A DNA stretch of 62,014 nt, taken from NCBI GenBank assembly GCA_002269645.1, contig NIVC01004064.1:1-62014 (forward strand), in the 5' to 3' direction. Each line of letters begins with the position of its first letter. Position 1 is the first letter of the stretch. This DNA comes from Macrostomum lignano. Taxonomy: Eukaryota. The notes under the pieces were generated by a model. The model did no database searches, was not told the DNA's origin, and saw nothing but the letters and a program-made list of their open reading frames with translations. Made by a program: the position numbers and the translations under genes. This document shows, in pieces, positions 1 through 62,014 of the stretch.

Positions 1-8
1 GTCTGTAG

Positions 9-965
<957 letters not shown>

Positions 966-1482
966 CACGGTTTCGGTGCAGTGAGTGAGCCAGTGTTTTT
1001 GGTAAATCTGAACGTGAAGGCACAGCTGGTGTGTGGGAAGCTTCAGGAGGAGCAGGTGTTGCGAGGAACATGCCGCTTCGCCCAGTAGAAACCCGAGCCC
1101 GTGGAAAAGTGGCAAGTTGCAGTTGCACCTTTTGCGCCGGGGTCTGCAACACGCCCAATACGAGCGTAGTTTCGAGTGGTTTCATTTGCTTCCCTTACGC
1201 AAACTTCTTACGAGCAACTGCAGATCCTGAGGTTCGCCCTCGACGTAGCAGCATATCGCTGCCCTAATTTCTTCATCCATCTTTATTCCTAATTTCTCTC
1301 GCCCACTGCAATCAATGCCACGAACTTCTGATAAAAGTTCATTTGTGCTGATCGAGTTTTGAATTCATTCTGATCTGTTCTAGCGTTCTTATTTGCAAAG
1401 CTTATGCAGTGCCTGTTTTTCTTTTGAAGAATATCCAAATAAAATTATTTTTATAGGGTTTCGAAGCCCTAAATCTAGTAAG

Positions 1483-1860
1483 GCTTTTACGCACAGGGAG
1501 TGAGGTGGCTACATTGTTTGGGGGTTTTACGCACAGGGAGTGAGGTGGCTACATTGGTTGGGGGCTTTACGCACAGGGAGCGAGGTGGCTACATTGTTTG
1601 GGGGTTTTACGCACAAGGAGTGAGGTGGCTACATTGGTTGGGGTTTTACGCACAGGGAGCGAGGTGGCTACATTGGTTGGGGGTTTTACGCACAAGGAGT
1701 GAGGTGGCTACATTGGTTGGGGGTTTTACGCACAAGGAGTGAGGTTGGCTACATTGGTTGGGGGTTTTACGCACAAGGAGTGAGGTGGCTACATTGGTTG
1801 GGGGTTTTACGCACAAGGAGTGAGGTGGCTACATTGGTTGGGGGTTTTAAGCATAGAGAG
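1483..1860. repeat. ~38-39 bp minisatellite (TTTTACGCACARGGAGTGAGGTGGCTACATTGGTTGGGGG), about 9-10 copies
   Basis: Tandem units visible directly. Confidence 0.95.
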
Positions 1861-2009
1861 TGAGTTGCTACATAGCTCGTAGTTGAGCGGTTGTGAGGGT
1901 TCTGTACTGACTAGAGTCCAGGAAATTTAAAGCAATACAAAGATTCACAGTAGAACAGTCAATGTAAAAAAACTACAAAACAAGCGCAACATCCCGTTAA
2001 TCTACGCAG

Positions 2010-2712
2010 GTAATTCGACTGAAATGTGAAGAGAAGCAGCACTGCCAGCTCGAACCAACCGGCCAGTCGAATCGGCAGGAATCGGCCCCGATCCCTACGA
2101 GCTGGAGTCGTGCGAACAGCTGACTTCGCTTCTGGCTGTGACCTACGCGTGCGAGCCTAGTGAGTTTCTACGCTCGTATCCTGCTTTATAGTGGAGGCTT
2201 GTTGATCTACGCTCCTATAAAGAATTTTTCAAACCTTATCCAGACATTTTCAGAAGAGTGATTGTAGGATTTTACCACCTTACTTTACTGCAGACATCAG
2301 CACCCGTTTCCTCTGCGCTGACACCTATGCCAGCATCGGCTGCGAGGACAGTAAACGGCGCCTGCTGCTTCTTGACGCGATCCTGACTGACCGGCACATT
2401 TTTCGGGACTCAGTCTGCCCGAACACCGCCAACCCGGAGCAGGGGGCCGCCCGCTGTCCCGACAGGTCCGCCCTAGCCTCCGTTGGCGGCGACTGCAACA
2501 GCCGACAGTCCTGCACCGTGGGCGCCGCACAAGGTGACACTCTGACTGGATGCGCCAGGCCTAACCTGCTGATCGCCTTCGCTTGCGGTGAGTGGGTTGG
2601 TTGGTTGGTTGGTTGCTTGGTTGCTTGGTTGCATGCTTGGTTGCTTGGTTGCATGCTTGGTTGCTTGGTTGCTTGGTTGGTTGCTTGCTTGGTTGCTTGG
2701 TTGCTTGGTTGG

Positions 2713-2743
<31 letters not shown>

Positions 2744-4981
2744 GTTGCTTGGTTGCTTGGTTTGCTTGCTTGGTTGCTTGGTTTCTTGGTTGATTGGTTG
2801 ATTGGTTGATTGGTTGCTTGGTTGCTTGGTTGGTTGGTTGGTTGGTTGCTTGATTGGTTGGTTCGTTGGTTCGTTGGTTCGTTGGTTGCTTGGTTGCTTG
2901 GTTGGTTGCTTGGTTGCTTGGTTGCTTGGTTGCTTGGTTGCTTGGTTTTTTGGTTGCTTGGTTGGTTGGTTGGTTGCTTGCTTGCTTGCTTGGTCCTCAA
3001 ACTTCCCTATCGTGGACCATTCCAGTGCCACGCAGAAGCCTCTCAGGCGCAGGGAAAAATCTAGTCGATGGATACCCAGATGACACCCGGGACGAATTTG
3101 GACCGCATCAGAGTCCGAATTCTGGCGGTTCCGATGTCAGCAACGAGGCAGATCTTCAAGCCGACAGTCGACCACCGCAGCAGCCCACCGACTCTAAGGA
3201 CGTGACCAGGTCCGACTCAACGCCCACGGATTCTGGTAAGCCGGAGGAAATGTTAGATGGGATGCTACATTGGAAACCGAGTACTAATCGGGATAAGGAT
3301 TTGCCTTTTCATATTCGTTCCGCCGTTGCTGAAATGGATTAAAACTACGGGGATGGAGAGAGTATTAAAGGATAAACAGGAAAAGAGGATCATATATGGA
3401 AGAGAGCGGCTGCTCCTCCCCTCTCACCCCGGTCCTTTGGGATCAGTTGCGCTGTGAAGGGTCGGGGGACTGAGAATTGGCACGCCATCCATCGGCTAAC
3501 GGGACAGCTGGGACGCGGAGCTCTCAAAGTAGCGTTCCGTGGTGAGGGCAAGGCCAGGCAAGCAGATTAGCCAGTGGCTTGGGCCCTGGTTGCTGGGCCG
3601 TACTGGCGAATGTGCCTGAGAGGGTTGGCGGCTCGTCGACATGCAAGCCAGTTTAAGAGTACTCAGAGAATTTTAAAGCTAAGGTAAGAGATACTATAGA
3701 TTAGAGAAATAGCCCCTGAGAGTAAAGTTGAGAGGACAAAGGAGTGACACAGAGAACGAAAAATTGAAGACAACATAATGTATTATGGAAATTACGAGCT
3801 AGATTGACGTATACGATATAGATATTGAAAAAGAAATAAAGAGGGACGAAGCTAAACGCATAGACACTCAGTCACACTGACTCAGACGCAATTATGCGAC
3901 TTTAAGACACTCTCATACGGCATTGAAACATTATCATTATAGCATAGATAGAAGGCTCGTTTAAGTCGCCATCAATTGAGTCATAGAGCCATCTCATGAA
4001 AAATTAGAAGTTCAGCCGTTGAGGCACAAAAACATTACTAAGACAAATAGGACAACTGGACGCATGTTTTAGCGGCCTCATCTTGTCTCTCGCTCACGCA
4101 AATTAAATAAAGGCAGAAAGAGTGTAACGAGATGTCTAGGCGCACTGTAGCCAGAGTGAGAGCGCGAATGAGAGTGAAAGAGCCACGGCAGGACGGTCGC
4201 TCTCTGACAAATGTAAAACCTAAATAATTTATCACCATTTTACATCTCCACGCGCATCTGTCAGCTAGGTGTAGCGGACCCGGCACCGCATGCAGGACCT
4301 CCGGTTCGTCCTCCTTCTCTTCCTTCTCCGCCTCTCTGCGTTTCTATAGTTTGTCTTCTCACCCTCGTTTCCATTTCTCCCCTATAGTGGTTGAGTACGA
4401 GCTTAGACGCGTATGCATGAATGGAAATGTTTTTTCTCTTCTAGGAAAAATATCCCTTCGTTGTTGGGTTAATCAACAGGGTTGTCCAGTTCTGGTCAAG
4501 AGAGAGGGAGAGAGGGAGAGGGAGAGAGAGAGAGGGAGAGAGAGAGAGAGGGAGAGAGAGAGAGGGAGAGGGAGAGAGAGAGAGGGAGAGAGAGAGAGGG
4601 AGAGGGAGAGAGAGAGAGGGAGAGAGAGAGAGGGAGAGGGAGAGAGAGAGGGAGAGGGAGAGAGAGAGAGAGGGAGAGGGAGAGAGAGAGGGAGAGAGAG
4701 AGGGAGAGAGAGAGAGGGAGAGAGAGAGAGAGGGAGAGGGAGAGAGAGAGGGAGAGGGAGAGAGAGAGGGAGAGGGAGAGAGAGAGAGAGGGAGAGGGAG
4801 AGAGAGAGGGAGAGAGAGAGAGGAGAGAGAGAGAGGGAGAGAGAGAGAGGGAGAGGGAGAGAGAGAGGGAGAGAGAGAGAGGGAGAGAGAGAGAGGGAGA
4901 GAGAGAGAGGAGAGGGAGAGAGAGAGAGGGAGAGGGAGAGAGGGAGAGGGAGAGAGAGAGAGGGAGAGAGAGAGAGAGGGA

Positions 4982-5050
<69 letters not shown>

Positions 5051-6902
5051 TTTGTGCAATTTATTTTCTGTTGCATATTTTAAAAAATACAGCAGAACAG
5101 AATGATAATTGTTTTGATTTATTCGCTGCCAGCCAGTTTACAATACACTGTCGGGAACTCGGAGTTGGGCTCGAGGAAATTCTTGCCAGTTGAGATTCCT
5201 GAGTGGGAGAGAGAGACAGACAGGATTGAAATGGAATGTCCTCGAGGGTCCCCTGGGGTCGCGGGGTCGCTTAGAAAATTGCAGCCCTTGCACTCCCCAG
5301 CCTCTCCGCCTCATCCATACCGATGCGGGCGGGTTTAGCGTTACGTAATTCCTTTCAACAGTTGTCCAGGGCTTACTTAGACTAAATTATAATGCTGCAT
5401 CTCCCGTTCTTTCCTCGCGCTCCGCCCCAGTCTCCTGCATCTTCTATTCTCGCCTACTGTTTCATGCACATATTTTTCATCTGTTAGTCTAGTTTCCATC
5501 GCTTTCCTCTCCAGACCCTCTGCTTTCCTTCTCCGCACCCCAAAGCAGAAATTGCTTCCTTTACGACGCAAAAAAGCAGCAGGATTTTTTCAAGAAAATT
5601 TTGTTTGTTTTTTCCGGTCCATATTTAGAAGTTAAAAATGGCCTCACTCTTTGTCTGCAGTATCGCAATATTGGTGACAGAAAATATGCATTTTGTCACG
5701 AGAGATCTGCGGGGTTGAGGCTTATGAGGCCAAGGGGGCAGGAGCAGAGGGGTAGTTGCCCTCCCGGCATTGAGATGGGGCACTGCCTCCCCTGATCGAA
5801 GGGAGGTCAGAGGGGTCAGATGCCCTCCCCCCTACCACCTACTGAAAATGGTGGGGGTGCGTCATGTTGCCTGAAATATTCTTGACTGTGGCGCTCAAAA
5901 AAATTAATGTGTCTGTCAAAATTGTCTGTCCCAATATGAAATATTGGATATGAGATATGCGAGATATGAAATATTTGATATGAGATATGCGAGATATGAA
6001 ATATTTGATATGAGATATGCAAGATATGAAATATTGGATATGAGATATGTGAGATATGAAATATTTGATATGAGATATGCGAGATATGAAATATTGGATA
6101 TGAGATATGCGAGATATGAAATATTTGATATGAGATATGCGAGATATGAAATATTGGATATGAGATATGCGAGATATGAAATATTGGATATGAGATATGC
6201 GAGATATGAAATATTGGATATGAGATATGCGAGATATGAAATATTGGATACGAGATATGCGAGATATGAAATATTGGATATGAGATATGCGAGATATGAA
6301 ATATTTGATATGAGATATGCGAGATATGAAATATTGGATATGAGATATGAGAAACCAAAATTATCCGACCTGGCAATCAATCCCGCCAAAACTCAGACAA
6401 CGGTCACCTTGGCAACGTCCCATTGCTGGGCGCTTGCGCAGCCGGCGGTCTGGCCGTTCTGCTAGTTGCCGGGACTGCCGCTTGCCTAGCAAGCAGGCGT
6501 TGGCTGGCGGCCAGGCGACGCCGCGAAGAGGAACGACTGGCCAGAGTTCACCTCAGCAAGCAGATTCCGCCGCCGTCGACTTACCTGCCGATGCCGGCGG
6601 CCGCCGAGGCGTTGCTGAAACTGCCGGCGCCGCCGCAGTCGCCTGACGGCCAGCCGGCCTCCCAGAACGTCTCCGTGTGCCTCACCGGCCAGCTCAGCTC
6701 GCCGCCGCAGACGTCGGCTTCATCGGCGGCTGACGCCGGCAGCGATCGACAATCGTCGTCGACGTCGACATTCCTCACCGGGACAACGGGCTCGGGTTCG
6801 ATTCCTTCGCCGAGGGAGTCGTTGGCTACCTACTCTGTGCATCGGAATCACTGCGCCAGCGCTGTGCTGCACGAGATTAACCAGCAGTTGGCCTTGATCT
6901 AG
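2010..6902 (+). CDS. Partial multi-exon gene: SUEL/galactose-binding lectin domain(s) + stalk + TM + cytoplasmic tail (EVA-1-like architecture)
   Basis: Exons 2010-2159 (one frameshift; ...DPYELESCEQLTSLLAVTYACEP), 2294-2587 (LCADTYASIGC...DCNSRQSCTV...GCARPNLLIAFAC, SUEL cysteine pattern), 3047-3235 and 6397-6902 (LLGACAAGGLAVLLVAGTAACLA followed by SRRWLAARRRR = TM + basic stop-transfer). All three joins are GT-AG, phase 1, in frame. 5' end not identified. Confidence 0.6.
2594..2992. repeat. (TTGG/TTGC)n microsatellite, intronic
   Basis: Direct reading; starts just after the GTGAG donor at 2588. Confidence 0.97.
4499..5047. repeat. (AG/GGAGAG)n purine microsatellite
   Basis: Direct reading. 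Confidence 0.98.
5936..6350. repeat. 30 bp minisatellite (TATGAAATATTKGATATGAGATATGCGAGA), about 14 copies
   Basis: Direct reading. Confidence 0.97.
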
Positions 6903-7140
6903 CTGGGGTGGACATGCCGATCTAGCTGGGGTGGACATGCTGATCTAGCTGGGGTGGACATGCCGATCTAGCTGGGGTGGACATGCTGATCTAGCTGGGG
7001 TGGACATGCCGATCTAGCTGGGGTGGACACGCCGATCTAGCTGGGGTGGACATGCCGATCTAGCTGGGGTGGACACGCCGATCTAGCTGGGGTGGACATG
7101 CGGATCTAGCTGCAGGGGGTGGACATGCTGATCTGTGGAC
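6896..7140. repeat. 23 bp minisatellite (GATCTAGCTGGGGTGGACAYGCY)
   Basis: About 9-10 copies; the first unit supplies the TAG stop of the upstream ORF. Confidence 0.95.
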
Positions 7141-8443
7141 ACGCTAACCGAGCTTCGGCTGACATACTGATCTATTGCGAGTGGGCCAATCTAGAGATAG
7201 GCCAAAGCAGCTAAGCAGCGAACTTAATTATATTGGCCAAAAAGCACCAAAAACATTTGCCCAAAAGATGCACTACAGACCATCGATCTCATGTAGCTTA
7301 TTTCTCATATCCACTGTACAGAGTACCTGTACCACTGACTTGCGCCCATCCTTTGCGTTTTGAAATTTGCATGATCTCTTGTCACGTCCCGCGTTGTCTT
7401 GTGGAGTTTCCGATGCTTAAGCAGACATATTATTCATTATTTTGTTTTTTCTGATTCTCTCTGGTATTAGTACAGTAAAGGTTGCAACAAATAGTGATAA
7501 AAATATATACCTACTTATTTGCTTTTGTGTCCGAAATTTCAAGATCCCAAATATTGCAAATTGCAGTTCAGTAATGTGTTGGGAAGTTTCTAAGATTTGA
7601 CTGCTTTCTTGGACTGAGCTTGCAAGTAAAGCGGCTATTATTCGATAGATCTGCTGCGTTGTATAGTTGATATACATATACTATTTTTACTTCAAATACT
7701 CGTATGCAAACTACATAGATAACTTTAATCGCATGAACGTACAACATATTAGAAGTATCAATATTTGATTTTAATTTGTGACTCCCGCCGTTGTGTAAAA
7801 ATTAACTTAAAAATTAAGTTGGCCGAGACTAACTCTGTACGTCCTAGAACTGACACAATTAAATTGAAACAATCAATTAAACTCGCTTGTACTTTTGTTT
7901 TTTATCATTTCTGGAGATGAGCGAAACCTATTTACTTTTATGATTCCCATTCTTCTCGCCATTTCTTTAACCGAAACAACCTTATTTCGGTGTTTTCTTA
8001 CAACCTTCCTCGCCAATCGCCTGACGGGGTTGGGTGAGGGAAACTAATCGATTTTCTAGCTAGTCAACACCACCCACTTTTCTAACCTCCAACCCCAGAT
8101 CATTTTAACTCTGGCTTGGCCGCGTGTTTGGTTAAGTAAGTGAAGTCTATCGATTTTCTCGCTGGCCGGCCAACCCCACCTAGCTACCCACCCCACTTTT
8201 CTTACCCCAGTAGATCACTTAATTCATTGCCACCAATTTGCAGCCCTGTTGGCCGAGTTAAGTGAAGTCTATCGATTTTCTCGCAGGCCGGCTAACCAAA
8301 CCCAGCTATCCACGCCACTTTCCTACCCCACACTGTTTACAGTCCATAATAATTCGCTTACGTCTAACTCACTTTTAATTACCCAGCGAATCCCTTTTCC
8401 TTTCCTCGCTATACAAAAATCAGCAATTTAAAGGTGTGCTTTA

Positions 8444-9489
8444 CAGTGGCGTAGCCAGGGGGGCCGGGGGGCCGCGGCCCCCCCCTTAATCGCCTACGGG
8501 TGGGGTTGGGCGCGGAGGGTACCAAAAACCATGAGGCTAGAGATGCCAAAAACCGGCATTTCTGAGAACCGGTTAACCGGTTTGAAAACCGCCTTTTATA
8601 AGAAAACCGGTTTTTAAAAACCGGTTTGTGCGCCAAGTTTTTAAAAAGCACTAAATAAGCATAGAACTTATATACAATCGTGAATTCACCCATTTTAAAA
8701 CAAATCGATTGCTGAAGCTTTATTTTGTTAATTTACTTAACTTTAAATGATCATGATTCATGATGCCGCCAATAATGATAACGATAACGATTTTTTGTGA
8801 ATTGTGAATAACAAGATTGTGCGAACATTTTAAAGTTTAAACTTAAAACGATTCACTTGTTTGTGAACTTGTGGTTGTGATGCATGCATGCCGTGACGTT
8901 ATGGGGTTGTCGTCAGACTCATATCACATTATATGGCCTTAAGGCTCAAGTCAATCAAAATAGTAATCTTAATAACTGGCTGTTATCCGAGTACATATAA
9001 ATAAGTAAGTATTGTCCCGCCTGCAAATTCCAACCCTTTATTTTTTTAGTATCATTTGTAATTTGTAATCATTGACCTTTCTTAGAAAAATGAAAACAAA
9101 CTTTTCTTGGTACGATTAACGATTATGATTACGAATCATTACAAATCTATGATTACTTACGAATACGATTTACGATTATGAAGTTACAAAGTAACGATTT
9201 AGAAAAATTATGTTAGCAGTTATTGTTTTCTCCAAAGTGCAAAAATTGTGAGGCATAATTAAAATTAAAAACCCATTAAAAAACCGTCAAAAAACCGGAC
9301 AAAAAACCGGTTTTAAAACCGGTTGGCATCCCTACATGAGGCAATTGAGTGCCTGCGGCCGCGGCGCTAAAATGAGTGCAAGCGGCGCCAAAATGAGTGC
9401 CTGCGGCGCCAAAAGTGGCAATGGCATAAAGCATGGCCAGTCATGCCAACCCGCCCCCCCCCCAATTGAAATTCCTGACTACGCCACTG
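8444..9489. mobile_element. Non-autonomous hAT DNA transposon
   Basis: 16 bp TIRs CAGTGGCGTAGCCAGG / CCTGACTACGCCACTG (1 mismatch) and perfect 8 bp TSD GTGCTTTA at 8436-8443 and 9490-9497. No transposase ORF. Confidence 0.92.
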
Positions 9490-10230
9490 GTGCTTTATAC
9501 TTCGTATTAATTTATAACATTATTTCCACCAAAATCTCTGCTTGATTTTTAAAGACTAAAAAATTACTGCCATACAGGCAGACAGGCAGACTTAGATAGG
9601 CCAAGAAATGCGTAAAAACCAAACGGAGGAAGTGAAATCCGATCAGTCTAGATGCTCACAGCTGCAATTTTTTATGGAAAGAAGAAAATCCAGCTCACAG
9701 AAAATCACAAAATTGCCCGGAAATTACAGCCTTCTTGCCTTCGAATTTTCCTTTCTGAAAAAAAAGATATGGAGCAGCATCTGCTTAAGGTTGGATACAT
9801 ACCACAGTCAGAGACGGCATCGACAAGCAATTAAAAATAACCATATCAAATAAAACTATGACAAAAACGCATCAAAAACACCGAAGACCATCCTGGAGCC
9901 TAAAAATAATCTGTTTGCGCTTATTTTCAATTAAGGAAATTGCCCAACTAGAACCACAAGGGCCTTGTTTTTATAAAGCTTCAAAATATCTCCAGCTCTC
10001 TCTCCAGGTCGCAGATCTTAATCCTCTCTTCCAGAGAGCCTCTTCACAATATAACAAAGCCCCATTTTAGAATCCCATATTTCTCAGTTTATCATTTATC
10101 AATTTCTCAGTTGCAATCTTATCTCTCGTTATATTTCATCGGTAGCTTAAATAAATAAATCAGATTCGTTTCAACCTACTTATGAGTAATAGCAAGCGTT
10201 TACGGGCTTCAAAATATAACATTGTTAATA

Positions 10231-10595
10231 TACCTTTTAACAATTTTTTGGACATAAGTGAAGTCAATTTAGTCATTAGCCAATAGTGCGGGGGCGGAAT
10301 GACAAGCGAACTGTTTGCAGAGTTCATGGCTGAACTGTCTGCATTGCGTTCGTTTGCGTTCTTGTTTCACTACTTTGTATCTTCTCAAAGCTATAACGAC
10401 TAAATAAAATTCACTTTGACTTAATAAAAGTTACAAAAGACGGATTTAGAGGAACTTGACTAAATCGATTTCATTTCTTAACTCTAGTCTATGGTAAGCC
10501 CCGACTGCTGACTAAATCAAACTCAATTTTCTAGAACTGAGCTGACAAATGACTAAATTAACTTCACTTATGTCCAAAAAAATTGTTAAAAGGTA
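10231..10595. mobile_element. MITE with ~47-50 bp TIRs, possible TA TSD
   Basis: TACCTTTTAACAATTTTTTGGACATAAGTGAAGTCAATTTAGTCATT is mirrored at 10548-10595; TA on both flanks. Confidence 0.7.
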
Positions 10596-10699
10596 TATTC
10601 TGATTTCAAAGTTTAACCGCCCAATATGTATCTTCCTTCAAGCACAAAGTCCTACATTATACAACTTCTCATAAACATAGATTTATTATTGAGCTTCTG

Positions 10700-11059
10700 G
10701 TCCAAGCCGGCCAGCTCAGTTGAGGCCTGCCTGCCAACTAAGTGGTGGCGCTGCCCCGAATCCGGGCACACGGGCCACTGCGCGCCCGGGGTCAAGGCCT
10801 ACCGCTACAGCTGCAGGGAGAGCGTCAGCTTCGACCAGTGCAACTCCGGCAATTCTTGCTCGCCAACTGTTGAAAGAGCAGACTGCAAGGCCACCTACCA
10901 GAAGGCGCTATGCCGGCCCTGGTGGACTGAGTGGTCGGCATTCTCTGAGTGCCAGCCGGGTGAGCCAATTTTATTGATTTGATAGCATTAATTGATTGCT
11001 TCCACGAATGATTGCTAGTTCGACATTGAATTTTGGATTGATTCGGCATTTGATTGATG

Positions 11060-11092
<33 letters not shown>

Positions 11093-11127
11093 GTTGGTTG
11101 GTTGATTGGTTGATTAGTTTATTGATG

Positions 11128-11210
<83 letters not shown>

Positions 11211-11217
11211 GGGTTGG

Positions 11218-11276
<59 letters not shown>

Positions 11277-14200
11277 CTTTACTCTTGTTCAACCCAAATC
11301 AATCGCAGGCGAGTGCGGCGCCCGCCAGCGCAGCCAGCGCCGCCACTGCGCCGGCCTCTCCTCCCATAAGAACCCGGCAGCCGAGCGCGGCTCCTGCCGG
11401 GACCGCCGGGTTCTGGCGAAGCTTCGCCGCCAGGGCCGGCCTATCGGCGTCCGGGCCACCGTATGCAATGTCGGTCTGCATTGCCCGAAGATCAACGGCG
11501 GCTGGAGCGAGTGGGGCGCCCCGTCCGAATGTTCAGTCACCTGCGGTCTCGGCCATAGAGAGGTAGCTACCGGATTCAGCACCCCACTACCTCCCACAAT
11601 CCTATATTCAGTCCATTATTCTCCCCAATCGATGCAGGTCAGACGCAGCTGCAACAATCCAACTCCAGCAGGCGGCGGCATTCCCTGCTCAGGATTTGAC
11701 ATGAAGCGGGTCACTTGCCGGCGTTCGACGCCTTGCCCACTGGACGGCGCCTGGTGCAAATGGTCGCACGTTGAAATGTGCGACGCCTCGTGCGGCAGCG
11801 GTGTCGGCGTCAGGACCCGGCAGTGCAAGTGTCCCATGGAGCTGCACGGAGGCCGGCCATGCGCCGGGCCGGACAGGGAGAGAAGCCAGTGCCACCTGGC
11901 CCATTGTCCCTACTCGGAGCAGCTGTTCGAAGACGAGAGACGGTTTATGCGAGACAGTCTTAGAGCCACTTCGCAGGAGGCTGCGTTTGCTTATATGGGC
12001 CAGAGCGCGCCCGTGGTCGGGGGAGAGCTCTACCTGAGCTGCGGCGTGGACCAGCCAATCAGGCAGCGCCTGTTTGATAAGCCGGGCCGATTCCCGGAGC
12101 GGCAGTACTTTTGGACTAAGGATAATCAGGTGCTGTTGGCGGCTGGGAGCTCCGGACTGGCAGCTGAGGGTTGGTAGTTAAGGATTGGTAGTTAAGGATT
12201 GGTAGCTGAGGGTTGGTAGCTGAGGGTTGGTAGTTAAGGGTTGGTAGCTGAGGGTTGGTAGCTGAGGTTTTGTAGCTGAGGGTTGGTAGCTGAGGGTTGG
12301 TAGTTAAGGGTTGGTAGCTGAGGGTTGGTAGCTGAGGGTTGGTAGCTGAGGGTTGGTAGCTGAGGGTTGGTAGCTGAGGGTTGGTAGCTGAGGGTTGGTA
12401 GCTGAGGGTTGGTAGCTGAGGGTTGGTAGCTGAGGGTTGGTAGCTGAGGGTTGGTAGCTGAGGGTTGGTAGCTGAGGGTTGGTAGCTGAGGGTTGGTAGC
12501 TGAGGGTTGGTAGCTGAGGGTTGGTAGCTGAGGGTTGGTAGCTGAGGGTTGGTAGCTGAGGGTTGGTAGCTGAGGGTTGGTAGCTGAGGGTTGGTAGCTG
12601 AGGGTTGGTAGCTGAGGGTTGGTAGCTGAGGGTTGGTAGCTGAGGGTTGGTAGCTGAGGGTTGGTAGTTAAGGATTGGTAGTTAAGGATTGGTAGCTGAG
12701 GGTTGGTAGCTGAGGGTTGGTAGGAGAAGACTTGTCCCCTAACTGCACTCTGTATGCAATCAGCCACCTCACGCGAGCACCGCATCCCAATAAATCAATC
12801 ATTGCAGCCGCTAAACTTCTCCGAGCGAATCCGGTTCGACTCCGAGGTGCTGCACATGCTCTCCGTGGTGCCGTCAGACGCCGGGCTCTACCAGCTGATG
12901 GTGAAACGGGCGCCCAACAGAGATCCAAATACGGCCTGCTTCATTCCTGTGCCAGTGCTGGACACTGTGGTGCGCCTGCCCGAGGACAGCCACTTCAACC
13001 TCACATGCCCTCTGGGGGCGCTGACCAACGTGACCCCGACTATGATGGGCGCCTGGCGCATACACTGGACCTTCTTGCCGTCGCCTCTGTGAGGAACTCT
13101 TGCAGGTTTCGATGCAGGGGCAGGGGGGAGAGACAGGGGGGAGATACATGTAGAGGCAGTAGAGACAGGGGGGAGATAGAGGCAGTAGAGACAGGGGGGA
13201 GATAGAGGCAGTAGAGACAGGGGGGAGATAGAGGCAGTAGAGACAGGGGGGAGATAGAGGCAGTAGAGACAGGGGGGAGATAGAGGCAGTAGAGACAGGG
13301 GGGAGATAGAGGCAGTAGAGACAGGGGGGAGATAGAGGCAGTAGAGACAGGGGGGAGATAGAGGCAGTAGAGACAGGGGGGAGATATAGGCAGTAGAGAC
13401 AGGGGGGGAGATAGAGGCAGTAGAGACAGGGGGGAGATAGAGGCAGTAGAGACAGGGGGGAGATAGAGGCAGTAGAGACAGGGGGGAGATAGAGGCAGTA
13501 GAGACAGGGGGGAGATATAGGCAGTAGAGACAGGGGGGAGATAGAGGCAGTAGAGACAGGGGGAGATAGAGGCAGTAGAGACAGGGGGGAGATAGAGGCA
13601 GTAGAGACAGGGGGGAGATAGAGGCAGTAGAGACAGGGGGGAGATAGAGGCAGTAGAGACAGGGGGGAGATAGCGGCAGAGAGACGGAGGATCGAGATAG
13701 GAGAAGCGAGACAGGTGAGGCAGAGAGACAGGAGAGAGACAGGGAGACAGAGAGAGAGGAGAGAAACAGGAGAGAGGCAGACAGGCAGGAGACAGGGGGA
13801 AGAGACGGGAAGACAGAGATGAGTGGGACAGGGCAAAGGCGCGCACCCATTAGCAGCGCACGCAGCCCACCCAACAACCCACAGAGGCGAGCACCACGGA
13901 GGCAAGCGGGAGGAAAAGCTGTGGATGACGAACAGCCTTCGGCAGCAACTTGATCAGGCTGGCGTCGCCCACATCAGCTCCATGGCTGCACACATGGAAG
14001 GCGTTTACGAATGCTACATCCAGCTGATGTTCGTGCAAGACGCGAACGCCACTGATCCTTTTGCTGACCCGCCGCCTCCGGGCGATGGGGAGAAAGATCC
14101 CTACCAGCTGATGAAGGATAGTCAGCCGCGGAAGCTGGTGCTCACCGACATCGAACTGTCCGAGGTGTTTATGGCGGCTCGAATCGCTCTGGAACTGAAG

Positions 14201-14461
14201 CCGAATCCGACAATCAAAGAATTTATGGCTGAGTTTTTTGAGAAAAATTTCAACGCAGTTTTTGGCCTCATTTTTGGCGCCGCCTTTTTAACCCTGGCAA
14301 CCTGCGTGATTGACTGCGTGCGCGCCCTGCTGCTTTGGCGTCGGCGCATCTGGCTCCAGCGCATGGATATAGAGGAGATGAGCCTGTTTAAATTGCGAGT
14401 TCGAGAACTTCTCACGGGCTGGACTAGGCAGCACGATCGAGAGATAAAGAAGAAGAACTGA
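10700..14461 (+). CDS. Partial multi-exon gene: thrombospondin type-1 repeats + Ig-like domains + TM, short tail
   Basis: TSP1 motifs WTEWSAFSEC, WSEWGAPSECSVTCGLG, WCKWSHVEMCDASCGSG...RQC. Ig motifs LYLSC...FWTKD...SDAGLYQ and FNLTC...W...EGVYEC. TM AVFGLIFGAAFLTLATCVI. Exons are separated by repeat-filled introns; not all junctions were resolved. Confidence 0.8.
11050..11272. repeat. (ATTG)n microsatellite, intronic
   Basis: Direct reading. Confidence 0.97.
12160..12722. repeat. 14 bp minisatellite (GCTGAGGGTTGGTA), about 40 copies, intronic
   Basis: Direct reading. Confidence 0.97.
13120..13680. repeat. ~26 bp minisatellite (GAGATAGAGGCAGTAGAGACAGGGGG), intronic
   Basis: Direct reading. 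Confidence 0.97.
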
Positions 14462-14519
14462 CAGGGTTTTTAAAAAATGTTTTGACGTTCAATGCGCGGT
14501 GCCTTTGATGCTCAAGTGT

Positions 14520-15325
14520 TCGGTGTCTTTGATATTCAGTGTCAGTGTCTGATGTTCTGTGTGCGGTGTCTTTGATGTTCGATTTGCGGTGTCTTTGATG
14601 TTCAGTGTGCGGTGTCTTTTGTCTTTGATGTTCAGTGTGCGGTGTCTTTTGTCTTTGATGTTCAGTGTGCGGTGTGTCTTTGATGTTCAGTGTGCGATGT
14701 GTCTTTGATGTTCAGTGTGCGGTGTGTCTTTGATGTTCAGTGTGCGGTGTGTCTTTGATGTTCAGTGTGCGGTGTGTCTTTGATGTTCAGTGTGCGGTGT
14801 CTTTTGTCTTTGATGTTCAGTGTGCGGTGTGTCTTTGATGTTCAGTGTGCGGTGTGTCTTTTATGTTCAGTGGGCGGTGTCTTTGATGTTCAGTGTGCGG
14901 TGTGTCTTTTATGTTCAGTGGGCGGTGTCTTTGATGTTCAGTGTGCGGTGTGTCTTTTATGTTCAGTGGGCGGTGTCTTTGATGTTCAGTGTGCGGTGTG
15001 TTTGATGTTCGATTTGCGGTTTCTTTGATGTTCGATTTGCGGTGTCTTTGATGTTCAGCGAGCGGTGTCTTTGATGTTCAGTGTGCGGTGTCTTTGATGT
15101 TCAGTGTGCGGTTTCTTTGATGTTCAGTGTTCGGTGTGTTTGATGTTCGATTTGCTGTGTCTTTGATGTTCAATGTGCGGTGTGTTTTTGATGTTCAGTG
15201 TGCGGTGTGTTTGATGTTCGATTTGCGGTGTCTTTGATGTTCGATTTGCTGTGTCTTTGATGTTCGATTTGCTGTGTCTTTGATGTTCGATTTGCGGTGT
15301 CTTTGATGTCGAATTTGCGGTGCCT
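14520..15325. repeat. 22-25 bp minisatellite (GGTGTCTTTGATGTTCAGTGTGC)
   Basis: Direct reading. Confidence 0.95.
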
Positions 15326-15444
15326 CTGACATCTGCTTAGGCTTCTTTTGTGGTCTGAATTCGATTGCGATATAACATTGTACGAGCGTACTTTGAACAA
15401 TAAATTGAAAAATTAAAATTAAAACCTTTCTCATACTACTTATA

Positions 15445-15547
15445 AGTAGTATACGTTTTTTGACACAAAGCCGATTTCCTTATGGCGAAATACATAGTAA
15501 GTACAGGCCCAAAAAAATGGCAGAGTCCGAAATTTCATGTGCACGCA
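15445..15547 (+). repeat. Left terminal inverted repeat of the Polinton (~103 bp)
   Basis: AGTAGTATACGTTTTTTGACACAAAGCCGATTTCCTTATGGCG...GTGCACGCA is the reverse complement of 30312-30414 apart from two homopolymer-length differences and about 4 substitutions. Its last 25 bp recurs twice more in tandem inward. Confidence 0.95.
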
Positions 15548-16002
15548 GTCTGAAATTCCATGTGCACGCAGTCTGAAATTCCAAGTGCACGCTAAATATC
15601 TTTTACGCAACGTGATAATTCAGACGAATTGCATATCCACCTGTCCAAAATACAAGTAACCGATTCTAGCAATGATGACACAAACACACTTCAAAGGATT
15701 CCATTCAAGACAAATTTACTCCAAAGCTATTCACACATTTCAAGTGTTATTGAAATATTGAAAACTTGTGAATATTATCACCCTTTTGAAGAAAGATAGT
15801 AAATGATCTATTCTTGAGTGCCTATAGAATTTTTGCACCAACTTGAGCAGATGGTTTACAGATACTATGTCAACAACTGCGTCAACATGCTTCTTCTTTA
15901 TACTAAATATATATACGAACACACTGACACAGAAAATATTAAATAACTTAAACCAAGTTTAGATTATACTACTTGTTCAACTATACTTACATCTTAAGTG
16001 AA

Positions 16003-16866
16003 ATGAAGCGATCACGTCAGCAGGAATTGGCCGAGCGCTATGTTAAACAAGGTAAGATAATCACCTACTCTAGTTCAGTTTTCTTTTTTAGATTGACTGT
16101 TCGCTATAGTTTAGTTTCTAGATTGATTGTTAGTTCGGTTTCTGTTTAGACCGATCCTCTGTTTGTTCAGTCTCTAGATTGATTGTCTGCTAGTTCGGTT
16201 TCTGTTTAGACTAATACTCTGCTAGTTCAGAATTTCTAGATTGATTGTCTGCTAGTTCGGTTTCTGTTTAGACTGATTCTCTGCTAGTTCAGTTTCTTTA
16301 TACATTGTATACATGCACCTATACCAAATTTCCCTCATCTTATCCATTATTATATAGCATTCAAGAATGGTTTCTTCACGCGGCCACCTCCAGATCAGTG
16401 CAAACGCATTTGCCACGACACCACCACATCCAATTCTGCTGCAAGAGCATCATATTCTACATCTCTCGCCAGAGTAACCTCGATTCATGTCGAGAGACAG
16501 ACAACTGAGCTAGATCGCATTTACACAAGAACTGATGTTATTCAGTCAATTAGGCAGCAATCGAACCCACGACCAACTGACCAACTGCAGTATGCACCAC
16601 CACCACCATCACCAACCAGCTACAATGACCCAACAAAGCAAACTTGCAGTAAGCCTACAAGTATCAAACCAACGACAGCAACTGAAACACCATCATCATC
16701 AATTGCTATTTCTACCCAAGTTCAACCGCTGCTAAACTCGCCAATTATTGTACAGAAGGACATCAAGTCTGTAAAAGTCTCTCAAATGAGCACAGGCTTC
16801 TACCAAGTAGAATTAGCAAAGACCTGTAATACAACTCAAGTATTTGAATATTGGGACCTATCTTAA
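16003..16866 (+). CDS. Polinton spliced gene of unknown function (~185 aa, P/S/T-rich), exons 16003-16051 + 16358-16866
   Basis: ATG...CAAG|GTAAG donor, TATATAG| acceptor, in-frame phase-1 join MKRSRQQELAERYVKQ-A-FKNGFFTRPPPDQC... The second exon is a 168-codon stop-free frame absent from the ORF track because it has no early start codon. Confidence 0.6.
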
Positions 16867-17114
16867 AAAGACATTTTTTCTAACTCTTCATAAAATTTTG
16901 CCAGCAATGTGTCCAAGTAATTGCTCTTTTAGTATATATCAAACAAGTCTGTAATCAATAATATAATCTTTATAAATTCATTATTCTAAAAAATTCTTTC
17001 AATTTTATTCACCATTCATTGAAATTATTTAATTCAATATAAAGTCAATATCTTGTACAGTCATCATTAAACAAAAATTATTAATCCATGCAAATAATTT
17101 TTTTTTCATACGTT

Positions 17115-18050
17115 TCTTTAGCCATGGTCTGGCTTTTGCCTCAACAGTATGATTTAGCTGTGGTCCAGCTTTTGCCTCAACAGTATGATTTAGCTGTGGT
17201 CCAGCTTTTGCCTCAACAGTATGATTTAGCTGTGGTCCAGCTTTTGCCTCAACAGTATGATTTAGCTGTGGTCCAGCTTTTGCCTCAACAGTATGATTTA
17301 GCTGTGGTCCAGCTTTTGCCTCAACAGTATGATTTAGCTGTGGTCCAGCTTTTGCCTCAACAGTATGATTTAGCTGTGGTCCAGCTTTTGCCTCAACAGT
17401 ATGATTTAGCTGTGGTCCAGCTTTTGCCTCAGCAGTATGATTTAGCCGTGGTCCGGCTTTTTTGCCTCAGCAGTATGATTTAGCTGTGGTCTAGCTTAAA
17501 ACTGCATCAACAGTGATTTAGCTATAGTCCAGGCTTAACTACCTCAACGATGATTTAGCTATAGTCAAGGCTTAACTGTCTCAACAGTAATTTTAGCTGT
17601 TGTCCAGACTTAACTGCCTCAACAGTGATTTTAGCTGTGGTCCAGGCAACTGTCTCAACAGGGATTTAGCTGTAGTCCGATTAGCTTAACTGTCCAGTTA
17701 TTTAGCTGTGAGCCAAGCAGCAGCACCCGTCTCAACAGTGAGAATTAGCTATGGTCAGCTTTACCTCAACTGTGATTTGGCTGCTGTGGTCTAAGCATAA
17801 CTGACTCAACAGTAATTTTAGCTGTAGTCGTCCAGCTTAACCACCCGTCCAGTTTTATAACCATGGTCCAGCTTAACCACCGTCTCAACGTACAGCGATT
17901 TAGTCGTGGTCCAGCTTAACCGTCTCAACGTACAGTGATTTAGCCATGGGTCTAGTAGCAATTAACCGTATCAATAGTGATTTAGCCGTGGTCCAGCTTA
18001 ACTGTCTCAACACAGTAATTTAGCTTAGTCCAAACAGCATTTGTGTGTCA
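17115..18050. repeat. 33 bp minisatellite inside the Polinton (TTAGCTGTGGTCCAGCTTTTGCCTCAACAGTATGA-like), near-perfect to ~17490 then decaying
   Basis: Direct reading. Confidence 0.93.
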
Positions 18051-18735
18051 ACTGCACTGACTGCATGCGGTTATAGCAGCAGCAGTCATTATAGTCCCAA
18101 CAAGCTGCGCGTCGCAGCATGATAGTGTAACTCTATATAGCTTCTGCTCAATATAGGACTGCAAAAGCTGAGTTGCAACTATACCTTTTTCTGTTTGAAA
18201 AGTAACACTCTATATATAGGTTACTCAAGCAATCTCTTGTCACCGTGCGAGCTAAAAAATTCCAACATGCAAGCAAAACTTTCAATAAATTAATTTCATA
18301 GCACCGCGTGCAGCTTATTTTTACTCTAAAATCCAAGATTGCTAATTTTTCAAGTCGCAAAATATTTTAATTACATTCTACTTGAGAACAAAACCAATCT
18401 AATGAAGCAACAACCAGCAGTCTTCTTATTAAACGCTTGCCATCGTGTTACTCTTGCAAATTTATAACTAGTGTGCCTAAGATTCATTAATTTTATTGTA
18501 TAAAATATCAACCTGCATTTGCGTAAAATTAGACCTAATCATGCAACCCGCCCTAGAAACTTATGCCACCTTTGGCACGCAACAATGTCTTAATCAGCAC
18601 GCAACAATTAAATTTGTTTACTAGTTCACAAACAGCATGCAATGCTTGCTATAAATACAAGACCCGAAATGGTCAATTTTTCATGAGCTCAATCATTACA
18701 GCAAAAGAAATACTATATTCAATTGCTTGTAAGAC

Positions 18736-19934
18736 ATGGCAGCTTGCATCAAGACGGAGTCAATTGTACGCTCCGACTCGAGTCCGATTTTCTACGTTGG
18801 AGAGCAGTCTACAGCCACGACTGGTTCGTCCTGCCAGTTTCGATCTATTGCGTGGAAACCATCAATCGAGTGTACAAAATGGTACCCAATTATATTGCAA
18901 ACCAAGGCTCCAATGGAGCTTTTTCGTGGAATCGCAGAAAGGCCAGAGCTCGATCATCCGTCTTGCAGACACGACTCTCGCGACGCAGTAAGTGTCCAAT
19001 TTCATCCAGACAGCTGCGATAAGGAACTCTTCCACTCTCTCCGGTGAGCACCATATTAAATTTATACAATTAATTTTAGGAAACTATATTCATAATTTAT
19101 AAAATGTTTTGCAGTCAAGTCGAAAAAGGTCTATCGGTCAAGTTGAACGAGATTCAAGATGCTCGACCCTTGGCACGACTAACAAAACCAGCTCATCAGC
19201 ATGCTAACGACGTCCTCGAGTTTGTGCCTCAACAATGGCTGGCTATAAAGCCTGCTTACCCTTGTGCCACAATCAGGATCAGCAACGATCATCCACACGG
19301 GAAGGAGGTGTCCATTTCCGATTTCAAAGGTGTCAGCGGTACCTACCAAATGACAGTGCAAGCAACGAGCTTGTATTGTCCAAAAGGCTGCCTCGTCTGG
19401 CGCATTACATTCGCTGTGCGCTCTCTGACACTCATAGAATCTTCCGACAACATGTTGCAGCGCCTCGACATGTTCAAGGGAGTGCTTGCACACCTACCCG
19501 CGACCAAGTCAGCAATTAGAAGCAGGAGTCCGTCCCCAACATCTACCTGTGAGCAAGAAGAAGCAAATGAACAAAGCCTGCAGAATTCAAGCCAGGTGAC
19601 ACCTGCCAAGTCACCTGCAAAGCGTCGGTCTACCACCACCGTATCGAAGAAGTCGACTACATCGAATGCAGCGCCAGCCTCTATTGAACCGCCGCCTAAA
19701 AAGCAAGTTCGAAAACGCAGCGGTGCAAAACAGCAAAACAATTCTGCCGAAGCTGGTGCAGATGGCACAGACTGGGTGGAGGCTCCACCAGCAAAGATCT
19801 TGGTGAGTACACCTGCCTCTGGAACCAGGGTAGCGTCCAAGGAGACAGCATTTTTAAAGCGTGCTGCTGCGGACGCTACTACAGCTAGCGTGTCTTCATC
19901 GGACGACTCGTACAGCAGCTCTGATGATGAGTAA
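18736..19934 (+). CDS. Polinton spliced gene (exons 18736-19043 + 19115-19934, ~375 aa); possible ssDNA-binding/OB-fold protein with acidic tail
   Basis: CG|GTGAG donor and TTTTGCAG|T acceptor join two adjacent ORFs in frame across a 71 nt AT-rich intron. C-terminal half is S/T/K-rich and ends SSDDSYSSSDDE. Function is only inferred. Confidence 0.65.
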
Positions 19935-20144
19935 CAAAATTTTTGACTAATTTTATCTAAGTTTTAACTAACTTATTCCACTATATTTATCAAATTTTTG
20001 GCTAGGGAAATATTATTTTTTAGGGAAAAGCTCAAAACATTTTTTGCTACTCCTTGTACGCTAACCAGGTTTTGTAATTTAATATTAGAATTTACGATAG
20101 TATAGTCATGTTTAACTTTTCTTATTATTTATTTTCCGTTTTAG

Positions 20145-20702
20145 CGACTTGTCCTATTAATAGTTACTGCGAGTCTGAAGCTGCACCCGTTTGAAAAATT
20201 TGATTTAAAGCAGACCAAACAGAAGCTACAGACCAGAAACCGGTTTTGCAAACTATTCCTAAGCCGACCAACAATGCTAAAGACAATTTATTCAAATGCT
20301 AAAATCCAACTTTATCCAGCAGGAAAACTAACTATCTATGGCTGTAAATCAAATTCTCAGATAGTCTCAGTTTTACGATTTATCAACGACACTATTAATT
20401 GTGTAGATTTTGATTCAGTAAAAATTCAGAGCAGTACCTATGTCGGCTTTATTGGTCATCTTTGGCCAAAATTCGGTTTCTCTAGTCTAAAAAGATATGC
20501 AGGCTACTATTCGAATTATCTGGTTGGATACGATGCAGAAAATTTCCCACAAGCAGTTTCTGTTAGATCAGCATCAAAACCAAGGCTTTTTTGTAACATA
20601 TTTTTTTCGAAAAAGTTTGTTATTATGGGCGTTCAAAACACTCATGAATTGAATAATATTCTTAACCATGTCAAGGATTTTTTAATCTCTGTTAATAACT
20701 AA
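20145..20702 (+). CDS. TATA-binding-protein-like protein (Polinton-encoded)
   Basis: Two TBP-like repeats: KIQLYPAGKLTIYGCKS and YDAENFPQAVSVR...CNIFFSKKFVIMGVQNTHEL (compare TBP YEPELFPGLIYR...LLIFVSGKIVLTGAK). Open frame extends 43 codons upstream of ATG 20274 to a strong acceptor at 20144, total 185 aa. Confidence 0.72.
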   Translation, partial: RLVLLIVTASLKLHPFEKFDLKQTKQKLQTRNRFCKLFLSRPTMLKTIYSNAKIQLYPAGKLTIYGCKSNSQIVSVLRFINDTINCVDFDSVKIQSSTYVGFIGHLWPKFGFSSLKRYAGYYSNYLVGYDAENFPQAVSVRSASKPRLFCNIFFSKKFVIMGVQNTHELNNILNHVKDFLISVNN

Positions 20703-20925
20703 ACTTAACAAGTAAACAATTGCTGTCAAATCGCAGTTGCGATGCATTCTTTTACAAACATTTTGTCTTTTTTTATTTATTTACCAATTGTTTTCTCTAA
20801 TAGTAAACGTGTCAGCTATACCTATAACTAACCAAATCATCATTTTTCTTACAGCCGCAAATGACAAACCGGATCATCTATTAATATTATGCTCGATACG
20901 CTCGTTGTCGAGCTAGGTGCACACA

Positions 20926-22023
20926 ATGCCGCGTGCACAATGCCAAATCTGCAGAAAAAAGTTCAGTAATCAAGCCGAGCTGCATGCTCACTCGCATGGT
21001 GCTTGTTTTTCACCGCAACGATTACTGACCGGATCGCTGCAAAACCTGATCGAAAACCCACCAGATGGGTGGTCCATCGCTTTGCGCGAGTCAGCTCATC
21101 GTGGTCGGGTAAATTTTGTCGAATTTACTCCCACTCTTGAACAACAAGGCAACAGCTCTGGCGAGTTACTTCCTGGCGAGTTGATTGCGTCTTTAAGAGA
21201 ACCAATATTTAAAATATTGGAAAAAATTGGCTCACCCAGTTTATTAATAAGAGTCTGCTTTCACTTGAAAGTGACACTATTTCGACCGAAAACAGCAGCA
21301 GACGACAACGATGGCTCGAGCAGCGAAGAGATCATTTCGGTCTATTTTAATACCAACATTGCGACAATATCATTTGATGAGACGATTGCAAACAGTGACA
21401 TGCTGTTATCTCCCGAGGCCTACAATGACTGGTTCGCACGCGTTATTAATCAGTTGTTAATAAAAATTGACAATTTTCAATCTCGAGGTAGTAATTGGCA
21501 ATATAGAGCAATCGAGCAGCTAGACTTGATGCTCTGCGTTTATCGCAAAAGCCATGCAAGCACACTGTCAACAAATACGTCCCACGGTGGTGTGGGGGCG
21601 GGCGGCGGCAGTGGTGGTGGTGGCGGCGGTGGTGGTGGTGGTGGTGGCGGCGGTGGTGGTGGTGGTGGTGGCGGCGGCGGCGGCGGCGGCGGGCGCGGGG
21701 AGTCCGGTCCAGTCCGGTCCGGTCCAGTCCGGTCCGGTCTGGTTAAGCAGCAATCGTTTAAAGTTCCAGTCTCAATCGGTCGCAAAGCTGGAGCAGTACT
21801 GCTTCTAAAGCCGCACAGAGCAGTTTAAAGCATCAAGACTATTTAAGAGTCTTACACAAGCGACAACTTGTGTTTTCGCGCATGCAGTCCATTCGTTCTC
21901 GAAAACAGAAAGTTTTTTTTGATGCAACAAAGAAAACTTGCACTAAGCTTCTTCGATACGAAGCGATCCTGGACAAGTTCAATTAATTCGCTACCCTTTG
22001 GACACTGGCACTTGGCTAATTAA
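20926..22023 (+). pseudogene. Protein-primed DNA polymerase B with internal deletion (N-terminal region fused out of frame to extreme C-terminus)
   Basis: N-terminus has a C2H2 finger (CQIC...HAHSH) and IDNFQSRGSNWQYRAIEQLDL, typical of Polinton PolB N-termini. After ~21805 another frame reads SKAAQSSLKHQDYLRVL...MQSIRSRKQKVF, then after a T8 frameshift LALSFFDTKRSW...SLPFGHWHL, matching the PolB C-terminus. No exonuclease or polymerase motifs lie between. Confidence 0.78.
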
Positions 22024-22315
22024 TTAACAATATGCTCTGATCTCTTTTGTTGTACAAAGTAATAGCATGCTATAGAAGACTGTAACCCATCATTAATTTT
22101 TTCATTGATCATTATTTACAATAAATAAATGATACCGGCATTCGTTTAAATTATAATTTTAGCACTTTTTTGTGTTTAATTATTTGAAAAAGTATATTTT
22201 TTATAGTTAGATTCTCAAGACTAAGCTTGTGTTTGTAGTAGACGTAAATGTAGTGCTATCGTTCATGTTTCAAGAAAAAAAACTTTTTTTTAAACTTTCA
22301 GCTACAAGAATCGAC

Positions 22316-22798
22316 ATGAATCCCGAGCAGCAGCAGCAACAACAACTAACTGATCGTAAGCTTTTAGTTGAACGTCTATACGATTCGGCAACGATTCCGA
22401 CCCGAAAAACTGTCGGGTCGATCGGGTATGATCTTTGCGCTGGCGTCGATGGTACCATTCCGGCCTACGAGTCCCGGAGTGTGCGAACCGGACTCAAAAT
22501 TCGCTTACCGCCTGGTACCTATGGCAGGATAGCGGGACGTTCCAGCATGGCTCTGCACAGCTTATTTGTTGGCGGTGGCGTAATCGACCCCGACTATACT
22601 GGTGAAATCTGTATAGTCTTGTTTAATTACAGTCCGGAAGACTTTGAGTACTATGCCGGGCTCAGTATTGCACAACTGGTTCTGGAGCAGGCCGTGCTTG
22701 CTTCAGTCTATGTGACTGAAGCAGACAATTCGATTCGGATGATTGAGCCGCCGACCAAGCGGCGCGGCTTTGGCGGCTTTGGCAGCACTGGCCAATAA
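22316..22798 (+). CDS. dut: dUTPase (trimeric type)
   Basis: All five motifs: GYDL, GRSS, GGVIDPDYTGEI, IAQLV, RGFGGFGSTG. Likely start ATG 22316. Confidence 0.96.
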   Translation: MNPEQQQQQQLTDRKLLVERLYDSATIPTRKTVGSIGYDLCAGVDGTIPAYESRSVRTGLKIRLPPGTYGRIAGRSSMALHSLFVGGGVIDPDYTGEICIVLFNYSPEDFEYYAGLSIAQLVLEQAVLASVYVTEADNSIRMIEPPTKRRGFGGFGSTGQ

Positions 22799-22889
22799 GT
22801 ATAATAATAATAATAAACTGATTTTTTTCTTTGGTGATTGGTGCACTATGCGAGAGCTTTGTAAATACTATAAGCAATTTTAAAAATTT

Positions 22890-23333
22890 ATGCCTAAAAT
22901 ATATGTTGTAAAAATGTCTCCAGCGAAAGATCGAGGTTTTAAAAAGAAAAAGAAGAGCATTCGTAAAAAGAAGAAATCTATTAGAAAGATTAATAAAAAG
23001 CAACAAGGTTATGGTGTCGTAAATTGGTTAATTAATCATTTACCATTTGAAGCACATTTACCCGGCGGATATCAGTTTTGTGGTCCAGGTACGCAACTGC
23101 AAGCTAGGCTAGCAAAAGGACAACGAGGAATTAATCGGCTTGACAATTTGTGCATGCTTCACGACGTGGCCTATGATAAAAATTCTGACGTGCAAGAGAG
23201 GTTAAAAGCTGATAAGCTATTAGAATCTGGTGCACGAGAGATTGCCCACGATCCGTCTACTGGTTGGAAAGAAAAACTAGCTGCGAAGTTGGTTACCAAG
23301 GTTATGCAAGTTAAGCAACGCTTTGGTGCTTGA
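22890..23333 (+). CDS. Parvovirus VP1-type phospholipase A2-like protein (PLA2X) with basic N-terminus
   Basis: YQFCGPGT Ca-loop-like motif and INRLDNLCMLHDVAY catalytic HD motif. Confidence 0.88.
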   Translation: MPKIYVVKMSPAKDRGFKKKKKSIRKKKKSIRKINKKQQGYGVVNWLINHLPFEAHLPGGYQFCGPGTQLQARLAKGQRGINRLDNLCMLHDVAYDKNSDVQERLKADKLLESGAREIAHDPSTGWKEKLAAKLVTKVMQVKQRFGA

Positions 23334-23335
23334 AA

Positions 23336-24025
23336 ATGCAGCAGCCATACAATATGCAACTAGCTCACGATTCTACATTTATTATTGCTGGACCTTCAAA
23401 CTCGGGTAAAACTGAATGGACGTTGCGTTTGTTGACTGAACGAAAAGAATTATTTGATAAAAAACCGTGCCGTCTTGTTTGGTGCCATGGATCAAGTTTG
23501 AAACCAGACGATCAACAACGAATTAGAACATGCTGGCAAAAAAGCGGTCTTGACCCTATTGTTTTTGTACCCGAATTCACACCACAGATGATTAATCGTT
23601 TTTTACCACACGATTTGGTTGTTGTTGACGACTTGCAAAGCGAGATTGCTAAGTTGCCAGAATTTACTAGTATGTTTACAAAGCATGCGCATCATATCCC
23701 TTTGACTTGTCTGTACCTTTGTCAAGGTCTTTTTAACAAGTCTGATCCAGAAGCACGCATGCGAAGTTTATCAGCTAGTTATATTTGTCTAACTCGTAGT
23801 GTGCGCGATCGAACCACAGTTGAACATCTCGGTCGACAAATGTATCCGCGTAATAGTAGGTTTCTAGTGAATGTGTATGAAGACGCAACAAATAACAAAC
23901 CTTTTTCATATTTATTCATTGACCTGCGGCAAGTGACACCAGATTTTTTACGATTGAGAACAGGAATATTTTCTGGTGATGAACAAGTTGTCTATACTCG
24001 TGAATGTGATGCAAAGTTTGTGTAA
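23336..24025 (+). CDS. A32/FtsK-like DNA packaging ATPase
   Basis: Walker A GPSNSGKT, Walker B LVVVDDL, and PFSYLFIDL...LRLRTGIF C-terminal motif typical of Polinton ATPases. Confidence 0.93.
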   Translation: MQQPYNMQLAHDSTFIIAGPSNSGKTEWTLRLLTERKELFDKKPCRLVWCHGSSLKPDDQQRIRTCWQKSGLDPIVFVPEFTPQMINRFLPHDLVVVDDLQSEIAKLPEFTSMFTKHAHHIPLTCLYLCQGLFNKSDPEARMRSLSASYICLTRSVRDRTTVEHLGRQMYPRNSRFLVNVYEDATNNKPFSYLFIDLRQVTPDFLRLRTGIFSGDEQVVYTRECDAKFV

Positions 24026-24082
24026 TATTATTATAAGCAAATTATAAACTGTTGTCAATATTAGTTTGTGTTTTATTTCAAA

Positions 24083-25072
24083 ATGAGTTTTTACGTTTTT
24101 TTGCCGTCAAACGATATCAGTTACGAAACCAACTCGCCTAATGAATTTCGAGTGCGACTAACTGAACCAATAAATTTATTGAACGGATTCTTCGAGGTTG
24201 CACTAGTTGAATTACTGTGCCATGGAGCAATTACGACGCCAAATGCTCATCGTGAGCGTCGATTTGAAGTTCCATATTTTGCGGACATTGACTCAATAAT
24301 ACGATTAAAGAAAAACTATTGGGGTCGTGTTTGGGCAGAGGCAGACTTGGATGCTTACGTTTCCTGGCAACCGTCTGGTACAGATGAAAAATTTGCCTGG
24401 CTTTTACGAAATTCAGGCGAAAAAACTATTGGATTAGAACTACCAGTTACATTTATGGACGCTTTCAAATTTGACTCTTGGAAGAAACTTTCTGGACTTG
24501 TCTCGGAAAAATTATCAAAACCTGCCGCTGGTAGTGTACAACCACCGGATGGTTCATACTTGGATTTGATAAAAAGTCTCGACAATACTCTAGCGCTAGT
24601 ACCTGAGAACTATTATGTTTTTTATTGTGTTCTATCGCCTGGTGAAGCTATACGACTTGTTTCGCATGGAGACTATCTTCGAAAAACGGAAGGAGAAGTG
24701 TACATCAAAGTACACCAATATTGGTTGAGAAATCGTGTTTGGCGCATTAACAAAACCTACTTGGATGCTGTGCTACCTTCTCCGATGCCTAGTAAAACGG
24801 TTTACATGTACTGTTACACAGATATAATCGAGTATCAAGCAGTGGGAAGTACATCAGTACCGTTGCTTCGAGTTGTGGAACTCCAACAAAAGAAAAACGG
24901 AGAACTTATACGCGATAGCAGTGCATTGCAAACACCCTACTACTTGAAAACAAATCGACAACAAATTCACGAGATTTCGATTCGACTATCGGACCAGCGC
25001 GGAAAACCGTTTAATTTTGATCCGGGAGCACACGTTGTTGTCGTACTGCATTTTAAACATAGGTCGGACTAA
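24083..25072 (+). CDS. Minor capsid protein (penton)
   Basis: N-terminal FYVFLPSN...FRVRL...FEVALVEL and C-terminal YCYTDIIEYQAVG...PLLRVV...ISIRLSDQRGKPFNF...VVLHFK, the Polinton penton pattern. Confidence 0.85.
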   Translation: MSFYVFLPSNDISYETNSPNEFRVRLTEPINLLNGFFEVALVELLCHGAITTPNAHRERRFEVPYFADIDSIIRLKKNYWGRVWAEADLDAYVSWQPSGTDEKFAWLLRNSGEKTIGLELPVTFMDAFKFDSWKKLSGLVSEKLSKPAAGSVQPPDGSYLDLIKSLDNTLALVPENYYVFYCVLSPGEAIRLVSHGDYLRKTEGEVYIKVHQYWLRNRVWRINKTYLDAVLPSPMPSKTVYMYCYTDIIEYQAVGSTSVPLLRVVELQQKKNGELIRDSSALQTPYYLKTNRQQIHEISIRLSDQRGKPFNFDPGAHVVVVLHFKHRSD

Positions 25073-25128
25073 TTTATAAGCAAAGATTAATTGTGTAATA
25101 GAAAATTTTGTGAATTTGTTTTGTAAGA

Positions 25129-25557
25129 ATGAGCGAACTAACAGAAAAAGGAAAACAAAATGCTCGCTCATTGTGTCAGTGTGCTTTTTTACTACAAATT
25201 GTTTATCGGCTAAAGCATCCAAAGCAGAGAAAAAGTTTTTTACAAACACTTTCAGAGTCGGAGATACGATGTCTAGTAGACTTTCTGTTTAATATTATTA
25301 GTGGACGTATTAAAATTAGTAACTGTAACAAAAGACGACTTGAGAAGCATCGCAGATATATACGCCAGCTTTTGGAACAGAAGACTCCAATTACTGCAAA
25401 AAGGAAAATACTTGTCCAACACGGAGGATTTTTACCTTTTTTGGCTCCAATTATTGCCGCTCTACCTGCTATAAGCACTGCGCTTGGGATAACGTCTGGA
25501 GTAGTTGGTACCGCCGCGGGAGCAGCGAATTTAATACGATCAATTCAACGAAAGTAG
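25129..25557 (+). CDS. Virion core/membrane-active protein, adenovirus pX-like C-terminus
   Basis: VQHGG|FLPFLAPIIAALPAI resembles adenovirus pX MRGG|ILPLLIPLIAAAIGA; basic helical N-terminal domain. Confidence 0.7.
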   Translation: MSELTEKGKQNARSLCQCAFLLQIVYRLKHPKQRKSFLQTLSESEIRCLVDFLFNIISGRIKISNCNKRRLEKHRRYIRQLLEQKTPITAKRKILVQHGGFLPFLAPIIAALPAISTALGITSGVVGTAAGAANLIRSIQRK

Positions 25558-25567
25558 TAGGAATATA

Positions 25568-26257
25568 ATGCGAACTAACGAGAGTAGTAGTTTTCAACGA
25601 ATGTATCTAGTACCTGAATCTGTGTATCAATCTGCATGTCAAGGTGCAGAGCAAGGATCGTCACCAACTGCTGAGACACCTCGAAAAACTGAAGTTTTAG
25701 ACGCACCGCAAGATGCTCTGGCAAAAAATATGGTGGAAATGAGAGACCAAATGGATAACTTGGACAAGGAAATGGAAAAGGAGCCAAATTACACAGCTCA
25801 ATTGAAACGAAGCAGATTGGAAGACAAACTTTTAAAATTGCGCAAAGTCTATCGCACTGGAGACGAGGACAATCTGTCACTTGTTCGCAAAGGGACTACT
25901 GTAAGAAGTTCATATGCCAGCGAATCAAGGGAAATTCCTAAAGTTTTTTTACCACGTTTCGAAGCTCTCGCTCAAAACCTATTTTCGGACATGGACAAGA
26001 ATGCAGAACCAATGCTGGCTAATTTGACTGATGCCGAGATACAAGATCTCATGGAATATGTTGTTCGAGACAGACCGCTTAAGCGACACGAGACTCAACC
26101 GCCTAGTGGACTAAAAACATTTTTAGACTTTCTTCGAAAACGTGGAATCGCAGCAAACCAAATCGGGCGTCATGTACGAAACGAGCTAATGTCTGCTCCA
26201 AAAACTGTTGCAAAGGAGGATCTTAGTCTGTTTGAAAATTATCAAACACTGAATTAA
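25568..26257 (+). CDS. Polinton hypothetical protein (229 aa)
   Basis: Intact ORF packed tightly in the late block; N-terminal RMYLVP motif. Confidence 0.75.
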   Translation: MRTNESSSFQRMYLVPESVYQSACQGAEQGSSPTAETPRKTEVLDAPQDALAKNMVEMRDQMDNLDKEMEKEPNYTAQLKRSRLEDKLLKLRKVYRTGDEDNLSLVRKGTTVRSSYASESREIPKVFLPRFEALAQNLFSDMDKNAEPMLANLTDAEIQDLMEYVVRDRPLKRHETQPPSGLKTFLDFLRKRGIAANQIGRHVRNELMSAPKTVAKEDLSLFENYQTLN

Positions 26258-26538
26258 GTTGTTTTAAAATTACAGATTACGTTTTAACAAAATTGATTCG
26301 AGCACTATAAGCTTTTTAAAAAGGTTAATTTTTTGTTTATGAAAAATATATAGTTTAATAAGACAAACCATGTCATCTATCTTCCAAAAACTTTTGATTC
26401 GTCTCTGTGAGTTTTTTTGCATAAAATCTGAATGTGTGCCGTTTCTGGGAAAGGAGCACAACGAGGATACTGACGGAGATTCGATCGAGGCTTCGTTCTT
26501 TTGTTGCAACTGTCAAACGACTAGCATCAATCTAACTG

Positions 26539-27699
26539 ATGATGAAGCGAGTGCGTAAGGAAATTGAAGAATTTTTGACGGATGCTTTTTTTAACTTGAA
26601 CAGGCCTACTTCATTTAGTGGTAACAAGACTATACTTGTTCGTGAAGTACGTAAAAAGTTTCCACAGATTACGAACAAAGTTGCAAAGCGCGAAGTTGAT
26701 AATTGGGTGCGATCAACAAATGAGCATCATTTATTTCGAAAAACACGACGAAACTTTCCAACTCCAAAAATTAGTGTGCCACCAGTTGCAAAGTTTCAGT
26801 TTCAAATCGATTTGGCAGATTTACCTCAATACAAGACGGAAAATCGAGGTTATCGTTACATACTTGTTCTTATCGACTGTTTTACTAGAGTTGTACGACT
26901 AAGACCATTGCGTACAAAGAAGCCTTCAGAAGTTAGTCAAGTATTACTAGAGATTTTTCGAAGTGGTTTTAAGCCTGTTTATTTACAAGGTGATGCTGGT
27001 ATGGAGTTTCTCGGAAGAGCTACACGTCAAATGCTGAAACAGGAAGGAGTTCGATTTTTTGTTAGCCAAAGCAATTACAAGGCAAGCATGGCTGAACGAT
27101 TTATCCGCTCGTTAAAGGAACGTCTATTACGATACTTTCGAGCAAAAAATTTACCTCGATGGTTTGACATTTTACCGCAATTGGAAGATAATTTCAACTC
27201 TAGTCCTCATCGATCCTTGAGTGGAGAAACACCAAAACGGGTAGAGACAGACCCGCATTTACAAGGAATTTTGTGGGACAAAATGTTTGCGAAGTCGTAC
27301 ACTAAAAAGAATGAGAATAAATTTAAAGTTGGTGATTGGGTTAGAATTACACGACGTCGAGGAACATTTGAAAAAGGATACACTACGACTTGGAGTAATT
27401 CAAAATATCGCATTCATCGTGTACACTTGACAGACCCGCCAATGTACGAATTAGTGGACCCTGAAGATGGATTTGAAGTGCTGAAAGGAAGGTTTAACCA
27501 AGCGGAACTAATGTTGGTAAACGAGACAGATGAAACACCTAATGAAATTGAAAAAGTTATTGAAACTGATCGAGCGAAAAATGGAAGTCGTCTGTATCTA
27601 GTAAAATGGAAAGGTATGCCAATCTCAAGAAGTCAGTGGTTAAACGAAAATGATCTTGACGCAAAGACTGCTAAACTATTTTCTAAAGTGTATAAGTAA
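26539..27699 (+). CDS. Retroviral-like (rve) integrase with C-terminal chromodomain
   Basis: DDE triad in QIDLAD, QGDAGMEF, AERF; FKVGDWVRI...FEKGY; chromodomain EIEKVI...YLVKWKG...SQWL. Confidence 0.97.
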   Translation: MMKRVRKEIEEFLTDAFFNLNRPTSFSGNKTILVREVRKKFPQITNKVAKREVDNWVRSTNEHHLFRKTRRNFPTPKISVPPVAKFQFQIDLADLPQYKTENRGYRYILVLIDCFTRVVRLRPLRTKKPSEVSQVLLEIFRSGFKPVYLQGDAGMEFLGRATRQMLKQEGVRFFVSQSNYKASMAERFIRSLKERLLRYFRAKNLPRWFDILPQLEDNFNSSPHRSLSGETPKRVETDPHLQGILWDKMFAKSYTKKNENKFKVGDWVRITRRRGTFEKGYTTTWSNSKYRIHRVHLTDPPMYELVDPEDGFEVLKGRFNQAELMLVNETDETPNEIEKVIETDRAKNGSRLYLVKWKGMPISRSQWLNENDLDAKTAKLFSKVYK

Positions 27700-27740
27700 C
27701 ACATGAATTGGGATTGCATGACGAAGAGAAGACTGTTGAA

Positions 27741-28199
27741 ATGGATCCTATTTTTGCTTTTTATTCTGGTCCGAATAGATCTGCTGAAGGTGGAGGTGGA
27801 TATGGCATTCCTGTTTACGAAGGTTACGGTTTTTTGTCAAATTTGGCGGACAGATTGGTGTATCCTGTACTACGCAACGCAAAGAAAGATTTCTTGGATC
27901 GTGGTCTGGAGTATTTGAAAAGTGCGACAGCAAAAATTGGTATGGGTCGGAAGCGTCACTTGGACACAGAATCGAGCGAAGAGATGTTTAATACAACTGC
28001 AGTTTCGAGACCAAAGCGAAGGAAAAGAACCAGTGGAGTGGCTATAAGCTTAGGAAAGAAGAAACGGCAAAAGAAACGACGAACAAGACAGTGTGGAAAG
28101 GGACGCGTGAACAAAAGAAAACGCAAGAAGACCGGTGGTATAGGAAAACGTCGAACTGCTACTGCAAGCAAGAAACTTTTTAGTCTGTTTGAAAAGTAG
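27741..28199 (+). CDS. pVII-like basic core protein
   Basis: MDPIFAFY start, GYG|FL processing-like site, very K/R-rich C-terminus; lies immediately before the MCP. Confidence 0.7.
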   Translation: MDPIFAFYSGPNRSAEGGGGYGIPVYEGYGFLSNLADRLVYPVLRNAKKDFLDRGLEYLKSATAKIGMGRKRHLDTESSEEMFNTTAVSRPKRRKRTSGVAISLGKKKRQKKRRTRQCGKGRVNKRKRKKTGGIGKRRTATASKKLFSLFEK

Positions 28200-28200
28200 C

Positions 28201-29523
28201 ATGAACCATTTGCTTGGACCTGATATTGCTGCTCTTAAAAGTGAATTGTCGCTATTTGATCAAAGTCCTGTTCAGTTTAGTGTTTTGGATAATCGATATA
28301 CTAACATTCAACCGCAACATGGTATTACAAAAGGATCACCTATCGAATTTGAAGTTGTGCCTGCAGGCGATTTGTATTTGGATCTACAAGAAACTGTGCT
28401 CACGGTATGCTTCAGCGTTAGTGATAGTGAAGGTGAACCTATAGATGCAACGAAAAATTTTGTTTGTTTGAATAATTTGGTTATTGGAACATTGTTTGAG
28501 GACGTTCAATTTACTATTGGCGATACTGTAGTTGAAGGTGGTAGTTTTATGTATCCATACAAGGCTATGCTTCTTACATTACTGGAATATGGACATACAG
28601 CTCAGAAGGCTGGTTTACTGCCGTGGGGGTTTTACAAGGATACAGCTGGTAAAATGAATGCAACAAGTGAAAACGATGGACGAACAAAGAGGCAGGCGCT
28701 CATTGCTAACAATAGGCGGTGCACTGTATCGGGGCCGTTATTCTTGGATTTGTTTCGTCAGCCTCGGTATCTACTATCAAAGACACCACTACGGATCAAG
28801 CTCATACCGGCAAAAAGTAAATTTGTCCTGAGCGGGTCAACATTAGAAGCTGGTGCGGTTTTAAAAGACTATGAGATCAAGTTTTTGCGTGCAGAACTAC
28901 GATTGCGGTTTGTTCAACCCTCGCCGAGTGTTATCAGTGCACATGCTCATGGACTTAAAAGTCACAATGCATTATATCCGCACCGAAGTCTAAGCCTTGG
29001 TACGTTTACTATACCCCGAGGATCGTCTAGCCATACGCATGAAAATTTGTTTCCTAGTGGGGTACCACGGCTTTTATTGATGGCAATCGTAAGCAACAAG
29101 GCATTCAATGGAAGCATGGACACAAATCCGTTCAACTTTGAGCATGCAAATGTGAGCAGCATTGGTGTGTTTGTGAATGGAGACTCGGTACCATCGCGTC
29201 CGCTGCAGACAAACTTTGGAGATGATTGTGTGACAGAGTATAATTTTTTGCTACAACAGCTTGGAATCTATCTACAGGGACGAGATATTGGATTTAATAT
29301 GCTGGATTACGCCAATGGTTACTCAATTTTTGCATTCAGTCTTGGAAGTGAACCTGGTGTCGGACGGGGAGTGCAACTGTATAAGGAAGGAAATGTAAAA
29401 CTAGAGTTACGCTTCAATGCTGCAACTAGTACCGTGTACAACGTCATATTTGGAGGTATATTTGACAAGCAACTGCAACTGACTGAACTTCGCGACATTG
29501 TTCCTGGCACAGTATGGAAGTAA
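28201..29523 (+). CDS. Major capsid protein (double jelly-roll, hexon-like)
   Basis: KSELSLFD..P.Q, PIEFEV...LYLDLQET, NPFNFEH, GNVKLELRF motifs of the Polinton MCP; 440 aa. Confidence 0.93.
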   Translation: MNHLLGPDIAALKSELSLFDQSPVQFSVLDNRYTNIQPQHGITKGSPIEFEVVPAGDLYLDLQETVLTVCFSVSDSEGEPIDATKNFVCLNNLVIGTLFEDVQFTIGDTVVEGGSFMYPYKAMLLTLLEYGHTAQKAGLLPWGFYKDTAGKMNATSENDGRTKRQALIANNRRCTVSGPLFLDLFRQPRYLLSKTPLRIKLIPAKSKFVLSGSTLEAGAVLKDYEIKFLRAELRLRFVQPSPSVISAHAHGLKSHNALYPHRSLSLGTFTIPRGSSSHTHENLFPSGVPRLLLMAIVSNKAFNGSMDTNPFNFEHANVSSIGVFVNGDSVPSRPLQTNFGDDCVTEYNFLLQQLGIYLQGRDIGFNMLDYANGYSIFAFSLGSEPGVGRGVQLYKEGNVKLELRFNAATSTVYNVIFGGIFDKQLQLTELRDIVPGTVWK

Positions 29524-30077
29524 TTGATTCTATCCTAGATCGTGGTGTAACAGATCGCTTCCTTCGCAATGTTGTATCGAAATTGTGCGCACATTTTTTA
29601 AATGTTGTATTTCTTGGTGTTTTTCCTCAAAACTTTGTTGGTGGACTTAGACGCTTACCTTTAGACGGTAAAGACTATTTTTTTATCGTTAATACTGACG
29701 TCTCCAACCTGCCCGGAAAACATTGGGTATGCGTTTGGGTTTATGGTCATCGAGCAGGTCGCGGTAGCAAACGACTTGGTGAATATTTTGATTCTCTTGG
29801 TCTAGTACCATTGCCAAGAATAGCAAAATGGCTAGGAAAAGAATGTGGAAATTCGAAAAATTGGTGTTATAGTCGCTTTGCTATCCAAGACCCACAGAGT
29901 GGAAGTTGTGGATTTTGGGTAATTTTTTATATTTTTCATAAGTTGACTACCAGAGGAAACCTAGAGTGTTTTATTCGAAGCGTTTTTAAACGGAATATAA
30001 TTCGCACTGGTTCGTTTCGATACTTGTATGCTAAATTACGCAATTTTGTTTTACGAGTGCTGCCTCAATATTTGTAA
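29514..30077 (+). CDS. Adenain-family cysteine protease
   Basis: IVNTD...GKHWV, EYFDSLG, IQDPQSGSCG: catalytic H, D, Q and C all present. Overlaps the MCP end by 10 nt. Confidence 0.95.
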   Translation: MEVIDSILDRGVTDRFLRNVVSKLCAHFLNVVFLGVFPQNFVGGLRRLPLDGKDYFFIVNTDVSNLPGKHWVCVWVYGHRAGRGSKRLGEYFDSLGLVPLPRIAKWLGKECGNSKNWCYSRFAIQDPQSGSCGFWVIFYIFHKLTTRGNLECFIRSVFKRNIIRTGSFRYLYAKLRNFVLRVLPQYL

Positions 30078-30311
30078 ACTCGCTAATTTGTGCGTCAAAT
30101 TGTGTTTGTATCTAGTTGAAATATACAATACTGCTTGAAAAGAAGAATTTAAATGCGTTAAGTTATACGCGAAATAAGCTTTGTGTCAAATTGAATTTTG
30201 GTTGGGCTTGTAATTAGCTGCATTCATTGCGGATAGAATTTAGGTGGATAGACAGGTGTTTGCGTAAAAGTGATTCAGCTAATTGGTTAATTCATTGCGT
30301 AAAAGCTAGTT

Positions 30312-30414
30312 TGCGTGCACGGCAAATTTCAGACTCTGCCATTTTTTGGGCCTGTACTTACTATGTATTTCGCCATAAGGAAATCGGCTTTGTGTCAAAA
30401 AAACGTATACTACT
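30312..30414 (-). repeat. Right terminal inverted repeat of the Polinton
   Basis: Ends ...AAACGTATACTACT; reverse complement of the left TIR. Confidence 0.95.
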
Positions 30415-30882
30415 CCTGCTCTAAGGTCTACATGTAAGCGATGGCTAATGAGGGGAGATCGGAAGCTAATTAATTCGCAAACTGCTTCCATTCAGTCCTA
30501 CCAACAATGGCGCACTTCTGGGACTGCAACTGACCGTGCATCTATCGAAAAGTATTTTCTATATCTTAGCAAGTTGGAAATTATATGTATTTTTCAGCTC
30601 TAATGCAGAGGATAAAATATGCAAGTGAACCCCTGAATTCTTCTGCTGACGAGGGGCAAATTCAGCCTCACAGAGGCCATAAAACTTATCCACACTGTCC
30701 TGCTGCCTTTAGTTGTAAGCAATATTAGCGTGTCTAATAAAAGACAAAAGACAAAATAATGACAAGCCATTAGTTGAAGCTTTGATCATAAATTCCTTCA
30801 ATTATTGAAGCTTATTAAAGTATTTATCTTGCCATCACCCTTAGTGAGTTAGTTACTAAAATCCAAGGTTCACAATGTCGAT

Positions 30883-33800
30883 TCACTTCACTTCGAAGAC
30901 GCTATAGTTGGAGTTCCCGCCGCACTTCTCGTTCGCGTTGCCGCCGCAAGCCACGTTGCAGTTGGCCTTCGCGGTTTCGTCGCTGTTTCCGTACTCATTG
31001 CCGCAGCCACAGATTTTGCCGTTCTTGACGCCAAAGTAGGAAAACTTCTTGGCCTTGCAGATTTTATTGCACTTCCACACGGTCATGCGGTCGGACACCA
31101 TGGCGACGGTGAAGTCCGGATACTCCGGGTCGTCCAGGTAACAGCCGAGGAATTCTTTAGTAGGGTGATATCAGATACAATAAGGCATTGGATTACTCCA
31201 CAGTATAATGATATGTACTAGACTCAAAAGATTCAGTTCTTCGGCTTGAAACTCATAACGGTAAACACATTGGAAAAACAAACTAACATCAACTTTGCAC
31301 AGATTATAAATTCTTAGTTGTTTGTTTAAAGCTCGTGTGGAACAGAATTCTAGAACTTAACAGCTCAGATTTAGCATATTAGATTTCGTTTTTTAATGAA
31401 TCGATGTAATTGTCTTACTCCTCGAAGGTCGTCTTCGAGCTGGCAGTCCAGTGGTGTAGATGCTGTTTCTCCAGCGCGATCCGCAGAAGGTCGACTTTTT
31501 ACCTGAGCACTTCATCCTGCACTCGGACTTGGACCTCTTTCCGTACTTGCCGTAGCTGTTTCCGCACCAGCACTCCTTGCTGTACTGCACACCGAAGTAG
31601 GCGTATCTCTTTGCTCTGCACAGTCGGTAGCACTTCGGGATGCTCATCGAGCCGGAGCCGGCCATCACTGGTAGGTCTCGCTTTTTCTTGTCGATGTAGC
31701 AGCCGACGAATCGCATTCCCGGAGCTGTGTTTTTAACAGGTGCGTAATTCTTTATAATCTAATTTAAGAAACAAAATGTAAAAAGCATCTCCCTGATGTT
31801 CATCTATGCGAATGTCTTTAAACTGAGTTCTGATAAATAATATCATACATTTCTAACTGAATTATTACTCCTAAAACCAATTTTGAATTGCAAGGAGAAG
31901 GTTCTAAATTTTCCAACAACTGCACTTGAGCCGTGACGCGAAAAAGCTCACGTCACGAATGCTGATACAACTGAGTATCTAGTCTCCACAGTCTGAAATA
32001 TTTGCTATCAGCTCTGCTATAGGCAAGTTATTTGGCTTGTTATGTAGTCTGCGCATCACCCCATAATGACTTAAGCGCTATCGAAAAAGCTTTTAGTCAA
32101 TATAGAAACAACAATTCCACTTAGTAAACTGTCTTTTTCGCTGCATAAATTGAACAACTGCATGCTGGACATTGGAAATACCTGATTCGTTATAATATTA
32201 TGCCTGCATATGGACGTTTTTATCCCTATATTACTCTCTCGAGATCTTCTGGTACGGCATGCATTCAAATCTGCAGGTTTATTTATAATTCTCTTTGACC
32301 AGATTTGGTACCCTTCCCAACAGTATTCAATGCTAGTTCCGAACTAAATTCAAGACTGAATTCAGTTTTTTTTAAATGGATAAGTGTAATTGTCTTACTC
32401 CTCGAGGGTCCTCTTCGAGCTGGCAGTCCAGTGGTGTAGATGCTGTTTCTCCAGCGCGATCCGCAGAAGGTGGACTTTTTACCAGAGCACTTCATCCTGC
32501 ACTCGGACTTGGATCTCTTTCCGTACTTGCCGTAGCTGTTTCCGCACCAGCACTCCTTGCTGTACTGCACACCGAAGTAGGCGTATTTCTTTGCTCTGCA
32601 CAGTCGGTAGCACTTCGGGATGCTCATCGAGCCGGAGCCGGCCATCACTGGTAGGTCACGCTTTTTCTTGTCGATGTAGCAGCCGACGAATCGCATTCCC
32701 GGAGCTGTGTTTTTAACAAGTGTGCAATTTTATAATATCTAATACAACCGTTATTATTTAAATTAACGGCTAATAAATACTTAGCAATGTACACGTCTTT
32801 TAACTGACTTTAGATAAAAGCATATTAGACATTTCATAATCAATTACTTGCCAAAATCTTTTTCAGCCATTTTAAATAGCATATCCATTTGCTATTAGCC
32901 ATTTAGCTGGGGAGATTGCTAATAGCTATTTTGAATAGCGTGAATTGCAGCACATATGAATAACCGATATAAATTTAAGGCATTGCAACTCTACAGCAGG
33001 TCTCACCTTTAGCCTTGGCCAAAAGACCAGTTGTGAAAATTTTGTTTCTCCAGACTCCACCGCAGTAAGTGGTCTTGTCGCCGCTGCACTGCATGCGACA
33101 CTCGGTGTTTGGTCTGATTCCGAATCGGCCATAGTGATTGCCGCAGAAGCAATGGTTGCCATATTGAACACCGAAGAACTTGTACTTGTGCTTTCGACAG
33201 AACCTGTAGCACTTGGGCACGCTCATGTGGCCTCTTGGAGCTTCGCGTCTCAGATCTCTGGTGGCTTTGTCGGCGAAGCAGCCGAGGTACTTCAGTCCCG
33301 GAGCTGTTAAAAACAACGATATTAATTGAAAGGGCATGTCAACTTGAGCTCATAAAGTGAAGCCCGAGTAACCTATGTACACAAATGATACGTCATTCTG
33401 CTCACAGTGACACCAGGAAGCTGGATTTGTCAAAAAAAGTGACGAAAATGGACCTGGGATAGGAGAGAACAAGCAAAATGAGAATAAATTACTATTATGT
33501 AAACTTAAGCTCATAAGGTGGAGTCCCTAATTTTCCCCTTGCTTGTTCTATCCAATCCCAGGTCCAATTTTTGTCACTGACAAATCCAGCTTCCTGGTGT
33601 CACTGTGAGTAGAATGACGTATCATTTTTGTACATAGGTTACTCGGGCTCCACTTTATGAGCTTAAGTTGACACTTGACAGGCCCTTTATCTTAAAGACT
33701 ATTCAAATTAACAATGCAAAAGTTCATTATGTTAGTTTTGTATAAGAGAAGACTTACTTGACACTTTTCTAGTCTTGAGTCCGGTGCTGTAGATGGAGTT

Positions 33801-34991
33801 CCTCCATCGCCCGCCGCACTTCTCTCGCCTGTCGCCTTTGCACGTCATTTTACATTGCTTGTTGCTGACTCGACCCAGAGAGCCGTAGCTATTGCCGCAG
33901 GTGCAGTAACTGGCGTATTGCAAACCGGCGTACTTGTAGCCAGCACGCTTGCACAGCTTGATGCAGTAGTGGCTGTTGGCCTTCACTCCAGCGTTCACCA
34001 CCTTGGGCAGGTCGCGGGCTGCGTTGTCAATGAAGCAGCCAAGATAAGCCGAGCCTGTGGACAAAAATCATAATCGATGTCGTAAATTACAGCTCATTTG
34101 AATAATCAAAATAAAATCATAGGCATTGCAACACTAAAGAATCTTACCTTTTACCCTGGTCGAAAGACCAGTTGTGAAAATTTAGTTTCTCCAGACTCCA
34201 CCGCAGTAAGTGGTCTTGTCGCCGCTGCACTGCATTCTGCATTCGGTGTTCGGTCTGATTCCGAATCGGCCATAGTGATTGCCGCAGAAGCAATGGTTGC
34301 CATTTTGCACACCAAAGAACTTGTACTTGTGCTTTCGGCAAAACCTGTAGCACTTGGGCACACTCATGTGGCCTTTTGGAGCTTCGCGTCTCAGATCTCT
34401 GGTGGCTTTGTCGACGTAGCAGCCGACGTACTTCAGTCCCGGAGCTAAACATTTTTGAAATAAAAAAGTCGATCGAATTTATTTAGCCGTAAAATATCTT
34501 GAAAAATGTTTTTTCAGCTTTTTTTCCTGAATCACGTACTCGAAGCTTTTCGCGTTGGGAGTCCGGTGCTGTAGATGGAGTTCCTCCACGGTCCGCCGCA
34601 CTTCTCTCGCCTGTTACCTTTGCACGTCATTTTACATTGCTTGTTGCTGACTCGACCCAGAGAGCCGTAGCTATTGCCGCAGGTGCAGTAACTGGCGTAT
34701 TGCAAACCGGCGTACTTGTAGCCAGCACGCTTGCACAGCTTGATGCAGTAGTGGCTGTTGGCCTTCACTCCAGCGTTCACCACCTTGGGTAGGTCGCGGG
34801 TTTCGTTGTCGGCGAAGCAGCCAAGATAAGCCGAGCCTGTGGACAAAAATCATAGTTGCTGTCGTAAATTGCAGCTTGTTTCAATAATCGATCTCTGTAA
34901 GGCTAGTCAGTGCTAGCGGTGGTCGCTTACCTTGAGACGACAGCACATGCAGAAGGCACGTAACCAGCAATAACCATCCTTTGCATGCCAT
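30883..34991 (-). CDS. Secreted protein with seven WSC domains, one per exon
   Basis: Signal exon 34991-34931 (MACKGWLLLVTCLLHVLSSQ). WSC exons near 34836-34540, 34445-34150, 34055-33755, 33305-33000, 32705-32400, 31730-31420 and 31155-30883, each with YxGC..D...C...C....YxYxGxQ...CxCG...C...CxG...CGG pattern. No TM seen. Confidence 0.9.
33331..33686. mobile_element. Fold-back MITE (~140 bp inverted arms) in a WSC-gene intron
   Basis: AGGGCATGTCAACTTGAGCTCATAAAGTG...CAAGC is mirrored by GCTTG...CACTTTATGAGCTTAAGTTGACA(CTTGACA)GGCCCT. GGGC termini are Harbinger-like; no clean TSD. Confidence 0.8.
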
Positions 34992-35089
34992 TTTAGTTCG
35001 AGGTTGACGCTAGTCCAATTTTAGGTAATTTTCTGGCCGAGCTTGAATTAAATTGAAGAGCGAAGATTTGGCCTAAAAGCGGGCAACTT

Positions 35090-35096
35090 ATTTATA
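35090..35096 (-). promoter_or_regulatory. Candidate TATA box of the WSC gene
   Basis: TATAAAT on the minus strand about 100 nt upstream of the ATG. Confidence 0.35.
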
Positions 35097-35364
35097 GAGT
35101 AAGCTCGTATTCCAGGCACGTGGACGTAAATCTCATTATAGTGTGTAGACAGCCAGCAATTAGCCAGCCTTTGCACGTCATTTTATTTTCACTGTTGTTG
35201 CCAATCGAACTAATTTTTCCGCTCTCGTGCTTTTGTCACTGACGCAGTCTACGGCGTGCCAGGAATTATTAGCTAGAATAACATGTAGCTCATCAGAAAT
35301 TTTCGATACAGCAGAAATTATTTTAATCGGTCAATTTTCAAAGAAAAAAAGAACGAGAGAAGAG

Positions 35365-35847
<483 letters not shown>

Positions 35848-35850
<3 letters not shown>

Positions 35851-37059
35851 CCACCTCCAATCTCAGGCCCTGACAGGGTAGAAAGGACTGAACAAAGTCA
35901 ATTTAGTTGGATTGCCGATATTTCGAATTAGGTTAATTTTTCGTAAGGGCTGGAAGCGTGTAAAAATTATTTGGCGCGAATTGCCGTCAATATATAAAGG
36001 CGATATCGACACGGAGAGACGATCGACAAATGCATGGGTGGCTCAAGCACTTAAAACAGTACGCAAGGCCAGTACAGTAAAACGAGTCTGAGACTAAGAG
36101 AAATGCGGAAGGGTGACTAGAACTGTACAAGTGGGCCTAAACGACCTTTAAGTGTAGGATAACAATTGTAAAAATAAAAGGCAAAATAAATAGACAAGGT
36201 AAATAAAAATTATCAAATGCTCAAAGCAAAAAATGCAGGTGCACCGTACACAGTGTCAGAAAAATGAATAAAAAATCTGAGAAAAAAAATAATCAAAATA
36301 AATCAAAGTAAAGCCAATGTAGAAAAAATCACAGAGGGGAAAAATAGCAGTAAAAGAGCCTTTGTACAGGCGTCAAAAGGGGCCTAGTTGGCAGGATCGA
36401 GCCGACTATGAGAGAGCAGGGTCCGGAGGCTTCTCCCCTTGGTGTAGGCGGGCAGCACCGGGGTCTCGCAGTGGCGTATCACCCTGTCCTTCACCTTGGC
36501 AGCCAGGGCGTCGGAGGTCGCACAGTGGGGCAGGATGAGCGGGATGGCCGGTTTGTGCAGTATGCCGGCAAGTTCGTTGGCGCCGTGTGGAACACGAGTC
36601 CTCAGGACCTCGATAAACTTGGCATCCTGGCGCTGACGCCGCTCGTCAGCTCTGGGTCCTGTGCCATCGCGTGTCCAGATGCCGGTGAAGGCGAAGTCCG
36701 TCAGACTGTGGCCACTGCTGATGAAGTGGTGCGCCACCGGAGTGTCGCGGGCGTGCCGGATGTCGCCGATGTGCGCCAGCATGCGACCGCGGATGCTGTT
36801 GGCGGTCTTGCCGACGTAGACCGTGTGGTCGCACCGGCGGCAGAACACGGCATAGACAGCGTTCGTGGCATTGCAGTCGATCCGCTGACTGATGATGAGC
36901 TGGACTGTCGTGGCTGCTGATCCGGGGCAGACGGAGGTGAACCTGGCGTGCGCCTGGCAGCGAAGCCGAACTCCCACCGTCTGGTCGGGTAGAAGCCCAG
37001 CTCTGTCAGCACGTCGTACTTGATGGTGCGGAAGGAAGCGCCGGCTGTAGCCTTGGTAG

Positions 37060-37060
<1 letters not shown>
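35848..37060 (-). mobile_element. 5'-truncated Penelope-like retroelement (GIY-YIG endonuclease) between AG microsatellites
   Basis: NAVYAVFCRRCDHTVYVGKT...RGRMLAH...VAHHF is a PLE-type GIY-YIG domain (37045-36384). U-rich 3' UTR ends in a degenerate hammerhead and ...GATTGGAGG then (CT)n. Confidence 0.85.
35914..35950 (-). ncRNA. Degenerate minimal hammerhead ribozyme in the PLE 3' end
   Basis: GCC CUUACGA A AAAUU-AACCU-AAUUC GAAA UAUC GGC: core G5 is changed to U and the stem II closing pair is mismatched. Confidence 0.55.

Positions 37061-37098
<38 letters not shown>
37061..37098. repeat. (AG)n microsatellite at the PLE 5' truncation point
   Basis: Direct reading. Confidence 0.95.
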
Positions 37099-37100
<2 letters not shown>

Positions 37101-38166
37101 GGGAAAATACGAGAGAAGAAGGAAGAGAGAAGAGAGGAAAAAAGAGAAGAGATTAGAGGAGAGAGAGAAGAGAGGAAACAGAAGAGAAGATTGACATTTC
37201 AACGGATCCAATGGACGTATGGAGAGTCAGAGGCAGAGGCCAGAGTTTTCCAATACATGTTCTAGAGTCAGACAGACATTGCCTGACATTCTGCGCAGCA
37301 CCCCAGCCAACAATATCAATATTTGCCTCAAATCCTAATTTTACACGAATTTACTCAATTTTATGTTTACCTCTATCCTAACTATTGACAAGTTTTCTTT
37401 GAGTATGACTTTAGACTTTAAAATACATGCAAAAAATGGTTCCGGGAATTGGAATTCCATGGGTTCAAAATCCGCGAGTTTCAACAGCTTTTTTTATATA
37501 ATAAATACCCCTTGAAGCTATAAGTATTTTATTTGGCTGGCATTTTTGTATTTTAAACAATAAAATAAAACCGATCGGTTTCTCTGAGAGAGTCTTGTTT
37601 TTAAAAACATAAAAATTATTGATTTCATTTTCGGCAATTAGAACTGAAAATACAGTAAAAGCGATATTACGAAAAAAAACGAGTGCAAAATTATGGTAGC
37701 CGCTAATGCGCACTTGTCTCTTTTGCGGCTTTGTGGAGGAATTAAACCTTCCGCCCACACCTTCAACGATGCAAGAAATTGTCATATCGGCCACCTGTTC
37801 GGAATGGACGAGTTATAAACACTCGGGACCTGATACCCTGAACTTTGCTTTTGGCGAGAGAAAAACGCAGCCCAAGAAAAACGCTCGTTCCATTGTTAGC
37901 TTGGATCCGCGATAGAGGCCTCACAACCTAACAAATCCGCATGGTGATGTCCCATGGCAGCTGTGAGCAAGGCAGTTAAATTCGCATCGAATAGCTAAAT
38001 ACTAGCGTGTCTAACACCATAAGCAACAAACACAAGAAAATAACAGCCCACAAGTTTGAGTCCACAAATTAAGTTCTCAATTATTGAGAACATTATTAAA
38101 ATTTTTACCAATCTCTCCAATAACACCCTTAGTGAGTTACTAAAATTCAAGGTTCACAATGCCGAT

Positions 38167-39261
38167 TCACTTCACTTCGAAGACGCTATTGTTGGAGTTC
38201 CCGCCGCACTTCTCGTTCGCGTTGCCGCCGCAAGCCACGCTGCAGTTGGCCTTCGCGGTGTCGCCGCTGTTTCCATACTCATTGCCGCAGCCACAGATTT
38301 TGCCGTTCTTAACGCCGAAGTAGGAAAACTTCTTGGCCTTGCAGATTTTATTGCACTTCCACACGGTCATGCGGTCGGACACCATGGCGACGGTGAAGTC
38401 CGGATACTCCGGGTCGTCCAGGTAGCAGCCAAGGAATTCTTTAGCAAGGGTATTATCAGATACAAAAGGCATTGGATCACTCCACAGTATAATGATATGC
38501 ACTAGACTTGAACCAAAGATTCAGTTCTTCGGCTCAAGACTCAAAGTTTGTCTAACTCCAGATTCGTTTACCTATGGTAGCCACCTTCAAGCCCGTTGTG
38601 TACACACTGTTTCTCCAGGCTGCACCGCAGTAAGTGGTCTTGTCGCCGCTGCACTGCATGCGGCACTCCGTGTTCGGTCTGATTCCGTATCTGCCATAGT
38701 GATTGCCGCAGAAGCAATGGTTGCCATATTGAACACCGAAGAACTTGTACTTGTGCTTTCGACAGAACCTGTAGCACTTGGGCACGCTCATGTGGCCTTT
38801 TGGAGCTTCGCGTCTCAGATCTTTGGTGACTTTGTCGACGAAGCAGCCGAGGTGTTTCATTTCCGGAGCTAAACATTGTAGAGATGAAATTAAATCAGAA
38901 ATATGCAGTGCTAAAAAATCTGACAAACAAGTAATTCTGCCAGTTTTTTTACTCAAAAACTTACTTGCCACCTTTCTAGTCTTGAGTCCGGTGCTGTAGA
39001 TGGAGTTCCTCCACGGTCCGCCGCACTTCTCTCGCATGTCGCCTTTGCACGGAATATTACATTGCTTGTTGCTGACTCGACCCAGAGAGCCGTAGCTATT
39101 GCCGCAGGTGCAGTAACTGGCGTATTGCAGACCGGCGTACTTGTAGCCAGCATGCTTGCACAGATTGATGCAGTAGTGGCTGTTGGCCTTCACCCCGACG
39201 TTCACTATCTTGGGCAGGTCGAGGGCTGCGTTGTCAATGTAGCAGCCAAGATAAGCCGAGC
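38167..39261 (-). CDS. Partial paralog with three WSC exons
   Basis: Exons closely match WSC1/3, WSC2/4 and WSC7 of the 30883-34991 gene. No signal exon found. Confidence 0.8.
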
Positions 39262-40003
39262 CTGTGGATAAAAATCATAGTTTTCGTCCGTGTTGGTCTT
39301 CTTATCCAATTGGGTAACTTAGGAAACCAAATGCTGCTTTGGGGATTTGAGATTTCAGCTCTCTCTTAGAGCGTGCAACCAAACCAATCATGCCACAGTT
39401 TATCCGGGTTTTATCCATTACACCTGTATCCTTTCACGGAGGTGAGGGTAGATTAGCTAGGGTTTTTGCTTTCGTTGAGTTTTAAGAATAAGCGAGTGCA
39501 GTCATTGAGTATTTTTTTTCAGATGCGCCCGCAGCTTCTCTCCTCCTTCAGATCCTGGATTGTGCACGCGCTGCGTTCATTACTCCTTTTGTCTCGCCGG
39601 TCAGCTCGACTGGTTTGCTCAACTCGCCGCCTCGCTCCTGTCTTCTGTCTGGAATGGTCGGTGGCTGCTATTGTCTTCTCTCGTTCTGTTGCCTTCCATT
39701 TTGGGCACTTTTCTTACCTATTCGCTTCATATTTTTGTATATGCTCATACTCTACTCTGGCCCCGCCTCGCTTACCACTCCTCGGCTTTGCTTCTTGATG
39801 CGCCTCATTCTTGCCGATTTCTAAGCCTTCTATATCCTTCATAATGACAAGAGGCCCGCTGCCGCTCCCGAGTTTTGTTGAGCAAACTGCTTTTTCATTG
39901 GAAACTAGCTTCTGTGCGAGCATTAGCTGGACATTGGTCGTTTTTCTTTCCAGGTGGACGTTAAATTCGAAAAAATACTGTTAAGGCAAACAAACTGCCG
40001 ACT

Positions 40004-40545
40004 TTATTTGCACTTGTATAACGTCTTCACTTTGAAGACGCTGCGAGAGTTGTACGAGACGCACGCGTGACCGTCCACTGTGACCAAAAAGTTTGTGAGT
40101 CGATTATAACAGAAATCGAGTCTATTGAAGATATTGATCTCCTTGATGTGAGCCAGTTTCTTGGCCAGTCTTGTGAGTCTTGGCCATCTAACAGCCTTTA
40201 TGCTGCTTTCGTGTGAGAGCACGAGTGTCCCCAGTTAGTACTGGTTGGTGTTTCCATCGATGGCTCTGCTGCAGACACCCTTCCAGCCTCTCACTGAGAA
40301 CAATGGCTTAGAGGCAGCATATCTGCAACCGTTACATGTACAGGTAAGACAAAATATCTGATGACTATAGTAGCAAAGGGAGTAAAAAAACAGAGAAATG
40401 AGCTGCTTCGAGACTGACCGGCTCTCTTCCTTGGCTTGGTGTACTCTCCGAACACTTCGACCTTGCACAGAGTTAGCCACTTTTTCAGATTCGTCCTGAT
40501 GATCACATTCTGACCGATCTTGGCGTACTTAAATCTCTTCATTGA
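40004..40545 (-). pseudogene. F-type lectin (fucolectin) domain fragments with frameshifts and stops
   Basis: SRAIDGNTNQY, then after a shift WGHSCSHTK and IFNRLDFCYNRL (H...RxDxxxxR fucose-binding motif), and upstream GQNVIIRTNLKKWLTLCKVEVFG. Confidence 0.7.
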
Positions 40546-41688
40546 GAAAAACGGCGTTCAACCTACCGATTTTAGAACCAATTCAATTCAAGCTAATTTT
40601 TCATGTCTGGCCCTAAAATAAGTCTTATTTAGTAAGTTTTAAAAGATTACGACAAAACGACCACAGTACTAGAGTTGATAGGAAACGCGTACAATTAGTG
40701 TGCATGTACGATCTTTGTTGAATGTTTCAAATGTAGAACATGTCGAATATGTAAATTTCGAATCTCTAAATATCTAATATTAAGAGAAATTACTTAAGTC
40801 TCAATCGCTACAAATTGTACAGTTTCAGTAGTTTCTTACAGCGCATAAAAGCATAGGGCATAGCTAATTAAGAAGATCGTTGTTTCAGTGAGCAAATTAT
40901 AAGAAAATTCAATATTCAGTGTAATTTCGATCTTTTAAGAGTCACAGAAGGCCAAATAAAAGTCCGGTTTGACTGATGCCTGAGACCGTTGCAGTCATTC
41001 TAATTTTTTGTCGTAGTAGTTTAAAGATGAATATGCAGTCACAGCTAGTGGTGAGAGGTGAGAGTAAGAGAAAGCAACGGACCTAATGAGAAGTGGTGTA
41101 ACCTGAGTGACTGATTATAACAAGCTATTCTCAAATGATTCAATTTTTTAAAACGCAAAACTCACATCCCTGGATGTCGCATCAAAAAAGATTTGATTGC
41201 TTTTTTATTAGCTTGGCGGTGTACAGTGAGGTAATGAGCTCGGGATGTGGGACTTGGATAAGCTTGGACCATTTGGAATTTTGGCAGAGTTGAAGAAGCT
41301 TCACTTTCTTCTGCTGCGATAAAACTTGAATAGGCGCAGTAGTAGATCTTCAGAAAATCTCTTGAGTGCGTCCTCCCACGAATTGGTGTGGGCCCTTTTC
41401 AAACCATTATTTTCGCACTTTTTATCGGATTTTTTGACACAATTGCACCTCTCAGGTAGAGTGATGGCAATTAGTCCAACAGGTGTGCTATGGCCTGCTA
41501 CAAGCTACTATATTAAAAATAGAGATTCCCATCTAACATTCGATTTTTTTAGAAATGAAGGCGCATCGATAAAAGACTCAACTGTCTTAACACGGAGTCC
41601 GCCGGCTATCCCAGAAAGTGTGTTCTAAAGTGTGTCCTCACGGATATGTGTTCTATATTTCGGGAAATATTACAAATATTGAGACCAA

Positions 41689-43674
41689 ATGAAGGCTTTA
41701 CGCGCTGTCCAATGTTTTCTACTTTACGCTACGGGTGAGCTAATAAAACACAAAACAAATTGTCGTATTTTAACATTTCATATCTAAGGAGGTGCTATAA
41801 TCGCAGCTAAATTGACTTTACGGAAAATTTCAAGATTCATTTGTTTAAAACGTCAAAAAATACGTTTTGATATGCTACGCATTTGATACGCATACAGCAG
41901 ACGGAGGCACAGGTAGCATGACAGCCCACCTTGAACAACCATAGTTTCTAAAATTATTGCTTTCAGTGAGATGCTCTCACTGCCACCTCATGAGTCTGAC
42001 TGAAGCCGACGGACCCGTTGACCTCCGATCGAAGGCCAGACTCTCGGCCACCGTCATAAACATGTCGAGCCTGCTGACGGAAGCCGAATGCGCTGTGCGC
42101 TGTCGCCTCCTCGACTGCGCTGCCGCCGTCTTTGCTGTGAACTCGAGCCGGAGAGGATTTTGTCGGCTGGTTGTCGGCAACAACGAATCGGTCGGGTCGG
42201 CAAATGACCGGAGCAGCAAATCGGTTCTGATGATCAACTCGCCCGCCAGAGTGTGGCTCCGAGATGTTCGAGACAGTAGCATTTTCTTGGTAAAATTTTT
42301 CAAGCTTGAGTTTTCAACTGAGTCCATTTTATATTACGTTTTTTAAGTTCCTCGGTGGTGAGAAAGTCAGGACTGCTGTATTACCTGTGTGAGGTGTGCT
42401 TGCGTGCTCAGTCAGTGCGCCAAGAAGCCAGCAAAACGGGCATATCTGCTTGACTCCTCGCAGTGGCACTGCTCGAAAAAATCCCTTTCCGAAAACTAAT
42501 AAAATAACTGACAGCTCAAGTTTCAGCACGCCTGTCAAGCAGTTTTGATTCGATTGACTCAACTTGAAACCTAAAACTTTAACACACAAGTCACAGAGTA
42601 AATAAATCAACAAAAACAATGCAGACGTTGGCGCCTTGAAGTCGCTGGTGCCAAAGGTGGGAATTGTGGAAGCGGCTCAAAATTGGGAGGTCGTGGCGCC
42701 AAAGTGTCGGGCATCTTCAATTTGACGGTTGGCCTGCAGCTGAGCATCGCGGTGGGCCAGGCTGGCAGATCAACGGGTAGCTTAGGAGCAGCTGGCGGAG
42801 GCGGCGGCAGCTTCGTGTTCGTGAATGAAAGCTCTGCCAGGCTTCTGATTGGCATATTATTATCAGTTGTTAATAATATAGGAATGCAAAACCATCTCTT
42901 CCTTTCGTCAAACTACCAAGGATAGTTGTCGGCATACCCTGAATTTTTTTTTCTGCAACGTCTGTGTGAAGACCCAACGAAGTCAGAGCTGATGCAGACA
43001 CATTTGGTAGACTTGCTGATGAAACCGCTGGTAGAATCACAATTTGAATTTCAGAGCACTGTTGGGAGTTTTTTCCAACTCAGTGCACCTCTTTATACTG
43101 AAGTTTTCCTTTAAGATGTGATACGACAGTTGAATCACTTTAGTCGAGGTAAAATCTTTATAAACCCGTTTTTGCGTCAGGCAATCCGGGACTGGCCGGA
43201 CCCGATGGCGGCAACTCCACAGGCGCCGACAACAACGCCGCTCTGCGTGGCTACGGAGGCGCTGACGGAAATCCGGGACTCGCTTTGAACAGCAGCGACG
43301 TCATCAACGCTACGAGCTTCGGCGGCTGCGGCGCCGGCTGGCTGGGCAGGGCTGTCGCTCTCCGGCAAAACGACTACGATGGCGAGCCTGGTGGCAGCAA
43401 ATCCGAAAATTGGACTGGCGGCAGCGCAGCTGGTGGAACTAACGGTGACGGCGGTTTCGGCGGCGGCGGAGGCGGTGGCCGCCGTGACAACGAGCTGCCC
43501 GCGGCCGGCGCCGGCGGCTTCAGTGGAGGCGGCGCTGGACTCGGCGGAGGCCAGGCCGGCGGAGGTGGTGGCTCCTTCTGCTCAGCTGGCGGCACCTGCT
43601 CAGGCTCGACCGGAGGCAACTCGGACAGCAGGCATGGCTTTGTAGTGCTGCGTCTGTTGGGCGATGGGAGCTGA
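41689..43674 (+). pseudogene. Gene A: signal + PAN/Apple + ALK/LTK-like glycine-rich domain, probably disrupted
   Basis: Exon 41689-41734 (MKALRAVQCFLLYAT), PAN exon from 41967 (AECAVRCRLLDCAAAVF...CRLV), Gly exon ~42625-42851 that lacks the AAGGGGGA motif, last exon 43181-43674. Confidence 0.65.
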
Positions 43675-44511
43675 AACTGATGAGGCACAGAGTCTGTCTA
43701 ATACGATAATTTCTATAACACAAAAGTCAGGTAACCTAAAACGTCAAAATAAGCTTATGGTATCATATTTTCATCTATTTTCTTGAAACTATCTGATCAC
43801 CCGGTGAGTTAGCCAGTCAACGGAGTCACAGGGTAAAAAATCGACAAAAACAATGCAGACATTCTTATCCTTGTAGACATTGATAAGAATGAAATCTACG
43901 GCCGGATTTGATTTGTCCTTGTTCATTCATTTTACAGAATTTTGATTTTGTTCGAATTGCAATAACATCAACAAACTTTTGCTACTGACTATGAATTAAT
44001 TTCTTGACTGCACTCTAGTATGCTCGTAAAACTTAGTAAAACTTGCACTTCTTTACGAGCACCTATATTTACTGATTAAGTACTACAGAGTACCTTTTCT
44101 TCTTTTACTTTAACTCTAACAATACACAAGTCCATACAAACTACGTGTGTCTATTTATGGCTGTCCTAACGATGATAATAAACTAGTTAAATATAAAATC
44201 GATACTTTTTTAGTAAGAAATTACCTGCGCAGACTCTGAAGTCAAGACAGTGCTACCAAATGCAAGGCAAAGATGCCCCCAATTCCTAAAGTTCATAACA
44301 GCACTTAGCTATCTTAATTTAACCAGTAACAACGCATTTTTGGACAGCGTCTGCAGTTTCGTATTTGAATTTGATTTATTGATGTTCGGACAAGTGGTTG
44401 AGAATTTTCCACCGTATTATTCAGCCAATTATAAAGAATAGGAAAAGAATGTCGTCCGAAACCTACGACACGGGGTTGTCTTTTTTCCAATCCATGCTAT
44501 AATCAATCCAC

Positions 44512-45181
44512 TCAGTCGCAAGCGTCAACAAAAGGCACCAGTAGCCGAAACTTCACTCGGCCTTGGTCGCTGTCTAAGTTGCCGCCTTGAACGGTGCTGC
44601 AGTCGCTGCCACCGCAGAATGAGCCGCCGCCGCCGCCTCCCAGACCGGCGCTCACCGCGCCGCCGCCGCCGCTGTAGCCACCGCCGGCGCCACCGGCTCC
44701 ATAGGTGAGGCTCGACTCACCGCCGCCGCCTCCACCGCCGAAGCCGCCTCTGCCTGTGCCACCGTCGCCAGGCCTTCCGCCGATCCAGCCTTGGGCTCGG
44801 CTGCCGCCTCCTTCACCGTCATTCTTCGTCTCCTTCTTCGACTTGGTCTTGCCCAGCCAGCCGGCTCCGCATCCGCCGCTTGCCAACATCGAGTTGAGCA
44901 ACCCGCCAGAGCTGCTGAAGCCAGCTGCTCCGTTGGTGCCACCCTTGCCGCCTTTGGTGCTGCCGTAGGAATCGCTGCCGCTAGTTGTTGCGGAGCCCGG
45001 CTTGCCTGAGGATGAGTAGCAGTGTAGCAGGCAGCATTTTTTATTTGTAAATGAAGAAAGTACAAGCAGCCAGAGGCTTATTGGTAACGGGTCTAAACTT
45101 TGTCGTTTTTCTTATCTCATCTGTATGTCTGGTTTGGGGTTTGGTCGGGCTGCGCTAGCTGCTGGAAAGCGGGCTTGGTTT

Positions 45182-45245
<64 letters not shown>

Positions 45246-45536
45246 CCTGACGAAGAATTTCGTATTCGAAATATCGGCAACTAACTCTTTTTCACTTTTT
45301 TTGTTTGTCTTGTTGCTTTGCCGTGTCAGCGCCCTCGGGGATTGGAGGCTCTCCCTCTCTCTCCCTCTCTCCTTCCTCTCTCTCTCTCTATCTCTCTCAC
45401 TATCTCTCTCTCCCTCTCTCCCCCTCTCTCTCCCTCTCTCACTATCTCTCTATCTTACTATCTCTCTCTCTCCCCCTCTCTCTCTCTATCTCTCTCTCTC
45501 TCACTATCTCTCTCTCCCCCTCTCTCTCTCTCTATA

Positions 45537-45567
<31 letters not shown>

Positions 45568-45601
45568 CCCTCTCTCCCCCTCTCACTATCTCTCTCTCTC
45601 C

Positions 45602-45663
<62 letters not shown>

Positions 45664-45753
45664 CTCCCCCTCCCTCTCTCTCTCTCTATATCTCTCTCTC
45701 TCTCTCTCACTATCTCTCTCCCTCTCTCCCCCTCTCACTATCTCTCTCTCTCC

Positions 45754-45802
<49 letters not shown>

Positions 45803-45845
45803 CCTCCCTCTCACTATCTCTTTCTCCCTCTCTCTCTCTCTCTCA

Positions 45846-45904
<59 letters not shown>

Positions 45905-47177
45905 CATCACTTTCTGTCACGATCGAAACCTTTTTGAAAAGGGGAGTTGCTTAAGTTTTTCTTAGTCTAGTGTAGCGTAGTCGAGTGTATTGACTGCCGT
46001 CGTTATCCACACTACTACGACTACAAAGTGCGACTACAAAACACACCGTGTATCACCAACTAAAATAATGAATTTTTTGAAGAAAGCACCAAGCGTCCCT
46101 ACTACCAAAGCTCTGGGTGTCCTAACTAAAGTACTTCTCGCCTCAATACCAAATTACTAAATGTGAACCAAGGACTACTAAGTAGTTTTTGGTGTAAAAA
46201 CTGCCTAGCGTAAAATGAAAGTCTACTTGAACGTTGAGAATTTTACGTGGGTATCGGTGGTACCCACAGCCGAACAACTGACGGCTAGCCGTAGAACTCA
46301 CCGCGATTACTGTCGGCGGCACCTCCGCCCCCACCTGCGGCCAACAGCAGCTCGTCGTTACCGTCGTCGATTGTCCGGTACACAAAGCTGCCTCCGCCGC
46401 CGCCACCGCCGGCCCTGGCCTTGTTGGCCGCGCTACCAGCCTGACCGACCACAATGCTTAGCCGGATGCCAGCTGCCAAGATGTAGCTTCCCGCAGCAAG
46501 AGCGCCTGGCCCGCCTTTCTTACCGGTATTTGGATGTCCGCCGCCTCGAGCCCCGGCCGCTTCGATGCGGTAGCAGCCGGGCAGGCTGATCAGCGCCTCC
46601 TGGATGTCGCCGAAACGTCCGCGGCTCGTATCTGGAGGAAACAGGCATGTCCGTGATAGAAAACTATACATAAAAATGATTGTATTTCAAAATCGACCAA
46701 ATAATTGCCTCTTACTAATAAAAAGATAGTTCATCACGGAAAGCGCAATTCTGTCCTCAAAATCATTTATCTTCCAAGCCTGCGCGCCGACTTCACCACC
46801 GAGCAATTGATCAACGTGATGGCTTTGCGGACTCAGGGACTGCGATTCGTCATTGATGATCAACATCTGGCAGACGGTGGCAGCTTCGATGAAAGCGATA
46901 CCCGAACAGTTCCGCGATTGGCAGTTGAGTAGGCAGTCGATTTCGGACAATGCACCCGTTTTGTTGATTACTTCACTGCTTGTTGTGGCGTTCACAGAAA
47001 TCGGCTGAGTTGAAATTGAATACTCGGCAAGCGTAAGACTAGCATTGTCACAATGAGCGGCTGAAAATAATGAAAATTCGAGAACATTTGAAAAGTGGAA
47101 TTTGATATCAAATCAACCGTATTTTTATTCATACTCTCACCTTCGAAGAACAGTAGAATTAAGAGGTTATAAAGCAT
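44512..47177 (-). CDS. Gene B: secreted PAN/Apple + ALK/LTK-like glycine-rich protein (401 aa)
   Basis: Exons 47177-47141, 47060-46716, 46631-46302, 45005-44512; all GT-AG, phase 1, total 1206 nt. Motifs IQ...GCYRIEAAGARGG, SIVVGQAG, GGGGGSFV, LAAGGGGG, GGCGAGW, GGFGGGG, GGGGSFC. Confidence 0.88.
45182..45905. repeat. (CT)n-rich microsatellite tracts flanking a short PLE end
   Basis: Direct reading: 45182-45243 and ~45350-45905. Confidence 0.95.
45244..45278 (+). ncRNA. Minimal type I hammerhead ribozyme (Penelope-type)
   Basis: Stem I GCC/GGC; core CUGACGA; extra A; stem II GAAU-UUCGU-AUUC; GAAA; palindromic AUAU stem III; predicted cleavage after UC at 45275. Confidence 0.75.
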
Positions 47178-48643
47178 TTTCTCTTTTTAAATTCGGCAAA
47201 TTTTCGATCTACTGACAAAAACAGTTGACGCGATTCTTCATAAGTTGTGCGAGGTATTGGGGTGCCTTAGTCAAATGGTTATTTAAATAAAACTGGGGTT
47301 CTCGCATTGGCTCAGTTGATTGACGACAAAGAGTGGTTGGCAAGCCACTCGGCTGGTTACGCTCGTAGCAGTTTACATAGCAATTGTTGAAAAATGAAGC
47401 TGCACTATGAACGACCTACTGATGAAGCAATAAGGGTTTCTGTAACTGTCCACTTACAAGCTATTTTGACAAAAATTGAAGCACTTTGCAGACAACAGGT
47501 AAATGTAAAACTGTCCATATTAGATCTGGTATTGAGTGTGCATGCTACGCTCGCTGCATTTGATTCAGAGTGCTTCCGAAATATTGTTTGTTTTTAACAC
47601 CGAAGACTTCTTTCTGCCAGTTAAAATGCTGCCAGGTTCTGCCGAGGTTTATTTTACACAGATTAATGCCAATCATTCGGTGTAACCGACTAACATAGCA
47701 ACTAGAAAGCTGTTGAAGACACTCGGCATACTCAATGACACAGGTATTAATGAATCGATATTAAACTATCCATTTTCTAGTACATTTTCCAGCACGCATT
47801 GTGTCGATGTTGCTCGTAAAAATGAATTCTCGGAAGTTCTGTTCAACAAGAGATATTAAGATTGACAGCAGTACCGTCCACCGGACCAAGGTAATTAGCT
47901 CAAGGCCGACTCAACTAGAAGGACGGGAAATACGTTTCTTAAAAAAATTTAAGGGGGCTGGTTTTCGCCGAAAATTAACACACATGGAGATGAAAACTTC
48001 CCACTTTTTCAGAGAAGTGTTCCTTGATCGGGAAATATTTGCAGTTACTGAAATAATAAGTCAAGTAACTTCCAAGTATGAAACTGAGAATCATCTCCTT
48101 TCTTATCCCCTAAAAAAATAAAAATCCTCCTAATCTCTTCTAAAGCGCTCAAAAAGAACAATAGCGATCGTATGAGACAGGTTTGGGCCGTGGGACCGCT
48201 ATAAACTTAAAACACGTGCGCATGCGCAAACGAGAACAAAAGATTGGTGAACCTTTTTGCAGCCTAGCATCTCGTGGGAAATTTCTAGAACGTAGAAATA
48301 TTCTAAAGTTTTACCTATAAAAGATTAGCATTTTTGAAGACTTCTTTTTACCATTCCTACTTTTGAAATAAACTTTCAGCAAGCTGTTTATTGACTGGAA
48401 TTAAATGAAGATATACTACTTTGCTGTAGTCCTTTGGATTAACTTAGCAGGTAAGCTGTTAATGATCTCGGAATTCGAACAAGCGTATGATCCACTACTT
48501 AAATTTTTGAGCTACTAAAAATTACCAGTACATGAATTTTATCTTTTCAATTTTCTTCAGGAAGATGCGTTCTCTGTCATCTTATGAGTGCTTCGCACAC
48601 CCAGGGGACGATGCAGATTTGTAAAAAGATCAACATCTTAACA

Positions 48644-50714
48644 GCCGCCGTCATCAACATGTCGAGCCTGCTGACGGAAGCCGAATGCGCTGTGCGCTGC
48701 CGCCTCCTCGGCTGCACTGCCGCCGTCTTTGCTGCGAACTCGAGCCGGCGCGGATTTTGTCAGCTGGTTGTCGGCAACAACGAATCGGCCGGGTCGGCAA
48801 ATGACCGGAGCAGCAACTCGGTTCTGACGATCGACTCGCCCGCAAAAGTGTGGCTTCTCGATGGTCGAGACGCGAACCTTTCATTGGCTAACTTTTCAAA
48901 CGTCAAATTTAAAAGTAAGTGCTCAGGGGACAGATTAACATGCTTTGAGGCTTGCGACTCTTACTCTACTGTGTACTGCATGCTTGGCGATGAGAAATTT
49001 AGGTTCACTGTACATCCTGCGTGAGCCTGTCGTCTTTTTTGTGCGTGTTCGTGCTCAAAAATCATAACGGCCGTAACTGGCTGCGGTCCACTGTCCGCCT
49101 CGATTTACGTCGCATTGTTTATTTTCGAAGACCCCTGCTGCGAACTATATGATTCCTACGATCTACATGTTGGATATCTGGCTCTTCTTTCCTCTTACCT
49201 ACTTGAAGTCGCTGGTGCAACAGGTGGAGATTGTGGATATTGGCTTAAAATTGGGAGGTCGTGGCGCCAAAGTGTCGGGCACTTCAATTTAACGGTCGGC
49301 CTGCAGCTGAGCATCGCGGTGGGCCAGGCTGGCCGATCAACGAGTAGTCAAGCAGCAGCTGGCGGAGGCGGTGGCAGCTTCGTGTTCGTGGATGAGAGCT
49401 CTGCCAGGCTGCTGATTGCGGCTGGCGGTGGCGGCGGCGCTTCTTGCGCCTGTGATGGTGAGAATCATCATTTTCCAGAATTTTTTTCTGACAAAGTGCC
49501 AAGTTTACAGCACTAAGTTCATTTGGAAAATAATATCGCATTCAATGCGGTAAATATTTTTGTTAGCTAGTGATATGACTGAGAATTTATGCTATGTAAA
49601 ACAACATAGACGCGAAATTGGGCGTCAATGGGCGCAAGCCACGGCCTACATAGAAATTAGAAGCAATCAGTAGTCTCATGGTTGATTTTTAGACTGCATG
49701 TCTCGTTAAGCCGATGTAAATTCTAGCAATAAAAGGATGCCGGTTGATGATACTGAAGTCGTAATTGGCATCGTTTTTGATTCTGCGATCTCACTCAGCG
49801 CACTCAGCTACCGTAAAAGCCAGCTAATGAGGCCTGGCCTGATTTGCAGAAGTAGCATATTTATATATAGGATTGGGACGCAGAGGAGACACCTCTTGCG
49901 CGCACGCGTTTGCAAAACAGGCGGGAGGGGCATGCAGGCAGCAGCAGCCTGAGGGCTCAGCGCAAGCGCTAAGGCAGTCCGTCAGAGTGGCAGTGCGGGC
50001 CTGCATGGCCACGGCGCAGTTGCTTGGTCGGTCGGTGCAGCAGGGCAGAGGAATGGACGCACCACGGTCAGGGTCCATAGGTAGCAGCGTTTGATGGCGC
50101 CGGCGTAGGGTAGCGATAACAGGAGGGGTCTCTGCGCGGCTGTCATCAGAGCGTTAGTCGGCAGGCAAGATAATTAATTATCTCTCCTAAAAACCACGTC
50201 AGGCAATCCGGGACTGGCCGGACCCGATGGCGGCAACTCCACAGGCGCCGACAACAACGCCGCTCTGCGTGGCTACGGAGGCGCTGACGGAAATCCGGGA
50301 CTCGCTTTGAACAGCAGCGACGTCATCAACGCTACGAGCTTCGGCGGCTGCGGCGCCGGCTGGCTGGGCAGGGCTGTCGCTCTTCGGCAAAACGACTACG
50401 ATGGCGAGCCTGGTTGGAGCAAAGCTGACGGTTGGACTGGCGGCAGCGGAGCTAAAGGAAGCCAAGGTAAGGGCGGCTTCGGCGGCGGCGGAGGCGGTGG
50501 CCGCTGTGACGACGTCAGCAACGAGCTGCCCGCGGCTGGCGCCGGCGGCGGCTTCAGCGGAGGCGGCGCTGGTCTCGGCGGAGGCCAGGCCGGCGGAGGC
50601 GGTGGCTCCTTCTGCTCAGCTGGCGACAGCTGCTCAGGCGAGACCGGAGGCAACTCGGACAGCCAGCACGGCTTTGTAGTGCTGCGTCTGGTGGGCGATG
50701 GGAGCTGCGATTGA
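48644..50714 (+). CDS. Gene C: PAN/Apple + ALK/LTK-like glycine-rich protein; 5' end unresolved
   Basis: PAN exon nearly identical to gene A; Gly exon to donor at 49457; last exon 50203-50714. Confidence 0.75.
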
Positions 50715-53700
50715 TGATGAGGCACAGAGTCTGGCCGCAAGTGATGAAAAGGAATAAATGGTTTTGATCAGAGAATCATGAATCAGTGAGCTGAGTAATA
50801 TTTAATTATCCAAAAATGTTTTGAGTATGTGAGGGGAATTTAATGGGGCTTAAATTCGAAAACTAGCGGTCTCACCTCATGTCATTTAAAAAATTCCTGG
50901 TAGCTGGTTTCAGTACAGGTAGCTTATAATCAGTCAATTAGTGCTTCGTTTTAATTATTTATCACATGTGATAATTATGGTATATCCATATACTAAAAAT
51001 TATTAACTGGAATTTTAGGGTAAAAGTGGTGGAAAAATGACATGGATTTTCGCTGCAGTGAGTCGAATAGCAGCTCCCAGAGACGCTTTAAAATCATCAG
51101 ATGAACAATTTTGATGGTTTAAAGATGCATGCATATTAGCCAAGTAGAACTCTCTTCGTACTTATTTTTCAATAGGATCTTTATCTTTTTCTTACATTAT
51201 TTATCTGTGTCAATCTCTGAACACAATTATACATTTTAAGCGTGACTGAACTCTGAATCAGACGTTAACTCGAATGTGTTTTTTGAACTTGAAAAAAAAT
51301 AAACAAAACGATGTCCGTTGAAAGCAATATTTAAGGTTACATCTTTAAAACTGTTTTTTTCGAGCCGAATTTTTATGTAACTCACCTGTTATACTTATCT
51401 AAATTATAAAAAGATTACTTTTTAAGAAATTTAAGAATTTTAAAGAAATTATTTATTACCCTTTCCTCAGCTTCTTTTTTGCTCTAAAAATATTAATTTC
51501 TGTTTTGCTTTGTTATCTAATTCTGCCGTAAATTTTCTCAGAAAGACGTTCAGTTTTAATGTTTCCTTGATTGATCAGCGCAATATATTATGAATAAGAT
51601 CTTTTTGAAGAATAAAAATTTTTGAATAAAAAAAGATAAACTTTTTTTCTTGCAAGAAAGTGAGAATTTTTTGGCTTTTAATGAATAAGAAAATTACTTT
51701 TTCTCGCGAGAATTTCTTCTGAAGATATTCTTATGAGATTCTGAGACAAGAAAATCTTGCTAAGAAAATCTATGAAGAAAAAGATTTTCTCGCTCTCGTA
51801 TGAATAAAATCACCCGTTTCTCAATGTCTGTGTAAAAACTTGAGTTTTTGACGAGCTCCTTCTTCTAAAGCTCAGACACTGAATTTCTATCACTGAATTT
51901 TTTTCTTGCTTTAGATTTGAAATGTTTGCGGTTGTTACGGTCGGTCTTTGCCTTGAATCGGCATTTCATGTTGGCAATCTTCTTCAAAGTCTTCTTCGTG
52001 TCGAACGACTTTCCAGTCAACGTTTCCAGCTCTGTGCACTTCGCGTTAATGGCTTCCTCCTTCTGCCGTTTTACCACCGGCGTGCTGCTCTTGGTCAACA
52101 AAATCGCATGTTTTGCAGTCCGCATCATCTTCATGCACTTGTGCGTCTTGCCCTTCCATTTGTTCATCTGCTTTCATTTTTCCTTTGCAAGGCAAAAAAT
52201 AGGCCAGCCAAAACTTTCTCGAGTGCACCCAGTCTTATTTCTGTCTCTCGAGATTCCACCCAACCCTGCCCAGGTTGGCCCATAGACGACAATTTGCTTC
52301 ATAAATTCTTGCGAGAAAGTCTTGCAAGCCAAGAAAACTTGGCTTTTGCAGATTTTCTTAGCTTGAGAGAATTTCTACGCGCGAAAATCTCGACAGTTGA
52401 GAATTTTCCTTTTTTACTTGGCTTACAAGAATTTCTGCCGAGATTTTCTCGATTTTTATTCATCCTTCAAGTTCTTGATCAATGTCATATACATATAAGC
52501 TGTTTTTGTCTTACAGGAATTTTTTTAATGGGGGTCAGCCAGCAAAAGCACAGCTGTAGGAACTGCTTTCGGAAAAGACTGATTAAACCCTTCAACAAGA
52601 CCTTGAACTAAGAAAAGAATTTGCTAGCTATAGCTACTGCAAAATCTCAAGCTAGAAGTTAAAAAAAATTCTTGAGAGATGAAAGAACAATAGAAGATCT
52701 TAGCGCGTGGTGGGACGCCTGTAAACTTGAAACATCTGGCGAGTAGACAACAGAGGTAAAAGTAGCTCCACTGTCAACTAAGGCGTCGGAGCTTGAGGAG
52801 AGCCCATACTCGTAGTTCAAGTCCTCGCGCCCGCTGCGATACCTAGTAGTTATAAGATGTATTGCTTGTCGCAGTCGCTTTAACAATCAATGAAACTTCC
52901 CTAGCTTGAATAATTGGCACAACGGTTACACCTGTGCCTCGTAGTATCGCGAATTTGACAGACAATAAAATCATTAATTATTCATGAGGACAAGCATCAT
53001 ATAATTATTGTATTAATAAAAACTTATTACTGTCTTTAATTTACGTTGTATTATTTTGAAAGTCATCTAACTGAGCGAAGGCTAACATACTATCGAATAT
53101 ATACACTACTACATTTATGTCCGTGTAGTAGTAGATAGCGGAGAAGAGAGGGAAGGCGGATTTAAAGATAAATTATAAAAACCAAAGCCAATTGTTTGGC
53201 CTGCAGTCAGTCATTTAGAGAGGCCGAAATTAAGTGACAGTCTTATTAGTGTCGATAAGCAGTCATCAAGGCGTCCAAAAATCGATATTAGCACGTGAGC
53301 AGCCTTAAAACGGATGGATTTCATTTTATCAGCAGTGCTCTACCAAGAACTAGCTAATTCAAAATGTCAGTTTAGGTGGCTAAATATGACTATGTCAATA
53401 AGGAGCTATCAAGAGTTCGGTGCAGTAGAAAAACAACTTGGCAGATGTACGAGTAGGAAGAACAGACGATTTGTGACGAGCAGAAATCCTGGTAAAACAA
53501 ACAATTTGAATTGATAACTTGAATTTGCTTGCTATAGTTTAGTTAAAGTCTTTGCATGAGCCTGGCTTTCGAGAAGACATTGCAGTCTCCCATCATCGCG
53601 CGATGCAAATACGTGAGGCCTAACAGGAATTGACAGACAGATACGTTGCAGTAGGGGAATAGGAAAAGTCTTCCTGTGATTTCGGATTTTCAGTCTATAT

Positions 53701-53774
53701 AATCCAGCTATTTATGACAGAGTAAACTGAAATTAGTTGGTTAAAAATCCATTTTTAAATACGTTTTTTTCACA

Positions 53775-56437
53775 ATGCGTTCAGATTCTTATAGCTACAG
53801 ACAAGTAGTCATTGTTTTTCTTCTGGATATCGTGCTGACATGGCACACTGGACGTGCTGATGAAGGTAACGCATACATCATGTAGTAAAATTGAAAAAGG
53901 CTTGGCGTCTTGACGCTTTGCTAAATTAGTTTAACTGTTTCATATTTTTAGCCAACTGCAGCCCAGCTCGTTATGTGCAGCACAACGGGACTCTCGTCAT
54001 CAACTCAACTATCGGTAGCAGATTCCTAAACTTTAGTGAAGTGCCAACGGTGCAGCAGTGCCTGCTGATGTGTCGCATGCGAGCCTGCGCCGCCCTCGAG
54101 TTTCAAAAGCGTACATCTCGATGCCGCCTAGTAAAAGTGTCGCAGGTGCCGCCGAAACAACAAGGCTGGGTGATCAACAAAAAAAGTATCCTGACAAAGT
54201 CGAAGGGCACGGTTGTTATGAAAGTGGAAAACTTTGACGAGCTGATGAAACCGCATTACGCTCGGAGATTTCAGGGTGAGATCATATTGATCATTGACGC
54301 TGCTCATTTTTAAAGGTCAGCTAAGACATCCAAAGGCGCTACACTCTCAGATTCTGCTAATCTCTCTAAAGGCCGGTTTTTTGCCTCTAAGTGCAATAGT
54401 AAGACACGAATTTTTTGCATTAAACTCACGGTGTCACCGTTTGGACTATGGACAGATGTGCAACCAACAGCTCAGCCGCAGCTATTGCGCCGCGCATCTG
54501 AAGGCTGCGTATGGCTGTTCAGTCCAAGAACTGGGGGGTCACCACATACATCCCTCAATTACCCAAGCTAATGCTGGCACTCATTTTACAGCTGGGTGAG
54601 CTGAAGCAATGCAGATCATTAAGTGTCTTGCTCACAGACAGAAACTGTTCCGAGTGGGTTAGAACCGAAGCCTCGACCTTTGTCGTGAGTCCGACGCTTT
54701 AACCACTAGGCTGCAACGATTTGCAAGTTCAGCATAAGTAAATGAGTATTCGATTAATGTATATCAAATTTTCAAAGATTAGTTAGTGATTATGCTAACG
54801 TTACGTTAACAACACTTCAGCAACCGGCACAGGCAGGAACGGCAAAATTCAGCAAGAAGGGATCAAAGTGACCGGCTGCTACGAGATCGAAGTCAATGGT
54901 GCCAGAGGAGGGAGCTGTTCAGGAAATATTGGAGGCATGGGTGTCAAAACTGTTGGCGACTTCTTTTTGACGGACGGCACTGTACTTGGCATTCTGGTAG
55001 GACAGGCCGGCACCGACTGCAGCCAAACGGTCCAAGTCGACGGCGGCGGCGGTGGCCGCGGCGGTGGCCGCGGCGGTGGCCGCGGCGGCGGTGGTGGCGG
55101 TGGCGGCGGCAGCTTCGTGTTCCTGATGACGTCGAACGCTTCTTCGCCCCTAGTGGCGGCTGGTGGTGGCGGCGGTGCTTCTCCGACTAGTGTTGGTTAG
55201 TAAATTGATAAATTGACACTCCCTTATGCTGGCCATTAGTATTTACGAGCTATTGTTCCAATCGATATCGTCATTTCAAGTAATGCTACGACTGTACAGT
55301 AAGAATATCACATTCCATTTGGTTCATGTAGTTTTAGCATTTAACGTGCATTCGTGCATAACGGTACGAGCGTATAACCAACGAATAAATAACCAAAGTT
55401 GAAGAAGCAACCATTGTATCCATTTCAAGTCCCAGTTTTTTTAGAATTCACTAGCGAGATTCGAACATTTATGCTTTAAGTGTACTAGATTAAGTCATTG
55501 TCAAAATCAGCAAATAAGCTGCTGGTAGATGTATGCGTTAAATCTGCAAGTTTAACTAAATTTTCATGATACAATGAATTACGTAGTCCATATAATAAAA
55601 ATTACTACTATAGGCGCAATTATCTGCCTTTTCGGAGTTAGGGTAGGTGCATATTCCAGTGGCTTTTACTCGTAGAATTAATCCTCAACAAAACGCATTG
55701 GCTAAACAGACATCACAATAATAGTTCGTTGCAGAAACAATCAACCAGATGGTACAGTACATACGAAAATGTAAATGTAAAACAGAAGCGCTTCTTTAAT
55801 ATCATTTCAAGGAAATCCCGGACTATCTGGTACAGCCGGCGGCAACTCGACCTCAAGAATGAACTACCGCGGCTATGGCGGCTCGGCTGGAGGACCAGGC
55901 TTTTTCAAAAACACCAGCTACATTGACTACTATCAAATAATAAAAACCATCGGCGGATGCGGCGCTGGCTGGCTGGGCAAGGCCACGGATTTTGGAGAGA
56001 ACTATCAAAGCGGCCAACCTGGCGGCAGTCAAGCTGACAACTGGGTCGGCGGCATGGCTGGTGGCAGGGATGGCAACGGCGGCAACGGCGGCTTTGGAGG
56101 AGGCGGCGGCGGCGGCAGCGATGGATGGAGAGGCGGGGGCGGAGGAGGCGGCGGCAGCGATGGATGGAGAGGCGGGGGCGGAGGAGGCAGCGGCAGCGAT
56201 GGATGGAGAGGCGGGGGCGGAGGAGGCGGCGGCAGCGATGGATGGAGAGGCGGGGGCGGAGGAGGCGGCGGCGGCTTCAGCGGAGGCGGCGCTGGTCTCG
56301 GCGGAGGCCAAGCCGGCGGAGGCGGCGGCTCTTTCTGCTCTACAGCTGGCCACAGTTGTAGAGCCGTGGCCGGAGGCAATTCGGAAAGCCAGCACGGCTT
56401 TGTAAAGCTGCGTCTGCTGAGTGACGACTGCGAATGA
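53775..56437 (+). CDS. Gene D: secreted PAN/Apple + ALK/LTK-like glycine-rich protein (471 aa)
   Basis: Exons 53775-53865, 53952-54275, 54821-55195, 55812-56437; all phase 1, total 1416 nt. Signal-like first exon. Confidence 0.88.
56100..56270 (+). repeat. 39 bp coding tandem repeat (GGGSDGWRGGGGG) in gene D
   Basis: Three full units plus a partial unit, in frame. Confidence 0.9.
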
Positions 56438-56974
56438 TTGAGTGTGCATGCAGCGCCAACAAAGCCAAACCAAGTCGTGAAGGAAGCGTCACGTCAACAA
56501 ACAAGCAAGATAGGTCTGCAGCTGCAGGGCATGAACTAGCGAAAGCAGAAGATTGAAAACAGAACGCACACTTAAAACATTTGAAAATTTTGTGTCTGCA
56601 AGTACAAACCTATGTTTATGCTTATTGAATCTATGTTATTAAATCGTAAAATAGTATGATTATAAGCAATTGAAAATTCTGAAACTTCGTTCTTTTCTGC
56701 ACTATGTACTTTAATAGGTCGTTATGTCAAATATTGGTATTTTTTAAACATTAGTTCTGTGAGCCATAGCCGTCTAATACATACACACTCAATTCAAAAT
56801 TTATAATATTTAATTTGTTATACCGCAAACTTGTATAAATACATGGGTACTAAAACTGAAATATATGAAACCCTTCTTTCTATTGCAGCACAGGACAAAA
56901 TCTGAACTCATTCATTTAAATTCGTTCCGTGAGCAGTCGCATTTTATCAAAACTGACTGAGACCAGTGTCACCA

Positions 56975-57322
56975 GTATTATATTATTTTATTAGAGGCAG
57001 GGGGGTTGTGTGCACACTGGCGCACTTTAAGCGACATAGGCACACAACATTCCGCCGACTCCCCTGAGCAGGCATACAAGCGCGCGGATACGTACGCAGG
57101 CACACACTCACACAGGAGTGTACAGCGGCCCTAACTTTATTTTATCGTTAGGCATGTACACTTCACTGCGCCTTGGGGGGTTGGCTCTCAAGGCCGTTAA
57201 TTGCACGAGCAAAGCCAAGCCGAGATTCCAATTCAGCCCCAAATTAATGTGACTGCACTTGGAATCGAGCCTGGGTCGCTGGCACACCAGAGCCTGCGCT
57301 AGACCGCTGGGCTACGGCCCCC
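56975..57322 (-). mobile_element. tRNA-derived SINE
   Basis: Minus strand starts GGGGCCG TAGCCCAGCGG (A box) ... GGCTCGATTCC (B box, 1 mismatch); ends in an AT-rich TAA-like tail. Confidence 0.55.
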
Positions 57323-57806
57323 TGTGTCACGAGTATGCTTATAGCCTTTTTGAGAATTTTTTAATAACTCACTTACTTGTGGAAAAGACTTGTATTGTTC
57401 GTATTTTTCAGTAAATATCACGTCTTTTAAAACCGAGCAGAGATAACTATTAATGGCTTGAATATCGAAGCGCTTTCAATTGCACCATATAATTACTATG
57501 AGCAGCCATTCGCACTTCAAATTTATTTGCATATCATAAAACTGTGACCGTTAGTAATTATAAAGTGATTAGCTTTAATAGCTTCATTGTACTAAATGCT
57601 ACACTAAATTCAACTAACAATGAAAAATGTCATTATAAGTCAAGTTTCACTCCAGTACCTCACCACATAAACTGGGTTAAAATTACTATAGATGTTTACA
57701 GACCATTATTTGTTTCGCTAGAAAGTTGATAATTTAGGCAATAAAGTGTAGAATCTCCACTGGTCTTGCCCATAGACATAGACAGACATTGACGGAAAAA
57801 GGGAAA

Positions 57807-58165
57807 CCCAGTTGATGATTCGGCCATAGACATCTCTCTCTATCTACCCAGTTGATGATTCGGCCATAGACATCTCTCTCTATCTACCCAATTGATGATT
57901 CGGCCATAGACATCTCTCTCTATCTACCCAGTTGATGATTCGGCCATAGACATCTCTCTCTATCTACCCAGTTGATGATTCGGCCATAGACATCTCTCTC
58001 TATCTACCCAGTTGATGATTCGGCCATAGACATCTCTCTCTATCTACCCAGTTGATGATTCGGCCATAGACATCTCTCTCTATCTACCCAGTTGATGATT
58101 CGGCCATAGACATCTCTCTCTATCTACCCAGTTGATGATTCGGCCATTGACATCTCTCTCCAGAC
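57807..58165. repeat. 40 bp minisatellite (CCAGTTGATGATTCGGCCATAGACATCTCTCTCTATCTAC), about 9 copies
   Basis: Direct reading. Confidence 0.96.
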
Positions 58166-58369
58166 ATCTCCCTCTCTCCCTCTATTTAACTTGCTGATAA
58201 ATGCAATACTATATCAACATATACCGGTATACTAAAGCTAGCCTTAGTAATGGTACCCAGTAAACTTCATTATTTAAACAGTAATAAGTCAGGTAACTTA
58301 AAATAAGCATACAGAAATTCAAGTTATTTCATTCGTACAATATAATAGACTTGATTTGATTAGTAGAAG

Positions 58370-61300
58370 TCAGCCAGACTTCAACAGCAAGCCGTGCAGT
58401 AGGCAGTCGGCGCAGCGTAGCGGACAGCACAAACCGGACAGCTGTCCGAGGAGAGCGGCCTGTTTGTCCGGCTGGCCGGCAAGCAGCTGACGGAGCAGAT
58501 GAGCGCAGCGCTGAGCCAGTTCCGTCTGGCAGACTCGCTGCAGTACAGTGGCCGAAGGCAGGGCGGCTACGCGACTACACAGAGAGGTGAGGCTGGCTTG
58601 CGCCTCCTGCAATGCGTCATTAAAACAAATAAACGATTTACGGTGTTTTTGTAGATTATTTCATTATCAGATGATTAACAAAATTTGATACTCGTAGTAA
58701 AGAAAGTGACTTATCGAGTTCAGTGACTGAACTAACATCAGTGACCTTGAGACTCATTCAGTGATTAAACTAACATCAGTGACCTTGGGACTCATTCAGT
58801 GACTGAACTAACATCAGTGACCTTGGGACTCATTCAGTGACTGAACTATCATCAGTGACCTTGAGGTTCATTCAGTGACTGAGCTATCAGTGACCTTGAG
58901 ATTCTTTCAGTGACTGAACTAACATCAGTGACCTTGAGGTTCATTCAGTGACTGAGCTATCAGTGACCTTGGGATTCATTCAGTGACTGAGCTATCAGTG
59001 ACCTTGGGATTCATTCAGTGACTGAACTAACATCAGTGACATTGAGACTCCTTCAGTGACTGAGCTATCAGTGACCTTGAGATTCATTCAGTGACAGAAC
59101 TAACATCAGTGACCTTGGGATTCATTCAGTGACTGAACTAATATCAGTGACCTTGAGACTCATTCAGTGACTGAGCTATCAGTGACCTTGGGATTCATTC
59201 AGTGACTGAGCTATCAGTGACCTTGGGATTCATTCAGTGACAGAACTAACATCAGTGACCTTGGGATTCATTCAGTGACTGAACTAATATCAGTGACCTT
59301 GAGACTCATTCAGTGACTGAGCTATCAGTGACCTTGAGATTCTTCAGTGACTGAACTATCAGTGACCTTGAGGTTCATTCAGTGACTGAGCTATCAGTGA
59401 CCTTGGGATTCATTCAGTGACTGAACAAATATCAGTGACCTTGAGACTCATTCAGTGACTGAGCTATCAGTGACCTTGAGATTCTTTCAGTGACTGAACT
59501 AACATCAGTGACCTTGAGGTTCATTCAGTGACTGAGCTATCAGCGACCTTGAGATTCATTCAGTGACTGAGCTATCAGTGATTTTGAGATTCATTCAGTG
59601 ACTGAACTAACATCAGTGACCTTGAGATTCATTCAGTGACTGAACTAACATCAGTGACCTTGAGATTCATTCAGTGACTGAACTATCAGTGACCTTGGGA
59701 TTGATTCAGTGACTGAGCTATCAGTGACTTTGGGACTCATTCAGTAACTGAACTAACATCAGTGACCTTGGGACTCATTCAGTGACTGAAGTAACATCAT
59801 TGACCTTGGGATTCATTCAGTGGCTGAACTACCAGTGACCTTGGAATTCATTCAGTGACTGAACAAAAAAGAAGCAAACCAACAAACCTCAGGCTCCAGC
59901 TGTCTGTCTGTCTCGGCGCTATCCAGGCGATCCAACAGCTGCAAGAAGTCCAAGTACAGCTGGCCGCCCAGCTGCCAGTCCTGCCTGTCGCCAGCCAGCC
60001 GAGCAACTGGTGCCAGATGACGCCGAACTCGACTGAGCTGCCCGGCTACCAGCCAGCGCGGCGCCAGACTGTTCAGCAGGATGTCGTGCGCCGGTCGCCA
60101 CTGACCGGCTGCCAGCCAGTGTCGGGCCTCTCGACGCTGCCAATCGGCCAGGTTGACAGGTAATTGAGCGCCGTCGCTAATGTAGAAGCAGCGAGTTCGA
60201 CAGGCCAAGGCCCAGGCTGAGTGAAGCCAGTGGCGCGACAGGCCGAGCTGGTTGGTGAGGAAATTTTGCAGAGCCGGGTCGCGAACTGTGCCCAGGTGAC
60301 GGCTCAGACAGGCGCTGACTGCTCGGGTTCTGCAGGGTTGGGATTTTGGGAATAAACCAGATTTTTCCCAGCGATTGGATCTAATAGACCGAATCGAATT
60401 GAAACTTTTTTGAATCCTCAAGTTGGAATTTGAATCCTCAACTAGGGATCTGAATCCTCAATTGGGGATCTGAGTCCTCAATTAGGGATCTGAATCCTCA
60501 ATTGGGGATCTGAGTCCTCAATTAGGGATCTGAATCATCAACTAGGGATCTGAGTCCTCAATTAGGGATCTAAATCCTCAATTAGGGATCTAAATCCTCA
60601 ATTAGGGATCTGAATCCTCAACTAGGGACCTGAATCCTCAATTAGGGATCTGAATCCTCAATTAGGGATCTGAATCCTCAATTAGGGATCTGAATCCTTA
60701 ATTAGGGATCTAAATCCTCAATTAAGGATCTGAATCCTCAATTAGGGACCTGAATCCTTAACTAGGGATCTAAATCCTCGATTGGGGATCTGAATCCTCA
60801 ATTAGGGATCTCAATCCTCAATTAAGGATCTGAGTCCTCAATTAGGGATCTGAATCATCAACTAGGATCTGAGTCCTCAATTAGGGATCTAAATCCTCAA
60901 TTAGGGATCTAAATCCTCAATTAGGGATCTAAATCCTCAATTAGGGATCTGAATCCTCAATTAGGGATCTGAATCCTCAATTAGGGATCTAAATCCTCAA
61001 TTAGGGATCTGAATCCTCAATTAGGGATCTGAATCCTCAATTAGGGATCTAAATCCTCAATTGGGGATCTGAATTCTCAACTAGAGATATAAAAATCCTG
61101 TATTGAAACCCACAGAGCGATCTCTCACCTGGCTAAATCGTCGTCAATATGAAGCAGCACAAACAGGGCCCAGTCCCACAGTCCCTGGGACTCCAGTTTA
61201 GCCGCATAGCCGCAGTGCAGCGCCTGAGTGGCCGAGTCGGTGAGGTGGCTGTAGCCAATCGCGCGCAGACTGCGCCACAGATGCCAGGCGGGCCCAAAGT

Positions 61301-62014
61301 CGATGGGATCTGGACCGTAGCCGCGCGGATCCAACAGCCTAGCCAGCCGGTGGCTTCGTTTGCAGTGCAGGCGCACTAAATGATAGGCGGTGTCCCAGCG
61401 TGCCGCCGTGCTCCGGATTTAACGGCGGCGGCGGTGCGCCGGGCTCCGGCGATTGGGCCGATTTGTAGGCGCGCAATGCCGGGCCAAGACCGTCGCCGTA
61501 GGGTACGGAGAACACAGGTAGAGAGTGAATGCTCGGGTCCAGTCCATGCCTCTGGATTGGTTGTTTTGCATCAGAGGAGGTGAACTTTCGATACATATCG
61601 GCATATTGTAATTCATACGACAATACTTAGAAATTTTGTCTAGGATTTCTTAGAAACGCATATTTTAAACTTACTAATTAACAAATTACTATTATTTTGA
61701 TACATATCGGCAAATCCAAGAGTACATTTAATATTAACTTTAAATCTCTAGAAGTCTAGTACAAAATTAAACTGTATTTTCTATACATATCGGTAGACTG
61801 AAATGATATAGTAGAACAGTCAAACACTTTTATGAAACTTATATTGGCTTTTGATACATATCTGATGCTAACCTGATGGCATAAACTTAAAAATCAAAGT
61901 GATTATATAATACAATTTCGATACATATCCGTAATTAATACTAATAGATATACCTGTCCCATTGACATCGCCAGCCAGGAGTCGATAGAGTCGCCAAACA
62001 GCTGGCGGTATAAA
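58370..62014 (-). CDS. NUP98: Nucleoporin Nup98-96, 3' part (Nup96 domain)
   Basis: MDWTRAF..YL, DTAYHLVRLH, AWHLWRSLRAIGYSH...YAAKLESQGLWDWALFVLLHI matches the Nup96 conserved block. Exons ~61560-61129, 60329-59888, 58606-58370 join in phase. The first of these needs two indel corrections. Confidence 0.88.
58720..59862. repeat. 36-39 bp minisatellite (CAGTGACCTTGRGATTCATTCAGTGACTGAACTAACAT), intronic
   Basis: Direct reading; internally dimeric (CAGTGAC occurs twice per unit). Confidence 0.96.
60417..61083. repeat. 20 bp minisatellite (TGAATCCTCAATTAGGGATC), intronic
   Basis: Direct reading. Confidence 0.97.

Follow-up and report, generated by a model that had tools for sequence, protein, structure and literature searches.

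The TBP-like exon of a Polinton/Maverick element in the flatworm Macrostomum lignano, which has no start codon of its own, probably acquires its N-terminus by alternative splicing from the SSB-like gene upstream of it. The locus lies in contig NIVC01004064.1, positions 1 to 62,014 of which were analysed (the window), and would encode a short protein of 375 aa and probably also an SSB-linker-TBP fusion of 517 aa. Such a fusion had been proposed in the earlier note. Its splice sites, their phase and conservation, and both protein domains stood up to our analysis, whereas the joint itself was seen in 0 of 8 sequencing runs and a start supplied by the host spliced leader is still a live alternative.

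A non-autonomous Polinton in the window

The element and its main landmarks are as follows:

15445..30414, + strand: Polinton/Maverick, non-autonomous deletion form, ~15 kb (terminal inverted repeats, Pfam domains, at least 44 genome matches)
15445..15516, + strand: left terminal inverted repeat (61-nt arms, 100% complementary)
30342..30414, - strand: right terminal inverted repeat (61-nt arms, 100% complementary)
20926..21828, + strand: N-terminal part of pPolB, with an internal deletion of ~3.2 kb relative to a 95% subfamily (break at 21822; compared with L028 and L112)

Its repeats, integrase and polymerase identify the element as a Polinton/Maverick. Inverted repeats stand at both ends, and the Pfam search gave matches to rve, Chromo, dUTPase, Phospholip_A2_4 and Adeno_PX; the integrase is of the retrovirus-like type (rve at 33.7 bits against a cut-off of 32.6, plus Chromo). 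The polymerase belongs to the protein-primed family B, the homologous gene of locus L086 matching DNA_pol_B_2 (E 4.4e-17). In addition to the SSB-like, TBP-like and broken pPolB genes, the element contains dUTPase, PLA2-like, ATPase, minor capsid-like, pX-like, integrase, major capsid-like and protease genes, the last being a candidate whose Peptidase_C5 match (E 0.043) is below the Pfam cut-off. The capsid-like and ATPase-like frames gave no match in the Pfam search; these names are assigned tentatively, from the conserved gene order.

Since ~3.2 kb of pPolB is missing in the window family, this form is non-autonomous. The region 19000-20800 has at least 44 matches in the genome (G000), at least 27 of them 99-100% alike over the full length, and the family is thus a recently spread one. 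A 6-bp target-site duplication is a feature of Polintons/Mavericks; none is present at the window copy, whose flanks differ (single insertion compared).

Several minor features of the region were recorded. Just before the left end of the element (15420-15445) there is a short stretch mirroring the terminal sequence, which might be the end of an adjacent copy. The left part of the element contains a 36-nt tandem repeat that decays rightwards (17085-18030), a shorter repeat array (16080-16290) and, beside these arrays, a 192-codon frame (16288-16866). Within the N-terminal part of pPolB, a GGT/GGC run at 21590-21700 encodes a poly-Gly stretch of variable length. To the right of the element (30853-32729) there are repeated host exons with a cysteine pattern which we take to be WSC-like.

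The SSB-like gene and the TBP-like exon

The features of the locus, read from left to right, are:

18736..19043, + strand: SSB-like exon 1, starting at ATG 18736 (homologous exon in 6/6 lineages; matches the start of database protein P0001)
19044..19114, + strand: intron 1, 71 nt, GT-AG, phase 2 (joint in RNA contigs of 6/8 runs; same codon position and phase in other lineages)
19115..19802, + strand: SSB-like exon 2 up to the internal donor (rest of the OB-type fold, then a basic disordered linker, according to the model of P0001)
19803..19934, + strand: read-through tail of the short form, 43 codons with an acidic end (contigs cross the donor unspliced in 6/8 runs)
19803..19808, + strand: internal donor GTGAGT, phase 0 (kept in 54/54 acceptor-holding copies; the single in-frame GT[AG]AG of exon 2 in 6/6 lineage representatives)
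19803..20144, + strand: putative alternative intron, 342 nt, proposed from the conserved sites (joint itself seen in 0/8 runs)
20117..20144, + strand: pyrimidine tract and phase-0 acceptor before the TBP-like exon (same codon position across all lineages)
20145..20702, + strand: TBP-like exon, 185 codons (Pfam TBP E 2.2e-7, above the cut-off; pLDDT 94.5; Z 16.1 to yeast TBP)
20840..20854, + strand: acceptor for addition of the host spliced leader ahead of pPolB (a 23-nt loose end in run X7 is the end of the host leader exon)

The upstream gene proved to be larger than its visible frame, its start (ATG 18736) and the 71-nt intron not being listed in the earlier note; the short form is therefore 375 aa long and the fusion would have 517 aa. 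The short form shares its layout with P0001, and all six database forms of the upstream protein are short forms; UniRef assigns this protein to Macrostomum lignano. Neither Pfam nor PDB sequences gave a match. The model of P0001 has ~230 ordered residues, the remainder being disordered (pTM 0.53, core pLDDT about 75-94), and a Foldseek search returned ASFV CP312R at the top (E 3.7e-5, fold of residues about 5-230), followed more weakly by Enc34 SSB and T7 gp2.5. Against viral models there were 109 matches at E up to 0.001, giant-virus proteins among them. Giant-virus proteins were also the neighbours in a structure atlas, where DUF2738, DUF5871 or Pox_I3 stood on 10-17% of members, which may serve as a lead. 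A PC4-like fold, considered before, was dropped once the model and Foldseek had pointed to OB-type SSBs.

The model thus has the OB-type fold of the T7 gp2.5-type viral SSBs, and the short forms end in the corresponding acidic tail (rich in Ser, Asp and Glu). The upstream product is accordingly a predicted ssDNA-binding protein, its DNA binding being a prediction from the fold, and the SSB-like assignment made in the earlier note was borne out to this extent. It resembles gp2.5, Enc34 and CP312R in predicted fold and in the acidic C-terminal tail of the short form, and differs from them in that its gene has an intron, its linker is long and basic, and its tail would be exchanged for a TBP fold by the splice. 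A motif of the RV[AP][SF]K[DE] type is common to the tails of four of the six lineages. This suggests that the short tail is under selection in these four, and hence that both forms are functional.

The designation of the second frame as TBP-like also found support, both in the above-threshold Pfam match and in the predicted complete fold. Exon residues 1-185 align with residues 66-239 of yeast TBP (Z 16.1, rmsd 2.7, 168 aligned) and form the two-repeat saddle of the TBP family; in the structure comparison the five best rows were TBPs and the next row had Z 8.5. Two Phe pairs of TBP kink the TATA box. The second repeat of the exon keeps F134 and F153 in 10/10 proteins; the first has Y57 in 10/10, and its other Phe position is ambiguous (F/Y38 by alignment versus R41/P42 by repeat spacing). 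The Asn pair found in strands 1 and 1' of canonical TBP is replaced by Leu/Gln at 4 and Ser/Thr at 96, and the protein is therefore TBP-like and not a canonical TBP.

As had been noticed before, no ATG precedes the first repeat: a stop stands right before the 20145-20702 frame, and its first ATG (20274) is codon 44. The ATG at 20108 was rejected as a start, being out of frame and replaced by TTG in 5/35 copies. Residues 1-43 belong to the fold, to which they contribute strand 2-11 and helix 21-30 (codon 1 lies at the start of strand 1), so translation must begin upstream of ATG 20274. This bears on a reading that we regard as improbable, in which the donor serves another end (a different acceptor, or U1 tuning of 3'-end formation) and the exon is translated from ATG 20274 or from a non-AUG start. 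Such a reading would fit the invariance of Met44 (10/10 aligned proteins) and the unspliced RNA or DNA contigs that extend over both sites. A start at Met44 would, however, remove strand 1, helix 1 and strand 2 together with the invariant R1, A9, L28, K36 and P42, and the other acceptors within 19803-21000 yield only 0-18 codons in phase 0. A splice to the one at 20854 would not continue in the pPolB frame, for which reason an SSB-pPolB fusion was also rejected.

At position -1 of the fold, canonical TBP has Pro and the free-standing viral TBP-like proteins have Ile, Tyr or Pro; the latter start with Met 1-3 residues before the first strand. In the fusion this position would be occupied by the invariant Leu that precedes the donor. 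Word-indexed protein searches gave no database record for the exon at its length, and viral contig scans no relative; the one metagenome locus, L101, was dropped as a bacterial chance match. A fused SSB-TBP protein was found neither among 7990 longer candidates (a weak test) nor among 136 profile matches, the four close ones being 143-257 aa long. Two environmental proteins (P0007 and P0008) have a matching Gln-then-Arg/Lys boundary, preceded by residues of the kind that a pyrimidine tract would encode. Free-standing viral TBP-like proteins of 160-200 aa from environmental assemblies (P0011-P0016, P0020) have an RP-x-M motif in the first repeat as well.

Splice sites, RNA and the host spliced leader

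Rereading of the sequence confirmed both sites named in the earlier note: the donor TTG|GTGAGT with its GT at 19803, in phase 0 of the 19080 frame, and the acceptor AG ending at 20144, also in phase 0, with 342 nt skipped between them. In the lineage representatives the corresponding intron would be 270-619 nt long. A donor-like word is not rare by itself, since the + strand of this 15-kb Polinton contains GT[AG]AGT four times; it is conservation that lifts this one above chance.

Conservation was examined in 57 loci, comprising 37 of the close family and 20 diverged places retrieved from a protein search of G000 (86 matches, some lineages being 37-46% identical). Three loci are cut short and 54 hold the acceptor. 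Donor, acceptor and phase, whose persistence in other copies had been named as a check on the proposal, were all kept across deeply diverged lineages, the donor being retained in every one of the 54. An in-frame ATG before the exon, which would have counted against the fusion, is absent in 52/54; the exceptions are L088 and L089, where it lies 11 codons upstream within the pyrimidine tract, and their sister copies L099 and L100 are without it. Among the 44 genome matches listed, none is split at both sites as a processed (intron-less) copy would be (40/43 candidates scored).

The same data make it very hard to maintain that the TBP-like exon is a decayed gene which has lost its start, with sites present by chance. 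The window family is indeed a deletion form with a broken pPolB, and many copies carry frameshifts. However, of the 35 acceptor-holding copies of the close family, 25 have all 185 codons of the exon open and 10 have it broken, and the layout with the acceptor first and no ATG recurs in six lineages and probably in two environmental proteins, so that this explanation is largely refuted by conservation.

The strongest argument comes from six lineage representatives with 24-55% identity in exon 2, which make up five independent groups (L082 and L083 are close). In every one of them, GT[AG]AG occurs in frame only once in exon 2; it follows K-x-L, stands 42-50 codons ahead of the stop and lies in a stretch that can otherwise hardly be aligned. 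Across the six, the codons at the donor are TTG, CTG, CTC or CTT for Leu, only GTG or GTA for Val and always AGY for Ser; conservation of the donor word ends at its fifth base and the residues diverge directly after it. Fourfold sites are near saturation (30% identical, 979 comparisons), and the acceptor precedes the same Arg codon in all lineages. These figures have to be read with codon constraint in mind, as a Val-Ser pair conserved at the protein level already yields GT and much of the donor word. Ser-Ser pairs kept the codon set in 122/176 cases, and third bases that were all purines were also found in 2/16 invariant fourfold columns. On sequence grounds, the conservation case for the donor is strong, although short of proof.

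RNA data were drawn from 8 of 24 listed runs, all in the form of assembled contigs, and the findings apply to the contig pieces listed. None of the runs is on record as RNA, and their RNA nature was judged from the splicing of intron 1, which was seen in 6/8; the two without this joint (X1 and X14) may be DNA or too thin. The donor at 19803 was crossed unspliced in 6/8 runs, in five of them with intron 1 spliced or a leader added elsewhere, so the read-through partner of an alternative 5' splice-site pair is present in the contigs. The acceptor at 20144 was crossed unspliced in 3/8. The junction 19803-20144, which was to be sought in such data, was found among the listed contig pieces in 0/8 runs, and the same holds for a spliced leader at 20144, of which contigs cannot show absence. 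In several runs, contigs are missing over about 19960-20150 and over parts of the TBP-like exon; neither this nor depth was used as evidence. As contigs lose rare forms, the missing joint lowers the odds of the fusion and leaves room for a minor or stage-limited splice, occurring for example during replication of the element.

The host spliced leader, which has AUG at its end, was joined to RNA of the element at 20854 in 1/8 runs. Together with the spliced intron 1, this indicates that element RNA is both cis-spliced and leader-spliced. The leader sequence matches the published spliced leader of Macrostomum lignano (PMC8629364), its end occurs 58 times in G000, and 4/7 loci of one set end in ATG|GTAAG, as in the published SL RNA gene (PMC8629364). 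The other three loci of that set and six loci of another motif set are not SL RNA genes, and in four motif loci that are no such genes Rfam found no SL RNA family. Joined at 20854, the leader AUG would give a short upstream frame of 9 codons; for pPolB a separate ATG is present at 20926. Leader addition to transposon RNA has been reported in Hydra (PMC12220107).

On this basis a rival scheme can be drawn up, which we consider unlikely, if far from negligible: the SSB-like and TBP-like genes would form an operon, the leader would be trans-spliced at 20144, its AUG would start a free 186-aa protein, and the donor word would be a by-product of a conserved K-x-L-V-S. The published and observed leader genes ending in ATG|GTAAG and the leader already present at 20854 are in keeping with it. 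So are the gaps between stop and acceptor (138-490 nt, inside the 1-kb operon rule of PMC8629364), and [T/C]TNCAG, the host motif for trans-splicing described there, is matched by most of the TBP acceptors. A flatworm leader AUG can start proteins (Cheng et al. 2006, as cited in PMC9851317), and the ATG-less frame behind a phase-0 acceptor is like that of the flatworm host genes for which such starts were described, from which the present case differs in its virus-like element and its competing cis donor. Met would then stand at -1 as in the free-standing homologues, and the resulting form would be complete, the domain needing no partner. Against this scheme, no leader was found at 20144 in the contigs of eight runs, the acceptor in the window is TTTTAG and not TTNCAG, and trans-splicing is reported to prevail only at acceptors without an upstream cis donor (work cited in PMC8629364), whereas here a cis donor lies upstream, in a form (GTGAG) that agrees with the top host donor motif GT[G/A]AG (PMC8629364). 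Above all, it leaves unexplained why a single in-frame donor word stands at one spot in 6/6 lineages, with conservation ending at its fifth base. The cis-spliced fusion therefore remains our preferred reading, to which the leader route might be added: acceptor 20144 may also take the host leader, with the free 186-aa protein made besides the fusion. As both routes place a hydrophobic residue (Leu or Met) at -1, the two forms can coexist.

Some further leader-like sequences were noted in the genome. Five loci (L039, L040, L042, L043 and L047) belong to a repeated element with a leader-like sequence ending in ATG followed by AACCATCAAAAC with no donor, possibly a mobile element with its own leader copy; L038 and L049 have the appearance of leader-spliced mRNAs that were retroposed. 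The SL RNA gene motif recurs every ~11-20 kb in contigs C1213, C1214, C3830, C4525 and C4853 of G000, which suggests tandem arrays with a long unit.

A candidate late promoter and parallels in other viruses

A TATA-like box, TATAAG[CT], precedes virion genes of the element:

22869..22875, + strand: box ahead of the PLA2-like gene, candidate late promoter
24032..24038, + strand: box 51 nt before the minor capsid-like ATG (46-54 nt in 7 related loci with an in-frame ATG)
25075..25081, + strand: box 54 nt before the pX-like ATG (6/6 related loci)
26306..26312, + strand: box 64 nt before the small ORF preceding the integrase
27691..27697, + strand: box before the basic core-like gene that precedes the major capsid-like gene (4/6 related loci)

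The spacing is mostly 41-64 nt ahead of the PLA2-like, minor capsid-like, pX-like, small-ORF and core-like genes; at two PLA2-like loci TATATG stands in place of the box, and some boxes have no long frame directly after them. The virion-gene blocks of five lineages hold 7, 5, 8, 6 and 5 sense boxes (31 in total) and one antisense box, against an expectation of 0.4-0.9 per block, and 0/200 resamples reached the observed count in any block. Six replication blocks have no sense and two antisense boxes, and the flank in the window (46.9 kb) has four and five on its two strands. As the motif was picked in the window, the other four lineages are the real test, and they gave 24 sense versus 0 antisense boxes. 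Counted across the entire window, TATAAGC shows no enrichment (11 versus 8.5 expected). The sense-strand boxes in the virion-gene block of the window element lie at 22869, 24032, 25075, 25470, 26306, 27691 and 28043; the other lineages are represented by loci L103, L109, L111 and L116.

We propose TATAAG[CT] as a candidate Polinton late promoter and as the likely target of the TBP-like factor, for which binding to a TATA-type box is predicted with this candidate as its basis. In TBP, the second repeat meets the 5' half of the TATA box and the first repeat the 3' half. A conserved second repeat combined with an altered first one would fit a box that keeps TATA and is changed after it.

Taken together, these observations lead us to infer a coupling of replication to transcription, as suggested in the earlier note, now with a candidate promoter. 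In the fusion, the SSB part would hold the TBP-like domain on genomes whose strands are displaced in protein-primed replication, and the domain, by binding TATAAG[CT], would bring about a switch to late genes. More speculatively, animal Polintons might possess an early/late programme of their own, in which a TBP mimic is spliced to an SSB, a private late promoter, TATAAG[CT], is active only on genomes undergoing replication, and one phase-0 acceptor is shared by the cis splice and the host leader, whose AUG gives the free TBP mimic; we hold this full scheme to be possible, though rather doubtful.

A viral TBP mimic is known from KSHV, in which ORF24 acts at a variant TATA box on late structural-gene promoters after genome replication has started (PMC12529657; PMC6541308), and by analogy we infer a role as late-promoter factor for the TBP-like protein. 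ORF24 is large and belongs to a six-member complex, whereas the Polinton protein would be no more than a 185-aa fold that probably has its SSB partner in cis, its binding and timing being predicted. The layout of an internal donor either read through or spliced is like that of adenovirus L4-22K and L4-33K, which share one N-terminus, have two C-termini and both take part in the early-to-late switch (PMC4346872). The likeness is one of layout, with no homology claimed: the two Polinton forms would have a predicted SSB in common, and the part joined on by splicing would be a TBP fold.

Among described Polintons/Mavericks, the adintoviruses and MELD viruses of Starrett et al. (PMC8502044, 10.1101/697771) have the same terminal inverted repeats, pPolB, rve integrase with chromodomain, protease and virion-gene block, and TBP-like genes in Polinton-like elements appear in the figure legends of that work. 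The present element is unlike them in its conserved spliceosomal introns, its use of the host leader and a TBP-like exon without its own start; the portions of the two texts available to us make no mention of splicing. The SSB-TBP fusion, its splice, spliceosomal introns and the TATAAG box are likewise not reported in the openly available main text of the Polinton papers searched (PMC10748475, 10.64898/2026.06.19.733378, PMC12220804, PMC11161782, 10.64898/2026.10.13.758929 and PMC11131425 besides the two texts above); PMC6880638 contained nothing relevant.

The splice, if real, would tie a self-encoded TBP-like factor to a replication protein and, together with the conserved candidate late promoter, would provide a concrete circuit in a laboratory flatworm. 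It would address the question of how integrated Polintons time the expression of their genes and switch on those for particles, and would parallel the TBP mimics of herpesviruses and the shared-exon pairs of adenoviruses in an unrelated group of small DNA viruses. Genes of this kind escape gene callers: the TBP-like exon lacks a start, and the database search gave no record of it at full length.

Another variation of the locus concerns the region downstream of the TBP-like exon, where five lineages carry a deoxynucleoside kinase that the window family does not have. The kinase was located at L090:3140-4519 (- strand), L081:4632-5300, L083:4648-5307 and L088:3288-3905, and also in L091 and L094. 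In the L090 lineage the TBP-like and kinase parts form one frame of 460 codons, so that the splice would there give an SSB-TBP-kinase protein.
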